Of a stretch of 47,673 nucleotides of DNA, positions 1 through 47,673 are shown piece by piece. The position numbers and the translations under genes were made by a program. The first letter of the stretch is position 1, and each line of letters begins with the position of its first letter. Origin of the DNA: an uncultured Nitrososphaerales archaeon (GTDB lineage: Archaea; Thermoproteota; Nitrososphaeria; Nitrososphaerales; Nitrososphaeraceae); the NCBI GenBank assembly GCA_963709405.1, contig CAVPXM010000023.1:1-47673 (forward strand). Direction: 5' to 3'. The notes under the pieces are model-generated. The model made no database searches. It saw only the letters and a list, made by a program, of their open reading frames with translations, and was not told the origin of the DNA.

Positions 1-350
1 CAGGTGATTGGAGTATGAGTGTAGACAAAGGTAGATTAGCGATCTTTGTGGCTAACTTTTACACAGGTCCTGTTAATGGTGGAATCAGTAATCATACTCA
101 TCAAATAAGTAACTTTCGAGTTAACAATGACAATAGTTCTTCTATTATTCAACTTAGTCCAACTAAGAGTGTATCCATCTCAGGTATTTCAGATGTTGGA
201 ACAAATGGCAAGAAGGCATGGAATAATGTACATACAACAGTAGTTATCTCAAATCGCAGAACAGTAGTTATTAGTCTTGCTGATAAAGATACTCAAGCCC
301 ATTTTATGGGCCAACAAATCCATGGAATTGTTAAACGATTAAATATATAG
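1..350 (+). CDS. Hypothetical protein, 5'-truncated by the window edge; resembles thaumarchaeal exported beta-rich proteins
   Basis: Frame is open from position 3 (GDWSMSVDKG...HFMGQQIHGIV). Family resemblance is from recall only. Confidence 0.6.
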   Translation, partial: GDWSMSVDKGRLAIFVANFYTGPVNGGISNHTHQISNFRVNNDNSSSIIQLSPTKSVSISGISDVGTNGKKAWNNVHTTVVISNRRTVVISLADKDTQAHFMGQQIHGIVKRLNI

Positions 351-419
351 TAGATAAAAAATTGAATAGAGATGACAAATTATCCTATACAAGCACTACA
401 AGAATGTGATTATTCACTT

Positions 420-895
420 AGAGCCTATCCCAAAATTATCCTCCTGTAAATAAGAATACAACAACCCAAACATACTAACGCAATATAGTTTTCTAATTTG
501 TTTTGATATCTAATCGAAAGTTTTCTGAGCCTGTTTTGCCAGGAGTTAGTTCTTTCTACAACCCATCTCCTCGCCTGATGATTACTACCCTTAGTTATTG
601 ATCGCTCTCCTCTATGTCGAATGTGTGGATGGTATCCTTTCTTGATAACGCCATTCTCAATCTCCGGAAAATCATATCCTTTATCAAGATAAAGAAAGAT
701 TCTGTATTTCTTTATAAATCTTAGAGGGAGGTCTCTTAACTACGATGTTATCCAGCGTGTGTATAGGCAGCCTTCATATCATGCGTATTAGCCGCAGTTA
801 TAACAACAAATAATGGTATACCTTGTCCATCAGTCAATACATGACGTTTTGTTCCTAATTTGCCTCTATCTGTAGTATTAGGGCCAGTCAGTCTC
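420..895 (-). mobile_element. IS5-family transposase remnant (3' half) with one terminal repeat
   Basis: Minus strand reads GPNTTDRGKLGTKRHVLTDGQGIPL...AANTHDM, then DKGYD and RRWVVERTNSW, with frameshifts. Terminus GAGCCTATCCCAAAA at 421-435. Confidence 0.85.
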
Positions 896-1253
896 AACCA
901 ACTTCAGAAGGTTTGTCACTAGATGTTGAGAAGGAAACAAGACCTATTTTCATTCCACATGAGAAAGATACCATAATGAGTAAAGAAAACATTAATCGTT
1001 TATTGGTGGCATTGAGAGGTTACCGTTCAGATGGTCAATCCATCGACTAACCCCAAAATAGGCGATTAGAATAAAACGGTGAATATTATTGGCTACTATA
1101 TGTAATGGCATATGTATTCGTCATAAATCCATTAAGCGGTATCACGAATCTAATTATCAATCTGCGGCTAAAAGATGTCAAGTATGTTGCATATTTTTAA
1201 AATGGCCAAGAAACGCAAGATTTAAACCACGAATGAAATTTATTTCATAGTGT

Positions 1254-1367
1254 ATGGCTAGAATAGAATATCGTGACGGCAAGAACTACTGTCTAGATTG
1301 CAATGAATATATAGAAAACCTTCGAGAGCATATCGAAACCCGTCACGCTGACCCTAATCAGACTTAG
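1254..1367 (+). CDS. 37-aa C2H2-type zinc-finger microprotein
   Basis: MARIEYRDGKNYCLDCNEYIENLREHIETRHADPNQT has CxxC...HxxxxH. TTTAAA lies about 30 nt upstream. Below the ORF-track cutoff. Confidence 0.7.
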   Translation: MARIEYRDGKNYCLDCNEYIENLREHIETRHADPNQT

Positions 1368-1377
1368 ATTAAATCTA

Positions 1378-1420
1378 ACTCCAAAAAGGCTAGAATTAGC
1401 CTCCTTTTCGGCGTTGACCT
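1378..1420 (+). terminator. Hairpin downstream of the Zn-finger microgene
   Basis: AGGCTA-GAAT-TAGCCT stem flanked by an A-run and CCTTTT. Confidence 0.35.
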
Positions 1421-1602
1421 TCTCAGACTAGTTTAGTTATCTGATTTAGATACTGGTCTAGCTACCGTGACGGCATTAAGGGTATCTTGAAGCCCTATCT
1501 TCTAATTACTTTATTCGGCGTTCTCACCAATCTGTATTTTCAAAGATTTAATAAATGAAGGGTTTGCGCCATCAATATACTTAACTATCTGATATTAATA
1601 AT

Positions 1603-1755
1603 ATGACGAGAATGAATGTCGTTATCGACGATGAGCTGGAAGAGCGATTTAGGAAAACTATTGCCGATCACAAGGGATTGAGAAAGGGGAATATTAGTGA
1701 GGCATTAGAAGAAGCGATTGATATGTGGATACAGGCTCATCCTATTAAGAAATAA
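1603..1755 (+). CDS. 50-aa ribbon-helix-helix DNA-binding protein
   Basis: MTRMNVVIDDELEERFRKTIADHKGLRKGNISEALEEAIDMWI shows the alternating beta-strand plus two-helix RHH pattern. Not in the ORF track. Confidence 0.8.
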   Translation: MTRMNVVIDDELEERFRKTIADHKGLRKGNISEALEEAIDMWIQAHPIKK

Positions 1756-1788
1756 ATTATAAATGACCATAGTAAACATACAATTCTA

Positions 1789-2190
1789 ATGTCAGATGAA
1801 TTTATGCAGATAAAACAAGCGATACAAACGCTTCTTACTAATCCACAATCAGTCAATGGTCTATTTAGCTGGCTAGAAGGTTTACATAAACAAGAGCTAT
1901 CTGATATAAGTAAACAAGAAGACCTGTTGAAGGCTTTCGATATGGCTCGGCCAGACATAAAAGATATTACCAAAATAGCACGAGGAATAAACAATACACG
2001 TAAGCTAAATGCCGATAAATTTCAGGTCGTTTATGCGATTTTGCAAGTATTAGCCTTAAGAAGCATAGACAGGAAGGAACAAGTTACATACGAGTCTAGA
2101 AACATGCTTTCACAAGAAGACAGAAATGCATTAGATTGGTTGAGTAAATACCTAGATCATAAACCAGGTGGAGCTGATTTTGAACGATGA
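1789..2190 (+). CDS. Hypothetical helical protein
   Basis: 133-aa ORF 33 nt downstream of the RHH gene on the same strand. Confidence 0.6.
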   Translation: MSDEFMQIKQAIQTLLTNPQSVNGLFSWLEGLHKQELSDISKQEDLLKAFDMARPDIKDITKIARGINNTRKLNADKFQVVYAILQVLALRSIDRKEQVTYESRNMLSQEDRNALDWLSKYLDHKPGGADFER

Positions 2191-2445
2191 ATACTCGGTC
2201 AAACTCGCATAAATAGAAGAATATAAAAAGGTTCTGAAATATAAAAAGATCTATGAGGATTTGGTAGAATCCTTTCAATATATAATTGCGGATCTGTTTC
2301 AGTATGCAGATAAACAAAAAATGACCTTGCGAATAGAGATAGAATATATAGAAACATGCAAAGGGCTAGAGATCTAATACAGTATCGAATAAACAGTATG
2401 GAATCCGACGAAAATTTACATTCCATAGAAATCCGATGGAGGTAT
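2187..2445 (+). pseudogene. Degraded hypothetical gene
   Basis: IEEYKKVLKYKKIYEDLVESFQYIIADLFQYADKQK continues in another frame as RDRIYRNMQRARDLIQYR. Contains a stop and a frameshift. Confidence 0.4.
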
Positions 2446-2880
2446 CACAAAGTTTTTACTTTTTCGACCTCGTGCTCCTCGTCAGAGGCCCTTACGATAC
2501 CAGAACTTCCGCCAGTTATGATAACGACTTTTTTGGTCTGCCATGTGTACAGGATCATTGACGTACGAACCCCTTCTTTTCCATATAACTTTCCCCATAC
2601 CCATTGCTCCAGTTCTTTGTCAGTCAATTCAGTCCGTGCTTTGAAGACAGACTCTGCATCTTTTCCTACAGGATATCTCAATTCAGGGCTAGATGCATTT
2701 ACTGCATTTAGAATCACTTGCGCTACATCAACTGGATGAGATGAATTAGTAAGAAATGATTAGAGTCCTTGAAACAGCTGTTGTACTCTTTTAGCGTGTG
2801 GAGATTTATTCGACTCAAAGCCTCGAACTGTCTTGATATTGTTCATTAGGTTGCTTCTGATGAATCCAAAGAAAAACAAG
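2445..2880 (-). pseudogene. Two short-chain dehydrogenase (SDR) fragments: C-terminus of one, N-terminus of the next
   Basis: SSHPVDVAQVILNAVNASSPELRYPVGKDA (SDR C-terminus, internal stop upstream) is followed by KVVIITGGSSGI (TGxxxGIG Rossmann start), then truncated. Confidence 0.7.
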
Positions 2881-3098
2881 TATAATGCATGTCTGATGAG
2901 GAATGGTCTAGTTCTATTACGTTCAAACATTAAAATATAATGGTAAATAAGCTTTAGCTGTTATCTTTGGTTTACTTAGCAGGACCTAATAATAGTAGAT
3001 AAAACACCTTACAATAGCATCTAGCACCTATCAGAATAAGGCAGTCAGTGTTCCAATAGTTAAATAATACTTTCTTGAAGATAACTGGGTTTATAAAA

Positions 3099-5025
3099 AT
3101 GACTGAGCACATCATAAAAAAACAATCTAACTACTCCTGTGATGTTTTAATTATAGGTGGTGGCTCTGCTGGGCTTCGAGCTGCAATTGATGCTCATGAT
3201 GCTGGTACGAATGTTCTCATAATTAGTAAGAGTAAAAGAGGTGATCCTCATACAACACTTGCAAGAGGCGGTATCAATGCAGCTCTTGGTACTATGGATC
3301 CAGAAGACAACTGGATTATACATGCAGCTGACACTCTAAGAGAAGGTGAATTTCTTGCCGACTATGGAAGAGTCGAAGTGCTTTGCAAAAATGCACCCGA
3401 TGCTATAAATGAATTGGTAGATTGGGGCGCCAGATTTCATAGAGAGAAGGATGGTAGGCTAACACAGCGGTTTTTCGGAGCTCATACCTATAGAAGGACT
3501 GTGTTTTACGAAGATTGGACTGGTCAGGAAATAATACGTGTATTGATGGAGCAGGTAAATCAGCGAAAAATCAAAATAATAGACAATGTTTACATCACGA
3601 AATTATTATTAAAATCAGATGATAATGATATAGACGGAGAAAGACTACCATTATCATCAGCAACAGCAACACAGGAAGAACAAGTGGTAAAAGAAGAACA
3701 AGAAGCAGTCAGAGGAGCATTTGGAGTAAATATCGAAGAAAAGGAATTTGTGATCTTTGAGTGCAAGTCTTTAATCCTTGCAGCTGGTGGATATACACGA
3801 GTATTTGCGGTCAGTAGTTCTAGGATTTTTGAAAACTATGGAGAAGGTATAGCTCTAGCATATGAAATAGGTATAGATTTAGTAGACATGGAAATGGTGC
3901 AGTTTCATCCTACTGGAATGGTTTGGCCAGAAAAAGCAGTGGGTACTCTAGCTACAGAAGCAATACGAGGTGAAGGGGGTATTCTATTAAATTCAAAAGG
4001 TGAAAGGTTTATGAAAAATTACGATGCTGAGAGAATGGAGCTGGGGCCACGTGATGTAGTAGCTCGTGCTGTTTATAATGAAATAATCTCTGGGAGAGGT
4101 ACAGAACATGGTGGAGTTTGGTTAGATGTAACCCATCTACGAAAGGAAGTAATTCAAGAAAGGCTTACTACTATGTTTGAACAATTCCAAAGGCTTGATG
4201 GAATTGATATATCAAAAGAGAAAATGGAAGTTGGACCTACTGCACATTATTCTATGGGTGGAGTCGTAGTAGATATAAACTGTAGAACAAAGGTTAAGGG
4301 CTTATTTGCAGTTGGGGAAGTAATAAGTCAGATTCATGGTGCTAATCGTTTAGGTGGAAATAGCTTACTAGACACAGTAGTTTTTGGAAAAATTGCTGGT
4401 GGTGAAGGCAGCAAGATTTGCAAAGCAAGGAGCAACAGGAAATACGAAGAAAACTAAGGCACCATCACAGCTAAAAAAATCGAGTGTTGATAACCAAAAA
4501 AAGGGATTTGATGATAACGATGATTATTATGGAGGAATCTTTGTTGTTAAGGAACCAATTAACTTTCGTAATGAAATACAGGAATTAATGAAACAGAACG
4601 CAGGAATAGTAAGAGAACAGACAAGGCTTCAAAATGGATTGAAAAGAATTTTAGAATTAAAGAATGAGTTTTATTCTAATAAAGATAATATTAATATAAA
4701 AGAATTCGAAATTGACAATAATAATAATTTTGAAAATGTTGTTTTAAGTTGGCAGGTAAAATCATCGCTTATTGCTTGTGAGGCCATAATAAGAAGTGCC
4801 TTGATGCGACAAGAAAGCAGAGGGGCTCATTATAGATCGGACTTTCCAAAGATTGATGATGAAAGTTGGCATGTAAATATCTATTGCAGGAAGGAAGCAA
4901 AGGGAGTATCTACAGTTGCAGCGGAAATGGTATTGTTTAAACAGAACGTTAAAGAAATTGAAGGACCGCTGGCAGATTTTCTTAAATCACATGTCAAAGC
5001 AGCACACCATCGTACATTCGAATAG
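3099..5025 (+). CDS. Succinate dehydrogenase/fumarate reductase flavoprotein-family protein, split by a +1 frameshift near 4407-4408
   Basis: Motifs GGGSAG, HTxxARGG, EMVQFHPT, TEAIRGEGG, HYSMGG, HGANRLGGNSL and RQESRGAHYR. Removing one G joins ORFs 3075-4457 and 4384-5025 (AGGEAARFAKQG). Confidence 0.92.
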
Positions 5026-5427
5026 TCGTAGGGTGAAAACTAGTCTTAGCGAGGGGCCGAGGTTTGATTGTTCTTATTATCAGCCATTTTTTATTTATTT
5101 CAGCTAAATGATATTTAACGAACTGGGACTACGTATGTTGCGGAGTTATCCATTTAAGATTATCTATAACCAAGAATACTGCTAGCAAATTAGATAGCTT
5201 TGGCATTTCATCGTAGGTAAAAGATGTTGAATGGACCTTCTCAGATACATCGAGACAACTTACTAGAGGCAAGTAAGGGCACAGGGCTTGAGCTTGGCAC
5301 AAAAAATGTCAAAAGCTGTATCGGTGTAGATAAAAAAGTTGATCGCGATTCACAGCATCCGTCGTAGTTGTTGATAACTGTTTTCCAGCTAGATCTATTC
5401 TCTTTAATTTTTCTACTGCTGCTCACT

Positions 5428-6483
5428 TTAAGGATTTATTACTCCTCTTCCAACAATTTTACCATCTTTTAGCATTTGTAGAGCTTGTCCAGCTTGATCA
5501 AGTTTGAACTTGTTTGAAACCACTGGTTTAATTACACCTCGTTTGGCTAATGATACTAGTTGTACCAGATCGTCAAGGCTACCTGTATATGATCCGATTA
5601 TCTTATATGCCCTTGTAGGCATAGTAACTAAACTTAACCTTAATTCGCCTCCAAAGAGACCTACAAGCACTAGCCTTGCTCTTTTTCTGATTAATTGCAT
5701 ATCAGTTTCCACTGATTTGGTTGCGTTAACAAAGTCGATTATTGCATCTGCACCCAATTTATCAGTCAACTCCATGACCGCTTTTACAGGATCCTCTTTT
5801 TTTGAATTCACAATGGTATCTGCACCTTCTTTCTTTGCAACTTCTAATTTTTTATCATCGATATCCATAGCAATTATCCTAGCACCTGTAACTGCTTTTG
5901 CTAGTTGTATAGCCATTAAGCCCAGTCCTCCTGTTCCAACAATCACAACGTTATCAAATGGCTTTAGCTTTGCATTTCTTATTGCACCATACGCTGTAAG
6001 TCCAGCACACGACAAAGGTGCACTTGTATCTGTATCCATATCATCTCCCATTTTTACTAGATACTTGTAACTTGGTACCAATACATATTCTGCATAACCT
6101 CCATCCCTGTAGATACCCAACGACCTGGGTTTGTCACATAAATTCTCTTCACCAACTCTACATGCAGGACACATTCCATCGCCTATCCAAGGATATACGA
6201 GAACTTTTTCTTTTTTACTAAATCCTTCCACTTGTTCACCCATATCATCTACGATACCTGCAATCTCATGTCCTGGGGTAAGAGGATATTTTACGCCTCT
6301 ATCTATAGTTTTTAATTGTTGCCCGCCTATACCTTCATAGTAACCTTCCCACACGTGTACATCACTATGACATACACCTGATGACTGAACTTTAATTAAA
6401 ATCTGTGAACCTTTTGGCTTTGGCGTTTGAAGTTCTTGTACTTGTAGAGGTTCATTCACTTTAACAATTCTTGCAGCTTTCAT
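5428..6483 (-). CDS. adh: Zn-dependent (MDR) alcohol dehydrogenase
   Basis: GVCHSD, GHE, structural-Zn D-x2-C-x2-C-x7-C and GTGGLG nucleotide-binding motif; intact 351 aa. Confidence 0.95.
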   Translation of the reverse strand: MKAARIVKVNEPLQVQELQTPKPKGSQILIKVQSSGVCHSDVHVWEGYYEGIGGQQLKTIDRGVKYPLTPGHEIAGIVDDMGEQVEGFSKKEKVLVYPWIGDGMCPACRVGEENLCDKPRSLGIYRDGGYAEYVLVPSYKYLVKMGDDMDTDTSAPLSCAGLTAYGAIRNAKLKPFDNVVIVGTGGLGLMAIQLAKAVTGARIIAMDIDDKKLEVAKKEGADTIVNSKKEDPVKAVMELTDKLGADAIIDFVNATKSVETDMQLIRKRARLVLVGLFGGELRLSLVTMPTRAYKIIGSYTGSLDDLVQLVSLAKRGVIKPVVSNKFKLDQAGQALQMLKDGKIVGRGVINP

Positions 6484-6809
6484 GTGATGATATTCGTTTT
6501 AAGTCATCTATTATTTACACTATTAGGTTTGTATCTGTGGTAATCAGGACCTTTCTTCAATACTAAAGAAGTTGTGTGGGTACATTTCACACCGCTCTAG
6601 CTAACTTAATCCTTTGAGTATATTCAAGAGAAAGAGTTCAAATATCAAATGCCATATTCAGACATGTATAAGTCATAATCACAAGAGGATCCCAATTAAC
6701 TATAGAGATTTCAATATGACAACGAGCTGTTACTCAGCACGTTAAAATATTCTTTCAATACTAACTAACTAATAGACTTCTAGTGCCTTACTTTGAAGTC
6801 AAGTCTGTA

Positions 6810-7060
6810 TTATTCAGCTGATCGTGCTTCCAATATTTGATTAGTTTTTAACTCTCCATCCTCTAGAGAAAAATCTGCGTTCTCATACATAAATGGAAAA
6901 GGTTCATCGAGTGTTATATGCCATATTTTCGTTATTTCAGCACCCAGTTCTTTTTTGTACTTTTTGTATTTTAAGTGAATCCTTTCAATCTGTTTTTTAT
7001 CTACTTTATCCTTGTCTATTGATTCCTCTACGAATTTATACATCTCATCAATATACCTTT
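6810..7060 (-). pseudogene. C-terminal fragment of a patatin-like phospholipase paralogue
   Basis: KYKKYKKELGAEITKIWHITLDEPFPFMYENADFS...DGELKT aligns with the C-terminus of 9727-10914. Confidence 0.8.
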
Positions 7061-7306
7061 TAGATTAGCACTCAAGTTTTATCGCTATGAAGATAGTAAT
7101 ATTGAGTAAGATTGAAAGTGACTACTTTCTCAACTGTCTACAGATTTTCTTATTTTTAGAGACAGTACTACATGACGCTGTCAAGTAGACTCCCTTGAAA
7201 AGCATTATTTTTAATAGTAATTATAAATAGACAAATCTATCATAATATAATATGTATATCAGGGTATTCCATCTATTGGGAATAGTTACAGAGCGGAACT
7301 TAAACA

Positions 7307-8630
7307 ATGAACCCAGATGATATTAATGCATTAGTAATGGCAATAATAGTAGTTTCTGTTATCCTCGGCTTTACAATGTATTTCAACAATCCTAGTCTTA
7401 ATAAGGCCTGGTCAGTACAACAAAAAGACAAAGGCTTGGTCACAGTTGGTGTTCATTCAGCTGAATTTGAATTTGAAAAAAACTATGCCAATGTGAAGGG
7501 TGCTGTCCAAAGATTTGGAATAACTCATCCTGTAATGGCAGCTAGAATGGTAGAAAATCATACCATAACTACGATCAGGCTCAATACGACTCAGTTCCAG
7601 CAAATTAACAAGTCGCAATTTATAAAGGCACCTGAATTTACTCAAATTAGTGGTTACATAAATACACCTAATAATAGTCCAATCACACTTTCATCTCTTA
7701 AAGGAAAAGTAGTGTTAGTATACATTTGGACATATACGTGCATTAACTCGATTCGTCCTATGCCGTACATTCACGATTGGAATCAAAAATATTCTAATAA
7801 GGGTTTAGTCATAGTTGGTGTTCATTCACCTGAATTTGAATTTGAAAAAAACTATGCCAATGTGAAGGGTGCTGTCCAAAGATTTGGAATAACTTATCCT
7901 GTAATACTAGATAGCGATCATGGAACTTGGAATGCATATGGAAACCAGTATTGGCCCAGATTTTACTTGATTGATACTCAAGGATATATGAGATACGATC
8001 ACATAGGTGAAGGTGGTTATGATCAAATAGAAAAAGCAATTCAGTCACTAGTGGCTGAACGTGCTGCTCTAACGGGTGCAAAAGAAATAAGCTTCGATGC
8101 AAAGCCAACAACACTAATCAAACCAGGAAGTTTGCAGTATGTAGATTTAAGACAGAGTACAACACCAGAAATATACATAGGGTATGATAAAGCAAGAGCG
8201 CCACTTGGAAATCCTGAAGGCTTCAAACCAGATCAGACAGTTTCATACTCAATCTCAGCAACTACAAATTTCAAACCTGATATTGTATACCTTCAAGGCA
8301 ATTGGAAGAACAATCCCGATAATATGGAATTACAAAATGATACTGGCCGCATAGTTTTGACATATTATGCAAAGTCTGTAAATATAATAGCAGGAGGAAA
8401 GGGTGGAGGAGTTGTTTTTAATGATGAAGGCGTAGGAGGAGTAGCTGGCAGCATCAACAGCTAAGATACCGAACAAATCACTAGGAGAGGATCTATCACC
8501 TGATGGTAGTTTCAGAATTGACGGACAAAGGCTGTATAATTTAGCTATACATAACAACTATGCTGCTCATAATATCGTAATTGATGTTAAAGGCAAAGGA
8601 TTTCAATTCTATACCTTTACTTTCGGGTAG
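7307..8630 (+). CDS. DipZ-like membrane-anchored redoxin (thioredoxin fold plus C-terminal domain), +1 frameshift near 8447
   Basis: N-terminal TM helix; LKGKVVLVYIWTYTCINS, GVHSPEFEFEK, YGNQYWP and TPEIYIGY. The shifted frame continues RLYNL...FQFYTFTFG* to 8630. Confidence 0.88.
7431..7905 (+). repeat. About 105-bp in-frame direct duplication inside the redoxin gene (7431-7536 and 7800-7905)
   Basis: Near-identical DNA, offset 369 nt (123 codons): GVHSAEFEFEKNYANVKGAVQRFGITHPV vs GVHSPEFEFEKNYANVKGAVQRFGITYPV. Confidence 0.95.
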
Positions 8631-8633
8631 TTA

Positions 8634-8648
8634 GCGGGGCCGGCCCGC
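8634..8648 (+). terminator. GC-rich hairpin right after the redoxin stop codon
   Basis: GCGGG-GCCGG-CCCGC in an AT-rich background. Confidence 0.35.
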
Positions 8649-8941
8649 GTGTATATAATATTACTGCTTTCAATGAATGTTCTGAACCATCAATTGCTAC
8701 CATTATCTTTGAAAACTTTGAATGTGGTTCAGCTGCTGTTGACGAAGATAGTCTAATATTATACGACAATATCAAAGAGCTTATTCATAAGGACTCAGCA
8801 TCAGTCACTTTTCGACGCCACCCAATCTGTATACATTGTAGGTACTTTTGTTTTTTGATATCACTCTTATTCACTGCTGATATCTTCAAAGTTATTAACT
8901 TAAAAAAATGCAAGATAATAATGGATCTGTAAAAGCAAAGG

Positions 8942-8981
8942 AGTAATAATAGAGAAGAACAAGTAATAATAGAGAGGAACA
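8942..8981 (+). repeat. 20-bp tandem repeat (2 copies) abutting the ADH-fragment start
   Basis: AGTAATAATAGAGAAGAACA then AGTAATAATAGAGAGGAACA. Confidence 0.85.
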
Positions 8982-8982
8982 A

Positions 8983-9417
8983 ATGTTATCTTCCGTTATT
9001 TCATCAGTAAATGCAAAGTGGGAAGTTAAAGAAGTTCCTACTCCACAGGCTGGCACCAATCAAGTGCTTATAAAAATTCATGCTAGTGGCATATGCTACA
9101 CAGATGTTCATATTACTGAAGGTGGGCTAGGAGTAAAATTTCCATATACTATAGGCCATGAGCCTGCTGGAGAAATTGTTGCTTTAGGCGAAGGTGTAAC
9201 CACACGAAAAGTTGGCGATAGAGTAGGAGTTCCTTGGGTACAATCAACATGCGGCAGATGTGAATGGTGTCAGCGTGGTAAATTGTTCTTCTGTCCAAAC
9301 CAGATAGCAACTGGGATTAATATTGCAGGAAGTCATGCTGAATATATGGTTGCTTATGCTGATGCTACTCAGCTAATACCAAATGGTTTTCGATGCATCA
9401 TTTACAAAATCTGCTAG
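8983..9417 (+). pseudogene. N-terminal (GroES-like) fragment of a Zn alcohol dehydrogenase
   Basis: GICYTD, GHE, VGDRVG and CGRCEWC-x7-C; truncated near 9385 before the NAD-binding domain. Confidence 0.88.
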
Positions 9418-9640
9418 CTCATTTGTACGGAATTTCAAATCCTCTATATCAAAAACTCCTTCTGCTAGTCTGCGAAAGAATCGGGGTGCAATGCCATTTT
9501 CCAATACTTTTCCTCTTGGAGTTAGTATTGCTGCTCTCTGATCTGGTTCGTACGCCAATGGAATTAGATCTTGTTCGTTTCCTCCAGTACCGTGAAGTAA
9601 AAGAAAAGTTGTAAATGCTTTTCCTTCTGTTGCTAGTTGT
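9386..9640 (-). pseudogene. N-terminal fragment of an alpha/beta hydrolase (phospholipase/carboxylesterase, MhqD-like)
   Basis: FLLLHGTGGNEQDLIPLA...PRGKVLENG..RFFRRLAEGVFDIEDLKFRTNELADFV; ends before the nucleophile motif. Confidence 0.85.
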
Positions 9641-9726
9641 CTTGTTCTCTCTTCGCACTGAATTGCTGATATCGGTTATTCTACATGTGACTACATATGC
9701 AGGAAAATAATCGATAACAATCGTTA

Positions 9727-10914
9727 TTATTGTAGATGCATGAAACCGTTATCTTTTAGTATAGCCTTTGTTTTCAATTCTCCGTCTTTGATTGAAGCTT
9801 TTATGGTCTCTACTGAAAAATCTGCATTCTCATAAAGTGATGGAAACCTCTCTTCTCTAGTTATATAGTAAACATCCTTAATTTCTGCTCCATGCTGTTC
9901 TATTATTTTCTTGTATTTTGCTTGAATTTTTTTAAACTTGGCCTTATCTTCTTTTTTTTCAAAATCAAACCGATCTTCAATCAGATGGTAAAGTTCGTCA
10001 ATAAACCTAAGATAATAGGTGAATGCCTTGGACATTTTGACGTTGTGCACAGTTTTATCACTAAACATAATGTCTCTTGATCTATGCTGTACCTCATGTA
10101 TGTTATCTGGTAGCCGCTCAATATTTTTGGGATAATTTTCTACCAAAAAGATTCGTTTATCCTTTACAGGAGATGCTTCTATGACTTCTCTTAATGGAGT
10201 GTTACTTAGCAAACTACCATCCCAAGCATATACTCCTTTTTCCACTTCTACCCATCGAAAATAGTATGTTGGATAGCCTGTTGTTGCTAGTATGTGTCTT
10301 GGAGTTATTTGTTGTTTGCTGCTATCAAAAATTAGGGGCTCTGCAGTCAAGACATTAACTGCAGTTATTATCAGACGTGAGTTAGGTTGACCCGTAGGTT
10401 TTAGCTTGTTAAAATCAACATACTTTTCTAAGGTCTTTATGAGAGGAGAGTGATCAAATAGATATGTCCATTTGTTTGGTGTAAAGTATTGAGGATCGGT
10501 AAATGCATATTCAGGTCTCCATCTAGGCATAAAGACTTTCTTATTCCCATAGACCGCCGAAAAGTAGAATGAGATTGATGATTTAATTTGGGACAGGTGC
10601 ATCATCGGCGTATGATCTGTGGATGATATTTGTGCCTGATGTGCAGATGACTTATCTTCTACCAAAGGAAAATTCAAGTTCTTATCAACATTACCCTCAG
10701 CTAATTCTAACCAGTATTGTTCTAGTGCTTTTTCGGGATGGTCTTCCTTAGCACCAGCTATTATGGAAGCATTTAGTCCGCCCATCGATGTCCCAGCAAT
10801 TATATCTATTTTTATTTTGTTTTTTGCAAGTTCCTTATAAACACCACACCCAAATGCGCCTAAAGAACCGCCTCCTTGAAGTATCAAAACATTTTCAATG
10901 GCATCATCAGACAT
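9727..10914 (-). CDS. Patatin-like phospholipase family protein
   Basis: LQGGGSLG oxyanion loop, GTSMG nucleophile and WDGS catalytic Asp motif; 395 aa. Confidence 0.93.
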   Translation of the reverse strand: MSDDAIENVLILQGGGSLGAFGCGVYKELAKNKIKIDIIAGTSMGGLNASIIAGAKEDHPEKALEQYWLELAEGNVDKNLNFPLVEDKSSAHQAQISSTDHTPMMHLSQIKSSISFYFSAVYGNKKVFMPRWRPEYAFTDPQYFTPNKWTYLFDHSPLIKTLEKYVDFNKLKPTGQPNSRLIITAVNVLTAEPLIFDSSKQQITPRHILATTGYPTYYFRWVEVEKGVYAWDGSLLSNTPLREVIEASPVKDKRIFLVENYPKNIERLPDNIHEVQHRSRDIMFSDKTVHNVKMSKAFTYYLRFIDELYHLIEDRFDFEKKEDKAKFKKIQAKYKKIIEQHGAEIKDVYYITREERFPSLYENADFSVETIKASIKDGELKTKAILKDNGFMHLQ

Positions 10915-11209
10915 GATTGAATTTTATCAAGCTTACGATTTATAGGCTATAGAATGTTTGTGGAATTGACTGGTGTTTGAAGAGATATCGGTGCCGAAAG
11001 TAGGTTCCTAGACTAGGATGGAGTAACTAATTCAAGATTTTCCATTCAGAAAGAAACCATTAGAAAATAGGGCTGCTACCTTCCTTTACTCCTTCTAATA
11101 GGCTCTTCATTCCTTATACGATAAAAAGCATCCCTATATGCCTCATAACCTTTAGCGCTTGCGACATTGGTTCATTTCCTATCTGGCGATAATATTCACG
11201 CTGTTCCTT

Positions 11210-11520
11210 GAGCCACGAACAGAACACATCCAACACATTAGAATGCAAGGCAACAAGAACAATAACAAAATGGAACGCATGAATGGAGAGATAAGAGACA
11301 GAGAAAAGACAATGGGAGGATTAAAGCGACAAGATACACCAATCCTTAAGGGCTATCAAATTTACCACAACTATGTAAGACCACATGAAGGGCTAAACGG
11401 TAAGCCATCTGATGTGAGTGGATTAAGATAGAAGGAGAAAACAAATGGATCACACTGATACAGAACGCAATCCAAAAAAAAGAATTAGGGTTTACGTTTA
11501 ACTATTTGTCGCCAGTCCTA
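11210..11520 (+). mobile_element. DDE transposase C-terminal remnant (IS6/ISH6-like)
   Basis: NNNKMERMNGEIRDREK...YQIYHNYVRPHEGLNGK, continuing out of frame as IEGENKWITLIQNA. Possible terminus TTTGTCGCCAGTCC at 11505-11518. Confidence 0.8.
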
Positions 11521-11578
11521 AGTAGAGTGTATCTCCAGCAGGAGACAAAAATAAGTTCATAGTCTATCCATTCTGAGA

Positions 11579-12158
11579 TTATACACTTCCTGGATATAAC
11601 CAATGTCGCAGCAAACGATTCACAATAGGGAGTACAAAATAGGTAAGTAAAACAACCAGTATTGCAGAATAAATTACAGCATTACCAAGTATCGGCCACT
11701 GTCCTATGAAAGAATTAAGAATAGATCGTGATGACAAGCTGATGAGTGTACGCAGCGAAGAAGATAACAATAGCCATTTTCCATCTGGGTGGCGGGGATT
11801 GACTAAGAGTCTTCAAGTCTGGTAATGTAAACCACGTTTCCAAACCAGTGGATGTATCGTAATGTCGTGTAGAATAACCATTTGCTTCCTTTAGTAGCCT
11901 TAGTGATTCTTCTGAGTTATCCCATCTCTCCATAGCAACTTTATCAGCAAAACGGCGGATAATATACCGCAATGGCGATTTGATACCTCCCGGGATGATT
12001 ATTGTAGTACCAAGGTAGCCAGGAGCTTTTCTTTCTAATGTCAAATAACGCCGAATCCAATCGTTGTAATCTTTTTCATGACCTGGTCTTATCTTCCTAC
12101 AAATTACAGTTGTAACTTCGTTTTGATAATCCGTTGGCAATTCTATGACAACATACAT
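11579..12158 (-). CDS. ABM-fold domain plus C-terminal membrane helices, +1 frameshift near 11746
   Basis: IRPGHEKDY..W...APGYLG, TGLETWF and PPPRWKMA; second frame gives VVLLTYFVLP...LLRHWLYP. Confidence 0.8.
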
Positions 12159-12243
12159 CCAACCTGTTTTTATGCTTAAATGCTCGGGACTAGTTACGGT
12201 ACATCTGCAACTACTTTTTAGGTTACAATCTGGTCTTAAGTTT

Positions 12244-12325
12244 GTGAGAAATGTAAAGTTGTTTATTGGTTCAAGCCTTGACGGCTACATTGCCGAGAGG
12301 GGATGGTTCTACAGATTGGCTAATA
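12244..12325 (+). pseudogene. N-terminal scrap of a dihydrofolate reductase/RibD C-terminal family gene
   Basis: RNVKLFIGSSLDGYIA, then frameshifted DGSTDWL. Confidence 0.7.
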
Positions 12326-12539
12326 TTCTGCAATTTACTTATTTGTAATTGCCATCAACTCTTAAGTGATTTGCTTGCATCGTAAAAAAATAATATTAAA
12401 TAGACTATACTAATTATAGAACAAATATCTGATTTAAGATGTCATAAAATAACTCCGAATGCAGATTAACCTTATAACAAATCATTCCTTGATGAATATT
12501 CAGTGATTGACAATACCTCAAAAGAGATGAAGTAAATGA

Positions 12540-12815
12540 GTGTTAACTCGATACAATCATGGTAAAAAGTATAAAGCAGCAATTATTTTTCCTTGCTCCA
12601 ATTGTGGCTCGCATAATTTCATATCTTTTCAGAGAATCCTGATTAATAATTACAACTGCGTTCAAAAGGCAAAGTGTCAAATATGCAAATTCGAATGGAT
12701 TGAGTTCTGGTACAAGCCAGAACAAAGTCAATCCTTCTATCAGCAGCAGTGTTTATCATCAAGGAAATATAATAAATATGAAGACAAACGCACATTGATG
12801 CTAAATGAAAAATAG
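12540..12815 (+). CDS. Small putative Zn-ribbon protein
   Basis: FPCSNCGS...AKCQICKFEWIEFW gives two CxxC pairs; start uncertain. Confidence 0.5.
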   Translation: MLTRYNHGKKYKAAIIFPCSNCGSHNFISFQRILINNYNCVQKAKCQICKFEWIEFWYKPEQSQSFYQQQCLSSRKYNKYEDKRTLMLNEK

Positions 12816-12960
12816 CCATTATCAGAATTAGAAATCGCTGCGTAGCGGCTCCAAAGATAGACACAACAGCCCCCATTTAGCAATTAACTTTGGATATATT
12901 TTTTAGTTGTTTTACTAGTAGCATCGAGACTTTTCCCAGAAGAGCGGTTAACTATTTGTT

Positions 12961-13902
12961 TTAATTATCATTTTTTGACATTGTTGTATGAGGAACAATT
13001 CTGTATATGGAACCTTGGGTTTTGTGAAATGTGACAATGTAGAGATAACCATCATATGGCCCTACTTCAATGTCTGTAATACCAGCAAATCCATTAGCAA
13101 ACACTACTTTATTGCGTTCCTCTTCAGTATCCGCTATTTTATCAGCAAGGGAACCATTGAGGAGTAACGATGTTCTATTTTTGTTCAGGTCAAAATGGTA
13201 AATATTCCCATTATTAATATCGCCCACAAATATTGTATTTTGATATTGCTTTCCCAATTTATCAGAATTCAAAAATTTTAAAGCTGTAACCCCTATCGTT
13301 TGCTTCCAAGTAAATTCAGGAGGACTGTACTTTCCTTTTCCTCCGAAATCTACCAAGCCCTCTGGTGGTGTTGAAGCAACAGGCCCACCAAAATATGTTT
13401 GCGGAATCCAAATCCCTTGAACCTTGACCCAGCCACTATTAAACCCTGGTTCAACTAGATTTATTTCATCACCGAATCCAGGCCCATTTTCAGTATCCCA
13501 CAATTTTTTGGTCAAAGGGTCAAAGTCCATACCAAAACTATTACGAATACCGTAGGCATAATACTTGTTTACAGGACTAGTTGTTCCGAGAATTCCATTA
13601 CCTACTGGTTTACCATCTTGAGTAATTCTATATATTACACTGGTGCCATCGGATGGTGGACCGTTACCTACATTTTGTGTGTATGTTCTACTACCATCCA
13701 CATCTCCAACAATCACATATACGTTATTATCCGGACCAATCAGGACTTTGCCAGCGTTATGGTGAGGACCTGGAATAGCAGGTAAATCAAGAAGTAATTT
13801 TCCTTTTACTAGTGTATTATTCTCTAACTCGTATCTGTAAAGACGATTACCAATCGGTTTTTTACCTTCTAATCATCACCATCTTTTGTTTGTGACTCGG
13901 TA
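12961..13902 (-). pseudogene. PQQ-dependent glucose/sorbosone dehydrogenase family gene lacking its N-terminus
   Basis: NRLYRYEL...HHNAGKVLIGPD, YAYGIRNSFGMDFDP, WDTENGP..GDEINL and GFNSGW. Frameshift near 13870; N-terminus replaced by unrelated DNA. Confidence 0.88.
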
Positions 13903-13914
13903 ATGGACTTCAAG

Positions 13915-13998
13915 TGTTGGCCCGAAGCTCTCGTGGTTTAGAAACCCAGCCGGCAACATATTCTCTGTGCTTGAAGAGAACTACTCATTTAATTACTA
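13915..13998 (+). pseudogene. C-terminal scrap of a VOC/glyoxalase gene
   Basis: GPKLSWFRNPAGNIFSVLEE matches the WFxDPxGN motif. Confidence 0.6.
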
Positions 13999-14199
13999 AT
14001 GAGCTAGACTAGTGTAGCTATCCTGTCTATCATGTCCGTTGTTTTAGTTATGAAATCCCACACCATTAACTGATTTTTTAAACACCATCTTTCTACGAAT
14101 ATAATCATGTAATTTCATTGTTCACATGTCCTTCAAAATGTTCGGTGATGCACCAAGCAAAAATAAAAAAACAGCATTTGTAGCTATACACTAGTCCTA

Positions 14200-14391
14200 T
14201 TGCAGGATCAAGATAGCATTAGAGATCTTTTGAATCAAGTCGTTCAAGCTGTGAATAGTAAAGACGATAAAAATCGCTATTTTGACCTTCACGATGACTC
14301 TGTCATCACTCATGGTGTTCCTAATAATTTTCCAACCACAAAAGAGGGCATGAGATTTATAACTAAAAAATTCAAAGCGCTTCGAGGATAG
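14200..14391 (+). pseudogene. N-terminal fragment of a SnoaL-like ester cyclase
   Basis: QAVNSKDD..YFDLHDDSVITHGVP..FPTTKEGM; truncated. Confidence 0.55.
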
Positions 14392-14560
14392 CCTTTAATC
14401 ATGATTGAAGAAGTTAACAGGAGTGCCAACTAAAAATGCTAATGTCTATGATAGGTATAACTCATTATGCCATCACCATTAAACGAACCCAAAACTCAGC
14501 TGGCTTTATGAAGAATTTACACCTTGGTGCATACATTTTTCTAGTTGTGAAAACGCGTTT

Positions 14561-14764
14561 CTAGTTGTCTTGATATATTGAAGGATCTGGATTTAGTAGG
14601 TGAGGAGTTGCGGATATGTTGAGAATGATGTCTCCTTCCTGTCTAAGGTGTTCTCGTAAATTCATAACGTGATGATCACAAGCATAAAGTCTGATAAGAT
14701 CAATAGTTTCAAAACACCAATCTGCGATATTATTACATTCGGAATAATAGCAAAACTTATTCAT
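14561..14764 (-). CDS. Small Cys/His-rich hypothetical protein
   Basis: C-x4-C...ACDHH; its start overlaps the upstream stop (ATGA). Confidence 0.6.
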   Translation of the reverse strand: MNKFCYYSECNNIADWCFETIDLIRLYACDHHVMNLREHLRQEGDIILNISATPHLLNPDPSIYQDN

Positions 14765-14920
14765 TTCTGTTCGTCCATTATGAATCTAGAACAATCACAA
14801 TCTAAACAAAAGACAACGGGCGTAACCTTTCCATGTTTCACGCTCTTAATTGTTGTAAACATATGATATAATCTTGTATGTTTGCACCTGCAAACTGCTG
14901 TCTCACTCGTGTCATTTCAC
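14761..14920 (-). CDS. About 52-aa Cys/His microprotein (CxCxH-x4-H...CxxCxC); the start needs a 1-nt correction
   Basis: NDTSETAVCRCKHTRLYHMF...FCLDCDCSRFIMDEQK*. GTG at 14920 is in frame if one A of an AAA run is removed. Confidence 0.55.
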
Positions 14921-15089
14921 GCCCAAGCCAGTTTTTTTACAATAGCACATTTGTATTCACACGATTTAGATATTCTCTTTATCACAATCATTCATCTTCC
15001 TCTCCATTAGAATATGAAATTTAAAAGTATTATACGCTACTTATAATTTGTCTGGAAACTGTTATACATATGCAAAATGCCAAGCAACG

Positions 15090-15515
15090 CCTAACAAACC
15101 CCAAAAGTGGCATTCTGATAATCATTCTAAGACTTGGGTATGAGCTACCCCACATTGACTTGAGCTAAAATAATGGTAAGAACTGTTCCAACTTCTTAGG
15201 TATTACCTAAGCAAATACCAAATTCATTCTTACCCACAGCTACAAGGGAAAATAGAAGCATATAACAAGATAGTGAAAAATGAGTTTCTAGCAATAGAAG
15301 AAAGATATACCAAACATAAATGATGGTAAGCTAAGATATGATATGTTTATAAAAGCGTACAATGAAACGAGAGAACATGGAGGAATAAATGGTCTTACTC
15401 CATCAGAGATGTTTCTACAAAGATTAATTACATCCACCATAAGTATAAGAACTAAGCAGCAAAGTGTAACCCATGTAGGTACTTAATAATGTAACCTATC
15501 TGTGCAGGTACAACA
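15090..15515 (+). mobile_element. IS481-family transposase 3' remnant with right end
   Basis: YPQLQGKIEAYNKIVKNEF...YNETREHGGINGLTPSE. End TGTAACC...GGTACAACA has the 3'-ACA terminus typical of IS481. Confidence 0.8.
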
Positions 15516-15759
15516 ATTAGGTATCTTTGGCATGCTAACACACACCAGGTGTTGCGACTTGCCACGTTTAGATCTATCCAAGTACTTTCATATGTTGGGT
15601 GGATTGATGGGGTCAATCATGATGTCATCAACCTTCTATTCCATAGACATAGTCTTCAGTAATGCGTCGAAATTATTTTGCTCATATTGATACACACCAT
15701 TTTCATTCCTTGAAGCAGTTATTAATTTATACTTAAATACCCTAAGAAAAGTGCTACTT

Positions 15760-15921
15760 ATGAGAAGTGACCGCCTCTACATATTCCTAAAAACAAACCT
15801 TTTTGTTATTCCAATAATTCTTGCTTCATTGGTTTTAATTCTTGGGGCTATTGGTGTGTATCTAGCCGAACATAACCAACCAGGTGCTAATATAACTAAA
15901 TTAGGTGATGCCTTTTGGTGA
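15760..15921 (+). pseudogene. N-terminal fragment of a potassium channel gene
   Basis: TM helix then AEHNQPGANITKLGDAFW*; stops before the pore signature. Confidence 0.7.
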
Positions 15922-16296
15922 TTAGCTATAAAAATATTCTATTAACATGTGGGTGGACATGTTAACAAATCATTTAATGCTCAGTTCTAATCGACTTAAT
16001 AATATCGAATAACTAATAGAATTTTCGAGGAGCCCTGAGAAATGATAGTAGCTATTAATACAAGGGTGGGATAATTGGGTAAGCCATTCCAAGAGCTTGG
16101 GGGTTCAAATACATACATTATAGATAGTTATAACAAAGTCATTAGAGACGAAGCAGGTTGTATTTGGTATGACATACGATACTCTAGGCACAACGGTGAT
16201 GAAGAGAACAAGAATTGATTTCTGATGTACTATGCTTTTGATTATATTCAATAACTGCCTGAAAAGTATAATAAAGATTATAATATATCAAGGATA

Positions 16297-16734
16297 ATGA
16301 GACAAGAACATGTAACTCTGCAAAATGTAGAGGTTTCACAAGTATATGATCAAATCAAAAAATATCTCCAAGGGCTCAAACTGGACATAATCCATGAAGA
16401 GAAAATTGAAAATTATTGGAATATTAAGGCGCATAAGGGTACTAAAGGTAGTGTTATCATTGGGAATGTAAGAGATGTTGAGGTAATGATAAGCGGCAGT
16501 GAAGGTAATTATGATTTAATCTTGCGAACTGGTGCGTGGGGTAAAGACATAATCGTTCCAACAGCTATAGCAGGTGTTCTGACTGCAGGAGTAGCTGTAA
16601 TTCCTGTAGCTGCAGTGTCAGGATATAGAGCACACGCGTTTGAGAAAAATTTCTGGAACTTTATCAAAAAGACACTGGCCGACACCGGAAATGCAAATGC
16701 AATAATGTCTGACCCAGTAACGGTAACGCATTAA
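16297..16734 (+). CDS. Hypothetical protein with a hydrophobic Gly/Ala segment
   Basis: Intact 145-aa ORF with a TATA-like sequence (TATAATAA) about 28 nt upstream. Confidence 0.75.
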   Translation: MRQEHVTLQNVEVSQVYDQIKKYLQGLKLDIIHEEKIENYWNIKAHKGTKGSVIIGNVRDVEVMISGSEGNYDLILRTGAWGKDIIVPTAIAGVLTAGVAVIPVAAVSGYRAHAFEKNFWNFIKKTLADTGNANAIMSDPVTVTH

Positions 16735-17007
16735 ATTAACAACATTCAAGACCTGGCTGATAAAAATATCAAATAAGGTAATGGTAAAGGAAATTAATGA
16801 TTTAGCTTAGGTATTGATTGTTCCAACCATTTTTTGTACAAACAAATCATTTATACAAACAAATCGTACTATCCACGACTATTGCTTACTTTAAGGATTT
16901 ACTAAGTTAGATATGTATTACTATAGGTATCAAAACTGAATGTCACAAAAAAGATATTATTCTAAATTCCCTTTTCAATTACCGGATTCTTCGAAAAGCT
17001 AAAGGCG

Positions 17008-17298
17008 TTACTTCCTAACAAGGAGTCGCCACAAATCTTTCGATTCTTCTAGAACCAATAACTCCCAATTGCGATTCTCGCATACAGCGGGTATGGATTT
17101 CAGGGCTGATTCATCGCTATCCGTTACAATCTCAAGCACCGACCCAGCACCGAGGGCATTCATCGCCTTTACGGTCTCAAATGATGGATAAGGACAAGCC
17201 ATTCCTCTACAATCAAATGATTTTTCAATAGACGCGACTATTAAATCGCCTGAGGATTTGTCTATCAATACTTTTAGATCCTTTAACATTCTTGCCAT
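17008..17298 (-). CDS. tusA: TusA/SirA-family sulfur carrier protein
   Basis: FDCRGMACPYP, GSVLEIVTD and IPAVC. The start is likely 17298 or later rather than 17463. Confidence 0.88.
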   Translation of the reverse strand: MARMLKDLKVLIDKSSGDLIVASIEKSFDCRGMACPYPSFETVKAMNALGAGSVLEIVTDSDESALKSIPAVCENRNWELLVLEESKDLWRLLVRK

Positions 17299-17317
17299 AT
17301 TTGAATCACTAGTTACT

Positions 17318-17711
17318 TTATATAAATAGTGCCATTCCTCCATTCTTTGACGCTGGCAAAGCGAGCCTTTAGAAATCCAATTACGTCCTCGAACTGCACT
17401 CCGTCTTCCAAAGTATCTTTCGTAATGCCCATTTGCGAGAGCATCTCTTTTGATGGTCCACATGCTGTGACTTCTACGCCTGCATTGATTGCGTCTTCAA
17501 GATATTTCGATAAAGGGGGTGCGCCTGGCATTGTTATCTTGGAAGCGCCTCCCTTCTTAACGAGTTCCAGCCCACTCATTGTACAATATAGTTTGCACTT
17601 TGCGCCCATAGCGATAGCACCTAATGCAAGTGTGAATGCAGGATACGCTCTATTTGGGTCGTTCGATACAAGCACGATATGGATCTCTTGCTGACGTCCG
17701 ATTTCTGACAC
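17318..17711 (-). CDS. DsrE/DsrF-like protein, probable +1 frameshift near 17366
   Basis: RAYPAFTLALGAIAMG, LYCTMSGL and AINAGVEVTACGPS. The corrected end reads LALPASKNGGMALFI*. Confidence 0.85.
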
Positions 17712-18369
17712 ATTCTATGATAGTCTATTTTGATCTAAAAAAGATTTTGATTTCGTACATGAAGGCACTCAATTTAGATAGTTAGGTATGATTGATTCGG
17801 AATTTGAATTCAAATTGTGTGCAGGACCGGTGGATTAACATTACCAAGTTTATGTCCTGAAACTATAAGATATATCTGAAGGATCCAAACAAACCATAGA
17901 ACAACAATGCTATTTCATAGCTCTCGTGTCGTGGTAACATTTAGATCCATAACTCTGAACTGAGCCGGGATGTTTTGTCAAAGGCTTACAATTATTTTAT
18001 AGTACTATAAGCTTTGTGGTAGGTTGGATCGCTTAACAAGTAAGATGCTGTAACTTGCCTATGGTATAATTATTTATTTTCGTGAGTCCTTGGACTCGCA
18101 GAGATATAAAAGCCTTAGGCCCGGAGGAAGGATATTGTACTTACCAACTAATCGACCTTCATAAATGGTAAAGTCCTATATGCAACGTTGAGCAACGTAC
18201 CCTCAGGGTCGATCTAGTTATGATATCCAGTAGAGGATATAAATTGTATTGACTGGCGTATATGCGCTACGACCAGATCAGCATAATCAATGAGTTCATA
18301 TATATTCGTACACTCTCCCTGGCAATTTAGAACTGACAAGGCCTAAATATAATACAGCCCACTATCAAA

Positions 18370-18783
18370 GTGATGTCTAAACTCGACAATAATGGTTTTG
18401 TTGAAGTTGCAAAAGCAAGTGAAATCCCTAATGGAAAGACAAAGCATATTGAACTGGAAGGGAAGGAAATCGCTCTAGTTAATGTGAATGGAACGTTCTA
18501 CGCAATTGCTGACAGATGTGGACACATGAATGCGTTGCTTTCGTTAGGTAATGTTACTGAAAACACTATAACCTGTCCCTTTCACGGAGCTAAGTTCGAT
18601 GTTAGGACTGGGAGAAAAATTGGAGAACCGATTTTGAACCCTCCGCAAGAAATGGAACCGTTACCAAAAACATGGCAAAAATATATGGAGCATATTGGCC
18701 AGCTGATGTCCCATATCGGGACGTATGATCAGGAAGTTTATCAGATTAAGGTTGAAGGCGACAAAATCAGAATAAAAATTTAG
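18370..18783 (+). CDS. Rieske [2Fe-2S] ferredoxin
   Basis: CGH...CPFHGAKFD (CxH-x16-CxxH). Confidence 0.93.
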   Translation: MMSKLDNNGFVEVAKASEIPNGKTKHIELEGKEIALVNVNGTFYAIADRCGHMNALLSLGNVTENTITCPFHGAKFDVRTGRKIGEPILNPPQEMEPLPKTWQKYMEHIGQLMSHIGTYDQEVYQIKVEGDKIRIKI

Positions 18784-18815
18784 TGAGTTAAATTCTACAA
18801 AAATTACCCCTTGCG

Positions 18816-19124
18816 CTACCTCAGTTCATAGCCGAAGACAGTGTAATCACTCCTTTCCAGCTCACTATCCATCATTTGTTGTATTTTATGCAAGATTTGG
18901 AAGTAATGTTCGTCACCTGAATAATATGAATCCATATCTTCCTTACTTTCCCATACTGTGATATTTGTTGCGATGAGCGAATCATTTGAATCAAGCATTA
19001 GCATGAAGCCTTTGAAGCCCTTAACTTTATTAACATTAGAGTTCCAAAAGTCAGATACCATTTTCAAACCCTCCTCTTTTTGAGCCGGCTTGAAATGACC
19101 ACTAATTTTTTTGGCGTAGTACAT
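18816..19124 (-). CDS. ABM (dimeric alpha-beta barrel) family protein
   Basis: KVKGFKGF...ITVWESKEDMD. Confidence 0.75.
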   Translation of the reverse strand: MYYAKKISGHFKPAQKEEGLKMVSDFWNSNVNKVKGFKGFMLMLDSNDSLIATNITVWESKEDMDSYYSGDEHYFQILHKIQQMMDSELERSDYTVFGYELR

Positions 19125-20316
19125 TATGATGTTGATATCCTGTCAAATTATTATCTTTTACCATGTTACGATAGTAATACTTGTGATATCATTAAATCCA
19201 CTTGGCCGCGTCCTGCAATGTGACGTCTCGAATAGCCTCTTGTCGCATCCTCGAATCTATTTTCATTGATCGAAGTTCTATAAATTCAAGAGTGAGAGAA
19301 TTAAAAGTACTTGTTTGTCTTCTGCCTTAAATTATAAAAACAATGTTGGACCTCCTCCATTGCCATGCCTGCTCCATTTCTGATTACCTCTATTTGAGTA
19401 ATTTGAGCGTGGAACTCTCCAATATGAGAATTATCTATAAATCGCTTCTTACCAGCAGATCATTTTAATATCGATGAGAGCGGAATGGATGACCGATCTA
19501 CTTACCAGATCATGGTTTATGGATTGTTGACACCGGGTTCTTGTTTGTGGTATCGTGCTAGTTGGCATACTATCGGTATTTATGTGCTAATTCACAATTA
19601 AATCTTAACAGAAGAGTGTTATCCTTTCTCTCATATTAGCTAAAACATCCAATCTCGCGTATGTAGAAAGCCAAGCATAAATAGAAGAATGCGAACTCTG
19701 TCAAAGATGATTTATTCCTCTCTGAAGGTCAATTCATGTGGATTTAGAACATGGCTGAACTGGTTGCTACTTCCGCGCATTTAAGCTGTAATTAACACGA
19801 ACATAATAGTGTGCATGTCTTGTTCGCAGATGTTGATTCGACAAGGATTAATTAGCAATTTGCACGCCAGTCATTAACTCTCATACGGTTCAAAAACCCG
19901 AGCATCTTGTCACCAACGGAATAAAATCCTTATTTAGTGACGATTTCACAGTTCATAACTTTGAGAGCAAATTAAGCCCTTAATTACCATGCTCCTTACA
20001 ATAATAATCCTTATGATCGAGTGGTTCTTCAATTGCACTTTGGCTCAGTAATAAATCACCTGTGCATCTCTGATTACCTGCCGCAATTAATGGTAACTCC
20101 GGGATCTTCCATAAAAAATAGCATCGATTTAGTATTCATATTCCGGCCTGAGTTAGGTCTTTAATTATTTACTTAAGTAATGCTTGCATTTACATAGTGA
20201 CACCTATCTTTCAATAGCAGTTGGACAGACTTTTCGTAACTCAAAAAGGAATTTGGTTTCAAAGGGAACGCAGAAAAGGCTTGTCATGTACTTTGTCAAT
20301 AGATAATTTGCATCGA

Positions 20317-20583
20317 CTAATATTTTTTAACGACCTGGCATATAGCATTGATCATATGATCGCCTTTTAACTTCCTTATTATGTAATAATGATTCTTACA
20401 TACGAAAAATGATGTATTGAATCCACCCTTCGCACCAAGTTGTAAAGAATAATCGGCGTCCCGCGAACATAGGTTACAATTGTTAATTAGTTTGTTTCCG
20501 AGCATGTTTAACACTAATGTGATAAATGGTAGTCTGATGTACCTAGCATCAACACTGATTCTCTCATTAACCCCGGATATCAC
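20317..20583 (-). CDS. Possible small Cys/His-rich protein
   Basis: CNLC...FFVCKNH; start probably at the internal Met (MLGNK). Confidence 0.35.
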   Translation of the reverse strand: MISGVNERISVDARYIRLPFITLVLNMLGNKLINNCNLCSRDADYSLQLGAKGGFNTSFFVCKNHYYIIRKLKGDHMINAICQVVKKY

Positions 20584-21327
20584 TAATGTGTATTTTAACT
20601 TTTCAGAGTGGAGTTAGATTATCTAAATTATTTCGTAGTTTATTCTCGATTATCTAACTATCTGTGATTAAAAGTCTAGATTGTACTCTTCATAAATTAA
20701 TTATAATACAAAGTCCTTTCACAATGCAAGTATTATTCGACTATATTTGAGGATAGTAGATGCATGTTAACTAATCATTAGGTGCGAACTTAGTGCTCGA
20801 TAAATACCTAATTAACAATCCTCCATTATTTTCTGATGTTTTTTATTAATAGTCACATGAAGTCTGATCGTGTCCGCCTACTATTCAGTTTTTATATAAA
20901 AAAGTTATTGCCAGATACCTTTGTATCAGCTACACTATACGTACTTATTCAATTTAAATTAATTCTTAATGATCGAAATGTGGGAATTAAGATTTCGCAA
21001 TGAGGAACCAATAATCATGCTTATTACCACCTAATAGCTTTTTCAGAGTGATTAATTATGATTACCTACGTAAAGAACTCGACAGGTGCAACCATAGCAC
21101 ATGATATAAATCGTATTACAATTTTCGATTTAAGATAGAGGTAAGACTATAGGTACTATTATATAATTAAGGGAGTCTTGCTGAATCTGTTAATATACAT
21201 GTAATTACTTAATCAAAATCTTGACTTATACGTGTACGTGCAGAGCTGCGACAATGACAGACATGTTTATCTAATTCTTGATGGATACTTAGATAATATG
21301 TTTGAAATCAAGTTTGGGGAGTCTAAA

Positions 21328-22054
21328 ATGAGTCTTGGTCTTGTTGTTGTCGATATGCAGAACGGTTTTGTGGCGAAGGATGGATCATACGATAAGCTTG
21401 GAATGAATACTCCAGCCTATCGAGAGATTATCCCTAAGGTAAGAGAACTTATAGACCTGTGTAAATTGTTAGGCATACCAGTCTTCTTCACTGAATCAGT
21501 GCGCGAAGCAAGTGGAATTGATCTTTTGACCAAAATCCATCTATTGTTACCAAAATCTAGGGAAGAGAGATTGAAGATACCTATATGCGTAAGAGGAACA
21601 TGGGATGCCGAAACAATTGATGAAGTTAAAACCTCAAGATGATGATCACGTCATCATAAAAAGGAGGGATTCGGCCTTTCAAGACACTGAATTAAGAGTG
21701 TGGTTACAAAGCGAGGGAATAAATACTTTAATCTTCTGTGGGATTGATACATCAATATGTGTCGAAACTTCTATAAGAGATGCTTTCAATTTAGGTTATG
21801 ATATTGTCCTGATTTCAGATGCTACTGCATCAGGGATAAAGAGCCATTATGAAACGACGCTTGCCAGGGTACAAGATTATTACGGATTGCAAATGACTCA
21901 CGAGAGATTTACAAAAATGGTAAATAATTTGAATAGGATGAAGGAACGGTCAGCTAACTTGCTAGATCACAGGGAACAGCTAGACAAGTTCATAGATGAG
22001 TTTGGCCTTTTAGATTTTCGAAAATTCAGGGAAGTACCTCTCCAAACAACCTGA
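21328..22054 (+). CDS. Isochorismatase/cysteine hydrolase (RutB-like), +1 frameshift at 21628-21631
   Basis: LVVVDMQNGF, GTWDAE, KRRDSAF and GIDTSICVETSIRDAF (D-K-C triad). Removing one A restores EVKPQDD. Confidence 0.9.
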
Positions 22055-22501
22055 CCAGGCCCTGTTGAAGGTTTTGTGAAGCGTATCGAAGACCTTCATG
22101 AGAACGAGCTAGCTTATAGATCGTTATTAGCACAAAGGTGTCTTCTCTTTTCGCATACTATTTCGAAACCTTCACTAAGACTTTTGAAAATTTGTTTATT
22201 CTGTTTTTCAATTGACGGTATAGCATTGTGTTTACTTACTCTAACCTGACTCACAATCTGTGTAGCTAGTCAATGGTCTATAATTCAATTCACCAACTTC
22301 AATAATAACTGGTCACAATAGAGGTGACAAGAGCTTTTTGATATCAACTAGCCTTTTAGATTCATCCAGATGAACTCTACGCTCTCATTACGAAATATTG
22401 TGGTTCCAAGGAAGTGATGGAACCTGACTCGCCTTAGTCTCTAGATTTTTGCTTTAAATCGATTAGTTGGGATGGGTCCCTAACACAGAGTCTGTTATGA
22501 C

Positions 22502-23728
22502 ATGGTAGCCAAACCGCATCTTCCTAACGGGAATAAGCTTTTAGTGCCCAATGATACAAATTTAGCTAGATTTATGGTGAGCAGTAAATATGTGTTAGAT
22601 GGATTCGCAACACCTGAAGGTACAAAGAAATATGCTGCCTATTCTGTCAAGCTAGGGACACCATCCGATCACTTTCGAATTTTCGACGACTTATACCTCT
22701 CAAGTATAGGTATGGGAACATACCTAGGACAATTAACAAGTAAGGATGATAATGACATGGAAAATGCAGTTTATGAATCGGTCAAATCTGGAGCAATAAA
22801 TGTTGTCGACACTGCCATCAATTATAGAGCAATGAAATCTGAAAAAAGCATAGGGCGCGCGTTATCCCGACTGGTACAGGATGGAATAGTCAGCAGGGAT
22901 CAAGTATTCATATCCACAAAAAATGGATATGTCACTAACGATGGAGACTATCCGAGCGTTGACCTAATGGAGTATATCAATCGGATGTATATCTCGCCTG
23001 GGATTATAGGACAAAACGACATAAGCTCGGGCTATAATGTCCTCAACCCAGCATATATTGCAAGGTGTATCGATAAATCGTTATGTAATCTGCGCCTCGA
23101 AACTATAGATCTAGTTTATGTCCACAACGCCTACGAGAGTTGGTATAATGATGTGCCTAAGGACAAATTCATGGAGATGCTACTTGAGACTTTCCGGGTA
23201 TATGAAAAGTACCGAGCATCGAATCGGATTCGATATTACGGTATGGCTACATGGACATGTTTCAGAGTGCCTGCTGAGAGCAAAGAGTACTTGTCACTAG
23301 AACAAGTTGTTAAGCTTGCTGAAAACGCCTGCGGGAGCAAACAACATGGATTTCGGTTCATACAACTTCCTTATAATTTGGCCTATAACGAGGCGTTATT
23401 GCTAAAGAACCAAACTGTTGGATCAGAAAATAAGTTAACTATCCTAGAAGCGGCAGAGAGACTAAACATTGGTATATTTACTAGTATACCTTTCTTCCAA
23501 ACTCGATTGCTCAAAGCCGACATACCAAACTATGGTACTGGATTGGATAGCAAGATTGCAAGAGTTACGCAAATAATAAGGTCTACTCCAAATGTAATAG
23601 CTCCTCTGATTGGTCAAAAGAAGCCCGAACATGTCAAAGAAAATATTAAAGTCGCGCAGATACCACCGATGAACCTACCGGATTTCAATAGAGCGGCCAG
23701 AATTCTGTTTGGGGACCAGTATAAATAA
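22502..23728 (+). CDS. Aldo/keto reductase
   Basis: IGMGTY, DTAINY, SEKSIG, ISTK, IDLVYVHN and IQLPYNL. The start may be the internal Met near 22574. Confidence 0.92.
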   Translation: MVAKPHLPNGNKLLVPNDTNLARFMVSSKYVLDGFATPEGTKKYAAYSVKLGTPSDHFRIFDDLYLSSIGMGTYLGQLTSKDDNDMENAVYESVKSGAINVVDTAINYRAMKSEKSIGRALSRLVQDGIVSRDQVFISTKNGYVTNDGDYPSVDLMEYINRMYISPGIIGQNDISSGYNVLNPAYIARCIDKSLCNLRLETIDLVYVHNAYESWYNDVPKDKFMEMLLETFRVYEKYRASNRIRYYGMATWTCFRVPAESKEYLSLEQVVKLAENACGSKQHGFRFIQLPYNLAYNEALLLKNQTVGSENKLTILEAAERLNIGIFTSIPFFQTRLLKADIPNYGTGLDSKIARVTQIIRSTPNVIAPLIGQKKPEHVKENIKVAQIPPMNLPDFNRAARILFGDQYK

Positions 23729-23913
23729 CATTCAGGTGGTGTGACTGTTGTTAGTCGATCTCTAAATTAAGCACAACCTGGGATACCCTGATAGCCAGAA
23801 AAAGGTGCACCCAGATCGATAATAGAGCTGATTCAGGATCTTGGGAGGATTCTTCCTAGTTTAAGGTGAATATTGCACTCTTTTTGCTTATCATAATATA
23901 TTTTTTTTGACTG

Positions 23914-24072
23914 CTAGGTACGACGAGTGCGCGTACCCCTGCTTGGGCTAAGGTAGCTTTTACAACAAGAATCAGAACAGAAGAATAATAGGCCTTTACC
24001 AAAACTGGAATAGCGCACCCCCTCTATGAAGTCGTCATACGATTTTTTGCAACTATTGCAATTCCTGAACAT
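23914..24072 (-). CDS. 52-aa TRASH/YHS-like metal-binding microprotein
   Basis: MFRNCNSCKKSYDDFIEGVRYSSFGKGLLFFCSDSCCKSYL has CxxC...FCSxxC. TTTTATAA lies about 25-30 nt upstream. Not in the ORF track. Confidence 0.7.
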   Translation of the reverse strand: MFRNCNSCKKSYDDFIEGVRYSSFGKGLLFFCSDSCCKSYLSPSRGTRTRRT

Positions 24073-24560
24073 CACAATAATAAGTCTGTCTCTAATTATA
24101 AAACCCTTGTTAACACTCGCCTAAGAACCCATTATCTACCAGCACCTATTTATTAAATACTTCATTCCCCTCGCAGCTGGTGTTTATCCGAATGATGGAC
24201 CTTAATCTATCTTTAGGAAATAGTTGAACCTATAATTAATCCCGAGATTGTATTCTAAAGATTTCCTAGATCTGAGGATTAAGAAATGATTCTATAGGTG
24301 AATTCAGCGTTAAATAGCTCCTTATTTAGTCTAGAAATGCATAATGTTTAATCTTGTGTAGAGAGGTGAAGGCATTAGGCGCAATCGAGTAGTTATCTAT
24401 TCCCACAAGAAGAAATATTTATGAAAATGCGTACTTCGTGACATTAGCTAGATGCAATTTAAAGAGTAATAATAATGATGCGATGGATTATTTTTTCATA
24501 ATTATTAGGCATTATTATTACATGCAGGTTATATATTCTGATTAAATATCTTATATTTTG

Positions 24561-25763
24561 CTAACTCGGCTCCAACGATGATGGTATTGCATCGATAATG
24601 CTCAGAAAGCTTACATTATCGGGCGGTCTTATGATATTGACGATATCGAAGCCAGATGACCTCAGCAATTCGTCGAATTTTTTTTCAGTTCTTAGTCTTC
24701 CACCTCGAGTGAGTACAAGCATTAGTATATCCGTAAATTTACCAAAAAAGGGTTCATTTCCCTCTGGCATAATGGTTTCGATAATTAGCAATCTTGGATT
24801 TCTATTTTGTGTGTCGCCTCTGTTTAAATTTATCAGGTTAGTCCTTTTCATAGACTCCAAACAATTTTTCAAAATCATACTGGCAGACTCGTCATCCCAG
24901 TTCAAGATTACATTCTTTATTATATAACAATCTGCGCCAGTAGGAATTGATTTGAAGAAATCACCCTCTATCAATTCGCAACGTGAAAGTAGGTCATTCT
25001 TACTATCATCTTTTGAATTTATGGATGAGCCACAGTACACACTTTTGGCACTTTCAATTGCATTGGGGAGATCGAATAAAATCCCGTGCTGATTTGGATT
25101 TTCCTTCAATATAGTTGATAAAAACACGCCTTGTCCCCCGCCAATATCTATGATGGTTTTAAATTGTGAAAAATCATATAATGGAAAGATTGTCGAAACA
25201 TAAGATAAGTTGAGTGACGTCATTGCATTATTAAATATTTCAGCATCATTAACGTTTTCTTTTTGCTGAAAATACTCGAACATATCTAAACCATTTGCAT
25301 GTTTAAATGAATTCTGGCCAGTTCGTACTGAATACAAAAGATCTGTTGTAGCATTATTAAACGACTTTAGTCCAAACAATAATGCCAAGTCCCTAATCGA
25401 ATTTTTTGTTCCTGATTGCAAAAGAGAAGCAGTGGGCGTTAGCTCAAATCTCCTGCTATTATTTTCTTCCTCAGGAGTTCCTGCTTTCATTGTTTCATGA
25501 AAGATGCCAATGCTAGCTAGCATACGCAATAGCCTATAAAGGGAACCAGGGTGAGCATTGGTCATTCTAGCCAACTCATCGATGCTCTTTGCACCATCTT
25601 TTAAATAATCAGGAATCCTAAGTTCTGCAACAATATAAATCGCCTGACTAACTAATTGTCCTCTAGCAAGGATATCAAAAATTGTAAAAGCTGGGAATTG
25701 GGATGGCAACATGTGTTCCTCAGAATTCTTACCATCTAACTGATTTGGATCAGTACTTTCCAT
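24561..25763 (-). CDS. SAM-dependent O-methyltransferase (Methyltransf_2 with dimerisation domain)
   Basis: LYRLLRMLASIGIF, IIDIGGGQG, LFDLP, GDFF, VILNWDD and GGRLRT. Confidence 0.93.
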   Translation of the reverse strand: MESTDPNQLDGKNSEEHMLPSQFPAFTIFDILARGQLVSQAIYIVAELRIPDYLKDGAKSIDELARMTNAHPGSLYRLLRMLASIGIFHETMKAGTPEEENNSRRFELTPTASLLQSGTKNSIRDLALLFGLKSFNNATTDLLYSVRTGQNSFKHANGLDMFEYFQQKENVNDAEIFNNAMTSLNLSYVSTIFPLYDFSQFKTIIDIGGGQGVFLSTILKENPNQHGILFDLPNAIESAKSVYCGSSINSKDDSKNDLLSRCELIEGDFFKSIPTGADCYIIKNVILNWDDESASMILKNCLESMKRTNLINLNRGDTQNRNPRLLIIETIMPEGNEPFFGKFTDILMLVLTRGGRLRTEKKFDELLRSSGFDIVNIIRPPDNVSFLSIIDAIPSSLEPS

Positions 25764-26811
25764 ATTTTAACAATTCTACGTAATAGATGAATAGTCTTAT
25801 TTGTGTTTACACCTTCTCTCAGGATCATTTTGGTTAATAATATAAGAACGTTGTTTAGCTCACATCAACCATTCAGGTAACATAATGTTCTGTTAACAGT
25901 GTACTACATGTTTCTGAAATACACTCGTCTCAAATATCAAGGTTCTCGATTGAATCATCATCTTTTTAGAGTTATCTGCTTTTGTTTGCTACATTATACT
26001 ATTTCAGTCGTCTGACATCTCCTCTATCAATACCGATAGATCCCTAACCTCAGTTAATTATATTGCACCTCTGCTAAATATTTAGGTATTTGTCAAAACT
26101 GTTTAGTATACTATTGTGCTAACTTGTTAGATTAGTTTGAATTGATATAAAGTCAGAGGGGACGACATCTAGTCTTCAAATGTATTTGTCGTAGGATATT
26201 CTGCAGCACCGACCAGATTTGGATTCAATCATGACAGGTCAGAACCAATTTTTATCCTCTGTTCAACATAGTATGATTTATGACTTTTATTCTTTGAACT
26301 AGACTATGATTAAATTAGTTAATTTATTAGAAAATTGATGACTGAAAGACTGTCATTAAAAGCGACGGATACGATAATGTCTAGACAAAAAGGTAATCAG
26401 GATTTTCAAGTTCTGTTCCGAAAAGCCTAATTTGAATATGAGAACTTTTACTGCTTCGTCATTTCCATGCGAACAGACCCTTCTCACCGCCCCTCGAGAA
26501 TTTATCTGACGTACACAATCATGTGGCAAAAAATCTAGCCAAATATTCAGATATAAAATAGGTAAAAGAATAGTTAAGTTACTATTTCGAATTGGTTATA
26601 AAATTTTGGAATTCCCTATAAGACCGGTCCATTTTCTACTATGGTATTTTTATTCAGTTTGTAATGTAATTACCAATTCTTATGCTAGATCATCTAACAG
26701 GATTTAGCATGTATAGTCTATTGATAGTTAACATCGTTTTAACTATCAATGTACGTGATGATCAAATCCAAAAGCATATTATTGGAAAAATAAAGTATGT
26801 GAATATTAATC

Positions 26812-27060
26812 ATGGAAAGTAATAAAGAAAAGAACATGCAACGCCGCGTAGAAAATTTACTTAAAGGCAATCCTTCCTCATCTTATTCAAGAGAGGAGAT
26901 TGTCAATTTGCTGTCTTCTGATGGAGTAGGGACACAAGAGGAATTAGAAAAGGTTCTTGGCGAAATAGAAGTATGGAGTTCCATGAAAGATAATCAGTCG
27001 TCTATCTGTTCTTCGTGTAAAGGTGGAACTGTGTATTTTCAATGGGAACATACACCATAA
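26812..27060 (+). CDS. Hypothetical protein (possible winged helix)
   Basis: 82-aa ORF with a TATA-like sequence upstream. Confidence 0.55.
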   Translation: MESNKEKNMQRRVENLLKGNPSSSYSREEIVNLLSSDGVGTQEELEKVLGEIEVWSSMKDNQSSICSSCKGGTVYFQWEHTP

Positions 27061-27560
27061 AATATTCCTGCCTTATTTGATTGATATTCGAATTTTCTGA
27101 TCAGACGTATATCGTCACCGGTGACTATTGGTAAGACAATCTATCAAGTTAACGAATCTTTCATCATTCTTCATTCTGTTAGTAACTACATAGAATGAAG
27201 CAGCTCAATTAATATTGCCCCCGGTATTTCAGAATCAAAATTTTATTGCTTTCATTGAAGCCTTAAGCTATGGACCAAGCAACACCAATTATTGATGAGG
27301 GGCAGAACTACTGCCCAATTGAATCGGCGAATAAATGTTACGAAAGGTACAACTATTCAAAGACTATAATGTGCCAGAATTATTCAGAAAAAGTTGAATA
27401 CTTTCAAATAGAAGTAATTGAAAATTTTCATAGTCACTAATTGTCGCTTTATTGATAATATAATACCATATATTTTGAAACGCGATTCATTAGATAGGTG
27501 GTTTGATAGATATCACAGTAGCCTGGGAAGTGGGGTATAAAAGTCAGTTAGATAGAATAA

Positions 27561-27638
27561 GCGCGCCGGTTGCTCAGGCCGACAAAACGATTGGTCAGGA
27601 GCCGGATGATGACGGGTTAAATTCCAGTCAGCTCCACA
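27561..27638 (+). ncRNA. Degenerate tRNA-like structured element
   Basis: GC-rich island with GCGCCGGTTGCTCAG...GGTCAGGAGC (D-arm-like) and GACGGGTTAAATTCCAGTC (T-arm-like), ending GCTCCA. TATAAAA about 25 nt upstream. No anticodon arm. Confidence 0.4.
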
Positions 27639-27956
27639 TTTCTAGTACTATGTACAGAAAAAGGGGATTTAGGTATAAGGTTATTTTTGTCTTCGATGAA
27701 ATCAACCAAATCAATAAATGTTATAAATGCGCTAGGCATTCTATTCTTTCCAATCGTCATTCGGTGGTTGGATCTGAAATGCAGATCCTGATTGGCAGGT
27801 TTATGTCCAATTTGAGAATTCCTTTTACAGCTTCCTTTGCAATGCCTAGTTGTTCCGTCTCCGGATTGTCGTCATCCAGCATTCTCAAGCAATTTACAAA
27901 ACATCGCGTAGTAAAAGGATTTCCTGTTTAGATAAATTGAAATCTCTTAATTCATC

Positions 27957-28082
27957 TCATTCCTTTTCTTTCTCGAATTTTTTACAAGTACATAGCCAGT
28001 CTTCACTACCATAACATTTCATATCTTTCCCTCCTATTTCTTCGTGATCAGTTTCTTCGTGTCCACAATTAGCACAGATCAA
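27957..28082 (-). CDS. 41-aa Cys/His Zn-binding microprotein
   Basis: MICANCGHEETDHEEIGGKDMKCYGSEDWLCTCKKFEKEKE. TTG overlaps the upstream TGA; GAGGT SD-like motif upstream. Confidence 0.75.
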   Translation of the reverse strand: MICANCGHEETDHEEIGGKDMKCYGSEDWLCTCKKFEKEKE

Positions 28083-28321
28083 TTCCTTCCTACCTCTCCG
28101 AGTAATTTCTGTATGCGATGCCTTAATCTTTTTAAAGCGTGAGGCTCAAAGTGTTGAATGCCGTTCTCTGACCAATACCAGCCTGGACTGTGAAAAATCC
28201 ATCTTAGTTTTTTATCTGGTGCTTCAAGGTTAATCGTTCGTTGAATTGATGTTGAATCCTTATGTATCTTTAGATTAATAACCAATTTTCTTAACTCATT
28301 TATTATTTTATTTCTTGTCAA
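28079..28321 (-). CDS. Hypothetical protein (mobile-element-like)
   Basis: 80-aa ORF coupled to the downstream microgene. Its C-terminus RIQKLLGEV resembles RIQKILEEV of 28624-28977. Confidence 0.55.
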   Translation of the reverse strand: MTRNKIINELRKLVINLKIHKDSTSIQRTINLEAPDKKLRWIFHSPGWYWSENGIQHFEPHALKRLRHRIQKLLGEVGRN

Positions 28322-28623
28322 GTTTTCGTTGAAGTCAAGAGATAAGACTTAATATCTTTATAACGCACATTCATTGATAGTATTCTCTCCAATTTGTAAA
28401 GTACTTATCGATTTTCATTTCTATGTCTGATTTCCATTCATTATATTGTATGTCGTTGTTATCAATGCTCAGATGCGCTCCTTACACTTGCCATGTTCGC
28501 CTTGAGGTATTAGGTCGAATTTAATTGATTGCTGCTGCCTCTCACATTTAGTCATAACTTCGTTTACTAGAATGGTGGGATTCATAAGCACCGCTACTAC
28601 TGGCAATAACAATATGAAGCTCT

Positions 28624-28977
28624 TCATTCCTTCTTCACCTCTTCGAGAATTTTTTGGATCCTAGATTTGAATTTTTCCAGTCCCATAAGATCATAATCCC
28701 GAGTATCATTATTGATCTCATAATCAACTAGGCTATTTGAAAGCCATTCTAGCTCATTTATAGAAACTTGAATATTGATTCGCTTTAATTCAGGATTATC
28801 TGGTATACTTAGAGTGTAAAAGTAAGCCATTAAGTCATTAATCGCTCTGAGTTTGGTATCAGGGTCTTCAAAAAAATTGTCAGACGATTCCTGATATTTT
28901 TTTAAACCATGTAAAATAGCACAAACCTCGTCTTCGGTAAACTCTCTGTAGGCGATTCCCTGTTCCATGACTTTCAA
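28624..28977 (-). CDS. Hypothetical acidic protein (mobile-element-like)
   Basis: 117-aa ORF; start overlaps the upstream stop. Confidence 0.65.
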   Translation of the reverse strand: MKVMEQGIAYREFTEDEVCAILHGLKKYQESSDNFFEDPDTKLRAINDLMAYFYTLSIPDNPELKRINIQVSINELEWLSNSLVDYEINNDTRDYDLMGLEKFKSRIQKILEEVKKE

Positions 28978-29091
28978 CTTCCTAATAATGTCACCCTGAT
29001 TCTTTTGCCGATGCAGTTTCTAGGCACAAAGGCATGAGCACAATTACCCAGACTCCTAAGCAATAGTTTCAATCTCCTTTGTTTTAGCCAT
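28974..29091 (-). CDS. DUF2080/AbrB-like microprotein, +1 frameshift at 29058-29059
   Basis: Corrected sequence MAKTKEIETIARSLGNCAHAFVPRNCIGKRIRVTLLGS matches the GNxAHxxVPxxxIGKxxxV pattern. Confidence 0.65.
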
Positions 29092-29149
29092 ATACACGAT
29101 ACTCTGTACAGCATGTGTATATAAGGAATTTAATATATCATTAGGCCCT

Positions 29150-29370
29150 CTTAACTTAACAATAATTTTTATTTTTAGCTTCTTACGCTGCTTAATCGCT
29201 TCATCCCAATCAAATCCTAATTTCTTTATCTTTACAAATCCATTCTTGGTCAATAAATAAGTCAAGAAATTACCATCCCATATGCTCGGTCTTGCTCTAA
29301 CCTTCTTAGGAATTGTAATCCTTCGTCCACTCATTAATCTGGAATCACCTAAGGCTTTCTCATTATGCAC
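29150..29370 (-). CDS. AbrB/MazE/SpoVT-type DNA-binding protein (boundaries approximate)
   Basis: LGDSRLMSGRRITIPKKVR...DGNFLTY...GFVKIKK within ORF 29056-29406. Confidence 0.7.
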
Positions 29371-29649
29371 ACAAATATCTATTGAGGAGCTTAAGAAAAC
29401 CGTCAAGTTGACAGAGCCTACATTTCACAAAAGCCAAATACCAAGTATAGACTAGATGTATATATATCTAAAGAGCAAGAAATCGAATAATTTAATTTAC
29501 TTATTGACAAACTCAGATAAAAGGGATACCACAAGTTTGCTGATGGGATGTGTGAAGGAGTAGCTAAGTAGAAGGAGAGGCTTGATTGAAGAATATGTGG
29601 CTAAGGTTATTAATATCCATCCCCGATTCAGCAATAGAAAAATTGGTTA

Positions 29650-29925
29650 TTGATAATTACGTGGTATGCTGTGATTGTGATATGGCTAAATGGGAAGAGT
29701 TGTTTTAGTCTAATGGGAATAGCCATAGGCGTTGCAGCGGTTACCGTTGGCTTTCTAATAATAGTATTAGGTCTTTTTTTGGCCTTTGCAACGTATGCAA
29801 TGAATATGATCCTAAGCACTGCAGGGCCCTTTCTGTTGCTATCATTGGCACTGATAGTGATTGGAGCTTGGCTGATATACAAAGGTAAGCATGCTATTGA
29901 TCGTGCAAAAGGTGTTAAACAATGA
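29650..29925 (+). CDS. Small two-helix membrane protein
   Basis: Two long hydrophobic stretches; true start probably near 29690-29713. Confidence 0.6.
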   Translation: MIITWYAVIVIWLNGKSCFSLMGIAIGVAAVTVGFLIIVLGLFLAFATYAMNMILSTAGPFLLLSLALIVIGAWLIYKGKHAIDRAKGVKQ

Positions 29926-30933
29926 ATTATGAAATCCCGCTAAAGATGGGGCATTTTTCTGTTAAGGTTGAGGTGAATGTAAAGGGTTGGGATTTATTAC
30001 CTCTACCCCCGACCAAATGGTTCTCCTACGCCGATCGATAAAAATAGCGGTAGTAGAAATCATATCTGATCCGGTAACGAAACAAAGAATCTCAAAATAG
30101 AACTTTATGAAGATACACCTCAAGTAATTACAGATAGGCTGGAATAGGAGAATGCTAATACTAATGCTAATGCTAAAGCATTGGAGGGAGAAAAAGATTC
30201 TATAAAAGAATCAAAAAATATCATTAATACAAAATAAAATAAAATGTAATAATATAAAGCTTGGAATTCCTTCTGATTATCTGTAGGTTCTAATAGAATA
30301 GAACAGAACTCAGACGATAGTCTAAACGAGCAAGAATGTGCAGAAATTCTTATGTCATAACCAATAACCAATCCATCAACAACCGCGGATAAAGAAACTG
30401 CTTGCTTATGTATCGACAATTCCAGAAAATATCCAACTACGGAACTAAATCTGCGAGGATCTCAAGAAAGAAGGAAAGAAAGGATCTGTGCCAGATGTGA
30501 CGATTAATTCGAACATATGATAGTAAATGAATGAGTCGGGATAAAGGCATATTTCTACGACGAGGATGAATCATACTATAGTCCATACCAAATAGTAACG
30601 CAAAAAGTCGCTACACAGAATTCCTGCTATTCCTAATAGACGTACTATATTATGGTATGGTTCATTCGATGAGGGCTTAGGAGGTGCTGTTAATTTAAGG
30701 GATCTTATAGGAAGGGTTGTTCTTAATCCATGCATGAAATCGCTAGCGATATCTATCGGCCATTCCGTTATGTTAACAGGGTCACTTAGGATGAGTGAAT
30801 ACTAAAATACACGAAAATATCCTGCACTGAATAGCGGCGGCAAGGTATACACTTCGTCTAGTAAAATCTGAACCGATAACAAGAGACTGGCTACGGATGA
30901 CTTTAATAGTACACCTTAGATAGAATTTGTTTA

Positions 30934-31221
30934 ATGGATCTGTTTCATCATAATAAATATACCTGTGATCAATGCGGTCAAAAATTTGAAAATAACGAGG
31001 ATCTTATAGAACATGCAAGAAGTATTCATCATCATCCGATTGTAAAATGTCATAACTGTGGCAAAGAATTCATTCACGAGAAGGATAGATTACATCATGT
31101 AAAAGAAGAACATGACATAAGGGCTGATCACCGCACGCATAAATGGGAGCATTCGCATGATAAAAAAACTCCGCAAGAACAAGTTGATGAGCATACGCGA
31201 AACTTTGGTGACAATTTTTGA
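30934..31221 (+). CDS. Tandem C2H2 zinc-finger protein, His-rich
   Basis: YTCDQCGQKF...LIEHARSIH and KCHNCGKEF...RLHHVKEEH. Confidence 0.9.
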   Translation: MDLFHHNKYTCDQCGQKFENNEDLIEHARSIHHHPIVKCHNCGKEFIHEKDRLHHVKEEHDIRADHRTHKWEHSHDKKTPQEQVDEHTRNFGDNF

Positions 31222-31379
31222 ATTCTGCATTCATTGTCTAATAATGGAGATAATCAACTTCAATATCTTTAGTTGGTTAACCTTCTATAGTCAAACGCAC
31301 AAAAAAGGCTCGTTCTTTAACTCATCACCTATATTGAAGGAAAAGGCCCCAAGATTCAGTCATTGAAGTTATCCTTAAT

Positions 31380-31697
31380 ATGCTGTGTGCTGCCTTTACG
31401 AACTCACCACCTGATGTTGTGTGTCGGGCTGATTTAAACGGAGTTGTTAGTGTTAGCAATTTTAAGTTTGTTAGTGCAACGGATAGTTTAGTTTTTGGGG
31501 TAAAGCACTACAACCCTACTGGCGGACCAATGAGTCTGAAGATAGTTAAAACACCTGGAAGTCAAGATATATCTGTCCTAATGGATGGGAAGATAAATAA
31601 TAAGGATGTATCAATAAAAGTAATGAATCCAAAGACTGTGCATATAGATTTTATTATTCCCCCAGGTAATCATGATATACAAGTAAAGGGATTATGA
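31380..31697 (+). CDS. Hypothetical beta-rich protein or C-terminal fragment of a surface protein
   Basis: 105-aa ORF ending SVLMDGK...IPPGNHDIQVKG. Confidence 0.45.
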   Translation: MLCAAFTNSPPDVVCRADLNGVVSVSNFKFVSATDSLVFGVKHYNPTGGPMSLKIVKTPGSQDISVLMDGKINNKDVSIKVMNPKTVHIDFIIPPGNHDIQVKGL

Positions 31698-31819
31698 TTG
31701 TATAACAACTTACTGAACTAGAATATCAATAATTCACATGGATGAGACGGTATAAATATCCTAGATCGGTGATTTCAATATGCAATCGGAGGAAGAGTTC
31801 TAATTTGAATGATGCAAAT

Positions 31820-32428
31820 GAAAATTTTTCGTCATTCATTGTAATTAGCGGTACCAGGCATATCTTTGTAGAAATAGATTCGACAGGATTCAACATGACT
31901 CATGCTTCACAGTACTATACTGATCGAACAGGGTTGAGAAGAAAATATGCGAAATTATCTATCTATTGGAGTCGATGTATTACAACAAATCATATGTTCG
32001 ATTAAGATAAGACGAGCTCCTACAAGACATGATAATATAGATTTCAAGCCAATCCTAACAAGAATAGCTGAAATTCTACCATTATCTGTAGTTACAGCTG
32101 ATAAGGGTTACGATAGTGAAGATAATCACCTTTTAGTAAGAGAGGGCTTGCATGCATTCAGTGTAATCCCACCTCGATATGAACATGAACCAATATTGAG
32201 AACACATGATAAATATAGGAAACAAATGAAACATGGCTATTCCAAATTGTTGTAGAATCAACCGAACAAGGATGAAACTACAATGTCAATCATAAAACGA
32301 CTGTTTGAAGGGCACTTAATGTCTAGATTGACTAGAACACAGAACAGGGAATTGTCATTCAGATGCATAACCTACAACATACATAGACTGACTGATCATA
32401 TAACATTGATGATGGTTTCTACAAAGCT
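31820..32428 (+). mobile_element. IS5-family (DDE) transposase remnant with right end
   Basis: IDSTGF, RHDNIDF, VTADKGYDSE and NKDET..SIIKR across three frames. Terminus GGTTTCTACAAAGC. Confidence 0.88.
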
Positions 32429-32834
32429 CATGAGCGACTTTACTTTAAATAGAGAGGTAGTATTCAGCCTAGTGAAAATACGTTGAGTATTGCTAGCAGG
32501 TTTCTAGACAAGAATTAATTAAGAAAGTTCGCAAGGGATTTTGTTAATGACAGAATAGAATCTGCAGAAGGACTTTCCATTGTTCTCAACCTCCTTATAG
32601 TCCATTTACAGCTATGCTTTACAGTTTAGCAACCATATATCTACTGGGAGCATTATGTGCAGCACAAAGTGGTTTTGAGCAAAAATCCAGTAACAGGAAA
32701 GAGGACGGCTCTTAATACAGCAGTAGCATAGAGTCACCTAATTTCAATTTCAGGTCTTCTACAACCTGGGAAGCGAATGTAGTCACAAACCTGCCAACAG
32801 GGAGGATGGGAGTAAAATAGCAATATCAGTATGT

Positions 32835-33778
32835 CTAATTCCAATATTTTAAACCCGCCTCTAAACTGCGGATTCTGTCGTATATTCTTGAATCATCAGC
32901 TTCTACTTCTGTAGTTAAATAGAGTAAAAGATCATCACCAAATGGCATAGTTATGCGTTTAATCTTTTCATATTCAGCCAACACATACTTTCCTTTTCCG
33001 ATCTTGTCTGAAAATTCACTACGTACCTTCCAGGCAGCCATAGCCATTTCAAGAGATTTTTTGCTTTCATCTTTGCTAAGTAAATTCTGTACACCCTGAC
33101 GATGACGATAGAATATTATATTGCCATTTGTATCACATATCGTGACTAATCGTATCTTTGGATCGATATTCATAATATCTTTATAGTGTTGCTTTATTTT
33201 ATAAACTCTAATTCTTAGCAGTGAACTCATCACATAACCAAATATTGCTCCCCAAACAAGGTGGAATACTATTGCAATAAGTGCAATGTTTGTTATTGAG
33301 TGGCTTAGCTGGTCGGCTAGTATGGTCTTCTGCCATGCGATTGCTAAAATTACAACGATGCGCTCGCATGGAAGGTTGTATTAAAAGGGATGTTATCGGA
33401 AGAAATAAGATTAACCATACAACGATGCCTGCTCCCATGCCAACTAATGAACTTTTGATTGGAATAAGCATGCGTATTTTCCTCCATCTAATTCCGATTG
33501 CTCCAAGTGCAATTCCTAACAGTGTGCCAATTAGTAGATGAAGTCCAAATCCTATATAACCTGCAATTATAACATTGTTCGAACCTAAAATAATACCAAT
33601 TATTGAATAAAATGTACCTATCCGTAATCCAAATGCCAGTTCAGCTGGTTGCAATACCTAAAGATATGAGTAAAGTTGCAATAATACCGGCAAATGCACC
33701 ATACTTTACTCCTTTTAAAGTTACTAACAAGTAGGTTCTGCTTTTCTTCTTAGTATGAAGTGAAGGGCTATAGCTCAT
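32835..33778 (-). CDS. Multi-pass membrane protein fused to a C-terminal roadblock/profilin-like (DUF6659-like) domain; two +1 frameshifts (near 33647 and 33366)
   Basis: Length 944 = 3n+2. TM segments contain GFGLHLLIG and FHLVWGAIFG; the C-terminal domain has DPKIRLVTICD...IGKGKYVLAEYEKIKRIT. Confidence 0.75.
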
Positions 33779-34177
33779 CTTTCAACTAGTACCTCTCTAT
33801 TCTGTTTATCGTGTTACTGCTGTTACTACACTTGGCCAATAATGTTCTCATTAGTATGCACATGCAAGGTTTTATTGTGATATCTTTATGAATAATACTC
33901 AATACCGCACAGCACCGATGTCGAATTGAATCCGATATTGCTAATAATGAATCCAAGTAATTCCCAAGAATAGATACTCTTATATTTTGATACAATATTA
34001 CTCACTGATATGAAGCTAAATATAAAGCTCATGTTGAAATAATATTACATTCAGATAATAAATCAGGTGCAAGATGGATAAATGTTAATTATTTTATATG
34101 AAGATGACTCATTCAGATGCCATCTGTTAAGTTAATTAATTCCTATGGAAGTAACAAACTACATTTTATAAATAAAT

Positions 34178-35340
34178 GAGGCTTGGACATAATTGAATTC
34201 TATATTTTTCATATATTATTTAGTAACATATTAACTACATAACATGTGTTTGATTGATTTTGGTCGTTGACTACGTCTGGTTTTATAATTGTAATAGACA
34301 AGGATCTGATATAGTAGTACTGACAGAAGTGCTATTCCAGCAGCCTTCTGGTAGCCTCTTACTGGTAATGGGTCTATTCTAAAAACAGATTTAATATGTT
34401 CTATTAGTGGTTCTATCGATTTACTTCTCCAAGAGTAAATAGCCTGTCCGGCTATCAGCTCTTTTCAGCTCAAGTCTGTCAGTAGGGGTATGTTCATATC
34501 TTTGTACTGGACATACCAGTTCAAATCCTCTTTTAGTACTCAAGTCATATAGTTTATGGTCGTCATACCCAGAATCGCCTATCATGAAACATGTTTCTGG
34601 AGACAGAGATGATGTTGATGATATCATCGGATTGTACATTTGATTATCTTGTACATTAGCAGTTGTAAAATCTGCTGCTAATGGGACTATGATGGAACCA
34701 GTACTTGATATCATATGTAGTTTGTAACCAAATATCCATCCTTTAGCATGGCTGAATCCCCATCTTGCGTCAGTATCTATGCCAGAACGTGGTACTGTAC
34801 CTTTGTTCATAGATGATTTGTGCCAAACATGTCCTTTGGCTTTCAGTAAAGTACTATCTATTGCAACAATGTATGGATCTATCATCTTCTCGCATACAAA
34901 CATGCAGGTCATGATAGTAATCCTTTTTTTGATGTCTATGGATATGGTCTTAAGTCGTCTGTCAAATGTTCGCCTGTCTGGTATTTGGGTAAGACCACAT
35001 CTTTTCATTATCTTCTTATTGTAAGGATAATCCAATTCTAGGAATTCATGTAATGCATTGTTAGAATCCAGTCTAAACCATAGCCTAACTATGAAACATC
35101 TCAGAATTACAGTAGGAGAATAAACATATGGTCTGCCCCTTCTTCCCTTTTGCGATTCTGACCACGGTATCGAACCTATCAAGTACAGAATACTAAAAAG
35201 AATAGATTCACATTTACTACCATATGCTATCCTTTGGGAATGTTTGATTATGTTTCATCACAAATTCAGACACTCAAAGGATAGCTTTATCCTAATTCAT
35301 TATAGACATAAAATATGGATCTGGAATATGCCCAAGCCTC
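34178..35340 (-). mobile_element. Full-length IS element (DDE_Tnp_1 transposase, IS982/IS5-like) with TIRs and 8-bp TSD; transposase 34231-35258 is frameshifted
   Basis: TIR GAGGCTTGG(A/G)CATA at 34178-34191 and 35327-35340. AAATAAAT at 34170-34177 and 35341-35348. Motifs IDST, GWIFGYKLH, GDSGYD and RSKSIEP. Confidence 0.92.
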
Positions 35341-35536
35341 AAATAAATAGTGATGACGCTAATCCGAAGTATTTGCTTTCGTATTGCTACCATGCGTCCT
35401 CAAGTGACAATAGAACGTTTCTACAGGTTTTTGATGTTGATATCACACGATTGTACTTACAAATGTATGATACATCCAACATTTTGGATATTAAACATTT
35501 AGGATTCAGACTATTACAGACACGGTACTTATCAAT

Positions 35537-35566
35537 TGTTAAATATTATATCCAACAGCCTTATAT
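35537..35566 (+). promoter_or_regulatory. Promoter (BRE/TATA) with TGTT-N13-AACA palindrome, conserved in all three cassette copies
   Basis: CCAACAGCYTTATA occurs in each copy, with the TATA element starting 30 nt before the start codon. Confidence 0.7.
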
Positions 35567-35589
35567 CTTTCAATCATCTTAGTCCATAG

Positions 35590-35733
35590 ATGTTAGAAAA
35601 TATAGCATACATAGGTCTTGGATTTGCAGCAGCATTCTTTGCACTTGAAGCAGCGTGGCACTTTACGGCGTGCAAGATACATGACAAATCAATAAAGCCT
35701 TGTTTCTACAAGCAAGTTGGCTTATTGAAATAG
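35590..35733 (+). CDS. 47-aa membrane-anchored microprotein, copy A
   Basis: MLENIAYIGLGFAAAFFALEAAWHFTACKIHDKSIKPCFYKQVGLLK; differences from the paralogues are rich in synonymous changes. Confidence 0.85.
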   Translation: MLENIAYIGLGFAAAFFALEAAWHFTACKIHDKSIKPCFYKQVGLLK

Positions 35734-35751
35734 AAGGAGGTCCTGATAATA

Positions 35752-35898
35752 ATGGCAAGTATTGAAAGTACTAGCAGAATTACAAGAAGGACAAGATTAC
35801 TGAAAATGAAAACAAGCCGATCATCATCTAAAGCTATTGAAGTGGAAAGAATCATCATGCATGATGGATTTAGTTATTTTTCGAGAGATAATAACTAA
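35752..35898 (+). CDS. 48-aa basic microprotein, copy A
   Basis: MASIESTSRITRRTRLLKMKTSRSSSKAIEVERIIMHDGFSYFSRDNN, preceded by SD AGGAGGT. Confidence 0.7.
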   Translation: MASIESTSRITRRTRLLKMKTSRSSSKAIEVERIIMHDGFSYFSRDNN

Positions 35899-36855
35899 TA
35901 ATTACTGGGTAGAACATTTGACGGAAGTTATATAGTTCAGATGCTATTGAATTAGGCTTCTCATAGCCATAAAGGAAAGGTTTTGTCAATTTGGGATAAA
36001 GTGTTCTTGTCATATTTGCTGTCGATATTTACAACCTAGCTGATAACTAAATTGAATATAATGATGAGCGGAAACTCCCCGGATGGATAACCGTTAATTG
36101 TTAGCGATTAACCCATTCGAGCAGGTCAATAATATGATGGCAGAAGTGCTCGCAAATATGTGTATCAGTCAGATAAAGAACGTTAGTGAATCATCTTCGC
36201 ACTTTTTGAATCCACTCAAGTGAAAATGATGTATTCATAATCAATGCACGGTTTGACAATACTGTATACATGGTGTTACTATTGCATATGAGCAAAGCAT
36301 TTGGGGGAAGAAGGAAGCTGAATCTTTATAGGGCATGAGATCATATCGGGTAACTCTAAATGCATTTTAAATCGAATCTGAAATTGTTGTCTATAACAAA
36401 CACCTTTTTCTTGAATCGGATTTATAGTATACAAACAGTAGTTAAGCGGATCTGCAGCAAAGACTATACTAGCTTTACTCACTGCAATGTCAATCCCTTT
36501 CTTCGTATTGCAGGCTTGAGTTTCTCATATCCTCGCAACCATTAAGTATATTTTCAAGTAGTTACGACATAGTAATTGAACAATTTTGCGAGAGCTATGG
36601 AAAGACGTATACAGATGGATTTACTAAAGCATGGGAGCGGAGCTCATTTAGGATAATGTGGACATCCGATTGTACAAGCTGCGTGGTTCTGTTACTTGGT
36701 CAAGGAGTGAGAGTTGATAAGTCGATTAAGGCTTTTTTCTAATAGGCTTTAAAAGATAAAGAAAGCATATCACAAACCTGTTCTGCCCACACGATTCATT
36801 TAAACGGCTGCCATGTTCCACTGCCAAGTAATTGTAACAGGCTTTTGCGTACTAA

Positions 36856-37230
36856 CTAATTCTTTCTTAGTGCAAAGAATATGAAAGTGTAATCAAGGCG
36901 TGTATCATCCCAATGAATAACTTTTTCTGCGTGTGAAAAATCTATTGGTTCAGTAAGAAGGAAACCGTTCCGTTCTGCAATGCTAATTACCTCTTCCTCT
37001 ATTTCTCTCCTGTTGAAAATATTATCAGGCGAATTCTTAGGATTTACGTCCGTATTAACTAGATTGACTATCTTATCAGGCCAGTAGTCGGTCGATGTCA
37101 AAAGTACTCCACCTTTTTTATTATTCTATTCATCTCTTTGAAATAGTTCTGAATATTAATACCATGTTCGATGACTGATAATGACGTAACGAAATCAAAT
37201 GTAAACGAGAATGTTGCTCCAGGAAGAGTC
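36856..37230 (-). pseudogene. C-terminal part of a class I SAM methyltransferase
   Basis: FDFVTSLSVIEHG...FKEMNRIIKK(GGVLL)TSTDYW with a frameshift near 37113; motif I absent. Confidence 0.75.
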
Positions 37231-37593
37231 CTGAATCGAACGATCTTTGCTGATTCTGCACTTCCTACACTACCTGATGTCGAGGTGTGAATCTGACTAT
37301 CGTTACTAGTCCGTGTTATCTCTTGTCCAACCACGACAACTCAGGAATTTGGCTGGCTCCTTTCAGAGCGACGTCCTTTACAATCGCTACAGGAATGCTT
37401 CGCTCGTCTTGCGAATCAGTCGTAGTCGTAATAACCTTGTAAGCCTCTAACGTCCGAGGAAGTATCGCCTTATCTGATGGCTGCTGGAACTTCGAGAGAT
37501 TTTTAATACCAGCTGTGGTTTGCTTCTGCGGCGATGCTTATGACATCGAAAAGTCTTAGTTCAGTATATAACTTAGGCTCGTACTAATTGGGC

Positions 37594-37941
37594 CTATAAA
37601 ATAGCAGATTCTCCAGCAGTCTTTGACGCCAAATCATACGCTTCCAGAACATCGCGGACAAAGACCTTGCCGCGCGTGGGTGGTAATTTAAGGAGATCGT
37701 CAATAACAGGTTTCACCTTTGAGTCGGGTACAATAGTCGACATACGTACTCTGGACACATATTCTGGACCCATTTTTTTCTCATATGTGTAGGCCTGAAT
37801 CGTGTGTGGAACGGCCTCATGGGGTATCTTTCCTCTTCCTTTGACCTCTGAAAGACTTATGCCTCCAACCCCATGCATATGGAGAACATCAGTTGCCGCC
37901 GAGACGTTCTCCCATGCGATATAAATGTCGATCTGTTTCAT
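37594..37941 (-). CDS. P-II family nitrogen regulatory protein (divergent)
   Basis: MKQIDIYI, GVGGISLSEVKGRGK, IVPDSKVKPVID and GKVFVRDVLEAYDLASKTAGESAI. Confidence 0.88.
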   Translation of the reverse strand: MKQIDIYIAWENVSAATDVLHMHGVGGISLSEVKGRGKIPHEAVPHTIQAYTYEKKMGPEYVSRVRMSTIVPDSKVKPVIDDLLKLPPTRGKVFVRDVLEAYDLASKTAGESAIL

Positions 37942-38479
37942 ACTTATAGTTACTCACCATTGTAATAATATTTTATGCTTCGCTTCTTAAAGCTTCCCTA
38001 TCAATCATGTACCCTGTTAACTTAGAGATAAAGCTATTGCCGCGAACATTCTCTAATATTCTATGAGTCTATTTGAACGTGAGAGAACATGAGCAGAAAC
38101 AATATTGTATACATTATACTTATATTTTCTAGGTCTAAGTAAGTTTCAGAAATACATTTAAAGCGATCCAACTCTTTGGAAAAGAGTGAGGACGAAGGAG
38201 TCATGTTGTTGCTGTACTGAAATGGGTTCAGAAATTCAATCCCGGGTGTGTTTACCGTTATAAAAGAGTAGTATCTGCTTTTCCAATTCATATGCCGAAC
38301 TATGTGACTGTATATGTGTCAGAGAAAATATCTTAATTGGTAAAGCTGTGGTCTGCGAAATGAAAATAGTTCATGGCAAGTTCTTATGTACAGCTTTCGT
38401 CGTTAAAGACATCATACGACATGAGCTTGCAATTAACAGTACCAGAAAGAATTTTTATGACGAAATGATTTCATTTACA

Positions 38480-41236
38480 TCAACTGTGCTCCTTCTTTCT
38501 GGTCAATAGTTTTATTATTTCTGAATATACAAACCCAGTTGTGGCTAACACCAACAGAAGAATCCAATCTCCTACTTGCAACGGTACAAAATCAAATAAC
38601 TCTTGCATCGGTGGATAGTTCATGATAAAAAGAGCAGCAGCTGATTCGCCGATCAACGAATAGAGTAGCGTTTTGTTTCCAAATAATCCAAGTTCATTAA
38701 TATTGTGAGTAAATGATCTACATGATAATGCAAAGAATAATTCGAAGAAGACTATTACGCCAAAAACCATAGTTCTACCCTTTGCAACTGCAAGACTCGA
38801 ATTCCATCCATTAACCTGTAAAACGTATGCAAAGAGCAGCAATGACGTCACTGCGAGAATAATTGGAATTGTTATCAGCAACCTCTTGATGCCAAAGAAT
38901 ACGCTTTCCCTTGGATGTCTCGGCTTTCTTCTCATAATGTCAGGCTCATGAGGTTCTAGACCGAGTGCTATGGCCGGAAAACCATCAGTTGCAAGATTGA
39001 TGAAAAGGATATGTTTTGCCAGTAATGGAAGAGGCCATCCCATAATGACAGAGAATGCAAGGATAATGATTTCACCTAAATTTACAGATAATAAATAAAC
39101 AAGGTACTTTTTGACATTGTCAAAAATTCCTCTTCCCTCCTCGATTGCTGAAACAATAGTTGCAAAATTATCATCTGCGAGAATTATCGATGCCGATTCT
39201 TTTGCTACTTGAGAACCTGTTATTCCCATCGCGATACCAATATCAGCTGCTTTTAACGCGGGGGCGTCGTTTACTCCATCACCTGTCATAGCAACGATAT
39301 GCCCTTTATTCTTCAGCGCTTGTACGATCTTGAGCTTGTGTTCCGGTGAAACTCTTGCATATATCTTGATGTAGTCTGCCCTTTTACTTAAGGATGTGAC
39401 ATCTGTAGTTTCTAGCTCTTGATCAGATACAATGATGGCATTGTCATCTTTTGTCGTTAACTTATCATCGATTATTCCGATCTCTCTTGCGACAGCTATA
39501 GCTGTAAGTTTATGGTCTCCGGTTATCATAACGACATCTATCCCTGCGCATTTGCATTGCGCAATTGAATCTATGACTTCCTTCCTTGGTGGGTCCATCA
39601 TCCCCACAAGGCCTAGGAACAAAAGATTCTTTTCTACATCTTCTTGTGATAAATGATTCTCTTTCAGCTCTTTGTACGCTAGTGCTAACACTCGTAATCC
39701 TCTTGTAGCCATATCATCATTTGCAGCCAGAATTCTATTTCTCATATCGTCAGACAAGGACAAAGATTTGTTATCGACAACAATCCCGGAGCAACGACTC
39801 AGGACAACTTCACAAGCGCCTTTGATATAAGCTTCATGCTTTCTACTATTACTGCTACTATTACTATTATTATTGCATGAACTTCTATGGATTGTTGTCA
39901 TCATCTTTCTTTCGGGACTGAATGGTATTTCTTGTACCCTCGGATATTCGGAATTTGTTTTGTCCTTTGTTATGCCACCAATCTTGTAGGCAAAAATTAA
40001 CAATGCAATCTCAGTCGGGTCTCCTGTTAGGTCAGCCTTATCTTCTTTGAACACTATGTTAGCATCATTACATAAAACCGCTGTCTTGGCAAGTAGCATT
40101 AGATCGTTGTTATCAATATTTGAATCAACAACCCCACCTTCTAAACCATATCCTGCACCAGTTACCTGAGCAGATTTGTCATACACATAGAGATTCCTTA
40201 CTGTCATCTCCCCCTTCGTTAAGGTTCCCGTTTTGTCACTACAAATTATAGTCGTCGAACCAAGAACTTCCACAGCCTGAAGCCGCCTCACTACTGCGTT
40301 TCGTTTAGCCATTTTATATGTTCCAACTGTCAGAGATGCTGTTATAACTGCAGGTAACGCTTCTGGAACAGCTGCTACTGCTAAGCTTATTCCCCAAACA
40401 AGCATGTCTAATAGTTGGAGACCACGAATAAATGCAAAGATACTAACAATTCCAACTACGAGTAACATTATTACACTCAGCAGTTTCGTGGTATGTCTAA
40501 TCTTTAGTTCAAAAGGAGTCTTTCGTACATCAATTGTTTGTACTTCAGTTGCAACCTTTCCTAGTTCTGTATCCATGGCAGTTGCAAAAACTACTGCTTT
40601 TCCTCGACCATAGGTTATAGTGGTAGTAGTGTAAATGATGTTTTTTCTGCCAACAATCGGCGTATCTTTAGATATCACTGCTGCAGTTTTTCCTACTGGA
40701 AGTGATTCTCCAGTTAAAGGTGCCTCGTTTACCTCCAAGTTGTGACTCTCAATTAAGTATGCGTCCCCAGGAACTTTGTCCCCTACAGAAAGCAGAATTA
40801 TGTCACCGGGGACAAGTCTTGTCACATCAATTATGCTTTCCTCATTATTTCGAATAACCCGGCATGTTCCGGCTGTCATCTTCTTTAACGCTTCAACCGT
40901 CTTTTCTGACCTGTATTCCTGGATAAAGGCTACAGTGGCCGCAAGTATTACTATTGCGATGATAATAGCTGAATCAATCAGTTCACCCACAATCGCAGAG
41001 ATCGCAGTCGCAAATAGGAGTATTATTATAAGAGGATCGGTGAACTGTTTTGCGAATGTGGCTGCTCTCGAGATCCCTCTTTCTGCTTCGATTTCATTAA
41101 ATCCGTAGACTGTAAGTCTCTCGTTAGCTTCTCTCTGAGTCAGTCCTCTGATACTAGTCCGTAAATCTTGCATAACTTGATCACGATTTATAGAATGCCA
41201 GTCGGGTTTTGTTGATTTTGTCGATTCCTTTACCAT
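38480..41236 (-). CDS. Cation-transporting P-type ATPase, P2A (Ca2+-ATPase-like)
   Basis: LTGES, AAVPEALP, DKTGTLT, KGA, MITGD, TGDGVNDAPAL and INLATDG; intact 918 aa. Confidence 0.96.
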   Translation of the reverse strand: MVKESTKSTKPDWHSINRDQVMQDLRTSIRGLTQREANERLTVYGFNEIEAERGISRAATFAKQFTDPLIIILLFATAISAIVGELIDSAIIIAIVILAATVAFIQEYRSEKTVEALKKMTAGTCRVIRNNEESIIDVTRLVPGDIILLSVGDKVPGDAYLIESHNLEVNEAPLTGESLPVGKTAAVISKDTPIVGRKNIIYTTTTITYGRGKAVVFATAMDTELGKVATEVQTIDVRKTPFELKIRHTTKLLSVIMLLVVGIVSIFAFIRGLQLLDMLVWGISLAVAAVPEALPAVITASLTVGTYKMAKRNAVVRRLQAVEVLGSTTIICSDKTGTLTKGEMTVRNLYVYDKSAQVTGAGYGLEGGVVDSNIDNNDLMLLAKTAVLCNDANIVFKEDKADLTGDPTEIALLIFAYKIGGITKDKTNSEYPRVQEIPFSPERKMMTTIHRSSCNNNSNSSSNSRKHEAYIKGACEVVLSRCSGIVVDNKSLSLSDDMRNRILAANDDMATRGLRVLALAYKELKENHLSQEDVEKNLLFLGLVGMMDPPRKEVIDSIAQCKCAGIDVVMITGDHKLTAIAVAREIGIIDDKLTTKDDNAIIVSDQELETTDVTSLSKRADYIKIYARVSPEHKLKIVQALKNKGHIVAMTGDGVNDAPALKAADIGIAMGITGSQVAKESASIILADDNFATIVSAIEEGRGIFDNVKKYLVYLLSVNLGEIIILAFSVIMGWPLPLLAKHILFINLATDGFPAIALGLEPHEPDIMRRKPRHPRESVFFGIKRLLITIPIILAVTSLLLFAYVLQVNGWNSSLAVAKGRTMVFGVIVFFELFFALSCRSFTHNINELGLFGNKTLLYSLIGESAAALFIMNYPPMQELFDFVPLQVGDWILLLVLATTGFVYSEIIKLLTRKKEHS

Positions 41237-41388
41237 CTATTGAAATACTTCCAAACTAATGTGTATCGGTGCAATAAGTTTATGCTTTCTAATATCAGGA
41301 TTCATCAATTAATTCTTTCTTATAGAATTTCAATCGTCCTGATATTGTCATTTTGAGGTATTTGCGGTAACTACCGTTCAAGATAATT

Positions 41389-41725
41389 TTACAACCCTCC
41401 GGTTATTGTTCCATAAACTAACCCTGCAATGACACTTCCAATCCATGCTATAGCCACGTATGTTAGAACAACTTTCCATCGGACAATTCTTGATACCGCT
41501 ACGGCGTAAACAACATCATATGGTTGTCCCATAAGCCATGATAAGAGTGGACCTTTGGTCATTCCCAGAGCGACTAATCCTTTACTGAGAACAATTTCTA
41601 CCACTGTAGGTGTATATAGAGGTCCGCAAATCACAGATGCCATTAAGACCCCTATGCCCCCAGCGACATAATCGGACACTATGTCCTGTGGAAAGTAAGC
41701 TTGGACGTAACTAACTGTAACAATC
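41389..41725 (-). pseudogene. C-terminal fragment of a permease (DUF318/ArsP-like)
   Basis: ASVICGPLYTPT...LVALGMTKGPLLSWLMGQP; N-terminal part missing. Confidence 0.7.
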
Positions 41726-42312
41726 CCTCACCACGCCAAGAAGTTTGGGGACTTCCATGGCGTTCTAATGTAACTCAGGGATTCAAGGTCTCGCGCACTG
41801 CATAGAGGAACGTCCATTATATTTTGGTGGATGATCTCCGCAGTTGCTAGATGATATTCTGCATGTTAGCGATGCAAAATATTTCTTGTCCTTGAAAAAG
41901 ATATGTATCTTTCAAATTCATTTATCTTGTCGATACGAATGTGTGTTTTTAATGTCTGTCCTACTTTAAACTCTTAATTTCAAATCGGATTTACAAAATT
42001 ATTGAATCATATCTAATATATTTTAACGGTCACATTGCGATCGCTATTATTTGCTATTATACCACACGAATTTTTTACTGACCAATTTAGCCGATGTGCT
42101 TTCGTATTGTTATCATACGTACTCAATTGACAATAGAATGTTTCTACAGGTTTTTGATGTTCACATCACACGATTGTACTTACAAATGTATGATACATCC
42201 AATATTTTGGATATTAAATATTTAGGATACAGATTATTAGAAATACAGTACTTTACAATTGTTAAATATTATATCCAACAGCCTTATATCTTTCAATGAT
42301 CTTAGACCATAG

Positions 42313-42465
42313 GTGTTAGAAAATATAGCATATTTTGGCCTCGGCTTTGCAACTGTCTTCCTTGCACTTGAAGCAGCATGGCACTTTACAGTCTGCAAAA
42401 TACATGACAAATCAATAAAGCCCTGTATGTACAAGCAGGTAAAGTTAGCTTTAGTGAGAGCATAG
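42313..42465 (+). CDS. 50-aa membrane-anchored microprotein, copy B (within repeat 42097-42441)
   Basis: GTG start; MLENIAYFGLGFATVFLALEAAWHFTVCKIHDKSIKPCMYKQVKLALVRA. Confidence 0.8.
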   Translation: MLENIAYFGLGFATVFLALEAAWHFTVCKIHDKSIKPCMYKQVKLALVRA

Positions 42466-42487
42466 CAGATAAGGAAATCCGAAATGG

Positions 42488-43732
42488 ATGTGGGATAGGC
42501 CACTGCCTGCTAAGCCTAGAAACAAAGAAATCCATAGAGATACAGATTCCGAATTCCTTGAAGTTATTTATGATGCTCAAAAAGCAACGGATATTTATAT
42601 CGACCTTGCACGATCAATAGATAACGAAGCTCTATTACTTTTTGCAAATAGTAAGGCTATGGTGAGGGCAGATAGACTAGGAGTTGTAGATTATTTAGTT
42701 AAAACATCCAAGAAAGGAGCATCAATAAAGATTATCTGCCCAATAACTGAGGAGAATTCCGAGATCATAAAACAAATTTCTGAGAAGGCACCCAGTATCA
42801 GAATTCTTAATGGGGGGAAATCTCAGTCTGGTCTGTTCATAGTTAATAATGCCAAGTTTATTAGATTCGAGATAAAAGAAATGCTAGCTGAAGATTTTAC
42901 TGATGCAGTTGGATTTGTAGTATATTCAAACACAAAAGTCAGCGTATACTCATCTAGGTCATTTTTTGAACTACTTTGGAACGAGCGTCTGCAATATGAA
43001 AAACTAAAAGAAGCAGATGAAATGAAAAGTGAATTTATCAATATAGTTGCTCATGAATTACGAACACCGATACAGCCCATCCTGGGACTGACTGAAATTA
43101 TACATTCTGAGACAACAGATCCTAAACAACTTGATTATTTGGAAGTTGTTATAAGGAATGCAAGAAGATTACAGCGACTAACGGACAACATACTGGATGT
43201 TAGCAAGATTGAAAGCGGGTCATTAGATCTTAAGCAAGAACATTTCAATTTAAAGGATGTAATAACAAATGCTTTAAATGATACGATAATACTAAGAAAT
43301 AATTCATCCAGTAACACTAATGAGAAAACAAGTGTAAGATTATACTATCAGCCGCAAGATGGTTTTGTAGAAGGAGACAAAGGAAGGATAAGTCAAGTCG
43401 TTTACAATCTAGTAAATAATGCCTTTAAATTCAGTAAGGAAGGAAGTATTATTACCGTTAATTCAAAATTAGAAGACAACAAGATTATTGTCAGTGTAAA
43501 AGATACTGGTCAAGGCATAGACCCTAGACTACTCCCCAAACTATTTTCAAAGTTTGAAGCAAAATCCTTTTCAGGAACTGGATTAGAATTGTATATCTCC
43601 AAGAATATCATAGAAGCACATGGTGGCAGGATATGGGCTGAAAATAATAATAATATTAACGGAGAAAGAGGAGCTACGTTTCACTTTAGTTTACCACTAC
43701 TCAACGTCCAACAAAACCAACTTGTTTGTTAA
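42488..43732 (+). CDS. Cytoplasmic sensor histidine kinase, probably N-terminally truncated
   Basis: H box AHELRTP, N box NLVNNAFKF, G1 DTGQGI and altered G2 GTGLEL. Confidence 0.9.
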   Translation: MWDRPLPAKPRNKEIHRDTDSEFLEVIYDAQKATDIYIDLARSIDNEALLLFANSKAMVRADRLGVVDYLVKTSKKGASIKIICPITEENSEIIKQISEKAPSIRILNGGKSQSGLFIVNNAKFIRFEIKEMLAEDFTDAVGFVVYSNTKVSVYSSRSFFELLWNERLQYEKLKEADEMKSEFINIVAHELRTPIQPILGLTEIIHSETTDPKQLDYLEVVIRNARRLQRLTDNILDVSKIESGSLDLKQEHFNLKDVITNALNDTIILRNNSSSNTNEKTSVRLYYQPQDGFVEGDKGRISQVVYNLVNNAFKFSKEGSIITVNSKLEDNKIIVSVKDTGQGIDPRLLPKLFSKFEAKSFSGTGLELYISKNIIEAHGGRIWAENNNNINGERGATFHFSLPLLNVQQNQLVC

Positions 43733-44321
43733 CGGATGACAGAAACAAAGAAAGACGATGAAAAGGAAAAAATTTGTTTTATTATTAATATGTAAATAAA
43801 CTATAATGCCTTTTACATTAGCATATGTCAGTTTCTATATACTGAAGACAAGCGGATGCGGTGGGCTTCAAATAGTAGAGGAATGGTAAATCAAGTAAGC
43901 ATATGCAGTTTGACTGAAGCGATCCTTAACTATGACTACTCCACTTCTCTATTGTAGTCATCCATTCCCGTGACTTCAACTCTGTGCAAATCAGCTTACG
44001 CTTCCAAGACACCCGATATCCTCAAAAGGAAAACGCTTCCGTACGACTTTACCATCTTTACGTAATACTCTATATCATATATCAACCAATTGTGGCGCCT
44101 CTGGCTATCCCCAAATACGTACTTGACGAATTTATCATATCGTTTTCATAGTCTAGAAGCCATTCTTGATTAAGACAATCTTGACCCATTTTACAAATAG
44201 ATGGTAATCCTAGTATTTTGTAAATTATATTTATCAAATATTAATTATAAAGAAATGTAATTGTTATTTGTTCAGTATTTTCCCCAACAGCTTTATACCT
44301 TTCAGATATATTAGAGTAAAT

Positions 44322-44465
44322 ATGTTGGAAAATATAGCATACATAGGTCTTGGATTTGCAGCAGCATTCTTTGCGTTGGAATCAGCATGGCACTTTACGG
44401 CCTGCAAGATACATGACAAATCAATGAAGCCTTGTTTCTACAAGCAAGTTGGCTTATTGAAGTAG
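44322..44465 (+). CDS. 47-aa membrane-anchored microprotein, copy C
   Basis: MLENIAYIGLGFAAAFFALESAWHFTACKIHDKSMKPCFYKQVGLLK. Confidence 0.85.
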   Translation: MLENIAYIGLGFAAAFFALESAWHFTACKIHDKSMKPCFYKQVGLLK

Positions 44466-44483
44466 AAGGAGGTTCCGACAATA

Positions 44484-44630
44484 ATGGCAAGTATTGAAAG
44501 TAGTAGGAAAATTACAAGAAGGACAAGATTACTGAAAATGAAAACAAGCCGATCATCATCTAAAGCTATTGAAGTGGAAAGAATCATCATGCATGATGGA
44601 TTTAGTTATTTTTCGAGAGATAATAACTAA
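44484..44630 (+). CDS. 48-aa basic microprotein, copy C
   Basis: MASIESSRKITRRTRLLKMKTSRSSSKAIEVERIIMHDGFSYFSRDNN, preceded by SD AGGAGGT. Confidence 0.7.
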   Translation: MASIESSRKITRRTRLLKMKTSRSSSKAIEVERIIMHDGFSYFSRDNN

Positions 44631-44899
44631 TAATTACTGGGTAGAACATTTGAACGCATGAATATTGTTCAGATGCCAATGAATTAGGCCTCTCGTAGTC
44701 ATAAAGACAAGGTTTTGCCAGTTTGGGATAAGGTGTTCTTGTCGTATTTGCTATCGATAATTACAACCTAGCTGACAACTAAATTGAATATAATGATGAG
44801 GGGAAACTCCTCGGATGGATAACCGTTAACTGTTAGCGACTAACTCACTTTATAGTTTGAGCAGCAAGACCTCGTCATTTCAAACTACTTAGGCAAGGC

Positions 44900-45240
44900 A
44901 TTGATAAGTAAGAGCTAAACTCCTCATGTCTCAGCAGCGATTAAATCAAGCAATGATACAGCTAAGGTATCCTTTAAAAGGTGACAGTATACGTTACATC
45001 TATACAAACTCGCAACACAATAATCCTCCTTGTAGAGTTGTTCCCATAGAGAATACACACATAAAGGGTTTCTACTGCTACCGTATGATAATGAAAAATA
45101 TAAAGAACTGATACTCGATGGCATAGAAACGGTACTAGGATTGTTTGGCTTTGAACTGTTTACACTAATTCTAAGAACGGCAGAAAATAGTACAAGGAAT
45201 TAAGAGAAGAACGAACAAGAGACATACAAACTGATTCATA
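44900..45240 (+). pseudogene. C-terminal fragment of a family-B DNA polymerase-like gene
   Basis: GDSIRYIYTNSQHNNP.CRV, then YDNEKYKELILDGIETVLGLFGF in another frame. Confidence 0.7.
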
Positions 45241-45369
45241 ACATGATCAAATACATACTTGATATTCTCTGATAGAGCAATAAACTGTATTGCTACTACG
45301 TATAATTGATTTATTTGCAAGAGTATCAAGAAAATATAATAATCTAGATTGCTAATTTTTCATAACACA

Positions 45370-45605
45370 GTGATCCGCAAAGTCTATAACCCGAAACCGA
45401 AGATGGAAAGTTCCCTGAAGACTGGCAACACATATTTGATCCATTGGAAACATTTACTTTTGTAGCCGCTATCACTCATAAAATTGCATTAAGAACTTCT
45501 ATAATCGACATGCTCTTTCGTAATCCAGTCATACTGGCAAGGGATTTGCAACATTCGATGTCTTATCTAAAGGAAGAGATAAAGCCGGATTTGGAATAGA
45601 TTAGT
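45370..45605 (+). pseudogene. Fragment of an LLM-class (F420/flavin) oxidoreductase
   Basis: FDPLETFTFVAAITHKIALRTSIIDMLFRNPVILARGFATFDVLSKGR. Confidence 0.8.
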
Positions 45606-45774
45606 TTGTCAAACCTCGCATCTGTTGGTTATTGTTCTCTACAATTCTGGAAGTGAATAATTAGAAAGTTATGAGGTGATTTCGTTTACTGTTTTATATC
45701 GTATATATATACCATATCCTTCATATTATAAAATGAACTTTTGTCTTATATATATGGAAGAAAATACCAAATTT

Positions 45775-46426
45775 GGATCTGTAAAGTCAATGAAAAATCT
45801 ATAGACATATGTCTCGGATATAGTTTATGATATGTCAAATAAGAAAGAGAACAGAACCTGAGGATATAGCATATTCTCTGTATCTTTCTTTATTTCCTTG
45901 GTCTTTCACTAAGAAATACATCCAAAGCTGTGTCCAGATTTGTTAAAAGGAGCCATAGTGCAATAAGAGACTGGATTCAAAAATAGAAACCCGAGATATT
46001 AGGTTCTAAAAAGTTACGTATTACCGAATTTGTAATTGATGAAAATTGACTCACTATATCTGGTTATGGATAGCCATTGAAAACGATAACCGAGAAATCC
46101 TTCAAATAAGCGTATCCAAAGAAAGGGAGAAACATGTTTGTTGCGGAACGTTTTATATCAAACCTTGTGAAAAGATATGGAGAACATCCTGTTTCAACAG
46201 ATGGACGTACATGGTATCCACCACAGGACTGTAAATTCTTAAGAATAAGACACCATCTTCATTCTGCATTTGAGAAAAGCATAATCGAGAGAGAACGATA
46301 CAATATATCAAAGATAGAACGGAAAGGGTCCATGATTAATTTCCTTGTAGAAAAAATAAATGTAATGGTTGAATCTGTTTGTTTGTCGTCAAAACAAGGA
46401 GTCGATATCTCAACTTTATAGAGTCC
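45775..46426 (+). mobile_element. Degraded IS6-family element
   Basis: GLSLRNTS, RSHSAIRDWIQK, VIDE, WLWIAIE, VSTDG.TWYP and EKSIIER. Imperfect TIRs GGATCTGTAAAGT and GGACTCTATAAAGT. Confidence 0.88.
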
Positions 46427-46546
46427 ACTTAGAATATCATTGCTTTAGAGGAGCAATAATAGCGACACCTAAAGGTATTCTTCATGTTAGTGTCTACACC
46501 TATTAAGTAGGATTCGTTATATACACTTATCGGTCATAAAGATATA

Positions 46547-46771
46547 ATGAGTGAAAGTACTTCAACCGAACTAACAAATACCGCATATGACATACTAAAG
46601 GTTTTAGGAAAAGATGCAGATTTTCTATACGATACTATTGATAAGTATATCAAAGATGCACAGAACGCGAACAGACAGGACTTGGTAGAAATGTGGCAAA
46701 TTATAAAAAAGGATAGGCTAAAACACATACATATGTTAAAGGAAGCGTTAGAAAAAGAGATCCATGGCTAA
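46547..46771 (+). CDS. Small helical protein, half-ferritin-like
   Basis: DADFLYDTIDKYIKDA...W..IKKDRLKHIHMLKEAL; TTATATA about 28 nt upstream. Confidence 0.75.
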   Translation: MSESTSTELTNTAYDILKVLGKDADFLYDTIDKYIKDAQNANRQDLVEMWQIIKKDRLKHIHMLKEALEKEIHG

Positions 46772-47673
46772 CTATATCAATTAGCAGATATTCTCTAATT
46801 AGAATAATGTATTTTTTCTCTTTGAGATTCAGCTGTATCCAGGTAAGTATAGCCTAATTTTCTGAAGTAAGCAGGTATAGGAGTGGTCCTGTCAGCTCTA
46901 AAGTCCAGGATTTACTGTGATAAGTGCGGCTATAGTGGTTCTGTAGGATTACTAACTACATTTCACTAATTGCCAAAAAATGTGGTTTAGTATTTTGCTT
47001 ACCTCAATTTTTGGTAATTCTTGCAATCGCTTCGCCTCACGTTCTATTTTAGATGACTTATCATAAAGATATTTTTTCACCTTGTATAGATTTCCATATT
47101 TATCCTGCCGCAATTTTTTTGTGCGATAGTCACCACGAAAGCAAAAACTTGTCGGTTGTAACTTTAAGTTATTTTCAATTTTGGCTTAATTACCTAAAGT
47201 AACGCTTCTCATTACACGGTCTTCTTGAGTTCAAATATGCTACTTGATGAATTTGACGGCGTATTGACTCATTTGACGTGCTATTTGACGATGACCATAT
47301 AAACCGTCGTTGATACTTAAGTAAGTAGAATACGAATATGCCTGCAGCAATTCCAGAAGCTATAAAATCACATGTTATCATACAATGGCTCCAGGGCCTT
47401 AGCCGAGATGCCATCACGCGCAGTTCGGCTAGGTCGTGAGGTAACATAATCAACGGGTGGACAAATGCTCTTGGTGAATATGAAGCAGATGCGCTGAGGG
47501 ATTTAGCAAAATTACTCAGAATCGCCGGTCTTTCTCCGGCTCAATGTGCGATGGGTTTTAGAACTACGAAAATATTAAGTGAGCAGAATATAGATGCACC
47601 TTATATCTGACATATACAAAAAATGCAAGAACCTTGGAGTCACGTCAAGTAAAATCGTCACTTATATTGAAGA

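Follow-up and report, generated by a model that had tools for sequence, protein, structure and literature searches.

A multicopy small-protein family of Nitrososphaeraceae with a possible link to two-component signalling

Introduction

The window analysed here (the whole stretch of 47,673 nucleotides) carries, at three places, an open reading frame for a protein of 47 or 50 aa (ORF1), which in two of them is followed by a second short frame (ORF2). This locus raises the question of whether such frames are genes and, if so, what their products do. A first-pass annotation had read them as a triplicated microprotein cassette showing signs of purifying selection, and had proposed a membrane metal/redox-sensing peptide with a partner, a regulator of the neighbouring P-type ATPase or kinase, or a toxin-antitoxin-like pair.

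Results

Copies of ORF1 and ORF2 in the window

The coding features of the three copies (A, B, and C) and the regions behind them are:

35590–35733, + strand: ORF1 copy A, 47 aa, ATG start; HMM score 104 bits
35735–35741, + strand: AGGAGGT, Shine-Dalgarno-like, 2 nt past the ORF1-A stop and 10 nt before the ORF2-A ATG
35752–35898, + strand: ORF2 copy A, 48 aa
35899–36115, + strand: 3' region of copy A, about 90% identical to copy C
42313–42465, + strand: ORF1 copy B, 50 aa, GTG start, tail end ...KQVKLALVRA; 103 bits
44322–44465, + strand: ORF1 copy C, 47 aa, ATG start; 96% identity to copy A
44467–44473, + strand: AGGAGGT, Shine-Dalgarno-like, ahead of ORF2-C
44484–44630, + strand: ORF2 copy C, 48 aa; 94% identity to ORF2-A
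44631–44847, + strand: 3' region of copy C, homologous to 35899–36115 (blastn)

Start and stop codons of all these ORF1 and ORF2 copies were confirmed on the window sequence, and so were the three ORF1 positions, the motif AWHFTxCKIHDKSxKPC carried by copies A, B, and C, and the AGGAGGT ahead of ORF2 in copies A and C, all of them first-pass observations; the C-terminus given there for ORF2 (...SYF) is to be corrected to ...IMHDGFSYFSRDNN. The 47-aa ATG form of ORF1-C is nested in a 65-aa TTG-start ORF beginning at 44268. By blastn, 35371–35717 matched 42094–42440 (copies A/B; 87.9% over 347 nt) and 35525–36115 matched 44257–44847 (copies A/C; 89.7% over 591 nt), similarities far above chance. 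From the extent of these repeats, copies A and B have the upstream region and ORF1 in common; for copies A and C the shared part takes in the promoter and both ORFs and runs on for about 220 nt on the 3' side. The 3' region of copy A has no conserved ORF, its conservation is confined to the genus (L053, 77% over 99 nt), and it is probably a 3' UTR or flanking DNA.

The decayed genes described around the cassettes were recovered as partial profile matches (ArsP_1, positions 212–293 of 294 only; Methyltransf_11, positions 60–89 of 95). The cassette frames, said to be intact, are so throughout the window, but positions 41200–47673 have 99%-identical copies on contigs C95 and C69 in which ORF1 is frameshifted. 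"Triplicated cassette" proved to be the wrong label, since ORF1 belongs to a large, lineage-wide paralogous family: this genome contains 18 matches at about 12 loci, some of them broken.

Coding status of ORF1 and ORF2

In an alignment of 36 ORF1 sequences, differences at the three codon positions were 0.26, 0.20, and 0.47, and insertions kept the frame. The median dN/dS was 0.19 (352 pairs); four of the other five frames gave 1.08–1.54 and one antisense frame 0.31, and stops in the other frames numbered 28–160. Within the window, pairwise dN/dS was 0.19 (A-B), 0.11 (A-C), and 0.18 (B-C), and the many silent A/B differences noticed at first sight were borne out by the counts (15.5 non-synonymous vs. 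14.5 synonymous). ORF1 is under purifying selection and is almost certainly a real protein-coding small gene.

For ORF2, which has a basic, Ser-rich N-terminal half and the conserved C-terminal motif IEVERIIMHDGFSYF, copies A and C differ by three non-synonymous and no synonymous changes, so that the window alone gives no sign of constraint; this is visible solely in the cross-genome comparison. There, the ORF2 frame was stop-free in all nine homologues, which was true of no other frame, and its median dN/dS was 0.39 vs. 0.53–0.96 in other frames. ORF2 is very probably a real protein-coding small gene too, representing a second conserved family. Gene callers' clusters numbered 112 for ORF1 (25–83 aa) and 229 for ORF2, "hypothetical" wherever named, and neither protein had a name in Pfam, NCBIfam, PHROGs, PADLOC, or PDB sequences. 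By dN/dS, stop counts, and the lack of a library name, the view that both peptides are real, selected, and uncharacterised was upheld.

That ORF1 and ORF2 are instead chance frames, or pieces of a larger known gene, is extremely improbable. Two database proteins fit such a reading, a truncated kinase (P0158, from locus L068) and an aldehyde dehydrogenase (P0159) that end in the ORF1 tail; however, their break points differ and they look like secondary deletions. Fifteen of 47 longer database hits were inspected; most were gene calls extended upstream or natural forms with two helices, and none belonged to a larger known family that contains ORF1 internally. The dN/dS values and stop counts of ORF1 also oppose such a reading, as do intact homologues of equal length, which number in the hundreds.

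Distribution of the family

Of 61 Nitrososphaeraceae genomes, 35 carried relatives of ORF1, in 12 of 18 genera; 220 genomes representing 13 other families of the same class yielded none. When 185,579 species were scanned, 185 loci emerged, and the 80 with the best scores were Nitrososphaeraceae-type records plus one bacterial-labelled record. Among the genomes searched, ORF1 is an unnamed family limited to Nitrososphaeraceae, soil ammonia-oxidising archaea. The Nitrososphaera viennensis relative is annotated as "hypothetical protein", and in large-genome soil lineages ORF1 has multiplied to 5–15 matches per genome.

A selfish or toxin-like module, with a membrane-damaging peptide curbed by antisense RNA or by ORF2, would account for this multiplication. 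It would also suit the multicopy state of a peptide that is small and hydrophobic, with some broken copies and a setting of IS-rich DNA, and an open antisense frame does overlap part of ORF2. Against it, that antisense frame has one or two stops in all nine ORF2 homologues, most ORF1 genes have no ORF2, and the polar tail is the best-conserved part of ORF1. No terminal inverted repeats were found at the cassette, there was no PADLOC match, and searches of viral contigs (2.9 million), phage records (50,697), and plasmid records (72,556) gave no match; no sign of a mobile element was seen. Moreover, one relative occupies matching neighbourhoods in two closed genomes. We regard this module as highly unlikely. 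For the toxin-antitoxin-like pair suggested at first, no positive evidence emerged, and the matching neighbourhoods of that relative and the frequent occurrence of ORF1 without ORF2 speak against it. The first-pass proposal of a two-peptide module held insofar as the ORF1-ORF2 pair recurs in several genera.

Predicted topology of ORF1

ORF1-A consists of one hydrophobic helix and, behind it, a basic tail with WHFTACKIHDKSIKPC. AlphaFold2 placed helices at residues 2–27 and 39–46 and a loop at 28–38; confidence was modest for ORF1 (pLDDT 68) as well as ORF2 (pLDDT 62). The N-terminus is acidic (M-L-E-N), and the helix carries conserved Y7, G11-F12, and L19-E20, with invariant W23-H24 at its end. 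Next comes a loop bounded by the invariant C28 and by P37-C38, which is conserved to at least 90%, giving the Lys-rich tail the pattern W-H-x3-C-x9-C, and a short basic helix whose end varies by subfamily closes the protein. H31 is not conserved, and C38 is replaced by Ser in one subclade (contig C86 of this genome, L076, L166). The helix is borderline hydrophobic (mean Kyte-Doolittle 1.54 over the 19 residues before W23; best 19-residue stretch of ORF1-A, 1.64). Mean charge was -1 for the N-terminal flank and +3.9 for the tail, which was positive in 36 of 37 sequences; in natural two-helix variants the motif sits in a basic loop. Judged by charge, the tail probably faces the cytoplasm. The invariant His and Cys are compatible with the membrane metal/redox peptide suggested at first.

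Upstream region and transcription

The features ahead of ORF1 are:

35371–35589, + strand: upstream region of copy A, common to copy B and to loci of other genomes (blastn, alignment)
35561–35566, + strand: TATA-like box TTATAT, 29 nt before the ORF1-A start codon
42094–42312, + strand: upstream region of copy B, homologous to 35371–35589
42284–42289, + strand: TATA-like box of copy B, placed by ungapped alignment with copy A
44293–44298, + strand: TATA-like box TTATAC of copy C, 29 nt before the ATG

The copy A region, which contains the palindrome ATGTATGATACAT at 35463–35475, is cut at its 5' side by an insertion sequence ending near 35350. It was 87.6% identical over 217 nt to that of L034, and 70–86% to those of L053, L069, L025, and others. 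In 21 aligned upstream regions from several genera the TATA-like box was at least 90% conserved. Read by established archaeal promoter geometry, ORF1 would be transcribed from its own putative TATA box about 29 nt ahead of the start codon, a spacing which implies a leaderless or near-leaderless mRNA. Contigs of four soil RNA libraries from four studies cover 35526–36055, and three of them span ORF1-ORF2 (X1, 35692–35897, with 0 differences; X3, 35606–35756; X4, 35630–35921); these are unstranded and prove neither transcription nor translation.

ORF1 might also act as a regulatory leader that, by arresting translation or monitoring membrane insertion, controls translation of the downstream gene. 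The best-conserved stretch spans about 25 residues close to the C-terminus, W, D, and P among them; the genes downstream are diverse, and the ORF2 ribosome-binding site lies directly past the ORF1 stop. Such control is nevertheless very improbable: the distance from motif to stop ranges from 6 to more than 40 residues, some members have no co-directional downstream gene, and no stable or shared RNA structure was found between the ORF1 end and the next start (z-scores -1.2, -0.04, and -1.7).

Gene neighbourhood

Copy B is directly followed by a kinase gene:

42488–43732, + strand: histidine kinase, 414 aa, 22 nt past the ORF1-B stop; HisKA 5.8e-18, HATPase_c 2e-25 (Pfam)

This kinase is without a transmembrane segment (maximum 19-residue hydropathy 0.88), and its N-terminal domain of about 170 aa matched no family. 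The same order, ORF1 then kinase, occurs in L039, L069, L074, L124–L126, L130, and L132–L134. Neighbours were counted at 109 non-redundant full-length ORF1 loci, on the strand of ORF1 and up to 900 nt downstream of it. Genes for a receiver domain or a histidine kinase were present at 36 of them (33%) vs. about 1% expected by chance from 55 receiver and 54 kinase ORF hits in 4.83 Mb, in a sample of loci chosen for holding ORF1, many from related genomes; adjacency is inherited when whole units duplicate, and the 36 loci are therefore not independent. Other followers were ORF2 (19/109), a 131-aa protein (8/109), and a zinc-ribbon gene alone (3/109), and 45 loci had none of five partner families downstream. 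Receiver or kinase adjacency was seen in several ORF1 clades, well-supported branches forcing at least seven changes on a tree of 50 columns that is poorly resolved (59 of 100 inner branches open). The layouts were ORF1-REC, ORF1-REC-REC, ORF1-HK, ORF1-ORF2-REC, ORF1-ORF2-HK, and REC-ORF1, gaps to the receiver or kinase gene were often 5–90 nt, and one read-through fusion of ORF1 to a receiver was found (P0138). As a pattern across the family, the supposed link to a kinase has support. That to the P-type ATPase was not sustained by the positions in the window: copy A is convergent with the ATPase gene at about 2.6 kb, and copy B is divergent from it at about 1.1 kb, with a permease fragment between. 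ORF1 proteins may be small regulators of archaeal two-component signalling.

A different possibility is a stand-alone small membrane protein whose job is unrelated to such signalling, for instance a peptide that binds metal or buffers redox, or one that serves a membrane complex as a small subunit or stabiliser, the nearness of receiver and kinase genes reflecting co-duplication in plastic, IS-rich genome parts. The window itself is full of insertion sequences, family expansion tracks large, repeat-rich genomes, and the 45 loci lacking those partner families agree with it. In addition, the relatives in two closed genomes stand alone, in matching gene neighbourhoods with a convergent gene downstream, so that the ancestral job may not involve a neighbour. 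The excess of receiver and kinase genes over expectation, its spread over several clades and gene orders with short gaps, and the receiver fusion argue the other way, and we consider the stand-alone role somewhat unlikely.

The same neighbourhoods would suit a precursor of an exported or modified peptide signal sensed by the adjoining kinase and receiver proteins: the ORF is small (47–60 aa) and directly ahead of their genes, the Cys-bounded loop could be cyclised, and the family is multicopy with variable ends. Export is disfavoured, however, by the acidic N-terminus without a positively charged n-region, by an invariant Glu that precedes the only plausible cleavage point by three residues, and by the strongly basic tail. 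Since the linked kinase lacks any membrane or extracellular portion, and none of the five families scanned downstream serves processing or export, a signal precursor appears distinctly unlikely.

Discussion

As a tentative mechanism, somewhat short of an even chance, we propose that ORF1, anchored in the membrane, serves soluble two-component proteins as an adaptor or as a thiol/metal switch; this grading concerns the mechanism and not the reality of the genes. The helix would span the membrane with the N-terminus outside, and the Lys-rich Cys/His loop, in the cytoplasm, would dock the soluble products of genes just downstream, namely response regulators of the receiver-only type, a kinase lacking transmembrane segments, or ORF2, itself a basic microprotein. 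ORF1 would tether or gate these partners at the membrane, its His/Cys/Cys loop serving as the thiol or metal switch. For copies A and C this partner would be ORF2, made from the same transcript with its own ribosome-binding site, and in copy B the histidine kinase. A cytoplasmic Cys pair is not expected to make a disulphide, which counts against the adaptor or switch. The partnerless loci, the borderline helix, the modest AlphaFold2 models, and the variation at H31 and C38 were likewise counted against the adaptor.

Among known systems, ComC and AgrD are bacterial peptide-pheromone precursors that adjoin their own two-component genes, and like ORF1 they are small ORFs of about 40–50 aa directly ahead of kinase or regulator genes. 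ORF1 differs in having no recognisable export leader, a basic tail, a soluble kinase partner, and no processing gene among the five families scanned downstream.

Closer in range are HalOD1 and NitrOD1-5, described in the consulted part of Galperin et al. (2018; PMC5847659) as lineage-specific, stand-alone small domains of archaeal two-component systems. Like ORF1, they have, according to that part, a narrow range within Thaumarchaeota and are mostly stand-alone, with several copies per genome and occasional receiver fusion. At 70–120 aa (PMC5847659, same part), they are about twice the size of the 47-aa ORF1, which is predicted to be membrane-anchored. That portion of the source (PMC5847659) does not describe ORF1, and it gives about 75% of thaumarchaeal response regulators as receiver-only and thought to work by protein-protein contacts. 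ORF1 matched none of the Pfam models.

MgrB, SafA, and MzrA, all bacterial, are small membrane proteins with a single pass and act as regulators of sensor histidine kinases. MgrB and ORF1 have no sequence relationship (no Pfam/NCBIfam match, E up to 1). In the part of PMC8404706 consulted, MgrB is a 47-aa, single-helix protein with W20 at the helix end and with C28/C39 essential to inhibit its sensor kinase; its residues W20, C28, D31, and C39 (same part of PMC8404706) stand beside W23, C28, D32, and C38 of ORF1. Both proteins are of the same size and have one helix, with a functionally key Trp at the helix end in MgrB and W23 in ORF1, and a short tail in which two conserved Cys about 10 residues apart enclose a conserved Asp, and both are genetically linked to two-component signalling. 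The predicted orientation is opposite, the MgrB tail being periplasmic and that of ORF1 predicted by charge to be cytoplasmic; and, unlike MgrB with its membrane kinase, the archaeal, multicopy ORF1 adjoins soluble kinases and receiver-only proteins. ORF1, whose binding or inhibition of a signalling partner is putative, would then resemble MgrB in logic without being a homologue.

Small open reading frames of the cassettes

Three copies of a gene for a putative membrane microprotein of about 47–50 aa (ORF1-A, -B and -C) are present in the window, two of which, A and C, are followed by a gene for a 48-aa basic peptide (ORF2). The coordinates claimed for them in the first-pass annotation agreed with the ORF list and with direct reading of the sequence:

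35590–35733, + strand: ORF1-A, 47 aa, ATG start
35752–35898, + strand: ORF2-A, 48 aa
42313–42465, + strand: ORF1-B, 50 aa, GTG start
44322–44465, + strand: ORF1-C, 47 aa
44484–44630, + strand: ORF2-C, 48 aa

Each ORF2 ATG is preceded at 10 nt by the sequence AGGAGGT, which begins 2 nt past the ORF1 stop codon. When the region was compared by blastn with the whole assembly (4.83 Mb in 100 contigs, 37% GC, the window being the entire contig C23), the similarity among cassette copies and flanks proved to be a mosaic: copies A and B have the upstream region and ORF1 in common (35371–35717 and 42094–42440, 87.9%), and copies A and C the promoter, both ORFs and some 220 nt past them (35525–36115 and 44257–44847, 89.7%).

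The cassette had been described as triplicated, and three copies do occur in the window, but the family is larger, the ORF1-A peptide giving 18 matches within its own genome. Searching all six-frame ORFs with phmmer located intact ORF1 paralogues on contigs C30, C43, C50 and C86 (two on the last, one of which lacks an evident start codon), a divergent paralogue on C61, and broken copies on C15/C17, C21 and C40. Paralogues only 45–50% identical to copy A retain a core formed by M-x-E, Y7, G11-F12 and L19-E20, together with W23-H24-F-T-x-C28, D32 and P37-C38. The stretch 41200–47673 is repeated at about 99% identity on C95 (1837–8214) and at the end of C69 (116581–120197), repeats that may be strain variants of the bin or have arisen by very recent duplication; their ORF1 genes carry a frameshift near codons 13–20, within a GCAGCAGCA run.

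Coding status and selection

Purifying selection on ORF1, claimed earlier from the window, was borne out by 36 distinct sequences, taken from the own genome and from 28 loci of other genomes. Differences at codon positions 1–3 were 0.26, 0.20 and 0.47, and the median dN/dS was 0.19 (Nei-Gojobori, 352 usable pairs), the window pairs giving 0.19 (A-B), 0.11 (A-C) and 0.18 (B-C). The other five frames of the same DNA gave values of 1.08–1.54, except for one antisense frame at 0.31, and contained 28–160 stops. One of the 36 sequences, that of locus L043, comes from a genome flagged as unpublished (G035); it is also one of the four seeds of the zinc-ribbon HMM and one row in the neighbour tallies described below, is absent from alignments A2 and A3, and is the sole basis of no claim.

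Constraint on ORF2 is weaker. Its copies A and C differ by three non-synonymous and no synonymous changes, so that the window alone proves nothing for this peptide, and the part of the claim that concerned it was upheld only across genomes: the median dN/dS was 0.39 (30 pairs), and among all frames that of ORF2 alone is uninterrupted by stops in the nine homologues. These homologues show in-frame length changes and retain the C-terminal motif I-E-V-x-R-I-I-M-x-D-G-F-x-Y-F across genera. ORF1 and ORF2 are two selected, unnamed small-protein families, and the reading that they are not genes is very unlikely.

Distribution and public records

Across the lineage, relatives of ORF1 were found in 35 of the 61 sampled genomes of the family and in 12 of 18 genera, with at most 15 matches per genome; ORF2 was present in 11 of the 61 genomes and six of the 18 genera. 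A class-level profile search detected ORF1 in 12 of 30 Nitrososphaeraceae genomes and in none of 220 genomes of 13 other families. Scanning one genome per species for the ORF1 pattern in 185,579 species yielded 185 confirmed loci, the best 80 of which bear titles such as Nitrososphaeraceae archaeon, Candidatus Nitrosopolaris and Nitrososphaera sp. AFS. One locus (L166) lies on a 248-kb contig titled Acidobacteriota. Since this contig has 33.7% GC and its ORF1 is identical to an own-genome copy on C86, it probably belongs to Nitrososphaeraceae and was mis-binned, and does not represent a bacterial homologue. Both families are confined to one lineage.

In the protein database, 112 clusters of 25–83 aa correspond to ORF1 and 229 clusters to ORF2, every one of them unnamed or "hypothetical", so these are families with hundreds of members that public records still know only as "hypothetical protein". 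By exact look-up, the relative at locus L088 is the hypothetical protein NTE_00807 of Candidatus Nitrososphaera evergladensis SR1, and the 52-aa protein NVIE_015720 of Nitrososphaera viennensis EN76 falls in the same 90% cluster. Neither these two locus tags nor the tail motif (W-H-x3-C-x9-C) occurred in the main texts of the searchable literature.

The peptides had been called uncharacterised, and they remained so after comparison with Pfam, NCBIfam, PHROGs and PADLOC, where neither ORF1 nor ORF2 matched a family at a meaningful E-value; the best library matches, phrog_6866 (0.019) and the SetB family (0.065), were taken as chance. At the thresholds used, no Pfam family was assigned to ORF1, ORF2 or a 131-aa protein encoded beside some ORF1 genes. 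The ORF1 profile gave 0 matches to PDB sequences and the ORF2 profile two matches of 10–11 residues (E 0.32 and 6.9), also attributed to chance. In the ESM Atlas the best score was 0.80 for ORF1, while the ORF2 homologue P0168 reached 0.88. Neither passed the 0.9 bar of the tool, and no family was named.

Protein anatomy and topology

The single-chain AF2 models of ORF1 and ORF2 are simple and of low confidence. That of ORF1, built from 29 sequences, has a helix at residues 2–27, a loop at 28–38 between the two cysteines and a second helix at 39–46 (pLDDT 68); that of ORF2 is mostly disordered, with a single helix at 26–38 (pLDDT 62). In the ORF1 alignment C28 is invariant and C38 at least 90% conserved, the spacing between them being nine residues in most members and 7–13 in four outliers (L082, L083, L090 and L091). 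The hydropathy of the first helix is borderline, with a mean Kyte-Doolittle value of 1.54 over the 19 residues before W23 and of 1.64 for the best 19-residue stretch of ORF1-A. The positively charged flank of a membrane helix faces the cytoplasm (the positive-inside rule). The mean charge of ORF1 is −1 in the N-terminal flank and +3.9 in the tail, which is positive in 36 of 37 sequences, and the tail is therefore predicted to be cytoplasmic.

Closed genomes of the Nitrososphaera type encode a paralogue that keeps only the ORF1-like helix (M-I-E-x-I-x-Y-x-x-x-G-F ... M-E-A-A-W), followed by a Cys-free, Ala-rich tail:

L172, 1205–1420, − strand: helix-only paralogue
L173, 1099–1308: helix-only paralogue
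L174, 1074–1277: helix-only paralogue

Retention of the helix in front of such a tail suggests that the helix itself is under constraint.

Promoter and transcription

A TTATAT box lies 29 nt before the ORF1 start codon and is at least 90% conserved in 21 aligned loci, a distance that implies a leaderless mRNA. Further upstream, DNA identity across genera is 70–88%, including a 13-nt palindrome. In copy A this palindrome, ATGTATGATACAT, is perfect and located at 35463–35475, some 120 nt ahead of ORF1; copy B and locus L053 retain it, other genera do so in part, and it is a candidate binding site for a regulator. A gene for an Lrp/AsnC-like regulator, assigned to this family by sequence look only, lies directly upstream of ORF1 on the same strand at L090 (3235–3696) and on own contig C86 (14776–15219), in two different genera.

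Contigs from RNA libraries matched 35526–36055 in four soil libraries from four studies. Three of them bridge ORF1 and ORF2, and one is identical to the window across 206 nt. The matches are consistent with a shared transcript for ORF1 and ORF2; such contigs are unstranded, and DNA can occur in the libraries. Within the segment searched (35200–36300), 35311–35495 and the part past 36087 were uncovered, which is uninformative either way. An attenuator model was dropped on the basis of RNA-fold z-scores of −1.2, −0.04 and −1.7 for the 3' end of ORF1 and the intergenic region; intrinsic-terminator-like sites were not found, and Rfam gave no match anywhere in the window.

Mobility and larger-gene readings

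The decay of genes around the cassettes, noted in the first-pass annotation, was confirmed by two fragments, and an insertion sequence is also present:

34169–35350: insertion sequence of 1.18 kb, with a DDE_Tnp_1 transposase ORF at 34421–35182 (− strand)
37098–37334, − strand: Methyltransf_11 piece, profile positions 60–89 of 95
41389–41679, − strand: ArsP_1 permease piece, only profile positions 212–293 of 294

The insertion sequence has about 16 near-full-length copies on other contigs (83–98% identity). It lies next to the conserved upstream region of ORF1-A, ending about 20 nt short of it, and has probably cut that region. Another repeat family, about 650 nt long (45770–46430), has several dozen genome matches at 66–86% identity and contains an ORF of 95–103 aa (46110–46418) without a Pfam match.

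The cassette itself was considered as a mobile element, miniature forms included. This reading was dropped since no terminal inverted repeats were found at the ends of the 591-nt unit shared by A and C, and no ORF1 relatives among viral contigs or in the records of phages and plasmids. The ORF1 copies diverge as proteins do, within mosaic flanks. The same observations count, indirectly, against a toxin-like module, as in the toxin-antitoxin-like pair put forward earlier. ORF1 resembles by size only the small hydrophobic peptides of type I systems, which are toxic on over-expression and have an overlapping antisense RNA; in each of the nine ORF2 homologues the overlapping antisense frame is interrupted by one or two stops, neither ORF1 nor ORF2 matched a defence system in PADLOC, and at loci L088 and L089 the next gene downstream of ORF1 is convergent. 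A toxin-like role is unlikely, as is a pheromone precursor.

Whether ORF1 could be a piece of a larger known gene was addressed among longer database proteins, which gave 47 matches, 15 of which were read. Most of these 15 are calls lengthened at the 5' end into the conserved promoter region, and four are natural variants whose motif is followed by another hydrophobic helix. P0138 is a read-through from ORF1 into a receiver domain that looks degenerate (one cluster, two contigs). Two proteins end in the ORF1 tail only: P0159, an aldehyde dehydrogenase, and P0158 (locus L068, 1475–2668, on a 106-kb contig), in which a HAMP-HisKA-HATPase kinase breaks off within the ATPase domain and continues in frame into the final 27 residues of ORF1, in what looks like a deletion joining the kinase to a downstream ORF1. 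Because their break points differ, both fusions are read as secondary deletions or rearrangements, and the larger-gene reading was abandoned.

Genes downstream of ORF1

The 900 nt downstream of every ORF1 were examined with five HMMs, for receiver domains (REC), histidine kinases (HK), ORF2, the 131-aa protein and a 70-aa zinc-ribbon protein.

Families encoded downstream of ORF1 loci
First sample, first family downstream (63 full-length loci): REC/HK 18 (REC 14, HK 4); ORF2 16; 131-aa protein 7; zinc-ribbon 1; none 20 (plus 1 with a short flank)
Second sample, any family within 900 nt (72 loci with at least 400 nt of flank): REC/HK 30; ORF2 12; 131-aa protein 3; zinc-ribbon 4; none 27 of all 76 full-length loci
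Merged and de-duplicated (109 full-length loci): REC/HK 36 (2 of them behind ORF2); ORF2 19; 131-aa protein 8; zinc-ribbon alone 3; none of the five families 45

Pfam confirmed receiver domains at L031, L033, L036 and L041. The window kinase that directly follows ORF1-B (42488–43732, + strand) has HisKA and HATPase_c domains and no hydrophobic segment. With 55 receiver and 54 kinase ORF matches in the own genome, adjacency by chance is expected at about 1% per locus, whereas a receiver or kinase gene follows 36 of the 109 loci, about 30 times that expectation. ORF1 therefore precedes soluble two-component genes in a strongly non-random manner, and of the two partners earlier suggested, a kinase and the neighbouring P-type ATPase, the kinase is the one that this pattern supports. 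The ATPase, a P2-type cation pump, shares no operon arrangement with any of the copies, and the link to it was dropped. Partner type tracks ORF1 clade; the signalling label needs 17–18 changes on a poorly resolved tree and at least seven across well-supported branches.

The only full-length relative in each of two closed genomes is a solitary gene; its surroundings match between the two, and the gene downstream of it is convergent. The helix-only, Cys-free paralogue is encoded in these genomes as well. The solitary cases, together with the 45 of 109 loci lacking a recognised co-directional partner, speak against a leader peptide, which would always lie ahead of the gene it regulates on the same transcript, and make that reading unlikely. 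The main rival, a lone membrane peptide next to which signalling genes lie only incidentally, is rated somewhat less likely than the mechanism proposed below.

Other arrangements were also observed. The 131-aa protein, with 14 ORF matches in the own genome, directly follows one ORF1 subfamily at gaps of 4–13 nt (own C30 65705–66097 and C43 12537–12929; also L071, L076 and L077). In a subfamily with an L-N-L insertion (L042, L043, L047, L051, L087 and L153) ORF1 is followed first by a divergent ORF2-like gene and then by the gene for the 70-aa four-Cys zinc-ribbon protein, which matches Zn_ribbon_IS1595 weakly (7e-5).

A possible role in two-component signalling

We tentatively propose that ORF1 may be an anchor in the membrane, with a cytoplasmic His/Cys/Cys loop to which soluble two-component proteins would bind and by which they would be gated. 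A wider and more doubtful reading makes ORF1 the first small membrane-protein regulator of two-component signalling described in archaea. In it, an anchor of about 50 residues, made from a leaderless gene, would sit in the membrane; its loop would sense redox state or a metal and would bring to the membrane response regulators of the receiver-only type, kinases lacking a membrane segment, or the basic ORF2; and duplication followed by divergence would give each paralogue its own partner. If this were true, the many orphan signalling proteins in ammonia oxidisers of soil would gain a missing input or output layer.

Little is understood of two-component systems in archaea. Some three quarters of the response regulators in Thaumarchaeota consist of a receiver domain only and lack a known partner (PMC5847659). 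Being conserved, expanded, confined to one lineage and placed ahead of signalling genes far beyond chance, the ORF1 family is a concrete, testable candidate partner for such receiver-only regulators, and its member NVIE_015720 in the cultured N. viennensis EN76 brings the idea within reach of the bench.

The proposed mechanism is likened in its logic to bacterial MgrB (PMC8404706), whose family binds and inhibits a sensor kinase; ORF1 may act in a comparable way. Both are small: MgrB has about 47 aa, a single membrane helix and a short tail with two conserved cysteines, and ORF1, of 47–50 aa, has one borderline-hydrophobic helix and a tail of that kind. However, the Cys tail of MgrB lies outside the cytoplasm and responds to an oxidising compartment, whereas that of ORF1 is predicted to be cytoplasmic. 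The predicted orientation is opposite and no homology was found, ORF1-A, -B and -C matching 0 families at E up to 1 in Pfam-A and NCBIfam, insofar as these contain MgrB. The stand-alone two-component-associated small domains of archaea HalOD1 and NitrOD (PMC5847659) offer a second comparison. ORF1 matches none of them in Pfam. For the receiver fusions seen in some of their proteins a single possible counterpart is the read-through P0138, whose receiver part looks degenerate. ORF1 shares with them a narrow lineage range and several stand-alone copies per genome.
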